Below are positions 1-36,128 of a stretch of DNA of 36,128 bases, piece by piece. The position numbers were made by a program, and so were the translations under genes. Where the stretch lies: positions 1 through 36,128 of the forward strand of contig CAZSTA010000011.1 of the NCBI GenBank assembly GCA_964609495.1, in the 5' to 3' direction. The notes under the pieces were generated by a model that was given only the letters and a program-made list of their open reading frames with translations, was not told the DNA's origin and made no database searches. Position 1 is the first letter of the stretch. Every line of letters starts with the position of its first letter. Source of the stretch: an uncultured bacterium (lineage in GTDB: Bacteria > CAZSTA01).

Positions 1-71
1 ACCGAGATCGATTTTCGATCTAGCCTGAACTCGGGTTCGGAGATTTTTCCCTCAAAGGAGGTCGAAGCTAA

Positions 72-1997
72 ATGAAGAAAGTTTTGGTTCTTTTTTGTCT
101 GCTAGTTGCGTTGTTCATAACCTATACCGCTTATGCTCAAGATGTATCGGAGTTATTCCGTTGGGGATACTATGCCTATCTCAAGCATGATTATGATCAA
201 GCCCACGAGCTTTTGGAGAAAGCGGTGGAAAGAGCGCCTCAGTATATTATCGCTCACTACTGGCTGGGGAGAACCTACGAGAAGCTAGGGAAGAATGAGG
301 AGGCAATTGAAGAGTTTGAGATTGTGCTTGAGTTACAACCGGACTATGAGGATACTGCCAAAAGGATAGATAAGCTCCTCTCTTCGAAGGAGGTGGCAGT
401 TGCCCCCCCAAAGGTTGAAGAGGAGAGGGTGGTGATGGAGGAGCGACCCCCGCTCGAGGTAAAGGAATTAAAGGAAGAGGAGAGGGTAGTGGAAGAGGTC
501 CCGCTTGCATACGGAATAGCTCCAGATGTATCCTCTATAACTCCAGAGTTCATTCAGGAGGAACTGGATAGAGGAGGCTCACTATCTGAGCCACTATTCG
601 CTAAATATCGCGAGGGCTTAGAGTTGATGGCTGGTGGAGATATGGATAACGCGGCTAAGAGATTCGGAGAGGTGATCATCGGAGATAGAAACTTCGCTGA
701 AGCCTACTATCTTAGAGGGCTTACTTATTGGTTCAGGCGCGATAGCGGAAAGGGGACGAAGAGGTATTATCTCAATCAAGCCAAGATTTGGCTCTCCAAG
801 GCACTAGCCAGAGATCCTTCTCATGTAGAGGCCCAGAGAATGTTACTTGTAATTCAAGCTGACGAGGAAAAAATTCCCCTAGAACCCATTATAGCTCCTA
901 AGGAGGAGAGAGAGGAAGTATCAGTCGCAGTGTTTAAGATCAAGCCTGAAGAGCTCCCCTCGCTTGAGGTAACCCCCAAGATAGAAGAGGAGCGTCCCAG
1001 ACCAGAGATCACCCGACCAAGAATCACTCCTACTATTCCTAAGGTCACTGGAGAGAGGATAGAGGCGCCAGCCGAGATTGTCAAACTAGAGTATAAATAC
1101 AACGAGGGTGATATGTCCCGCTATAAGCTGGATGTAGGTATGGATATTAATTTAGAGGGTCTTGAGGAGCTACTTGGCGGGTTATTCCCTGCTGAAGCCC
1201 AAGCAGGATTGGGAGGAGAAGCGTCGCAATTACCTGAGACTATTAATATGAACTTGAATATGGTGATGCGTCAGGAGATATTGGATGTCACTGAGGCTGG
1301 AGTAGTAACTATGAGACAGACCGTTGAGAGGATGATGGTCGATCTCATGGGGGAGATACAAAGTCTTGATGAAGTGACTGGCGAGCCGATAACTGTGAAG
1401 ATAGATAAGGATGGCAGAGTTCTATCTGTATCAGGATTAGAGGACTTAGAGCAGCAAATAGGTCAGTCGATTGAGATGACACAAGGGCTTCAGCAGCAAT
1501 TCCAAGCGCTACTTCCCTCTCAAGAGGTAGATATAGGGAGTTCCTGGACGACTGAGCAAAGTCAAGAGATTCCTGATTTTGGAGAGATGAAATTCCAGAC
1601 AAAATATACTCTGGCTGGTTTCGAGAGGGTAAAGGGATATGATTGCGCTCGGATCGATCTGAATATGACAGGAAGTGTGATCGGTAAAGGCACTGGGGGT
1701 GCTGGAGCGGCAGAAGAGATGGCTGGGCTACCCTTTGAAGATATGAGTATGGATCTCTCGGGAAATTTATCTGGTGATGGAGTTGTATATTTTGCTCCTG
1801 ATGAGGGCAAGCTGATTGGCACCTACAGTGATATGGATATAGACTTTAGGCTGAAGATGGATATAAAGATGGATACAAGTGCGATGCAAGAGAGTATGGA
1901 AGGTATGGAGGATATGTTCAAAGGTATGATGCAGGATAGTTTCGAAATGGATCTAAAACTGAAGATGAAGATGGCTGTCAATATGGAGTTGCTATAA
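72..1997 (+). CDS. Exported TPR protein with Glu/Pro-rich linker and C-terminal beta-rich (DUF6263-like) domain
   Basis: Signal peptide ending AYA-Q; TPR motifs (AHYWLGRTYEKLGKNEEAIEEFEIVLELQPDY, AEAYYLRGLTY); C-terminal LEYKYNEGD...LPSQEVDIGSSWT; RBS AAGGAGG. Confidence 0.75.
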   Translation: MKKVLVLFCLLVALFITYTAYAQDVSELFRWGYYAYLKHDYDQAHELLEKAVERAPQYIIAHYWLGRTYEKLGKNEEAIEEFEIVLELQPDYEDTAKRIDKLLSSKEVAVAPPKVEEERVVMEERPPLEVKELKEEERVVEEVPLAYGIAPDVSSITPEFIQEELDRGGSLSEPLFAKYREGLELMAGGDMDNAAKRFGEVIIGDRNFAEAYYLRGLTYWFRRDSGKGTKRYYLNQAKIWLSKALARDPSHVEAQRMLLVIQADEEKIPLEPIIAPKEEREEVSVAVFKIKPEELPSLEVTPKIEEERPRPEITRPRITPTIPKVTGERIEAPAEIVKLEYKYNEGDMSRYKLDVGMDINLEGLEELLGGLFPAEAQAGLGGEASQLPETINMNLNMVMRQEILDVTEAGVVTMRQTVERMMVDLMGEIQSLDEVTGEPITVKIDKDGRVLSVSGLEDLEQQIGQSIEMTQGLQQQFQALLPSQEVDIGSSWTTEQSQEIPDFGEMKFQTKYTLAGFERVKGYDCARIDLNMTGSVIGKGTGGAGAAEEMAGLPFEDMSMDLSGNLSGDGVVYFAPDEGKLIGTYSDMDIDFRLKMDIKMDTSAMQESMEGMEDMFKGMMQDSFEMDLKLKMKMAVNMELL

Positions 1998-2003
1998 GCT
2001 ATC

Positions 2004-2033
2004 AAAGCTGATTGCCGTCTGGCAATCAGCTTT
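2004..2033 (+). terminator. Stem-loop, possible terminator or mRNA-stabilising hairpin
   Basis: Perfect 13-bp stem AAAGCTGATTGCC-gtct-GGCAATCAGCTTT just after the stop codon. Confidence 0.55.
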
Positions 2034-2057
2034 CTAATTTACAGTGAGGGGGACGAG

Positions 2058-3557
2058 ATGAATATGCTAAATAAAATAGTTCTCGGTATTATCATTGTGG
2101 CTGTTATCTTAAATGTTACTACTAGCTATGCGAACTCGGAAAGATATACTGTTCAGGTGGGAGCTTACCAGGAGTTAGCGATGGCTCGCAGTATAGCTAT
2201 AAAACTTTTGAAGGACAAATACTCAGCCTATTTAGAGATCGTTGATTTTGAGGATGGAAAGAGGGTCTATCGCGTGCGAGTTGGCATCTTCGATAATAGG
2301 ACGGAGGCTGAAAAGGTGGGGGGGGAGCTTAAAGCGAAGTTCGGCTATAATTATTTCGCAACTCCAGTGATAACTGAAAAGGAACTGGGGGAGGGAAAAG
2401 TGCCGAAAGAAGCTGGAGTACTCAAGATATCACGGCGAGTTCCCACTCCCTTGTCCGGGGAATTGGTCTTAGCCGACAGCAGAATGGTAGCGGATTTTCA
2501 ACACAGTAATTTTACCGACTTTCAATGGTCTCTCAATGGCGATAAGATCCTCTTCGAGAAGCAACAAGGTGATATAAGCTCTCTCTGGCTGGTGGATATG
2601 AAGGATATCGGCACCAAGCAATTAACCGATAAGGGGAGTAAGAAATTCTCCTGGTCACCAGACGGAAAATATGTTCTCTATCTGGAGGGAACAAAGGAAA
2701 AGATCGATTGGTTCGATATCTCAGTAGTGGAGATAAAGAGTGGAGAGAAGAAGAGGCTCACTATAAAGGAGGAGAACGTTAATTGGACGGTTGATGAACC
2801 CTCTTGGTCACCAGATGGGAGCAGAATAGCCTATCTTTATCGCCCTAGGTTAACTCAGCCTCTCAATGGCTGTGATCTTTGGACGATGGATAGCGATGGG
2901 GGGAATAAATTGCTCCTCTCTTATGAGGATGATGGGATAACTGCATATAGTTGGTCTCCAACCGAGAAGGAATTGCTATACGAGAAGCTCAGGAGGATAG
3001 ATGGGGATAGACTCGTAAGAAATATCTGGAAGATGGACGCAATGGGAGTGGATAAGAGAGATCTAACTGATTTTCCCAGAGATTCCTATAAAGCCCTCTG
3101 GTCTCCATCGGGAACTAAGATCGCTTATATAATGGAGAGGGGAGTATGGACTATGAACTCCGATGGTAGCAATAAGGCGATTTTAGTTGCGGGAAGTGGA
3201 GATATATCCTTCTCCTGGTCTCCCGCAGGAGATAGGTTAGCTCTTCTATTCCCTTCGGAATTGTGGACTATAAGGACTAATGGGGAGGATAAGACTCTCC
3301 TAGCCAAAGGTAAGATCTTCTATTCCTGGTCTCCTACGGGAGATCGAATAGGCTATCTAGTCGTCAATGAGAATGGCGTTGAGGTTTGGATAGCTGACGA
3401 TGATGGAAAGACGAGAACTAATCTCATCACTAAAAGAGGATTTACAACTTCTTGGGCTCCCCGCTGGTCTCCCAATGACAATGAGATCGCTATTATCCTA
3501 GAGGCGAAAGGGACTAAGGAACTAAAATTGCTTGTGCTGAGCTTGGGATGGAAGTAG
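2058..3557 (+). CDS. Exported SPOR-domain protein with TolB/PD40-type beta-propeller
   Basis: Signal peptide; SPOR motif YTVQVGAY...YRVRVGIFDNRTEAEK; eight WSPxG-like blade motifs. Confidence 0.85.
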   Translation: MNMLNKIVLGIIIVAVILNVTTSYANSERYTVQVGAYQELAMARSIAIKLLKDKYSAYLEIVDFEDGKRVYRVRVGIFDNRTEAEKVGGELKAKFGYNYFATPVITEKELGEGKVPKEAGVLKISRRVPTPLSGELVLADSRMVADFQHSNFTDFQWSLNGDKILFEKQQGDISSLWLVDMKDIGTKQLTDKGSKKFSWSPDGKYVLYLEGTKEKIDWFDISVVEIKSGEKKRLTIKEENVNWTVDEPSWSPDGSRIAYLYRPRLTQPLNGCDLWTMDSDGGNKLLLSYEDDGITAYSWSPTEKELLYEKLRRIDGDRLVRNIWKMDAMGVDKRDLTDFPRDSYKALWSPSGTKIAYIMERGVWTMNSDGSNKAILVAGSGDISFSWSPAGDRLALLFPSELWTIRTNGEDKTLLAKGKIFYSWSPTGDRIGYLVVNENGVEVWIADDDGKTRTNLITKRGFTTSWAPRWSPNDNEIAIILEAKGTKELKLLVLSLGWK

Positions 3558-3712
3558 CTAAACGAAAGGTTATAGTTGTAATGAGGGTAGTAATCTCTTA
3601 GCTACTCTAAATTGCGAACTGGAGATAAAGTAAATAGATTATTCGCTCTCAGGTCTAAGATAGGTCTGAGAGCTTAGCTGTTAGAAGATATAAATCAAAT
3701 TGAGGTGAGAGT

Positions 3713-4870
3713 ATGCAATTAGATATGGACTTTGAGGAACATAACGCCGAGGTCAAGAAAGTTTGGGAGGCTTTTAACAAGGGAAATCCGATCAGAGTTC
3801 CCATAGTTTTCAATTTCAGCCATAGATTTATTATTCTCAATAGGGAATTGAATCCAGATAATATAACCTTCGAACAATATATGAATAACCCGGAGCTGAT
3901 GATCAAACTCCAGTTGGCTCTGAAGAAGTGGCTTCGCTTTAACGTCCTGCAAGATATGGAGATGGGATCTCCCAAGACGAGATGGGAGGGTCTATATGTC
4001 GATCTTCAAAATATCTATGATGCGGCTTGGTTTGGTTGTTCGATAAAATATATCGAGGGAGATGTTCCTGATACTATCCCGATGCTTCAGGAGGATAAGA
4101 ATAGATTATATGAGCTTGAGCTCCCCGATCCTATATATGGAAACCTGATGGGCAGGGCTTACGAGTTATATGAGCAGATGAGCAAGATCGCTTATAATAT
4201 GGAATACGAGGGCTTGCCTGTAGGCCCAGTAGCGATTCCCGGGCAAGGGACAGATGGGCCTTTCACTGCGGCCGCTAGTCTTAGAGGGGCTACGGAGATC
4301 TGTTTAGATCTCTATGAAGATCCCAATTATGTCCATGAGCTTTTGGATTTTATCACTTCGGGGATAATTCTCAGGATGAAAGCCTGGATGGATTTCGCGG
4401 GAAGGGAATATCCGATGGATAACTGGGGTTTCGCTGATGATAGTGCTCAGCTCCTCTCAACGGATATGTATAGGGAGTTCATCCTTCCCTATCATAAGCG
4501 TCTATATGATAACTTTGCCAAACCAGGGAGTAGGATAAGTATTCATCTTTGTGGTGATGCTCAGCACCTTTTCCCAACCCTGCGCGACGAATTGAACGTA
4601 TATAGCTTCGATACTGGTTTTCCCACTGATCTAGCCAGGGCCCGAATGGAGTTGGGCCCAGATGTCCTGCTCAGAGGTAATATCCACCCGGAGCTATTGC
4701 GTGTTGGCCCCCCCGAGGAAATAGAGAAAACGGTCAAGGCTCTCCTCCAATCAGGAGTTATGGAGGGAGGAAGGTTTATCCTCTGTGAGGGAAATAATGT
4801 TGCTCCTTTTACTCCCCCGGAGCACCTTAAGGTTATGTTCGATGCTGGCAGGAAATATGGAAAATATTGA
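3713..4870 (+). CDS. Uroporphyrinogen decarboxylase (URO-D/CIMS-like) family protein
   Basis: DGPFTAAASLRG, FADDS, IHLCGD, GNIHP, GGRFILCEGNN motifs. Confidence 0.85.
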   Translation: MQLDMDFEEHNAEVKKVWEAFNKGNPIRVPIVFNFSHRFIILNRELNPDNITFEQYMNNPELMIKLQLALKKWLRFNVLQDMEMGSPKTRWEGLYVDLQNIYDAAWFGCSIKYIEGDVPDTIPMLQEDKNRLYELELPDPIYGNLMGRAYELYEQMSKIAYNMEYEGLPVGPVAIPGQGTDGPFTAAASLRGATEICLDLYEDPNYVHELLDFITSGIILRMKAWMDFAGREYPMDNWGFADDSAQLLSTDMYREFILPYHKRLYDNFAKPGSRISIHLCGDAQHLFPTLRDELNVYSFDTGFPTDLARARMELGPDVLLRGNIHPELLRVGPPEEIEKTVKALLQSGVMEGGRFILCEGNNVAPFTPPEHLKVMFDAGRKYGKY

Positions 4871-4891
4871 TCTGATTTAGGAGGATGAGTA

Positions 4892-6067
4892 GTGAATCCC
4901 AAAGTACTAACCTATCTTGGTTATCTAGGCTTCATAACGATCGGCATAGTGGGGACTATCATCGGTCCTACTCTGCCTTATCTGATGTCAGATTTCAAAC
5001 TAAATTTAGCTCAAGCTGGAGCGATATTCTTTCTTCAATTTCTTGGATATATAATCGCGGTTCTATCAGGCGGGATCATCTCCGATATCGTAGGCAAGAG
5101 GCGAGTTATCTTATCTGGCGTGGCATCGGTAGCCATTGGGGAGCTTCTTTTCAGCATAGCAGGAAGTTGGCTTCTTATCCTATTCTTCACCTTTCTCGGG
5201 GGATTAGGTTTTGGGATTATCGACGGCGGATTCAATGCTATGATATCCGATCTCAATAAGGATAGGAGAGGATCGGCTCTAAATCTGCTCCATGTCTTTT
5301 GGGGAGTAGGAGCTTTAGGAGGACCTTTCCTGACTGGTATTGTTCTCTCTGCTGGAATAAGCTGGCGATATCCATTCCTTGCCACTGGTATAATAGCTAC
5401 GATATTATTTATCTTGCTCTTCCTCCAGGAATTTCCATCTCTTCCTCCAGAGGATCGGATAAATGGCAAGGAGTTTATCGTCCTAATTAGAAGAAGAGTA
5501 TTCGTTCTCTGGGCCTTGGCGATGGCGCTATATGTGGGCATAGAGATGGGAGTTAGCGGTTGGGTATGCACTTACTTGGAGAAGATGCTTGCTTTCCCTA
5601 CTGCTTCTGCTTCAAAAGTGCTTTCTCTATTCTGGATGGGGATTATGATCGGAAGGTTGGTATCGAGTAGGATCTTAAAGAAACTCGATTATAATCGCCT
5701 CGTCTTGATATGTATGAGTGGGTCATTTTTCTCATTATTGCTAGCTCTGTTTATTCCTAATCCTATAATCTCCGCGTTTTGGTTTGCTATGACCGGATTT
5801 TTCTTCTCCGCTATCTTTCCTACTATCGTAGCTATCGCTAGTAGCTACCTCCCTCGTTATTCGGGGACGGTAGTGGGGACTCTAATAGCGGCAGGAGGAT
5901 TAGGAGGTATGCTTTTCCCCTGGTTGTTAGGAATAATCGCACAAAGATCGAATCTGCGTTGGGCGCTATTGAGTGGCTCCGTATTAATTATAGGGATGTT
6001 ACTCGCTCAGATATCGGCTGTAGCTCAGATGAATAAGCAGAAGGTAGAGATTAAATCTGAAATTTAA
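4892..6067 (+). CDS. MFS transporter (FucP/TsgA-like)
   Basis: About 12 hydrophobic segments; motif A GIISDIVGKRR; ALNLLHVFWGVGALGGP; LYVGIE; SAIFPT. Confidence 0.9.
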   Translation: MNPKVLTYLGYLGFITIGIVGTIIGPTLPYLMSDFKLNLAQAGAIFFLQFLGYIIAVLSGGIISDIVGKRRVILSGVASVAIGELLFSIAGSWLLILFFTFLGGLGFGIIDGGFNAMISDLNKDRRGSALNLLHVFWGVGALGGPFLTGIVLSAGISWRYPFLATGIIATILFILLFLQEFPSLPPEDRINGKEFIVLIRRRVFVLWALAMALYVGIEMGVSGWVCTYLEKMLAFPTASASKVLSLFWMGIMIGRLVSSRILKKLDYNRLVLICMSGSFFSLLLALFIPNPIISAFWFAMTGFFFSAIFPTIVAIASSYLPRYSGTVVGTLIAAGGLGGMLFPWLLGIIAQRSNLRWALLSGSVLIIGMLLAQISAVAQMNKQKVEIKSEI

Positions 6068-6123
6068 GTAGTTTCAAATAAATATTGGTTATTCTTAGTT
6101 TTCCGCTGAGTTCAAGATATAAA

Positions 6124-6229
6124 TTCCCCCTCACCCTATCCCTCTCCCACGAGGGGAGAGGGAACATCGAGATTAAGACTGCTTCCTTTGTTTTCCCCTC
6201 CCTTGATGGGAGGGGTTAGGGGAGGGTGA
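6124..6229 (+). repeat. Paired boxC/triplex-motif-like element, copy 1
   Basis: CCCCCTCACCCTATCCCTCTCCC-ACGAG-GGGAGAGGG, ~30-nt spacer, then CCCCTCCC-TTGAT-GGGAGGGGTTAGGGGAGGGTGA; three more copies in the window. Confidence 0.9.
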
Positions 6230-6299
6230 TTTAAGGGGAGTTCGAGCTTTAACAAGAGAAGAATCTTCAATAGTCCTATTAATAAGGGAGAAATTGAGA

Positions 6300-6511
6300 A
6301 TGGAAAGGATAATAATTGATAAAGCGGTAAGGCATGGACAACCTATAGTTAGAGGTACCAGAGTCCGGTAAGCATAGTATTGGGATCTTTAGCTGGAGGG
6401 ATGGATTTTGAGGAAATTTGTGAAGAATATGGGGTAACTCGTGAAGATATTCTGGCTTGTTTAGATTACGCGGCAAAAATGATAGAATCTGAGCAGGTAT
6501 ATATGATCTAG
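6300..6511 (+). pseudogene. DUF433 family antitoxin-like gene with a 1-nt frameshift
   Basis: MERIIIDKAVRHGQPIVRGTRV then stop; restoring one base at ~6365 continues PVSIVLGSLAGGMDFEEICEEYGVTREDILACLDYAA to give 70 aa; RBS AAGGGAG. Confidence 0.85.
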
Positions 6512-6551
6512 GTGATGCAAAAGGTGTTAAATAACAAGAAAGGGGAGAAAA

Positions 6552-9434
6552 GTGAGGGATGATTTCTCTACACTGAACCTAGAGGGTGAGCTATATAGAC
6601 GCTTCGGTTATACCTCCTTCCGCCTTGGTCAAAAGGAGGTAATTTCCAATATCCTGGAGGGAAGAGATGTTCTAACTATTATGCCTACTGGAGCTGGGAA
6701 GTCTATATGTTATCAGTTATCTGCTTGTCTGTTGGAAGGAGTTACGCTGGTCGTTTCTCCTCTTATCGCCTTGATGAAGGATCAAGTTGATTCTCTCCTA
6801 GATAAGCGAGTAGGAGGGGTTACGCTGATCAACAGCTTCTTGACCTCTCATCAGCGGGAGGAGAGGGCTCATCAGATAATTAAGGGATATTATAAGCTAG
6901 TTTATATAGCTCCAGAGAGATTCCGAGATAGACAATTCGTCTCCGCCCTCTCGCATAGCTCGATCTCCCTTCTCGTTGTAGATGAAGCTCACTGTATCTC
7001 CCAATGGGGACATGACTTTCGTCCTGATTATCTCTACCTCCGAACTGCAAAAGAGAGGTTGGGATATCCTCAAGTTCTAGCTTTGACTGCAACCGCCACG
7101 CCTGAAGTTCAAGATGATATAACTCTCCAATTGGGTATGAGGGACCCAGAGAAGATAATCACTGGATTCGATCGACCAAACTTAAACTTCGAGTTGTTGA
7201 TAACTCCCCAAGAATATGATAAACTCAAGGCTCTGGAGCGCTTCTTCTCGCGACCACGAGGATCGGGAATAATCTATACCGGGACTCGCCGGGAGACGGA
7301 AAAGGTCGCCAAATTCCTATATGAATTTGGATTGAAAGCGGATTTCTATCATGCCGGAATGGAGACGACTGAGAGGATAAGGGTCCAAGAGGGATTTATG
7401 GAGGACAGGATCGAGGTGGTAGTTGCCACTAATGCCTTCGGAATGGGGATAGATAAACCTGATATTCGCTATATCATTCATTATAATATGCCAGGCACGG
7501 TTGAAGCCTATTATCAAGAGGCGGGACGAGCGGGAAGGGATGGCGAACTGGCTGACTGTATTCTTCTCTATTCCTCTAAGGATCATTCGCTCCAAAGATG
7601 GTTTATCAACAACGATATGCCTGCGGAAGAGGAACTTATAAGTATCTATCAGATGATATATGAGGCTAGAAGAGGTTCGCTAGCTCTGATATCCTCTGAG
7701 GAGATAGAGCAGAGGAGTGGTTTAAGCGATACCAAGATTCGAGTGGGTATAAGCGAGCTTGAAAAGGCTGGATACCTCGAAAGGCTCTCAGACTGCTCGA
7801 CCAGTGGATATGTAAGACTCCTTCCCCAGAAGAATGTTTCCGTTCTTCCCCCTGTATTAATCCACCTTCAGGAGAATTTAGGTTGGAGGGTGGGAGGGCT
7901 CTCCTCCCTCGACTTCGATCGATTGGAGGAGATATTTCAAAACGATCGTTCTTCGGTCGAGAATATCCTTTGGGATTTGCATTATCAAGGATATATCGAG
8001 TTTCGTTCCACATCCAGAGCTATGGCCTTTCGCCTGTTACATCCCGAGATCTCTCCTGAGTTTCTATCTCATTTCGACTTACTCAAAAAGATCAGAAGGA
8101 GGAAAGGGAGAAGACATGCTAAACTAGATAGGATGATAGCCTATGCTCAGACGAAGGAGTGTCGGCGATACTTCATACGATCTTACTTTGGAGAGAAAAG
8201 CGTAAACGACAGTTGCTCAGCGTGTGACAACTGCCGAAGGAGGAAACTCGTAAAAATAGATATAAATAAGGAGAGAGAGCTATTTGAAAGGCTTAAACGG
8301 TTTAGGATGAAAGCGGCGAAAGCCGAGGATGTTCCTGCCTTTGTGATATTTCACGATAAAGTGTTAGAGGAGATAGCTAGACAGAGACCTATTAACCTGG
8401 AGGAGTTGGGAAATATAAGGGGAGTAGGTCCTAGGAAGCTGGCTAATTACGGAGAGGAAGTAATTAAGATCGTAGATGAATTTGGCTCGGAAGAAGAAAT
8501 ATCAATTGCAAACGATGGAAGGGAGAAGCTATTAAATACTGTAAGAGCCACCTTAGAGCTATATGAGTGTGGCTTATCGCCTGAGGAGATAGCTGAACAG
8601 AGAGTTCTAAAGAGTGAAGATATATATCTTCATTTAGCCAAGTTAATCGGGGAGGGCTTTATTGGATTAGATAGACTAGTAGCTGATGAGATGAGGGATA
8701 GGATAGAGAAGGCGGCTTTAGAGAGCAGAGAAACGAGGTATCTAAGCCCCATAAAATCTCTCCTGCCCGAGGTCTCATACGATGAGATAAAATTGGTTTT
8801 GGCTTATATGAAAGCTAAAAGGGAGGGAAAGCTCAACATTAGAAGGAGCAAAGCTGAGAAGTTTTTATCCGCCACTTATTCTAAGGAGATCAAAGGGAAA
8901 TTCGATAAGGGATATGCGCTAGATTTCAACAGCAACTTTTTTGGGGATCATTGGGAGCGGACTCCGATTGGGGAGCTAACCTATCAGTTTAAATATAATG
9001 GCAAAAGGGAATTAGCGGATATCTTGGCGGATAAGGTCATCGATTTTCTCGAAGATCATCCCGACTTCGCCTCGGTGGATTTCCTTCTCCCGACCCCCCC
9101 TAGTATCAGGGATAGGGAATATGATCCTATGACGGAGCTAGCCGAGATGATTCACAACAAAAGCGATATACCTCTAATGAATAAAGTTGTTGAGAAGATA
9201 AGGGATACCCAGCCGATGAAGGATATGCAGAATATGATCCAGAAGGCGAATAATATCAAAGGTGCTTTTCGAGTTATCGATCCAGTGAAGATCGAGGGTA
9301 GGCGGATATTGATCATAGATGATCTATACGACTCTGGAGCTACAGTCGATGAATTCACTCGGACTTTGAAGAGGGCTTCCGCTAAAGGGGTATATGTCTT
9401 GACCTTAACTAAGACCATCCATAAAACCGACTAA
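6552..9434 (+). CDS. recQ: RecQ-family helicase with HRDC, HTH_40-like and C-terminal ComF-like phosphoribosyltransferase domains
   Basis: MPTGAGKSICYQ, DEAHCISQWGHDFRP, YYQEAGRAGRDG; Zn motif CRR...CSACDNC; HRDC VPAFVIFHDKVL; PRPP loop ILIIDDLYDSGAT. Confidence 0.92.
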   Translation: MRDDFSTLNLEGELYRRFGYTSFRLGQKEVISNILEGRDVLTIMPTGAGKSICYQLSACLLEGVTLVVSPLIALMKDQVDSLLDKRVGGVTLINSFLTSHQREERAHQIIKGYYKLVYIAPERFRDRQFVSALSHSSISLLVVDEAHCISQWGHDFRPDYLYLRTAKERLGYPQVLALTATATPEVQDDITLQLGMRDPEKIITGFDRPNLNFELLITPQEYDKLKALERFFSRPRGSGIIYTGTRRETEKVAKFLYEFGLKADFYHAGMETTERIRVQEGFMEDRIEVVVATNAFGMGIDKPDIRYIIHYNMPGTVEAYYQEAGRAGRDGELADCILLYSSKDHSLQRWFINNDMPAEEELISIYQMIYEARRGSLALISSEEIEQRSGLSDTKIRVGISELEKAGYLERLSDCSTSGYVRLLPQKNVSVLPPVLIHLQENLGWRVGGLSSLDFDRLEEIFQNDRSSVENILWDLHYQGYIEFRSTSRAMAFRLLHPEISPEFLSHFDLLKKIRRRKGRRHAKLDRMIAYAQTKECRRYFIRSYFGEKSVNDSCSACDNCRRRKLVKIDINKERELFERLKRFRMKAAKAEDVPAFVIFHDKVLEEIARQRPINLEELGNIRGVGPRKLANYGEEVIKIVDEFGSEEEISIANDGREKLLNTVRATLELYECGLSPEEIAEQRVLKSEDIYLHLAKLIGEGFIGLDRLVADEMRDRIEKAALESRETRYLSPIKSLLPEVSYDEIKLVLAYMKAKREGKLNIRRSKAEKFLSATYSKEIKGKFDKGYALDFNSNFFGDHWERTPIGELTYQFKYNGKRELADILADKVIDFLEDHPDFASVDFLLPTPPSIRDREYDPMTELAEMIHNKSDIPLMNKVVEKIRDTQPMKDMQNMIQKANNIKGAFRVIDPVKIEGRRILIIDDLYDSGATVDEFTRTLKRASAKGVYVLTLTKTIHKTD

Positions 9435-9452
9435 ATAGAAGGAGAATCTTAT

Positions 9453-10334
9453 ATGTCCGATATAAAATATTGGCTTGCCTTAAGATATGCTTCAAATATA
9501 GGATCGAAGAGATTACTACAATTAGTAGATAAATTTGGTTCACCTTCTAAGGTCCTAAATGCCATCTTAGAAGAGCTAATCTCTATTCGGGGGATAGGGA
9601 AGAAGATAGCCGAATCGATCCTTCAGGCAAAAGAGAATATAGATAATATCGAAGGTGAACTATCATATCTTAATGAGCAAGGGATCAAGGTGATATCCAT
9701 AGCAGATGAGAATTACCCCCCTAGTCTGAAGGATATCGAAGATCCTCCCGCAATACTATTTATAAAAGGTAGAATGGAAGATAGTAATAGATATTCTCTG
9801 GCTATCGTAGGGTCTAGAGATGCAACCGCGCAAGGATATAGGATGGCTTATAATCTAGCGAGGAAGTTGGCGGAGAGAGGGTTTACAATAGTAAGTGGTT
9901 TCGCTTCGGGGATAGATACCGCCGCGCATAAGGGCGCTTTAGATAGCGGGGGTAAAACTTGGGCGGTACTAGGATCGGGGATCAACTTCATCTATCCCAG
10001 AGAGAATCTGAAGATGGTGGAGAGGATATGCTGTAATGGAGCTTTTATCTCGGAGCAACTTCCCCAAACTCCCCCGAATCCAGGGGCATTGATGGCTAGG
10101 GATAGAATAGTTAGTGGATTATCTCAAGGGGTGATAGTAGTCGAGTCTGGTGAGCAGGGTGGTAGTATGGATACAGCTCAGAGAGCTATAGCTCAGAGAA
10201 AACCCCTCTTTGCAGTTCGTTGGAAGGATGTTCGAGAGCAGGCTAAAGGAAACGAGCTCCTCATTGAAGCAAGAGATGCTACACCGATCGAGGATATATC
10301 TGATATAGATCGGATTATCGAGGAGTTAAAGTAA
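9453..10334 (+). CDS. dprA: DNA-processing protein DprA/Smf, short form
   Basis: YPPSLKDIEDPP, AIVGSR, IVSGFASGIDTAAHKGAL, RDRIVSGLS, GGSMDTA; N-terminal SAM/HhH region. Confidence 0.92.
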   Translation: MSDIKYWLALRYASNIGSKRLLQLVDKFGSPSKVLNAILEELISIRGIGKKIAESILQAKENIDNIEGELSYLNEQGIKVISIADENYPPSLKDIEDPPAILFIKGRMEDSNRYSLAIVGSRDATAQGYRMAYNLARKLAERGFTIVSGFASGIDTAAHKGALDSGGKTWAVLGSGINFIYPRENLKMVERICCNGAFISEQLPQTPPNPGALMARDRIVSGLSQGVIVVESGEQGGSMDTAQRAIAQRKPLFAVRWKDVREQAKGNELLIEARDATPIEDISDIDRIIEELK

Positions 10335-10396
10335 ATCTAGTTTCGTGGTTTGAAACAATTAAGATATTATATCGTTATAATATATGGAGAGGGATA

Positions 10397-10698
10397 GTGG
10401 ATATAGTATATTCAGTAAATGGCGTTCCTATCAGGTTAACAGATGAAAGATGGCTTCATATTGTAAATAATCACACTGAATTAGCAGGATACTGCGATGA
10501 TATCCTAGCCACGATCGAAAACCCGATTTTATCCTCCAAGGCTATAAGAAATCCCTTATAGCCGTTCGGGGTATATCTAAAAATAGATATTTAGCAGTTA
10601 TATATAAAGAGTTAAGAGAAAATGACGGTTTTATAATCTCAGCTTACCTTACATCTAAAATTAATAGGGGGGCGATAATATGGCCAGAGAAGTTTTAA
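10397..10698 (+). pseudogene. RelE/BECR-fold putative toxin gene with a 1-nt frameshift
   Basis: GTG start, MDIVYSVNGVPIRLTDERWLHIVNNH...IENP; -1 frame continues DFILQG...YLAVIYKE...DGFIISAY...IIWPEKF; overlaps the DUF2283 start. Confidence 0.75.
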
Positions 10699-10922
10699 CT
10701 TCATCTGCGATAGAGGAGATATTCAAAGCAACATCTCATTTGACTAAGTTTCCATCTAAAAGCATGTGGATCGATTATGACGAAGAAGCAGATGTTCTAT
10801 ATATCAGCTTTGATAATCCTCAGAATGCCACTGATAGCGAGATGCTGGATAATGGTATATTGCTAAGATATAAAGGTGATAAGTTAATAGGCATAACCAT
10901 ACTCGATGCTTCTGAGAGATAG
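10680..10922 (+). CDS. DUF2283 family protein (putative antitoxin)
   Basis: IDYDEEADVLYISF...ILLRY...LIGITILDAS. Confidence 0.88.
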   Translation: MAREVLTSSAIEEIFKATSHLTKFPSKSMWIDYDEEADVLYISFDNPQNATDSEMLDNGILLRYKGDKLIGITILDASER

Positions 10923-10936
10923 AAAGGGATGCGATT

Positions 10937-11408
10937 ATGCAAGATAAAGATGCGATCATCGAATATCTGAGGCGTTGNNNNNNNNNNTAAATGTGAGGAG
11001 GAGTTCTCCTTCGCTAAAGCTCTGGATCTGGATGAAAAAGTCTGGAAGGTGATGCCCAAGATTCAGGCTAGGAAGATCAGGGAGTTATTACATATTAATG
11101 GAAATACTTTGGATGATTTTCTTAGAACTTTATCCTTTAAGATGGATGTTGAGGAATATATCTATGAGGTGGTGGAAAAGGAGGAAGATCATCTCGCTAT
11201 AGTAGTTACAAGATGTCCCTGGTTCGATATTTTACAGAGAACTAAGAGGGAGGCTCTAGCCCCAGAACTAGGAGAAGCGATCTGTCCAGCCGATCTTCAG
11301 GGAATAGCTAGCGAATTTGATGTGAATATACATTTCTTTAGGGAAGCTAAAATGTGCGAATATGATGAGCAGTGTAAATTGATATTTGCCTTGGGAAAAA
11401 CTAGCTGA
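10937..11408 (+). CDS. DUF6125/ATC-hydrolase-like protein interrupted by the assembly gap
   Basis: MQDKDAIIEYLRR before the gap; KCEEEFSFAKALDLDEKVWKVMPKIQARK after it, in frame with ORF 11049-11408; four Cys (RCPW, AIC, KMC, QC). Confidence 0.65.
10978..10987. other. Assembly gap
   Basis: Ten N bases. Confidence 1.
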
Positions 11409-11450
11409 GAGAGAGGGCAGATATGCTGACGAAGGAAGGGGATATCTCTT

Positions 11451-11855
11451 ATGGCTAGAAAATTCAAGTTTAAGTTAAAAGTAAGACGCTACGAATTGGA
11501 TTCCTTCAATCACGTTAATAACGCAGTATATTTCAATTATATAGAGCAGGCTCTAGAGGAAGCGATGATCGAGATCGGCTATCCGGTGGAGCGACTTAGA
11601 GATATGGGAATCTTCATTTTTCTACGGCATATAGAGATAGATTTTCTAGCCCCATCCTCTAATGGAGATAACTTAGAGATAGTCAGTTGGCTAGCTGATA
11701 TGAAGAAGGTGCGAGGCACTTGGCAACATGAGATATATAATGCGGATACGGGAAAGTTGCTCGTGAGAGCTTTCACTACGTCTGCTTTTTTGGATAGGGA
11801 TGGAAAACCGATAAAAGCTCCGGATGAGATCGTTAAACCCTGTCTTGAGGGATAG
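11451..11855 (+). CDS. Acyl-CoA thioesterase (4HBT/YbgC hot-dog fold)
   Basis: VRRYELDSFNHVNNAVYFNYIEQA. Confidence 0.9.
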   Translation: MARKFKFKLKVRRYELDSFNHVNNAVYFNYIEQALEEAMIEIGYPVERLRDMGIFIFLRHIEIDFLAPSSNGDNLEIVSWLADMKKVRGTWQHEIYNADTGKLLVRAFTTSAFLDRDGKPIKAPDEIVKPCLEG

Positions 11856-11898
11856 GAGAACTCAATTTACCTATCAATATTTAGGAGGGAAACGAATT

Positions 11899-12882
11899 AT
11901 GTCGAAATTATATGGACAGAAGTGGTTTGGGATAGCACCGCGCTTTAATCCAGGAGAGGGAGAAACGATAGTTGAGCCACCTGGAGAGGGCTATGGCTTT
12001 TGGGCTGGAGCACCAAGCGCTATTTTTGATTATGAAGGTGGAAAGTTCTATTTGAGCTACCGACGGAGATGGCCTCTGTATGAGGGGCGAGGAGGGGAAT
12101 GTTGTGTAGCTGAGAGCGAAGATGGCGTCAATTTCAAAACCATCTGGACGGCGAAGAAGGAGGACTTTGGGGCTAATTCTATCGAAGGGAGCTCTATTAT
12201 CCGCGATCCGTCGGGGGAATGGCGATTGTATATAAGCTTTGAGGTGGCTAAAGCTTATGATAGAAATCCCCCTACTTGGCGAGTAAGCTTGATGCAAGCA
12301 GATTCTCCTGAGAACTTCCGTCCTGAGCTAGAGCGTCCGGTTATGGATGGCCCTATGTTTGGCTTCACTTTTGTGAAGGACCCCTCGGTATATATTATGG
12401 GCGGGGAATATTGGGCTTTTACCAGTGTGGGAATCCCAGACCAAGGAGGGGGAGTAGTTGAAGGGGAGGATATTCGCCAGATGGGAAGAGGCAGTAGCGC
12501 TCTGATTACCTCTCCCGATGGGATTCATTTCAACAAAGCTAGAGTTGTATTGGGACCGAGTGGGGAAGACTCGAGTATGGACTGCTTTCAGGCTAGGATA
12601 ACCTCGATCTTATATCTACCTCCAGTTTGGTCGGTCTTCTACGACGCGGCAAGGCATAGAGCGGATGGTTATGATGAGTTCTGTTGTTTGGCGGTAACGA
12701 GGGATTTTGTGAACTTCTCGCGACTTTCGCTAAGAGAGCCCTGGGTTAAATCCCCTCACGCTTCAGGATGTATACGCTATCTGGATGCCTTAATGGTGGA
12801 GGGGGAGATCCACTACTTCTATGAATATGCAAGAGCGGATCGTTCCCACGAGTTGAGGCATAATAAGGTGGTGATTGGCTGA
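11899..12882 (+). CDS. Five-bladed beta-propeller glycosidase-like protein
   Basis: WAGAPS, SEDGVNF, VKDP, SPDGIHF motifs; start moved to ATG 11899 behind RBS AGGAGG. Confidence 0.6.
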   Translation: MSKLYGQKWFGIAPRFNPGEGETIVEPPGEGYGFWAGAPSAIFDYEGGKFYLSYRRRWPLYEGRGGECCVAESEDGVNFKTIWTAKKEDFGANSIEGSSIIRDPSGEWRLYISFEVAKAYDRNPPTWRVSLMQADSPENFRPELERPVMDGPMFGFTFVKDPSVYIMGGEYWAFTSVGIPDQGGGVVEGEDIRQMGRGSSALITSPDGIHFNKARVVLGPSGEDSSMDCFQARITSILYLPPVWSVFYDAARHRADGYDEFCCLAVTRDFVNFSRLSLREPWVKSPHASGCIRYLDALMVEGEIHYFYEYARADRSHELRHNKVVIG

Positions 12883-12886
12883 ATAT

Positions 12887-12915
12887 TTGGCAAATTTTAG
12901 GAATTGTGGTATAAT
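12887..12915 (+). promoter_or_regulatory. Sigma70-type promoter (distal) upstream of the RM gene
   Basis: TTGGCA-N17-TATAAT with extended TG. Confidence 0.6.
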
Positions 12916-12954
12916 TAGAGCAGGATATTTAGTATTGACTTAGGATACGAGTGC

Positions 12955-12983
12955 TTGCAATTTTTAATCTTTAAGGATATAAT
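12955..12983 (+). promoter_or_regulatory. Sigma70-type promoter (proximal) upstream of the RM gene
   Basis: TTGCAA-N17-TATAAT. Confidence 0.6.
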
Positions 12984-13048
12984 ATATCAGAACCTCTAGG
13001 CGAATAATCGCTGAGATGATAATGTTTCTGATATAGAGGTGGAGATGG

Positions 13049-16000
13049 ATGGCAGCTGTTACTAAATCTGAGCAAAACTTTGCTTTGCAGATTTTGAATA
13101 TTTTCGATACCTTTCGATATAAAGGAAAGGGATATCTCGAATATCTATCTCATATAAAGAGTAGAGACGAATTCCGTATTCGGCAAGGAATCACCATACC
13201 CCTTTTAACTATATTGGGGTATGATCCCCAAAAAGATATAGATCCTGAGGTACCAGTTCCTTCAGGACAGGTAGATCTCTTAGTCCGGAATAATCTTCAT
13301 CGTCCACTTATTATAATTGAGACAAAAGCCAGCCTTCTTACTGATCTTATCCCTGAGCGTCCACAGCTTCACTCTTATATTGATGATCTTAATGCTCCTT
13401 TAGCTATTTTAACTAATGGACGCACTATGGAAATTTTTACTGTTAAGGGTAAAGTGAAGAATCTCTCCCTAAGCATTAACTTTGTAGATATTTACAGGAG
13501 GTTTAGTATAGGAGGGATTGAAGCTTTAACTGAAAAGGACTGGGATAAGTTTATTAAATTAAAATTTCTCTCCAAGGATTTTCAGGCAATCGATGAAGAG
13601 AAACTATATATTATACCAGAGAATGATATTTCCGAGGATGTCCACTTTTCTGCTCTCCTAGAAGCTCTACAACGGATTATGGAACTGACCAAGGCAGAAG
13701 TAATGGATCAATTTGATATTCTCTCGGAGCAGGTTAGAGAGTATAAGGAGATGATCGCCTCTGGCGCAAAGTTTTACCCTCGTGAGCAGAGGAAATACGA
13801 AAATGCACTGAAATTTGATAAAGCTTATCAAGAGTGGCAGAGGATATCTACAACTAATAGCAAAGGTAAGGAGTTCTTCTGTATAGAAACGATGTATATC
13901 CTCTTTAATCGTATACTTTTAATTCGTATATGTGAGGATAAGGGAATTATCCACCGGCAAATATCTAATGGGGGGATCAAACGTTGGAGGGAGTGGAAAG
14001 GCTTCTCCCAATTCTCTAAGATTAACTATGCCGAACTATTGAATTCAACTTATAAAATGATGAACGAGGTCTATCCTCATCTCTTTCATCAGGATATCTT
14101 CGATTGGTATACTCCTTCGAGCGAAGTCATTCTGCGCATCCTCTTTATCTTTAATTATTATAACTTTGCTAATGTGGATAGAGATATATTAGGAAAACTT
14201 TACGAGAAATATCTAGATAGAGAGGAAAGGAAGAGATTAGGTCAGTTTTATACTCCTGAAGAGGTTGTAGATTATATCCTAGATTCAGTTGATTATAAGG
14301 TGGATAGGGAAATAGAGGGCAAACTACTTTTAGATCCTGCTTGTGGTTCAGGTGGATTTTTGGTGCGAGCCATGAATCGCTTAGTAGATAGATACAGGCG
14401 GAAAGGATTAAGTGCGGATAGTATTTTAGATAGAGTAAGAGATTGTATTTACGGTTTCGATATTAACCCTTTTGCGGCTCATATTGCCGAAATGAATCTG
14501 CTCTTCTCAATTATAGATTTGATAAGCGAGGCGAGGAGAAGAGACCCCGATTTCAAGATAGAAAGATTAAATATCTTCGTGACGAACTCGCTTAAATCTC
14601 CAATTAATAGTAATAATCAATTATATTTGTTAGGAGATATCACAAGCGAGTTTCTGGAGGATGCCTTGATAGTTAGGGATATTAAGTTGAGAAGAGGTAA
14701 ATTTCAAGAGGGGTTCGATTTTGTAGTGGGGAATCCACCCTACGGGGCTAGTTTTACAGCAAGGGAAAAGCAAGAATTTAAAAGTATTTTTAGAACTCCT
14801 GAGGGAGAAGTTGACAAGTATGGATTGTTTATTGAGCAAGGATTGAATTTTTTGAAGGACAATGGTTATCTTGGCTATATAGTTCCTAATACATTCTTGA
14901 CTAATATTTTCTTCACAAAGTTAAGACAGTTACTGTTAGAAGAGACCAGAATCTTGGAGATAGCAGATCTTCTTAATCTAAAGATCTTTAAAGATGCAAC
15001 TGTAAGCAATGTTATCCTGATAATAAACAAGGAGGAAGATGAAGACTCAAGAGCTAAAAATAAAGTGAGGATTAAAGAAATAATATCCACTGAAAAAGAG
15101 GAATTAAATTTGAATTTAAAACATCTGTGTTCTCAAAAACAATGGATCTCAAATAAGTCCTATAGTTTTAATATTTACTTAGATGATAGAAAGCTAGATT
15201 TAATTCAGAAAATCAGAAGTAGTGCTATCCCTCTTGAAAGGATAACAGATACAGTATTTGGAGTGAAAGTTTATCAGGTTGGGAAAGGAAACCCGCTCCA
15301 AAGCAAGGAATGTTTTGATAATAAAGTTTTTAATTCTACATATCAAAAGGATGCTACTTTCAGACCATTTCTAGGAGGTAAAGATGTAGGAAGATATCTT
15401 ATAGATTGGAAAGGAAATTGGGTGAGTTATGGAAAATGGCTCGCTGAACCCAGACAGCCAAAATATTTCACGTCTCCTCGTTTGGTAATTCGGCAAATCA
15501 CTAGCAGTTCCCAAAATTGTATATATGCTACTTTTACTTCTGAAGATTTCGTGGTTAGTAATGCAGCAGCAGTTATTCTACCATCTGATCCCGATTTTGA
15601 TATAAAGTTTCTACTAGCAATTATAAACTCTCCTTTAATATCTTTCTATTTCTTAAATACGTCCTCGAATGCTCAGAAAATTGCTTTCCCTAAGTTGAAC
15701 TCGAAAGATATTCGTAGTTTTCCTATTAGGTCAACATCCGCTGAAAATCAAGTTGAATTCAAGGCTTTAGTGAATGAAATCTTAGAGATCAACAATAACA
15801 TACAGAGGATAGAAACTCTTGCCGATAATATCCCTGCTATAATATCTTCGGAGTCCATTCCTACTAGCTCTCTCGCGGATGTCCCGCAAATAAGATTTGA
15901 AGTCCCCAATAAGATTCGGAAACCTAGAATAAGAGTTAAACCTGAACAGGATAAATTCAAAATCTATCTGGATTCCAAACAATATATTGAATGCGGAAAT

Positions 16001-16267
16001 CAACCTCTAGCAAACTACTTAGAGATATATCTAAGAGCATTGGGAGAAGATTTGAGAGGGAAAGATCTGGATAAACTAATTAAATTGATAGAGATTCCTC
16101 GAACACCTGAACTTATTCAAAAAGTATTAGATATACGAAAAGCATTGCTAGAAGATCTAGAACGATTAAGATCAAGAAGAGATGCGATAGATAAGAAAAT
16201 AGATGACAAAGTTTACGAATTATATGGGATAACCCAAGAAGAGAAAAAACTTATAGAAGGGAAATAG
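13049..16267 (+). CDS. Type IIG fused restriction endonuclease/N6-adenine methyltransferase
   Basis: PD-(D/E)xK nuclease VD...IETKA; GQFYTP; motif I LDPACGSGGFL; motif IV GNPPY; TaqI_C-like region FLLAIINSPL. Confidence 0.9.
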   Translation: MAAVTKSEQNFALQILNIFDTFRYKGKGYLEYLSHIKSRDEFRIRQGITIPLLTILGYDPQKDIDPEVPVPSGQVDLLVRNNLHRPLIIIETKASLLTDLIPERPQLHSYIDDLNAPLAILTNGRTMEIFTVKGKVKNLSLSINFVDIYRRFSIGGIEALTEKDWDKFIKLKFLSKDFQAIDEEKLYIIPENDISEDVHFSALLEALQRIMELTKAEVMDQFDILSEQVREYKEMIASGAKFYPREQRKYENALKFDKAYQEWQRISTTNSKGKEFFCIETMYILFNRILLIRICEDKGIIHRQISNGGIKRWREWKGFSQFSKINYAELLNSTYKMMNEVYPHLFHQDIFDWYTPSSEVILRILFIFNYYNFANVDRDILGKLYEKYLDREERKRLGQFYTPEEVVDYILDSVDYKVDREIEGKLLLDPACGSGGFLVRAMNRLVDRYRRKGLSADSILDRVRDCIYGFDINPFAAHIAEMNLLFSIIDLISEARRRDPDFKIERLNIFVTNSLKSPINSNNQLYLLGDITSEFLEDALIVRDIKLRRGKFQEGFDFVVGNPPYGASFTAREKQEFKSIFRTPEGEVDKYGLFIEQGLNFLKDNGYLGYIVPNTFLTNIFFTKLRQLLLEETRILEIADLLNLKIFKDATVSNVILIINKEEDEDSRAKNKVRIKEIISTEKEELNLNLKHLCSQKQWISNKSYSFNIYLDDRKLDLIQKIRSSAIPLERITDTVFGVKVYQVGKGNPLQSKECFDNKVFNSTYQKDATFRPFLGGKDVGRYLIDWKGNWVSYGKWLAEPRQPKYFTSPRLVIRQITSSSQNCIYATFTSEDFVVSNAAAVILPSDPDFDIKFLLAIINSPLISFYFLNTSSNAQKIAFPKLNSKDIRSFPIRSTSAENQVEFKALVNEILEINNNIQRIETLADNIPAIISSESIPTSSLADVPQIRFEVPNKIRKPRIRVKPEQDKFKIYLDSKQYIECGNQPLANYLEIYLRALGEDLRGKDLDKLIKLIEIPRTPELIQKVLDIRKALLEDLERLRSRRDAIDKKIDDKVYELYGITQEEKKLIEGK

Positions 16268-16347
16268 ACTATCTATAAGCCCTCTTCATCACCTTCAATG
16301 TAATCCACTTAGAAGGAAGATCGGTAATCAAAAATCGGTGGCGAAAA

Positions 16348-17214
16348 ATGGAAGTATGGTATAAAATAGTAAATGAAGATTGCCTTGAATTTCTTGATAA
16401 GTATTCAGAGAGAAATATTCACCTTACTTTCATTGATCCCCCTTTCAGGCAAGGAAAAAATTACAGATTCTTTGATGATTCTCAGCCAGAGAAAGAATAC
16501 TGGAATTGGCTGAAAGAAGTATTGTTGAGAGTCTATCGAAGGACAACTGAAGGAGGGGCTATTTACTTTATGCAGAGGGAGAAAAACACTGAAAGTGTTT
16601 TAAGAGCGCTTAGAGAGACAGGATGGACATTTCAAAATCTGATTATCTGGAGGAAAAAGACATCGGCAGTCCCTTCTAAGTTCAGATATTCTAAACAATA
16701 CCAAATTATCGCTTTCGCTACTAAGGGAGAAAAACCGAGAGTGTTTAACAGACTCCGTATAGATTTGCCAACACCGCCAGAGTATAAACATAGGAGAGAC
16801 AAGGGAGTGTATCTTACGGATGTATGGGATGATATCAGGGAATTAACCTCGGGATATTTTGCTGGTGATGAAGCGATAAGGGATCCCAAAGGGAGCAGAA
16901 TTCATACCCAGCAGTCTCCAATCGCTTTACTTTTGAGGATTATCCTATCATCTACTTTGCCCGATGATATAGTATTGGATCCCTTTGCTGGCACAGGAAC
17001 TACGGCGGTAATCGCCTATCAGCTAAAACGAAACTCAATAAGTGTAGAGATAGATCCTAAATATGTCGAGATTATCGAGAAGCGTCTAAATAACCCGAGA
17101 TCAGCGGATAGTATCTTGAAATTTTACAATTATTACCGATATACAGAAAACTTAAAGGAAATCTGGCCTAGTGAAGAAATATCTATGATTAGTGAGCAGG
17201 GGATATTGTTTTAA
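16348..17214 (+). CDS. Beta-class N4/N6 DNA methyltransferase
   Basis: Motif IV DPPF precedes motif I VLDPFAGTGTT; NLIIWRK, DVWDDI. Confidence 0.9.
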   Translation: MEVWYKIVNEDCLEFLDKYSERNIHLTFIDPPFRQGKNYRFFDDSQPEKEYWNWLKEVLLRVYRRTTEGGAIYFMQREKNTESVLRALRETGWTFQNLIIWRKKTSAVPSKFRYSKQYQIIAFATKGEKPRVFNRLRIDLPTPPEYKHRRDKGVYLTDVWDDIRELTSGYFAGDEAIRDPKGSRIHTQQSPIALLLRIILSSTLPDDIVLDPFAGTGTTAVIAYQLKRNSISVEIDPKYVEIIEKRLNNPRSADSILKFYNYYRYTENLKEIWPSEEISMISEQGILF

Positions 17215-17226
17215 GGCTATATAATA

Positions 17227-17255
17227 GGGCTATACAGCTTCATTCTGTATAGCCC
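17227..17255. terminator. Hairpin between convergent genes, probable bidirectional terminator
   Basis: GGGCTATACAG-cttcatt-CTGTATAGCCC, 11-bp perfect stem; no clear U tract. Confidence 0.55.
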
Positions 17256-17277
17256 CGTTAGATATCACTCGCTTAAA

Positions 17278-17622
17278 CTAAAGGCTTGCCCTGATCTCAT
17301 CAAGGGTGCTCTTGGCGTCAGGCACCATATCAAAGAATTTCACTAGCTTGTCGCAAGCATAATCATCACAGTAAGCACAATTTTTGACGCTCCTTCCCAG
17401 AGCGCACGACCTTATTTCACAAACGTTGCAGTATCCAAAAAGTCGTCCATTTTCTGACAAACATCCATCGCAGTTAATATCCCCTGGTTTAATATCTTCG
17501 TTGAACTCTTTCGACCACAACTCAGCGACTTTCTTCCTTTCGTTATCATCATCTTTTTGAGTGGCAATGAATGCCGGGCATCCGGTACAGATTAATCCAC
17601 AAAAGGCAATCATCTTATCCAT
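17278..17622 (-). CDS. DUF3795 family Cys-rich protein
   Basis: IAFCGLICTGCPAF...CDGC...CEIRSCA...NCAYCDDYACDKL; RBS AAGGAG. Confidence 0.88.
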   Translation of the reverse strand: MDKMIAFCGLICTGCPAFIATQKDDDNERKKVAELWSKEFNEDIKPGDINCDGCLSENGRLFGYCNVCEIRSCALGRSVKNCAYCDDYACDKLVKFFDMVPDAKSTLDEIRASL

Positions 17623-17693
17623 AGTATTTATCTCCTTTCATTTTATTTTTATCATCCGCAGGATCGGCTCTTAACTTGATCGGATACGAAAGC

Positions 17694-20519
17694 TTAGCCA
17701 GAATGATTCAGCACTCTCTCTAAGAAATCTCCAGTGTAAGAGGTTGGATGTCGCATAACCTTCTCGGGAGTCCCCTCAGCGACTATCCATCCTCCTTCGT
17801 CTCCTCCCTCGGGACCTAGATCGATTATGTAATCCGCAGTCTTTACCACATCTAAGTTATGCTCGATCACTAGGACGCTATTGCCGGCATCGGTCAGCCT
17901 TCCCAATACATCCAGCAACTTATGAACATCAGCGAAGTGCAGACCTGTCGTTGGCTCATCTAATATGTATAATGTCTTACCAGTGCTACGTTTCGAAAGC
18001 TCCGTCGATAGCTTGACTCGCTGCGCTTCACCTCCCGATAGGGTAGTAGCTGACTGACCTAGCTTTATATACCCTAATCCCACATCATATAAGGTCTGCA
18101 AGATTCGCTTTATTCTAGGGATATTCTCGAAGAACTTCAGAGCTTCCTCGACCGTCATATCTAATACCTCGGAGATATTCTTCCCCTTATATCTTATCTC
18201 CAAAGTCTCTCGATTATACCTCTTACCCTTACAAACTTCACAGGGAACATATACATCGGGTAGGAAATGCATCTCGATCTTGATGATCCCATCTCCTCGA
18301 CAAGCTTCGCATCTCCCTCCTTTGACGTTAAAGGAAAATCTTCCCACTTTATATCCCCTTATCCTTGCCTCTGGCACTCGGGAGAATATCTCTCGGATAG
18401 GGGTGAAAGCTTTGGTATAGGTCGCAGGATTAGAACGAGGGGTTCGTCCAATAGGGGATTGATCTATGATAATGACCTTATCGAGATGCTCGGCTCCAAT
18501 GATATAATCATGATCTCCCGGCTTAGCCTGAGCCCGATGTAACTTTCGGGCTAGAGCCTTATGTAATATATCGTTCACCAGCGAACTCTTTCCCGATCCA
18601 GAGACTCCAGTTATGCAGGTAAATACTCCTAGGGGAATTCTGACATCGATATTTTTCAGATTATTATGTCTAGCACCTTTGACCGTTAGCCATTTATCCT
18701 TTATAGGTCTTCTCTTCTCGGGAACTTCTATCTCTAGCTCTCTCTTCAGATACTTGCCAGTGATCGATTCGGGACAGGAAGTTATATCCTCTATCGATCC
18801 AGTTACTACAATACCACCCCCGTGGATTCCAGCACCCGGTCCCATATCAACTATGTAATCCGCGGTTCTTATCGTCTCTTCATCATGCTCTACCACAATT
18901 AGGGTATTCCCTAGATCACGCAGTCTCTTCAGAGTCGCTAGAAGCCTCTTATTATCACGCTGATGAAGACCGATACTCGGCTCATCGAGGATATAGAGGA
19001 CTCCCATCAAGCTCGATCCGATCTGTGTAGCTAATCTGATCCGTTGGGATTCTCCTCCCGAAAGGGTCGCTGCCGCTCGATCCAGCGTCAGATAATCCAA
19101 TCCTACGTTCACCAAGAAGCCCAATCGCTCTCTTATCTCCTTCAATACTTGATGAGCAATGATCATATCTCTTTCGCCGAGTTTGAGATCGGTGAAGAAA
19201 TCCAAAGCCTGCTTTATCGACATCGCCGAGACATCCACGATCGATCTACCCCCGACTGTCACCGCAACGCTCTCGGGACGAAGTCGCTTACCACCACAGG
19301 CAGGACAATCCCGAACGCTCATAAATCCCCTGATCCAATTTCGTATCCATTCCGAGCTCGTCTGCCGATAGCGCCGAGCTAAATTATTATAAGCACCTTC
19401 AAATCTTCCGGTGTACTCCCCGTGACCTTTTCCGTTCCTATGTTGATAGGTGAATCTTATCTCCTCTCTACCCGAGCCATAAACCAGAACCTCTTGAGCC
19501 TTTTTGCTCAGTTGCTCAAAGGGAGTGTCCAAGCTGAAGTTATAGTGACGAGCGACCGTCAAGAGGTGTTGATGATGATTATTGATCTCTCCCCAAGAAG
19601 CGATAGCTCCCTCCCCCACCGAAAGGCTCTTATCGGGAACGATAAGGTCTGGATCTAACTCCATCTTTTCTCCTAGCCCACCGCATTCTGGACATGCTCC
19701 GAAGGGGCTATTGAAGGAGAACATCCTGGGGGTGAGCTCCTCGAAGTTGATCCCACACTCTATACAGGTGAAATGCTCGCTGAAGGTCAGTTCCTCCGAA
19801 CCAACCACATCTATTTTGACTATCCCCTCTCCGAGATCTAAAGCGGTCTCCACCGAATCGGCTAGGCGGTTTCTGATCCCATCTTTAATTACGAGCCTAT
19901 CAACTACTACCTCGATAGAATGCCTCTTATACCTATCAAGCTTCATCTCTTCATCCAAGCTTCGAACTTCGCCATCCACTCTGACCCTTACATATCCCTC
20001 CCGGCGAATATCCCCAAATATCTTCTTATATTCGCCCTTTCGCTCCCTCACCACTGGAGCTAGGATTTGAATCCTGCTATCCTCAGGTAACTCCAAGATC
20101 TGATCGATTATCTGAGTGGCGCTCTGTTGAGATATCTCTCTTCCACACTTGTAACAGTGAGGGATACCAATTCGAGCATAGAGCAACCTCAGATAATCAT
20201 ATATCTCGGTCACCGTCCCAACTGTGGAGCGAGGATTCTTGCTGGTCGTCCTCTGATCTATAGATATAGCGGGAGATAATCCCTCGATATAATCTACATC
20301 GGGCTTCTCCATCAAGCCTAGGAATTGGCGCGCGTAGGACGAGAGCGATTCTACATATCTACGTTGTCCCTCGGCGTAGATCGTATCAAAGGCTAGGGAG
20401 GATTTACCAGAGCCACTCAAACCCGTGATGACGATGAGTTTATCCCTGGGCATCTCGAGATCGATGTTCTTCAGGTTATGCTCTCGCGCTCCTTTGATAA
20501 TTATCTTATCAGTAGCCAT
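17694..20519 (-). CDS. uvrA: Excinuclease ABC subunit A
   Basis: GAREHNLKN, two Walker A motifs ([16 protein letters not shown]), LSGGE signatures, zinc fingers. Confidence 0.99.
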
Positions 20520-20563
20520 ATATAAATGATACCTCCATTACTAACTGGAGTGATTATTCCACC

Positions 20564-22615
20564 CTAAGATTTAGCTATATAATTATGCCTCCTTCGTTTA
20601 TTCTTTCCTTTAGTCTGATGATAGACCTCCTTTGCCTCATCCAAAGTTCCCTTAAGTTCAGCGATTAGATCTCTCAACTCCGCCGCTCGCTCGAACTCCA
20701 GCCTACGTGCCGCTTCCTTCATCTCCTTCTCTAACTCATCTATCGTTGAGGCGATCTCATCCTGAACTAGATAGCTACCTCCAGCTTCCCTGACCATATA
20801 AGCTAGATCGGGATCAGCCTCGGGGGTGGTCTCTATTAGATCGCGGATCGACTTAGTGATCGTTCGAGGAGTGATGTTATGCTTGCGATTGAACTCCATC
20901 TGAACCTTGCGACGCCGATTAGTCTCATCTATAGCCCTCTGCATCGAATTTGTCATTCTATCAGCATAGAGGATCACTTTACCGTTGATATTTCTCGCGG
21001 CACGACCCATAGTTTGGATAAGCGATCTCTCCGCTCTCAAGAAGCCCTCTTTATCAGCATCCAGGATAGCGACCAGTGATACCTCGGGTAAGTCCAATCC
21101 CTCTCGCAGTAGGTTAATCCCTACCAAGACATCGAACTCACCTAATCGTAGATCTCGCAGAATTTCTACTCTATCCAAAGTGTCGATCTCCGAGTGCAGA
21201 TAACGAACTTTAACCCCCAACTCAGCCATATAATCGGTGAGGTCTTCCGCCATCCTCTTAGTCAGGGTGGTAACTAATATTCGCTCATTCCTCTTTACTC
21301 GTTCCTCGATCTCTAGGAGAAGATCGTCTATCTGGCTCTCAGTGGGCTTGACCTCCACCTCGGGATCCGTAAGACCAGTGGGGCGAACTAACTGCTCAAC
21401 TATCTGCTTGCTCTTCTCAAGCTCATAGGGGCCAGGGGTCGCGGAGGTGAAGATCACTTGATTTATATGTTTCTCGAATTCCTCGAAGTTAAGAGGTCGG
21501 TTATCATAGGCTGATGGTAGCCGGAATCCATATCTAACCAGATTATTCTTACGGGAGCGATCTCCAGCCCACATCCCATTAACCTGAGGAATGGTGACGT
21601 GGGATTCATCTATGAAGAAGAGATAATCGTCGGGGAAGTAGTCGATCAGGCAAAAGGGCGGTTCTCCTTCTGCCCTTCCGCTCAGATGACGAGAGTAGTT
21701 TTCTATACCTTGACAATATCCCATCTCTCTAAGCATCTCTATATCATATTTTACCCTCTGCTCTAGACGTTGAGCTTCGACTAACCATCCTTTATCATAT
21801 ATCTCCTTGAGTTGCTCCTCCAGTTCCTTCTCAATAGAGCGCACCGCTCGTTCTAACTTCTCTTGAGGAGTAGCATAGTGGGAAGCTGGATATATAACCT
21901 CTTCCTCGACTTCCCTTAAGATCTCTCCCGTTAAGGGATCGAATTCCACTATTCGCTCGATATAGTCTCCGAATAGCTCGACCCGAAACGCACTATCCGC
22001 ATAGGCAGGAAAGATCTCGACCACATCTCCCCTAGCTCGGAAGGTCCCTCTGCTGAAATCGATATCGTTCCTCTCATATTGAAGCAAAGTCAGCTCATGC
22101 AAGATCTCTTCTCGCTTCTTATCAGTTCCTACAGCTAGAGGGATATTCATCTCCATATAATCCTCGGGAGGGCCCAAGCCATAGATGCAAGAGACGCTAG
22201 CGACTACGATCACATCCCTCCTAGTTACCACCGAGTGAGTGGTGGAGAGGCGAAGCTTATCCAATTCCTCGCTTATCGAGTAATCCTTCTCGATATAGGT
22301 ATCGGTATGGGGGAGGTAGGCTTCTGGTTGATAGTAGTCATAATAGCTCACGAAGTATTCCACCGCATTATGGGGAAAGAACTCCTTGAACTCGCTATAA
22401 AGCTGAGCGGTCAGAGTCTTATTATGTGCTAGAACTAAGGTCGGCTTCTGGACAGCCTGGATGATATTAGCCATCGTGAAGGTCTTACCCGAACCGGTGA
22501 CTCCTAATAGAGTCTGATATTTATATCCCTCCTTAACTCCCTCTATCAACTTCTCAATAGCTTGAGGTTGATCTCCTTTAGGTTTATAATCAGATATCAA
22601 TTCAAACTTAGTCAT
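20564..22615 (-). CDS. uvrB: Excinuclease ABC subunit B
   Basis: [36 protein letters not shown]-terminal UVR motif [11 protein letters not shown]. Confidence 0.99.
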
Positions 22616-22618
22616 GTT

Positions 22619-23599
22619 TTACCTCCCAGCTTTCTGATATATATCAATTATCTTCTTGCCTTCCTCAACTATCATCTCTCTTAAATCCTCAGGCTCTATA
22701 ATCTCAACATGTCCTCCCCAACTTAAGACATAGCCCATCCAATATCCTAAATCGTTTTTCGGTATGGAGAGCGAAAGAATCACTCCTCCATCCTCCGTAT
22801 CCCTTAAACTTTCTGGTTTATTCACCCAGCTATCTCTTATCCACTTTGCCACTTCGGAGTCGAACTTGAACCTTGCTCCGATTCTTTCCTCCCCGCTTAG
22901 GAATTTATCCATTTGCTCGATATGCTCTCTTATCGAGAAATCGGGTGGGAGCTTGAATCTGTTCTCTGCTAGGGATAACTCTCGAATACGATCGACGCGG
23001 AAGAACCGGATATCATCTCTCCAGTGGCAGTATCCCACTAAATACCAAACCCCATTCTTATAAAACATCCCATAAGGATCAACCTTCCTGGCTACGATCT
23101 CATCTCTACTAAAGGTATAATATACCATCCATACCGAGCGCTTTTTTATGATAGCTTGATTAATAACAGAGAGGGTATGAGTAAAAGCGGAGTAATTAAT
23201 TCGAGGGTGAATATCGAAGGCTATCTGACGCTCTATTTCATAGACATAATCCTTAATATCTTCAGGGAGAATCGCTTCTATCTTCAGAAGTCCGGTCTTT
23301 ACCGCCTCTCGATAGGGAGTTCCCTCCTGACCAGCGATTATCTTCCCTCCTAAAAATAGAGCTGCCGCCTCCTCGGAGGTAAACATAACTGGAGGCAAGT
23401 TATAACTCTTCATAATGCTATAGCCACCATTCGGGCCAGGGAGGGAGATTATAGGAATGCCAGCAAGCATAAGGGATTGTATATCTCTATATATCGTTCT
23501 CTCCGTGACCTCGAAGGTCCTGGCTAATTCCTCAGCTCTCATCTGAGAACGGGAGCGTAGCAGTAATATGATCGCCATTAATCTATCGGTCTTGTTCAT
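22619..23599 (-). CDS. YafY/PafC-type WYL-domain transcriptional regulator (wHTH-WYL-WCX)
   Basis: ELARTFEVTERTIYRDI; GGY; VWYLVGYC...RFFRVDRI; VLSWGGHVEIIEP; ATG 23599 preferred over TTG 23608 on RBS spacing. Confidence 0.95.
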   Translation of the reverse strand: MNKTDRLMAIILLLRSRSQMRAEELARTFEVTERTIYRDIQSLMLAGIPIISLPGPNGGYSIMKSYNLPPVMFTSEEAAALFLGGKIIAGQEGTPYREAVKTGLLKIEAILPEDIKDYVYEIERQIAFDIHPRINYSAFTHTLSVINQAIIKKRSVWMVYYTFSRDEIVARKVDPYGMFYKNGVWYLVGYCHWRDDIRFFRVDRIRELSLAENRFKLPPDFSIREHIEQMDKFLSGEERIGARFKFDSEVAKWIRDSWVNKPESLRDTEDGGVILSLSIPKNDLGYWMGYVLSWGGHVEIIEPEDLREMIVEEGKKIIDIYQKAGR

Positions 23600-23621
23600 G
23601 ATCTTCAACCCCCTACCCTAT

Positions 23622-23643
23622 ATTATACCATAAAATGCTGACA
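23622..23643 (-). promoter_or_regulatory. Promoter of the WYL-uvrBA operon: extended -10 plus -26-type element
   Basis: Minus strand TGTCAG-CATTTTATGG-TATAAT; no consensus -35 at 17 bp. Confidence 0.7.
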
Positions 23644-23655
23644 ACGTTATGTCAG
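23638..23655. promoter_or_regulatory. Palindromic operator, probable WYL regulator site
   Basis: CTGACA-acgtta-TGTCAG, 38 nt upstream of the WYL start codon. Confidence 0.7.
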
Positions 23656-23728
23656 GAATCAAAAAAATTTAAAATTTTTTTATTTTCGATCAAAGAAGAG
23701 CAAAAGATTAAAAAATTAAGCTAGATAG

Positions 23729-23757
23729 TTGATTTATCGAATAAAATATGATATACT
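23729..23757 (+). promoter_or_regulatory. Divergent sigma70-type promoter
   Basis: TTGATT-N17-TATACT with extended TG and A-rich upstream tract. Confidence 0.6.
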
Positions 23758-23846
23758 ATAACTGTGGATTTAGAGAGCAGATAGTAGATTGGAATCTCCA
23801 TCACTTTGAAGCATATGAAATCTGGGCTCTAATTTGCTTTGCATTA

Positions 23847-23953
23847 CACCCTCCCCCTATCCCCCTCCCATCGAGGGAGGGGGGAACTAAAGAGATCAGC
23901 TCTATCTTGCTATCCCCTCTCCCCTTGTGGGAGAGGGCTAGGGTGAGGGGGAA
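23847..23953 (-). repeat. Paired boxC/triplex-motif-like element, copy 2 (inverted)
   Basis: Reverse complement matches both arms of copy 1; different spacer. Confidence 0.9.
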
Positions 23954-24082
23954 TTATAATTCGATCTGAAATCAATTTGATCCCCGATTCTATATGCATC
24001 CCCATCACTTTATAAAATAAGGTGAAGAATGCGGATGTCCGATTTTATCTCGGTTAAATCTTTTATAGCTAGGTTAGTTTTA

Positions 24083-24130
24083 AATCCAGTTGTCCTCTTA
24101 TCATTTAGGAGGCATTGGGTTTTTTATTTT
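24083..24130 (+). terminator. Imperfect hairpin with T tract in a 5' leader, possible attenuator
   Basis: AATCCAGTTGTCCTCTTA/TAGGAGGCATTGGGTT followed by TTTTATTTT, ending ~25 nt before the next start codon. Confidence 0.45.
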
Positions 24131-24155
24131 CTAGCGGATTAGGAAGGTGTCCACA

Positions 24156-25025
24156 ATGGCAGTTATAACAATATCTAGGCAATTGGGAAGTGGCGGGGAA
24201 TATATAGCCCAGCAGGTAGCTAAGGCTTTAGACTATGAATATGTTGATAAGGACATTTTGTATGATAGAGCCACCAGGAAATACGGTATTTTGGAGGAAC
24301 TGGTGGAGGAAGTCGATGAGAAGAAACCTAGATTTTGGCATAGATTCGGAATTGAGAGGAGAACTACTATAAAGGTCATCAGCTCGATCGTCTATGATCT
24401 AGCTAATAGCGGCGATGTAGTGATCATGGGAAGAGGAGGGCAGGTATTATTAAGAGATCTGAGCAATGCCTTTCATGTTAAGATAGTTGCTTCTCTTGGG
24501 GTTCGGATTAGCCGGGTTATGGATGAGCGGAATATAGAGAAGAGGAGCGCCTTGAAGCTGATTAACGAAAGCGATGAAGATCGAGGAGGATTTATTCGCT
24601 ATCTGTTCAATGTCGATTGGATGGAGCCAGAGCTATATGATCTTACTATAAATACTGGTAAGGTCCAGCTTGATTCCGCGGTGGAATTGATAGTAAGAGC
24701 GGCAAGTCTAGAGGAATTTGTAACTACTGAGGATTCCCAGAAGCTTCTACAAAAGCTTCGTGTTGTTAGCTTGGTGGAGAAAGCCCTAGCTGACCATCCA
24801 GGGATAAAATCGAATATTGGAGTAAGTAGCGCCGGTAATTCCATAGCTTTGATGGGGATAGTCGGCTCTGTAGAGGAGAAAGATCTTGCTGAATTTATCG
24901 CTCGTAAACATTATCAAGGGGTAGCAGAAATAGTTAACGATCTATGCGTTGCTGAACTTAACAGCATAAATGGTATAAGTGGAGAATATGCTGATTATGA
25001 TTCCCAAAATATGCCCAAAGTGTAA
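24156..25025 (+). CDS. Cytidylate kinase-like family protein with C-terminal BON-like domain
   Basis: MAVITISRQLGSGG, VVIMGRGG, YDLTINT; tail IALMGIVGSVEEKDLA...GVAEIVNDL. Confidence 0.85.
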   Translation: MAVITISRQLGSGGEYIAQQVAKALDYEYVDKDILYDRATRKYGILEELVEEVDEKKPRFWHRFGIERRTTIKVISSIVYDLANSGDVVIMGRGGQVLLRDLSNAFHVKIVASLGVRISRVMDERNIEKRSALKLINESDEDRGGFIRYLFNVDWMEPELYDLTINTGKVQLDSAVELIVRAASLEEFVTTEDSQKLLQKLRVVSLVEKALADHPGIKSNIGVSSAGNSIALMGIVGSVEEKDLAEFIARKHYQGVAEIVNDLCVAELNSINGISGEYADYDSQNMPKV

Positions 25026-25305
25026 GGCTAAAAATTCTCCTTCTAGCAAATATTGCTCCCAATGTGGAACTAAATTACCCGGCTCCAAACGTAGTATCAA
25101 GATGACTCCGACTAAAGTTGCTCTGAGCGCGGGATTGGTCAATTATAGATTGGGTATAATATCCTATAGGAAAGGGGATTTAGACGGAGCTATTGAAGCT
25201 TGGATTAGAGCCTTGAAATTTGAACCCAATAATATGGAATTACGTAAAGCCCTAGAAATGGCTCAAAAGGAGAAGGAGAACAGAGGCAGTAAAGATATAA
25301 GTTAA
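24988..25305 (+). CDS. Small zinc-ribbon plus TPR protein (start uncertain)
   Basis: CPKC...YCSQCG; YRLGIISYRKGDLDGAIEAWIRALKFEPNN. Confidence 0.75.
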   Translation: MLIMIPKICPKCKAKNSPSSKYCSQCGTKLPGSKRSIKMTPTKVALSAGLVNYRLGIISYRKGDLDGAIEAWIRALKFEPNNMELRKALEMAQKEKENRGSKDIS

Positions 25306-25352
25306 TATTTGCTTTCGTGGATAATCTAGGGGAGAAGTGGTATTGTAACGCA

Positions 25353-25386
25353 AAAACTCTTCTGAAATTTGAACAGAAGAGCTTTT
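25353..25386 (+). terminator. Possible intrinsic terminator
   Basis: CTCTTCTG-N9-CAGAAGAG flanked by AAAA and CTTTT. Confidence 0.35.
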
Positions 25387-25415
25387 AAATTTGCAAAGAT
25401 AAAAGGGGGCCTGAA

Positions 25416-26759
25416 GTGTTACCAACTAAGATCGTGGTTATCGGAGCAGGAAGCGCATCCTTCGGATTAGGGACGCTCTCTAATATTATGAGTTGTGAGG
25501 AACTTAAAGGCAGTACTCTAGCTCTAGTAGATATTAACGCTGAAGGATTAGGGGCTATCACCAAACTAGCTCAGAAGATGAATCAAGAATGGGAAGCAGG
25601 TCTTACCATCGAAAGTTCAGTTGATAGAGGTGAGATGTTAAGAGGAGCAAAATTCATCATTCTATCCATTGCGGTCGATCGAGAGGATCGTTGGAAGCTC
25701 GACTGGGAGATACCTCTGAGGTATGGAGTGAGACAGCCCCTAGCGGAGAACGGGGGACCAGGAGCATTCGCTCATACTGCTCGTAATGTTCCTATAGTTA
25801 TGGATATCTTGCGAGATATAGAGGAGATATGTCCATCCGCTTGGCTTCTCAACTTCACCAATCCTGTGCCTCGTATTTGCCTTGCTACGAGTCGCTATAG
25901 CGAAGTTAAGATCATCGGATTATGTCACGGAATAGTGATCGGGTATGTGAGTGTAGCGAAGGTATTAGCGGATGATCTTGATATAGATTGGGAAGATCAC
26001 CGTTCGATAAGGGAGCAAGCTATGGAGAAGCTCGATATCAAAGCGGCTGGACTGAATCACTTCACCTGGATTTTGGACATCAGAGATAAGAGAACTGGTG
26101 AGGATCTGTATCCCCTATTTGGTGAGAAGTTGACCCAATCCGATCCCGGTTTTAATCCTCTATCACGCGAGCTATTCAAAGCCTTTGGGTTTTATCCAGT
26201 TACTGGAGATACCCATATCGCTGAATATCTCCCCTGGTGTCACGATCCGAAAACTAAACCTTGGGAGAAATATAAACTTGAGCTTTATGACTGGGATGGA
26301 GCAAAGAAAGATCGAGATAAGACTTGGAGATGGATCGAGGATCTGAACGAGGGGAAGGATACTCTTGATAAGTTAAGAGGAGTGTCAAGTGAAAGAGCAG
26401 TTGAGATCATCTTGGGGATCGCTAAAGATTTGAATTCTTATGAGTTAGCGGTAAATATTCCTAATAAAGGGTATATAACTAACCTGCCCGAAGGGGCTAT
26501 AGTAGAGCTTCCAGCGATCATCACTGGAAGTGGACCTCTAGGGGTGGGGATAGGTGATCTTCCAGAGCCGATCGCCACTATGTGTCGCAATCAGTTGACA
26601 GTAGCCCAATTAGCGGTTGATGCTGCGGTGAAGGGATGTCGCAAGACTGCGTTACAAGCCTTGTTGATGGATCAAACGATTAATGATATCGATACTGCTA
26701 AGAGGATATTGGATGATTACTTAGAGGTGCATTCTGATTATCTTCCCCAATTCGAATGA
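25416..26759 (+). CDS. Glycoside hydrolase family 4 (NAD-dependent alpha-galactosidase/glucosidase-like)
   Basis: [46 protein letters not shown]. Confidence 0.92.
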
Positions 26760-26811
26760 TTACCTACTTAGAGGAAAAATTTCTTCTGGGCGTGGATAAT
26801 ATCGCTTAACT

Positions 26812-26837
26812 AATCCCCCGATTTCAAGCGGGGGATT
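26812..26837. other. GC-rich hairpin downstream of the GH4 gene
   Basis: AATCCCCCG-atttcaag-CGGGGGATT. Confidence 0.5.
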
Positions 26838-26968
26838 CATAATTTCGTCTGGAAACAGCTCTGTAATGAATCTTGTTGAGGGATTATTAGCAAAATTAAA
26901 ACTACAAATTTATTCGTAATTTTGCGATCATTATGTAATTTTATCCGTTAGGTTTTGAAGCGATTTAA

Positions 26969-26997
26969 TTGACATATTTTTTGAGTTAAAGTATAAT
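26969..26997 (+). promoter_or_regulatory. Perfect-consensus sigma70 promoter
   Basis: TTGACA-N17-TATAAT. Confidence 0.85.
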
Positions 26998-27001
26998 ATA
27001 A

Positions 27002-27017
27002 AGTGGTATATACCATT
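27002..27017. promoter_or_regulatory. GntR/HutC-subfamily (DasR/NagR-like) operator
   Basis: AGTGGTATATACCATT with perfect core TGGTATATACCA over the predicted +1. Confidence 0.7.
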
Positions 27018-27170
27018 AAAGACTATATAGCTAAAGTATCGGTAGAGGGAGGTTACATCCTCTCCTCTTCTAATACTGTTCATCCGGGAGTGAAACCGGA
27101 GAATTTCATCACTATGGTGACAGCCACTAGAAAGTATGGTAAGTATCCTCTGGAATTAGAAGTTATGTAA
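27018..27170 (+). pseudogene. 3' remnant of a UROD-family gene
   Basis: KDYIAKVSVEGGYILSSSNTVHPGVKPENFITMVTATRKYGKYPLELEVM*, resembling the C-terminus of 3713-4870. Confidence 0.75.
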
Positions 27171-27197
27171 ACTTATAGACAAGGAGGTAAGTGATAA

Positions 27198-28247
27198 GTG
27201 TCAGAAAAGGTTCGAGTTGGGGTTATTGGTTTGGGGATGGGAAGGCATCATCTAGCAGGTTATGATCTCTGTAAGGATAAAGCTGAGATAGTGGCGTTAT
27301 GTGATATAGATGAGGATAGACTTAGCGAGTTTAAGGAAAAATACAATGTCCCTAAGGCTTTCAAAGATTATAGGGAGATGTTGGCTCTCAAAGATCTCGA
27401 TGTGGTATCGGTAGCTACGCCTAACTATCTCCATGCGTCGATAACCATTGATGCGCTCAAAGCTGGTAAGCACGTTCTTTGCGAAAAGCCAATGGCGATG
27501 AATGCCGAAGAGGCACAAGGGATGGTCGATGAGGCGAAGAAGGCGAAGAAGAAATTGATGATTCACTTCAACTTCCGCTTTTCTCCCCAATCCCAGTTAT
27601 TGAAGAGATATATAGAAGCGGGAGAGCTGGGTAGAATCTACTATGCTAAGACTGGTTGGCATCGCCGTCGAGGTTTTCCCAGATTAGGGAGTTGGTTCCT
27701 CGACAAATCTAAATCGGGAGGGGGACCTCTGATCGACCTAGCGGTGCATAGGTTGGATCTCGCCCTATGGCTGATGGGACATCCTGAACCCCTTACTGTA
27801 AGTGGCTCTATTTATACCGAAATTGGGAATAAGATCGCCGAGGCGAAAGGAAAGTCCTTTGGTGTGGAGGATTTAGCTTCCGCCTTTATTCGCTTAAAAG
27901 GAGGAGCTACCCTCTTCGTAGAGGTTAGTTGGGCCTCTAATACGGAGAGGAAGGAGGATATATTCACCGCCCTCTTTGGAACTGAGGGGGGAGCTGAACA
28001 GAGGAATGCTGAAGAGGGGTATGGTTTCACCCTCAAGATATTCAAGGAGAAGTATGGGGGAACAGTAGCCCTAGAGCCCGAGGATTATCCTAAGGAGTTC
28101 GTTATAAATCCTCAAGAGCATTTCATAGATTGCATTCTAAATGACGAAGAGCCAATGCCTTCTGGAGAGCAAGGATTAAGGATATCTAAGATATTGGACG
28201 CGATCTATGAATCGGCTCAGAAGGGAGAAGAAGTTAAGATAAAGTAG
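27198..28247 (+). CDS. Gfo/Idh/MocA family oxidoreductase
   Basis: VGVIGLGMG, ATPNYLH, HVLCEKP, GGGPLIDLAVH. Confidence 0.95.
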   Translation: MSEKVRVGVIGLGMGRHHLAGYDLCKDKAEIVALCDIDEDRLSEFKEKYNVPKAFKDYREMLALKDLDVVSVATPNYLHASITIDALKAGKHVLCEKPMAMNAEEAQGMVDEAKKAKKKLMIHFNFRFSPQSQLLKRYIEAGELGRIYYAKTGWHRRRGFPRLGSWFLDKSKSGGGPLIDLAVHRLDLALWLMGHPEPLTVSGSIYTEIGNKIAEAKGKSFGVEDLASAFIRLKGGATLFVEVSWASNTERKEDIFTALFGTEGGAEQRNAEEGYGFTLKIFKEKYGGTVALEPEDYPKEFVINPQEHFIDCILNDEEPMPSGEQGLRISKILDAIYESAQKGEEVKIK

Positions 28248-28312
28248 TTGAGGAGACCAATCCTAGTCAGCAAGTCGAACTAGTCTATAATTGAAAGGAG
28301 AATGTTTGAATA

Positions 28313-29476
28313 ATGGCAGATGAAAAGATCAAGGTAGGATTGATCGGGGCTGGAGGAATAGCTAATTATCATGCTCGAGCTTATGAAGCGATGGAGGATG
28401 TGGAGTTAGTGGCGGTATGCGATATCGTGGAGGATCGCGCTCGTGAGTTTTCGGGGAGATATAATGTCCCTAAGATCTATACCGACTATAAGGAACTCTT
28501 AGCGAAGGAGGAAGTTGATGCGATAGACATTTGCACCTCTAATGATATGCATTATCCCGTGGCTATGGAGGCTATAAAGGCTGGGAGACATATCTTCTGT
28601 GAGAAGCCTCTAGGTATGAATTATGAAGAGACTAAGGAGATGTTCAAGGGGGCAGAGAAGGCCGGACTGAAGACCGCGGTGAACTTCTCTTACCGAACTG
28701 TCCCCGCGGTTATAATGGCTAAGAATATAATTGATAGCGGTGAGCTGGGAAGAATATACCATGTTCAGGGTAGCTATTGGCAGAGTTGGGGCCCGAATCC
28801 CCTCGTTCCCAAGATGTGGAGACTCGATAAATCCAGGACGGGAACAGGAGTTTTGGGGGATCTAGGATCGCATCTGATAGACCTATGTAGATTCCTTATA
28901 GGAGAGATAGACGAGGCAGTGGGTAAGGATAGGACTTTCATCACCAAAAGATTCCCCTTCGATCCGAGTCAGAAGCAGCCTCCCTTCTTCTTCAGAAAAC
29001 GCGATAGAGAGGCGGAGAAGGAGCTGAGTGAGGAGAAGATGGTTGATGTTGATGTTGATGATGCTTACGCTCTGGTGGTAAATTATGCCAATTCTGCTTT
29101 GGGGACTCTTATGGTTTCCAGATTCGCTTCTGGACGAATTAATTATCAACGGATAGAGATCTATGGTGATAAGGGTTCGATGGTGTATGAATTGGAGAGG
29201 GAAGGAGAAGTTTGGGTATCGCTCGGAGATTTTATGTTGAGTAACCATCAATTCACTAAAGTTGAGATACCTGGGATGTTAGCGGAAATGAAAATAAATA
29301 ATGGAAGACTCTTCATAGATAGCTTGAGGGATAGGAAAGAGACACACCCTGTCTTAACATTTCTCAACTTAGAGGCTCCCACTTTCTATGATGGTATGAA
29401 GGGTCAAGCGGTTATAGAGGCGGCGGTTCTCTCTGTTCAGGAGAGAAGATGGGTTAAGTTGGAGGAGATTGAATAA
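28313..29476 (+). CDS. Gfo/Idh/MocA family oxidoreductase
   Basis: VGLIGAGGIA, HIFCEKP, GVLGDLGSHLID. Confidence 0.95.
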   Translation: MADEKIKVGLIGAGGIANYHARAYEAMEDVELVAVCDIVEDRAREFSGRYNVPKIYTDYKELLAKEEVDAIDICTSNDMHYPVAMEAIKAGRHIFCEKPLGMNYEETKEMFKGAEKAGLKTAVNFSYRTVPAVIMAKNIIDSGELGRIYHVQGSYWQSWGPNPLVPKMWRLDKSRTGTGVLGDLGSHLIDLCRFLIGEIDEAVGKDRTFITKRFPFDPSQKQPPFFFRKRDREAEKELSEEKMVDVDVDDAYALVVNYANSALGTLMVSRFASGRINYQRIEIYGDKGSMVYELEREGEVWVSLGDFMLSNHQFTKVEIPGMLAEMKINNGRLFIDSLRDRKETHPVLTFLNLEAPTFYDGMKGQAVIEAAVLSVQERRWVKLEEIE

Positions 29477-29525
29477 TTCTCACTTATCAAGTATAATTGA
29501 AGGATAAGGAGGTAGTTTTTACATT

Positions 29526-30392
29526 ATGAAATTCAAGAAGGTGGCGGTTATCGGGGCGGGGACGATGGGGAAAGGATTAGCGGAAGTAGCCTCGGAGAAT
29601 GAGTTAGAGGTCGTCTTAATAGATAAGACCGATGCTTTGGTGAGGAAAGGATTGGAAGGTATAGAGGAGAGTCTTCAGCATCGGATCGATAAATGGGCTA
29701 TTACCGAAGCGGAGAAGAAGGTTGTCCTCTCTCGAATTACAGGGACTGTTGATCTAGATCAGACTTTCGATGCAGATGTTGTATTGGAGGCCGTAACTGA
29801 GGATTTAGATGTCAAGATGAATATATTCCAGCGTCTGGATATTCTTTGTCCTCCCCATATCCCTTTCGCTTCCAACACCTCGGTCCTTTCGATAACGGAG
29901 CTTGCGGAGGCGACCAGAAGACAGGATAGGGTTATAGGGATGCACTTTTTGAATCCAGTTACTACCAGACCTTTGGTGGAGATAGTGAGGGGACTCAAGA
30001 CCTCGGATGAGACCTTCAACGCGGCAAAGGAATTCGCCGAAACTTTGGGGAAGACCGGAGTAGAGGTTTATGAATCACCCGGCTTTGTAACGACTCGAGT
30101 TATCCTTCCGATGTTGAACGAGGCTATGTATGCTCTGATGGAGGGAGTAGCGACCGCGGAGAACATAGATACCGCTATGAGGCTGGGCTATGATTTTCCC
30201 ATGGGGCCTCTGTCTATGGCTGATTTGATGGGATTAGATGTTGTCCTCTACTCTATGGAGGAGCTCTTCAGAGATCTAGGAGATCTTAAATATCGCCCCT
30301 GTCCACTTCTTCGCAAGTTAGTTCGAGCAGGTGCTTTAGGGGTAAAGACTGGACAAGGATTCTTCCAATATAGTAAGGAGGGATCGTCCTAA
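29526..30392 (+). CDS. hbd: 3-hydroxybutyryl-CoA dehydrogenase
   Basis: [42 protein letters not shown]. Confidence 0.88.
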
Positions 30393-30410
30393 AGGAGGTT
30401 TAACTATATT

Positions 30411-31664
30411 ATGATTTTGGTGCTAAATTGTGGTAGCTCATCGGTAAAATACCAACTTTTCGATATGAGCGATGAATCGGTTTTAGCCAGTGGCAAGGTG
30501 GAGAGGATAGGAACTTCCATCGCTATCTTGACCCATGTGCCAAGGGGTAAAGAGAAGGTTATGATAACTAGGGAGGTTCTAGAACATACTGCGGCTATCC
30601 GTATGATCTTAGAGATTTTGACTCATCCTCAGCATGGAGTTATAAAAGGGGCCTCCGATATTAGGGCTGTAGGGCATAGAGTAGTGCACGGAGGGGAGAA
30701 GATCTCGGAATCGGTGCTGATAACTACAGAGATAAAGGAGGTAATCCGTGAGTGCATAGATCTCGCTCCTCTTCATAATCCTCATAATTTAACAGGCATA
30801 AATGCTGTGGAAGGTCTGCTACCCGGAGTTCCTCAAATAGCTGTCTTTGATACCGCTTTTCACCAGACTATGCCTGCTTATGCTTTTATCTATGGCTTGC
30901 CTTACATCCTCTACAGAAAGTATGGTATTCGCCGCTACGGTTTTCACGGAACTTCTCATCGCTTCGTAACTAGAAGGATGGCGGAGTTGATGGGGAAACC
31001 CTATGATGAGTTGAAGCTGATCTCCTGTCATCTGGGCAATGGAGCCAGCATGGCGGCGGTGAAGAATGGAATCTCGATTGATACCTCTATGGGTTTTACT
31101 CCCTTGGAGGGATTAGTTATGGGAACTAGATGTGGAGATATCGATCCAGCGCTCGTTCCCTATATAGTCAATAAGGAGGAGTTGACAATAGCTGAGGTTA
31201 ACTCTATGATGAATAAGCACAGCGGATTGATGGGGATCTCTGGTATCTCTAACGATATGCAGGAGATCACGGCGGAGTATAAGGAAAATAACAAGCGAGC
31301 GAAATTGGCTATGGAGATCTTCACCTATCGCGTAAAGAAGTATATAGGGGCTTACGTAGCGGCTATGGGCGGTTTGGATGCCTTAGCTTTCACCGCTGGT
31401 ATAGGTGAGAATGAAGCCCTGATAAGACAGATGGTGTGTCAGGACTTAGAATGCTTAGGGATAAAACTCAATTTAAGCAAAAATAGAAAAGTTAGAGCGG
31501 TAGAAAAGGAGATAAGCACCTCCGACTCGCAAGTAAAAGTCTTTGTTATTCCAACTAATGAGGAGCTTTTAATAGCTAGAGATACGATTGAGGTGCTCAA
31601 AGCTCAATCAGCCGAATTCGGAGGAATGTCAGAAGAAGTAACATTCTCTATGCCATCTTCTTAA
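30411..31664 (+). CDS. ackA: Acetate kinase
   Basis: NCGSSSVKY, GHRVVHGG, APLHN, FDTAFH, YGFHGTSH, HLGNGAS, PTNEEL. Confidence 0.97.
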   Translation: MILVLNCGSSSVKYQLFDMSDESVLASGKVERIGTSIAILTHVPRGKEKVMITREVLEHTAAIRMILEILTHPQHGVIKGASDIRAVGHRVVHGGEKISESVLITTEIKEVIRECIDLAPLHNPHNLTGINAVEGLLPGVPQIAVFDTAFHQTMPAYAFIYGLPYILYRKYGIRRYGFHGTSHRFVTRRMAELMGKPYDELKLISCHLGNGASMAAVKNGISIDTSMGFTPLEGLVMGTRCGDIDPALVPYIVNKEELTIAEVNSMMNKHSGLMGISGISNDMQEITAEYKENNKRAKLAMEIFTYRVKKYIGAYVAAMGGLDALAFTAGIGENEALIRQMVCQDLECLGIKLNLSKNRKVRAVEKEISTSDSQVKVFVIPTNEELLIARDTIEVLKAQSAEFGGMSEEVTFSMPSS

Positions 31665-31711
31665 GTGGGATTTGATGATCCCAAAAATGTGATGAGGATT
31701 ATCTCTTTAGT

Positions 31712-31822
31712 TTCCCCCCTTACCCTAACCCTCTCCCACGAGGGGAGAGGGAACACAATTGAGAAGCTCTCTTGATCTTTTATTTTCCCCTTCCTTGATG
31801 GAGAGGGGTTAGGGGAGGGGGT
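31712..31822 (+). repeat. Paired boxC/triplex-motif-like element, copy 3
   Basis: CCCCTTACCCTAACCCTCTCCCACGAGGGGAGAGGG...CCCCTTCCTTGATGGAGAGGGGTTAGGGGAGGGG. Confidence 0.9.
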
Positions 31823-31872
31823 AAAGGAAACTTTTGAACCTTGAGTTTTGTTACCGGCAAAAGTTTCCTTTA
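31822..31872. repeat. 15-bp perfect inverted repeat
   Basis: TAAAGGAAACTTTTG-N21-CAAAAGTTTCCTTTA. Confidence 0.75.
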
Positions 31873-31935
31873 TTTAAACATCTTCTGAAACTACCTGTAT
31901 TATGCCCTGCATAACCGAATAATTGGAGTTGGAAA

Positions 31936-33108
31936 ATGAATAAGAACAGAATACCAGAGGCAAAACTTGTCTCCTTAAATCTGATATTGACGAGTAAACT
32001 CGAGGATAGAGAGAACTTCAGGAGATTAGTTCTTTCTCCTCAACCAAATGGCGGCAAATCTATTATGTTCTATATGGAGATGGGAGCAAAACCTGATGAT
32101 AATATCTTGATCTATGATAATAGGGGGAAGAGGAGAGAAGTAGAGGTTAAGGAAGCGCTTAGGTTAGTTAAGGATTTGGTTAAGGAAGGATATTGTTATC
32201 TGATATGCGAATCATATACCGAGACTATGGATATTCGTCTCGAGAAAGGGCAAGTTAAGGTTCAGTATAGGAGTGGAATTAAGGAAAAATTTGTTCCTCC
32301 TCTTGGAGTGGAGGAACAGTCCAATCTTATAAGGATAGGTGAAGCTGATGAGTTATTGAGAGCGATAGATATAATGGATGCGGAGGGGAGTATCAAGCCC
32401 GGTATGCGGAGAAAATATGAGCAGGTGAATCGTTTCATCGAGCTTGTTCAGGCGATATTGGATAGGAGCGCCCAGAAGGAGAGGGTGGTATTTCTCGATT
32501 GCGGATGTGGAAAATCGTATCTATCCTTTGTTATGAACTACTATCTTCGCGAGAAGCTGGGAAAGAAGTGTTACTTCTATGGCATAGATAATAACCCCGA
32601 TCTGGTGGAGAATTCGCAGAGGGTTCAGATGCAACTCGGTTATGCTAATATGGAGTTTCAGGTTTCCTGCATAGCGGATTTCCAGACGGAGGATGAGATC
32701 GATATCGTCTGTAGTCTTCACGCGTGCGATACCGCTACGGATGAGGCTATCGGTAAGGGGTTTCAACTGAGAGCGCCCTATCTATTGATCGTTCCTTGTT
32801 GTCAGAGCGAGGTATTGAATCAGTTGAACGATAATCCCCTAAAAGCGATGACGAGGCACGGGGTTTATAAGACGAGACTAGCTGATCTTTTAACCGATGG
32901 ACTGCGAACGTTAGCCTTAGAGGCAGCAGGATATAAGGTATCGGTGGTGGAGTATGTTTCACCCATCTATACTCCGAAGAATATAATGTTCATCGCGGAG
33001 AGGATTCAGAGTCGCAATTCGATGGCTAAGGAGCAGTATAGAGAGATCGCTGATATGTTCGATATATCGCCGAGCATCGAGAAATATTTGTATGAGGTGC
33101 TGGAGTGA
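31936..33108 (+). CDS. SAM-dependent methyltransferase (Methyltransf_32-like)
   Basis: FLDCGCGKSYLSF, SLHACDTATD, VPCCQ, TPKN. Confidence 0.88.
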   Translation: MNKNRIPEAKLVSLNLILTSKLEDRENFRRLVLSPQPNGGKSIMFYMEMGAKPDDNILIYDNRGKRREVEVKEALRLVKDLVKEGYCYLICESYTETMDIRLEKGQVKVQYRSGIKEKFVPPLGVEEQSNLIRIGEADELLRAIDIMDAEGSIKPGMRRKYEQVNRFIELVQAILDRSAQKERVVFLDCGCGKSYLSFVMNYYLREKLGKKCYFYGIDNNPDLVENSQRVQMQLGYANMEFQVSCIADFQTEDEIDIVCSLHACDTATDEAIGKGFQLRAPYLLIVPCCQSEVLNQLNDNPLKAMTRHGVYKTRLADLLTDGLRTLALEAAGYKVSVVEYVSPIYTPKNIMFIAERIQSRNSMAKEQYREIADMFDISPSIEKYLYEVLE

Positions 33109-33251
33109 ATTATAGAGGTTATACTCTCTTATCCTCTCACCCTCCGAGCGTGATCACGAGGCTAATCAGCGCAATCTGGACGAGTTCACAAGGTTCATCT
33201 GCGAGGAGTTTGGAATAGATATCTCCAAAGGGATGAAAAGGAGATGAAGGG

Positions 33252-34235
33252 ATGGCTCTAAAAATAGGAATAATCGGCGCTGGGCATATGGGACGCACTC
33301 ATGCCAACATATTATCTAAAGATAAGCGGGTCGAGATAGTCGGGATCGTAGATATCGAGGAGAGTAAAGCCTCCGCCCTAGGGGAGACCTTTGGTGCTTC
33401 GGCTTTCACCAAGCTAGAGGATTTATTGAACGAGGTGAAGTTGGACGCCCTCTATGTAACTACCCCTAATACTCGGCATTTGGATCCGGTATTAGAAGGG
33501 TTGAAGAACGATATCCACGTATTTTCCGAGAAGCCAATGGCTACTTCTTTGGAGGAAGCTGATAAAATATTCAAGCAGGTAGAGATGGCCTCCGTGATCT
33601 ACCAGATAGGCTTTAATCGTCGCTTTGCTCCAGTATATAAGTTCGCTAAGAGTGTAATTGAAAAGGGGGAACTTAGTCCTACCTTAGCTCACGTTAAGAT
33701 GAATCGAGGAGAACTCCAGGACCCACCTTGGGTCTCAAATGAGGAGATGACCGGGGGTTTCCTCTACGAATCCACCATTCATCTCCTAGATATGATGAGA
33801 TATCTTATGGGGGAGGTAATCCAAGTAGAATGTCTAGCTCGTTCTAATGTCTATAAGCAATTGGATGACTTCGCAATGCTCTTGACTTTTGAAGGGGAGA
33901 GATATGCGACCTTTGCCTCCTCTGCTCATGCTAGTTGGGTCTTTCCCTTTGAAAGGATAGAACTCTTCGGCGAACATTCATCCTTGATAACTGAGGAGAT
34001 GGAGAGATTAACCTACTCCCCTGGATTAAGGGAGGAGATCTCTATAAAGGATTATTCCCAGTATCCTACCGAGATTAAGTGGGGATATGAGGAGGAGGAT
34101 CGAAGATTCGTAGAGGCTATCTTAAATGGTGAATCTTCTCCGGTATCTGCGAACGAGGGATATAAATCCCTTCAATTAGTGGAGGCTTGCTATGAGAGTG
34201 CTAGAACCGGGAGGAGAGTGAAACTGGAGATATAG
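33252..34235 (+). CDS. Gfo/Idh/MocA family oxidoreductase
   Basis: IGIIGAGHMG, HVFSEKP, GFNRRF, GGFLYESTIH. Confidence 0.93.
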   Translation: MALKIGIIGAGHMGRTHANILSKDKRVEIVGIVDIEESKASALGETFGASAFTKLEDLLNEVKLDALYVTTPNTRHLDPVLEGLKNDIHVFSEKPMATSLEEADKIFKQVEMASVIYQIGFNRRFAPVYKFAKSVIEKGELSPTLAHVKMNRGELQDPPWVSNEEMTGGFLYESTIHLLDMMRYLMGEVIQVECLARSNVYKQLDDFAMLLTFEGERYATFASSAHASWVFPFERIELFGEHSSLITEEMERLTYSPGLREEISIKDYSQYPTEIKWGYEEEDRRFVEAILNGESSPVSANEGYKSLQLVEACYESARTGRRVKLEI

Positions 34236-34237
34236 AT

Positions 34238-35908
34238 ATGAATAAACTATTTCTCTTGCTTAAAGCTAAAGGCATAATGGGTAGAAACAGCATTGTTCGG
34301 GTGAAATCCTCCGAATTAATTAGATTTGTGATAGCCACAATTGGTGGTCTTATCTTCTTCTTCGGAGCTTATTATCTGTTCTATCGAATCTTGGAGTATC
34401 TGCTCAAGATACCTATATTAGGCCCTGTTCTAGCGATACGCTTGATGTCCACCGCCTTCCTAGCCTTCTTAGCTATGTTGTTCTTCTCCAATATAATTAT
34501 AGCTTTATCTACTCTATATTTATCGAATGATCTCGATTTTCTTTTATCTTCACCCCTTAGCCACAGGACAATATTTACCTCTAAATTTTTAGAAACCGCG
34601 CTTCATAGTTCGTGGATGATCCTTCTCTTTGGATTGCCGATGTTCATCGCTTATGGAGTGGTCAGGTCTGCCTCTTTCGTCTTCTATATAGGGATGGTGA
34701 TAATTATCATTCCGTTTCTGCTAAGCCCTACCGGAGCCGGATTAGTGGTTGCGATGCTTATCACTCGCTTCTTTCCAGCTAGGAAGACGATGAATATCTT
34801 GACCGTGATGGGAGGCCTCTTCATTGGGGCTGTCATCTTAGTGATCAGGTTTCTTAAACCGGAGAGATTGACCAATCCCGCGGATGCTGAGACCGCAGTT
34901 GGATATTTAGAGAATATGAAAATTCCAATGGCTCCCTTTCTGCCCAGTTATTGGGCTACTCTAGGAGTATCAAAATTGGCGGATGGAGATATAGGGGGAG
35001 TTTTGATCCAACTACTATACCTGGTGCTCTTCACAGTAACTACCTTTCTCCTTTCAATGGTAGTAGCAGATCGTCTTTTCTATTCCGGTTTTTCTCGCTC
35101 TAAAATTGGAGGGCGTCCGAAGAGATATAGGTTGAATTCTTTCGATTTAGCTGAGCGAGTGGTTTCCCCCCTCAATCATAATTTAGGGGCATTGATGTAT
35201 AAGGATTTCAAGATATTCTTCCGTGAGACTACCCAGTGGAGCCAGTTATTTCTGCTTTCAGCTACAGTTATTCTATATCTATATAGCATAAAGAGCTTGC
35301 CCTTGGATAATTACTATCTTAAGAACTTAATGTCCTTTTTGAATCTGGGTTTCGCAGGATTCGTATTAGCTGCGGTGGCGGCTAGGTTCGTATTTCCTGC
35401 GGTTAGCTTGGAGGGAAAAAGCTATTGGGTTGTGAAATCAGCTCCTTCTTCCTTGAAAGTATTGCTCAAGGAAAAGTTCATTATGGGGTTTGTACCTTTG
35501 GTGATAGTTGCCGAGGCTCTTATAGTGGTATCGAATTATCTACTGAAGGCTGATAGCTTCATAATGATCCTTTCGAGCGTAACGATATTTATTATGGCTT
35601 TGGGATTGAGTTGCTTGGGGGTGGGAATGGGGGCGATATTCCCCAAATTTGAGGTGGAAAATGTCGCTCAAATCTCGACTGGCACAGGAGGAATGTTCTT
35701 TATGGTTTTGAGCCTGATCTATATAGGATTGATGGTCGTTGGGGAAGCTTGGCCAGTCTATACCTATTTCTCATATAGGCTTACGCAAAAGTTCCTCATT
35801 ACTCAGCAATTCTATATGTCAGGTATCTTTCTCCTAATAGTGAACGCAATAGTTATGTATCTTCCTCTAAAGCTTGGTCTTCGCTTTTTGGAGAGGAGAG
35901 ACGATTAA
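34238..35908 (+). CDS. Putative ABC transporter permease
   Basis: Many transmembrane segments; DLDFLLSSPL, LPSYW, KDFKIFFR, FPAVSLEGKSYW; ATPase partner not in the window. Confidence 0.8.
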   Translation: MNKLFLLLKAKGIMGRNSIVRVKSSELIRFVIATIGGLIFFFGAYYLFYRILEYLLKIPILGPVLAIRLMSTAFLAFLAMLFFSNIIIALSTLYLSNDLDFLLSSPLSHRTIFTSKFLETALHSSWMILLFGLPMFIAYGVVRSASFVFYIGMVIIIIPFLLSPTGAGLVVAMLITRFFPARKTMNILTVMGGLFIGAVILVIRFLKPERLTNPADAETAVGYLENMKIPMAPFLPSYWATLGVSKLADGDIGGVLIQLLYLVLFTVTTFLLSMVVADRLFYSGFSRSKIGGRPKRYRLNSFDLAERVVSPLNHNLGALMYKDFKIFFRETTQWSQLFLLSATVILYLYSIKSLPLDNYYLKNLMSFLNLGFAGFVLAAVAARFVFPAVSLEGKSYWVVKSAPSSLKVLLKEKFIMGFVPLVIVAEALIVVSNYLLKADSFIMILSSVTIFIMALGLSCLGVGMGAIFPKFEVENVAQISTGTGGMFFMVLSLIYIGLMVVGEAWPVYTYFSYRLTQKFLITQQFYMSGIFLLIVNAIVMYLPLKLGLRFLERRDD

Positions 35909-35975
35909 CCTCAAACCACCCTCCCATCTTGGTTTTTGCTGAATTAATAAGGCAATCAAGGAATCTTGTTAATTA

Positions 35976-36084
35976 TCACCCTCCCCCTAACCCCCTCCCA
36001 TCGAGGGAGGGGGAACTGAAGGGCTTTAGTTCAAATCTCAGTGTTCCCTCTCCCCTCGTGGGAGGGGGACAGAGTGAGGGGGGA
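35976..36084 (-). repeat. Paired boxC/triplex-motif-like element, copy 4 (inverted)
   Basis: TCACCCTCCCCCTAACCCCCTCCCATCGAGGGAGGGG...CCCTCTCCCCTCGTGGGAGGGGGACAGAGTGAGGGGGAA. Confidence 0.9.
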
Positions 36085-36128
36085 ATTAGTCTTTAACTCC
36101 CTAACTAAGAATATGATACCTTGATTAT

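Follow-up and report, generated by a model that had tools for sequence, protein, structure and literature searches.

In the 36,128-nt stretch of DNA analysed here (the window), a gene for a WYL-domain transcription factor heads a minus-strand operon with uvrB, uvrA and probably a DUF3795 gene, and a palindromic box lies on the promoter of the WYL gene itself. We favour, as the probable reading of the sequence, a LexA-independent DNA-damage circuit of the PafBC/DriD/SiwR class, in which the WYL protein would serve as an autoregulated, ssDNA-sensing activator. The order of the genes, the box with its constant promoter geometry, the joint occurrence of box and WYL family and the conserved residues of the protein were observed directly. 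An autoregulated activator is the most likely role for the protein, and sensing of excised oligonucleotides is purely speculative. The features are listed in Table 1.

Table 1. Predicted features of the operon, in the direction of transcription.
Feature	Position	Strand	Basis
18-bp operator CTGACATAACGTTGTCAG, predicted; arms CTGACA/TGTCAG, 6-nt spacer	23638..23655	-	Motif scans
Extended -10, TGgTATAAT	23622..23630	-	Read from sequence; consensus comparison
wHTH-WYL-WCX transcription factor, YafY/PafBC class, 326 aa	22619..23599	-	Pfam, PDB search, AF2, Foldseek
uvrB ribosome-binding site GGGAGG, in final WYL codons	22622..22627	-	Read from sequence
uvrB, single copy in the genome	20564..22615	-	Pfam and TIGR00631
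uvrA, single full-length copy in the genome	17694..20519	-	Pfam and TIGR00630
DUF3795 protein, 114 aa, 11 invariant cysteines	17278..17622	-	Pfam, homologue comparison
Terminator-like hairpin	17227..17255	-	11-bp stem GGGCTATACAG/CTGTATAGCCC, 7-nt loop, tail TATTATAT

The WYL reading frame ends with TAA at 22621-22619 and the ATG of uvrB follows at 22615, leaving a gap of 3 nt (AAC). The ribosome-binding site of uvrB (GGGAGG, 22627-22622) is located within the WYL gene and includes the GGAGGT pointed out in the first-pass annotation, and uvrA starts at 20519, 44 nt past the uvrB stop at 20564; on these three points the first-pass annotation was accurate. After a further gap of 71 nt comes the DUF3795 gene, which probably closes the operon as its fourth member, and then the terminator-like hairpin. 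A terminator scan found no strong terminators between the operon genes, and it missed the 3' hairpin because the tail has fewer than five T in eight positions. On the side opposite uvrB, the WYL gene is flanked by a divergent cytidylate-kinase-like/BON gene. Profile searches identified UvrB (TIGR00631, 1073.6 bits, cut-off 750.1) and UvrA (TIGR00630, 1503 bits, cut-off 729.8) as equivalogs. The uvrB profile had one match in the organism's own genome (G000) and the uvrA profile one match above the cut-off, the 35 others being ABC ATPase fragments. Top UvrB matches were from Bacillota and Chloroflexota, with identities of at most 69%. A TTG at 23608 was set aside as the start of the WYL gene, the ATG at 23599 being likelier. 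The DUF3795 gene, the likely ATG start and the 18-bp box had been overlooked in the first-pass annotation.

Both types of LexA box were scanned for in the window. The E. coli-type box (CTGT-N8-ACAG) had no matches; GAAC-N4-GTTC occurred exactly at position 27 only, and none of its seven one-mismatch matches lay upstream of the operon. The earlier claim that no LexA box precedes the operon thus stands. LexA-independence, proposed with it, holds for the operon and does not extend to the genome, which contains lexA, whose own promoter bears a Cheo-type box (CGAAC-N4-GTTCG).

The palindromic box (23655-23638) is located 10 nt upstream of TGgTATAAT. With the -10 hexamer set at -12 to -7, the operator spans about -40 to -23, and the promoter-proximal half-site TGTCAG falls at -28 to -23. 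No -35-like hexamer was found 16-18 nt upstream of the -10 of the WYL promoter, where the box bases ATAACG lie. A promoter called by the scan (CTGACA-17-TATGGT) was rejected, as it forms part of the box. In the 3.78 Mb genome the consensus box was found three times exactly, once with one mismatch and once with two; the pattern CTGA(C/T)ATAA(Y/G)(G/A)TTGTCAG stands at five promoters, each time exactly 10 nt before TATAAT. The sequence TGTCAG-N10-TATAAT occurs seven times in the genome, and spacers of 8, 9, 11 and 12 nt gave 0, 1, 2 and 2 occurrences. It fits the published PafBC promoter consensus, tGTCgg-N10-tANNNT. In a scan of 401 genomes the full pattern was present at 16 places in 9 genomes, and a reversed control pattern at 2 places. 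The four further box promoters of the genome have the same layout as the WYL promoter and precede a TIGR03916-like radical-SAM/HhH "DNA modification/repair" gene, a 75-aa ORF, a nucleotidyltransferase gene and a gene for an aldo/keto reductase with a 4Fe-4S domain. No DinB or VOC genes were found behind the five box promoters. Neither recA nor uvrC has either type of box within about 400 nt upstream, and the box set therefore falls short of a complete damage regulon. The genome has one other WYL gene, on contig C172 before cas10d, and an N7 version of the box occurs at this paralogue's cas10d promoter.

With the box on the WYL promoter and uvrB translationally abutted, autoregulated co-expression of WYL and uvrBA is the simplest reading. 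The first-pass annotation had suggested a single WYL protein autoregulating uvrBA. Autoregulation gains from the box on the gene's own promoter and from the finding that, among 160 homologue loci, 82 have the box together with the WYL gene; a regulator dedicated to uvrBA does not survive, because four other promoters have the same box.

The sign of regulation could be the opposite. A CapW/BrxR-style autorepressor might sit on the box and be released by ssDNA, derepressing WYL-uvrBA-DUF3795 together with the four other promoters; we regard this as rather unlikely. TATAAT is perfect in all six promoters and is preceded one base upstream by TG in five of them, the exception being the C172 promoter (TTTGGTATAAT). 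Promoters with such perfect, mostly extended -10 elements can be active with neither a -35 nor an activator, and a repressor would suit them equally well. CapW and BrxR, which are WYL repressors, typically have a box in their own promoter, CapW is described as an ssDNA-sensing WYL repressor (PMC11662680), and the paralogue with the N7 box lies before cas10d, a defence context in which the described WYL type is a repressor. Against this reading, the 10-nt spacing between TGTCAG and the -10 is strict in six of six promoters, none of which has a TTGACA-like hexamer at 16-18 nt, and this geometry is that of activator-dependent PafBC promoters. The modelled fold, with its three-helix bundle, also resembles DriD and PafBC more closely than it does CapW and BrxR, and according to PMC10693628 the WYL factors so far described for genotoxic stress act as activators.

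The WYL protein has the Pfam domains HTH_11 (residues 6-60, E = 1.3e-13), WYL (142-208, 7.7e-26) and WCX (240-317, 1.3e-12). Among PDB sequences the best match was PafBC (6sj9, E = 5.5e-26), with PafC at 7e-12 and PafB at 4.1e-11; sequence similarity to DriD was limited to the WYL-WCX part (E = 1e-3). The AF2 model (pLDDT 88.5) contains a three-helix bundle between wHTH and WYL (helices 75-90, 97-110 and 113-125); the corresponding bundle of DriD comprises residues 79-133 (PMC13004042). In Foldseek searches the model matched DriD (4.7e-16) and PafBC (7.6e-16), and the repressors CapW and BrxR scored lower (1e-9 to 1e-8). Arginines R46 and R50 of PafB, which read GTC, align with R34 and R38. 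Binding of ssDNA has been assigned to PafB R181, Y196, R204, R208, R211 and R214 and to PafC R201/R204 (PMC11804915). All six PafB residues are conserved, as R171, Y186, R194, R198, R201 and R204. The ssDNA sensing suggested in the first-pass annotation thus gains an alignment-based footing in the conserved PafB/PafC ssDNA-contact residues.

The first-pass annotation had also looked to WYL-uvrB synteny. No second case was found in 160 homologue loci or in 19 loci from other genomes. Since the adjacency was seen once, synteny gives no support, and support comes instead from the promoter boxes. The nearest WYL homologue has an identity of only 43%. Searched from -300 to +400 nt around the WYL homologue with up to 2 mismatches in 12 tolerated, the box was present in the 82 loci mentioned above, which belong to many phyla; control spacers of 5, 7 and 8 nt gave 7, 3 and 7 of the 160 loci. 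TANNNT stood at N10 in the gene's direction in 53 of the 128 box matches outside the 300 nt upstream. Among 56 target ORFs scanned, 20 were glyoxalase/bleomycin-resistance-like and 18 of the DinB family; minor targets were GyrI-like, SnoaL and ABM. DNA-repair targets also occur behind the family's boxes (Tag glycosylase, a HIRAN protein, TIGR03916-like radical-SAM, uvrA and uvrB). In an unrelated genome (G372), an exact box with TATATT ends 6 nt before the ATG of uvrB, the WYL orthologue (38% identity) being on a different contig. Of nine genomes examined from the family of G372, one has the box in front of uvrB, and the link between box and uvrB is therefore sporadic rather than conserved. 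Anaerolineales-like contigs have a related operator, ATGACR-N4/5-(C/T)TGACAW-N10-TAT(A/G)(C/G)T, beside the WYL homologue, and N7 versions of the box occur in this clade. The related operator precedes uvrA in loci L026 and L132 and DUF3795 in L132 and L122; DUF3795 homologues adjoin WYL homologues in L122, L125, L132 and L155. Taken from sequence comparison, these loci are evidence that the YafY/WYL clade may have taken in uvrB or uvrA on three or more occasions.

As the usual targets of the family are DinB and VOC/bleomycin-resistance genes, the signal could be a genotoxin or small molecule. The ligand would then be a genotoxin/xenobiotic or another nucleotide instead of ssDNA, and uvrBA would have been added to a detoxification set in this lineage alone. 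We consider this improbable. Across phyla the boxes drive mostly detoxification-type genes, the targets in the window's genome include the aldo/keto reductase and the nucleotidyltransferase, and one WYL factor is described as sensing c-di-GMP (PMC11880434). The conservation of all six PafB ssDNA contacts and the repair genes among the targets argue the other way, as does SiwR, which has the same kind of targets and binds ssDNA (PMC10693628).

It is very improbable that the adjacency is incidental, with the box read by another factor or serving the WYL gene only and uvrBA expressed mainly from a constitutive intragenic promoter: no other locus examined has WYL and uvrB side by side, NER needs basal expression and a match ATGATA-17-GATAAT (22675-22647) lies 32 nt 5' of uvrB, but this match is weak (9/12) and of a grade found at chance frequency in a consensus scan (13 versus 12.6 expected in shuffles), there is a 3-nt gap with the ribosome-binding site in the WYL gene and no terminator between, box and WYL gene travel together, and the box stands directly on uvrB in G372.

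In the preferred circuit, the WYL protein would be a damage sensor of the PafBC/DriD/SiwR class, presumably a homodimer, whose two wHTH domains would bind CTGACA-N6-TGTCAG. The half-site TGTCAG would take the position of the PafBC "-26 element", with the box substituting for a -35. The WYL/WCX module may take up ssDNA from damage processing, and the ssDNA-bound protein would most likely recruit or adapt the housekeeping RNA polymerase. A single WYL-uvrB-uvrA-DUF3795 transcript would be activated, the protein's own level would rise with it as positive autoregulation, and the four other promoters would be driven by the same box. A further step, to which we give little credence, would make the products of UvrABC action, oligonucleotides of 12-13 nt or gaps, the WYL ligand; repair would then feed back on the synthesis of uvrBA and of the sensor in a self-amplifying circuit, with the cysteine-rich DUF3795 protein as a new accessory NER factor, such as an Fe-S or Zn sensor of damage or redox state. 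DUF3795 would be co-regulated with uvrA in two distant lineages. The locus also marks it as a candidate damage-response protein.

WYL ssDNA sensors (PafBC, DriD, SiwR, DdaA) are emerging as a second great bacterial damage switch beside LexA. The operon would be a compact natural case, with the sensor in one operon with the genome's only NER recognition genes and LexA retained. The operator joins a PafBC-like -26 geometry with a full palindrome and may bridge the heterodimeric PafBC and homodimeric DriD/SiwR modes. One widespread YafY/WYL clade, found in Chloroflexota, Bacteroidota, Bacillota and Acidobacteriota, appears to use the same box for DinB/bleomycin-resistance-like genes. Full-text searches outside the subscription journals found no description of a WYL-uvrBA operon.

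Bacillus-type bacteria have a LexA-controlled uvrBA operon. The order uvrB-uvrA is the same here and the genome's LexA box is likewise of the Gram-positive Cheo type, but the regulatory position is occupied by a WYL gene and a WYL box, without a LexA box. PafBC recognises tGTCgg(N10)tA(N3)T, HTH-B contacting -23 to -28 in promoters without a -35 (PMC8635444), and in M. smegmatis lacking pafBC the uvrB transcript is down 37% (PMC5656591). The protein shares with PafBC the domain order, the GTC-containing -26 element with the two aligned HTH arginines, the ssDNA-binding residues and the N10 geometry without a -35. PafBC, however, pairs two paralogous chains, or has them fused, and is encoded with pafA at the Pup-proteasome locus; as a heterodimer it reads one half-site, its PafC HTH touches sigma and about 150 genes are controlled, whereas here one gene with a full palindrome and about five promoters heads uvrBA. 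PafBC proper was rejected, the lone 326-aa gene lying beside the cytidylate-kinase-like/BON gene and uvrB and the other WYL gene before cas10d.

SiwR of M. smegmatis is a homodimeric activator that binds ssDNA; its palindrome lies between -35 and -10 with an essential -26 region, and it has DinB-superfamily targets, with glyoxalase-like neighbours in some species (PMC10693628). This target spectrum, as set out in the description of SiwR, is that of the protein's homologues, 38 of whose 56 target ORFs are of DinB/glyoxalase type. The SiwR targets described in PMC10693628 are adjacent dinB-like genes only, without NER genes, and at -26 the SiwR box conserves GGA, where GTC stands here. A SiwR-like assignment by adjacent DinB/glyoxalase targets was rejected, as the targets in the window are uvrB, uvrA and DUF3795. 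DriD (Caulobacter) and DdaA (Acinetobacter) are homodimeric, ssDNA-switched wHTH-3HB-WYL-WCX activators; in both, a palindromic box, for DriD a pseudo-palindrome, covers the -35 position, its distance from the -10 is constant and the promoters have no -35 (PMC13004042), and a DdaA box is predicted at uvrA in Acinetobacter (PMC13010146). Their box is CGAC-N7-GTCG and the one here GAC-N8-GTC, a different operator type; the main genes they control encode small cell-division inhibitors or are recA/ssb, and the regulator shares no transcript with NER genes. CapW and BrxR share the wHTH-WYL-WCX architecture and autoregulation, and CapW senses ssDNA, but these proteins have shorter chains (266-289 residues), a weaker fold match and a place before defence operons, a description that fits the C172 paralogue and not the gene in the window. 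The comparison points to a known kind of damage circuit that is wired in a new way.

The regulator gene, uvrB, uvrA and a DUF3795 gene follow one another on the minus strand of the window, and the arrangement of the first three, with close spacing and the uvrB ribosome-binding site lying within the WYL gene, is as the first-pass annotation had described it. A consensus scan of the intergenic gaps revealed no convincing terminator or promoter. The single weak promoter-like match (9/12), 32 nt 5' of uvrB, was found in a window where such matches occur at shuffle frequency (13 found, 12.6 expected). The upstream neighbour is a divergent cytidylate-kinase-like/BON gene, and read-through into the operon from outside is therefore not expected. 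Since uvrB and uvrA are each single in the 3.78-Mb, 99%-complete assembly of the source genome (G000), these are the housekeeping nucleotide excision repair (NER) genes, not accessory paralogues.

Features of the WYL-uvrB-uvrA-DUF3795 operon and further putative targets of the promoter box in G000
Feature	Position	Strand	Remarks
Box CTGACATAACGTTGTCAG	23655-23638	(-)	10 nt upstream of TGgTATAAT
Extended -10 TGgTATAAT	23630-23622	(-)	
wHTH-WYL-WCX gene, 326 aa	ATG 23599 to stop 22619	(-)	Pfam HTH_11, WYL, WCX
uvrB ribosome-binding site GGGAGG	within final WYL codons	(-)	
uvrB	22615-20564	(-)	3 nt after WYL gene; NCBIfam equivalog score far over cut-off
uvrA	20519-17694	(-)	44 nt after uvrB; NCBIfam equivalog score far over cut-off
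DUF3795 gene, 114 aa	17622-17278	(-)	71 nt after uvrA
Hairpin, 11-bp stem, T-rich tail	17255-17227	(-)	3' of DUF3795 gene
Box target: TIGR03916-like radical-SAM/HhH "DNA modification/repair" protein			318.6 bits, just below 343.5 cut-off
Box target: 75-aa ORF			no family
Box target: Adenyl_transf-like nucleotidyltransferase			
Box target: aldo/keto reductase with 4Fe-4S domain			

Two plus-strand genes (together 13049-17214) run convergently toward the operon end. One encodes a 1072-aa type IIG restriction-modification fusion resembling Eco57I/MmeI, the other a 288-aa N6/N4 DNA methyltransferase. The intergenic region 5' of the operon (23840-23960) is filled by G/C-rich hairpin repeats, CCCTCTCCC-loop-GGGAGAGGG, of a type also present 5' of uvrC (contig C75:7990-8100). 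This REP/MITE-like family has about 200 copies across 136 G000 contigs, and metagenome locus L106 has a resembling element next to a close WYL homologue.

A genome-wide search located the 18-mer palindrome (CTGACA-N6-TGTCAG) at four further G000 sites, two exact to the consensus and the others with one and two mismatches, and at all four TATAAT follows exactly 10 nt downstream. At a distance of 16-18 nt, no -35-like hexamer was seen in any of the five box promoters. Those on contigs C262 and C80 are near-duplicates of one another, so the independent box promoters were counted as four. The combination TGTCAG-N10-TATAAT occurs seven times in the genome, compared with 0-2 times for N8, N9, N11 and N12. 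The half-site pattern TGTC[AG]G-N10-TANNNT was not enriched (30 matches vs. 23-46 at other spacings), and the regulon was therefore limited to full boxes; a half-site match on contig C23 was excluded as a canonical TTGACA-17-TATAAT promoter. A sixth promoter, with a 7-nt box spacer, lies directly 3' of a second WYL gene. On its contig, C172 (L003:1051-2043 and 2062-3197), this gene encodes a WYL-WCX paralogue that shares 26% identity with the window protein; CTGACA-N7-TGTCAG-N10-TATAAT comes next, and the contig closes with cas10d/Csc3 (TIGR03174, E 5e-22). Judged by this layout the paralogue has the appearance of a regulator of a type I-D CRISPR system that uses the same half-sites with one additional spacer base, and it could conceivably cross-talk with the uvrBA regulator.

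The first-pass annotation had reported no LexA box upstream of the operon, correctly: the window has no CTGT-N8-ACAG and contains a single exact GAAC-N4-GTTC, at position 27. LexA independence applies to the operon, but not to the genome as a whole, which carries lexA on contig C25 (214.8 bits). The lexA promoter, TTGCTA-17-TGtTATAAT followed by CGAACTTATGTTCG, shows what a normal promoter with a LexA box looks like in G000. Only five perfect Cheo-type (Gram-positive LexA) boxes were found in G000, and none besides that of lexA stands at a recognisable repair gene; the others lie before a DnaC/IstB-like ATPase gene, before a PD40 protein gene, inside queH and in an amidohydrolase/RsgA intergenic region. 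Neither a LexA nor a WYL box was present within approximately 400 nt upstream of recA (C10:25450-25860) or uvrC (C75:7950-8360). Degenerate Cheo-like boxes, CGAAAGATTGTTCG and CGGAAAAATGTTCG, occur at C262:3905-3925 and C80:6950-6970 (L189 and L190), about 18 nt 5' of the WYL boxes at the radical-SAM and 75-aa-ORF promoters, where joint control by LexA and the WYL factor is possible.

The box was also searched for at the 160 best WYL homologue loci (80 from species genomes and 80 from metagenomes; 28-40% WYL identity), allowing at most two mismatches in 12. In 82 of the 160 loci an N6 box lay near the WYL gene, no more than 300 nt upstream or 400 nt downstream, compared with 7, 3 and 7 loci for control spacers of 5, 7 and 8 nt. 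The 300 nt upstream alone gave 20 N6 matches against 4, 1 and 3 with the control spacers. Beyond this stretch there were 128 N6 matches, 66 of them no more than 400 nt past the WYL stop, and 53 with TANNNT at N10 oriented to the next gene. Some boxes, such as that in Paenibacillus record L053, are identical to the window box. These counts tie the box to the WYL family. A Pfam scan covered 56 of the 70 downstream ORFs, leaving out four that were the WYL gene itself, seven near-duplicates and three with weak boxes off the WYL intergenic flanks (one within the WYL gene, two about 5 kb downstream). Twenty targets were of glyoxalase/bleomycin-resistance type, 18 belonged to the DinB family, eight had no family, and the other ten included a 3-methyladenine glycosylase, a HIRAN protein, Cas3, and GyrI-like, SnoaL and ABM proteins.

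The WYL-uvrB synteny raised in the first-pass annotation did not prove to be conserved. A tblastn search with the window UvrB placed it beside a WYL homologue in none of the 160 loci (80 genome contigs and 80 metagenome loci; 134 extending 1 kb or more past the downstream end of the WYL match), nor was it present in 19 WYL loci from 60 "relatives" genomes; these counts apply to a comparison without close relatives, because none of the 400 comparison genomes is nearer to the source organism than "same domain" and the window UvrB has at most 69% identity to anything in the protein collection. The coordinates of uvrB and WYL were compared over the 400 genomes for the best 150 of 401 uvrB places, and the comparison was informative for one genome, G372. 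A box pattern scan of 401 genomes gave 16 places in nine genomes, compared with two for the reversed control. In G372 one of these places, box plus the -10-like TATATT, is followed by the uvrB ATG after 6 nt, and the other two boxes drive ABM-DinB-glyoxalase and RibD_C-DinB operons; its WYL orthologue (38% identity) is on a different contig from uvrB. The box precedes uvrB in only one of nine genomes examined from G372's own taxonomic family. The G372 uvrB (L195:4628-4670; G372:C28) starts 6 nt after a -10-like TATATT(TG), and from this spacing its mRNA would be leaderless under the WYL box.

UvrA, searched in the same way, was found beside a WYL homologue in two of the 160 loci (L026 and L132). 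Anaerolineales-like contigs carry a related operator beside the WYL homologue, ATGACR-N4/5-(C/T)TGACAW-N10-TAT(A/G)(C/G)T, which precedes uvrA (L026, L132) and DUF3795 (L132, L122). DUF3795 genes recur beside WYL homologues (L122, L125, L132, L155): in L125 the gene is divergent from the WYL gene, and in L155 it comes directly after an aldo/keto-reductase-4Fe-4S gene that shares 51% identity with the regulon member in G000. As read from these arrangements, the links among WYL, uvrA/uvrB and DUF3795 span three lineages and take three distinct wirings, which argues for a functional link, yet for sporadic rather than ancient recruitment. In a tree of 129 WYL homologues the window protein was placed on a long branch outside the DUF3795-linked clade, so neither a donor nor an order of events is claimed. 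Its nearest relatives in the tree, metagenome loci L104-L107 (37-39% identical), have a variant box, TTG(C/T)CATACAG-N-AGTCA(T/C)A, in their own promoters, 9 nt before TATAAT (TATACT in L105). In L108 (36% identical, not in the tree) the box is 3' of the WYL gene, before a type I restriction-modification system. The window DUF3795 protein has 11 invariant cysteines starting with a CX3CX2C motif. NCBIfam gave no match for it and Atlas gave DUF3795 clusters only; a model from five sequences (AF2, pLDDT 66.7) yielded no Foldseek match with E below 5.

By analogy with PafBC, DriD and SiwR, the WYL protein is probably an ssDNA-dependent activator. A homodimer would bind the palindrome and, on binding ssDNA, would activate the housekeeping polymerase at promoters without a -35; with the sensor as first gene of the operon, such activation would reinforce itself. 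The chief rival, which we regard as rather unlikely, keeps the same circuit with the WYL protein as a repressor. CapW and BrxR, which are repressors, typically have autoregulatory boxes, and the TATAAT elements, most of them preceded by TG, could be active without help. We prefer activation over repression because the spacing from box to -10 is strictly 10 nt, because the AlphaFold model of the window protein (pLDDT 88.5) places three helices (75-125) between the wHTH and the WYL and WCX domains, and because the fold is closer to activators: DriD and PafBC chains head the Foldseek matches (about 1e-16 to 1e-15), with CapW and BrxR lower (1e-9 to 1e-8). Excised oligonucleotides, suggested as a possible signal in the first-pass annotation, gain some plausibility from a different pair of ssDNA-sensing regulators, in E. 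coli, whose induction by mitomycin is reported to depend on uvrA and uvrB (PMC13373217). Short ssDNA, 6-12 nt long, activates PafBC (PMC11804915). The WYL-uvrBA circuit is readily testable.

WYL control of NER genes already has precedents: an M. smegmatis pafBC mutant has 37% less uvrB transcript (PMC5656591), and Acinetobacter uvrA has a predicted DdaA box (PMC13010146). In the full-text literature searched, outside which most subscription journals lie, we found no WYL gene co-transcribed with uvrBA, no CTGACA-N6-TGTCAS box and no DUF3795-NER link.

Among characterised regulators, PafBC is the nearest solved structure by sequence (6sj9, E 5.5e-26; PafC 7e-12, PafB 4.1e-11), and the match to DriD is confined to the WYL-WCX part (E 1e-3). 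In PafB the guanines of GTC are read by R46/R50, whose counterparts in the alignment are R34/R38 of the window protein. Its R171, Y186, R194, R198, R201 and R204 align with the ssDNA-binding residues R181, Y196, R204, R208, R211 and R214 of PafB and R201/R204 of PafC (PMC11804915). On promoters that lack a -35, DriD occupies a pseudo-palindrome covering the -35 position, with constant spacing to the -10 (PMC13004042). SiwR is a homodimeric, ssDNA-binding WYL activator with a palindrome between -35 and -10, and its published target spectrum is that of the homologue boxes, DinB and glyoxalase (PMC10693628). The PafBC promoter consensus is tGTCgg(N10)tA(N3)T, with the -35 absent and the PafB HTH contacting -23 to -28 (PMC8635444); with the -10 hexamer set at -12 to -7, the window TGTCAG occupies -28 to -23, a match both in geometry and in the GTC core.
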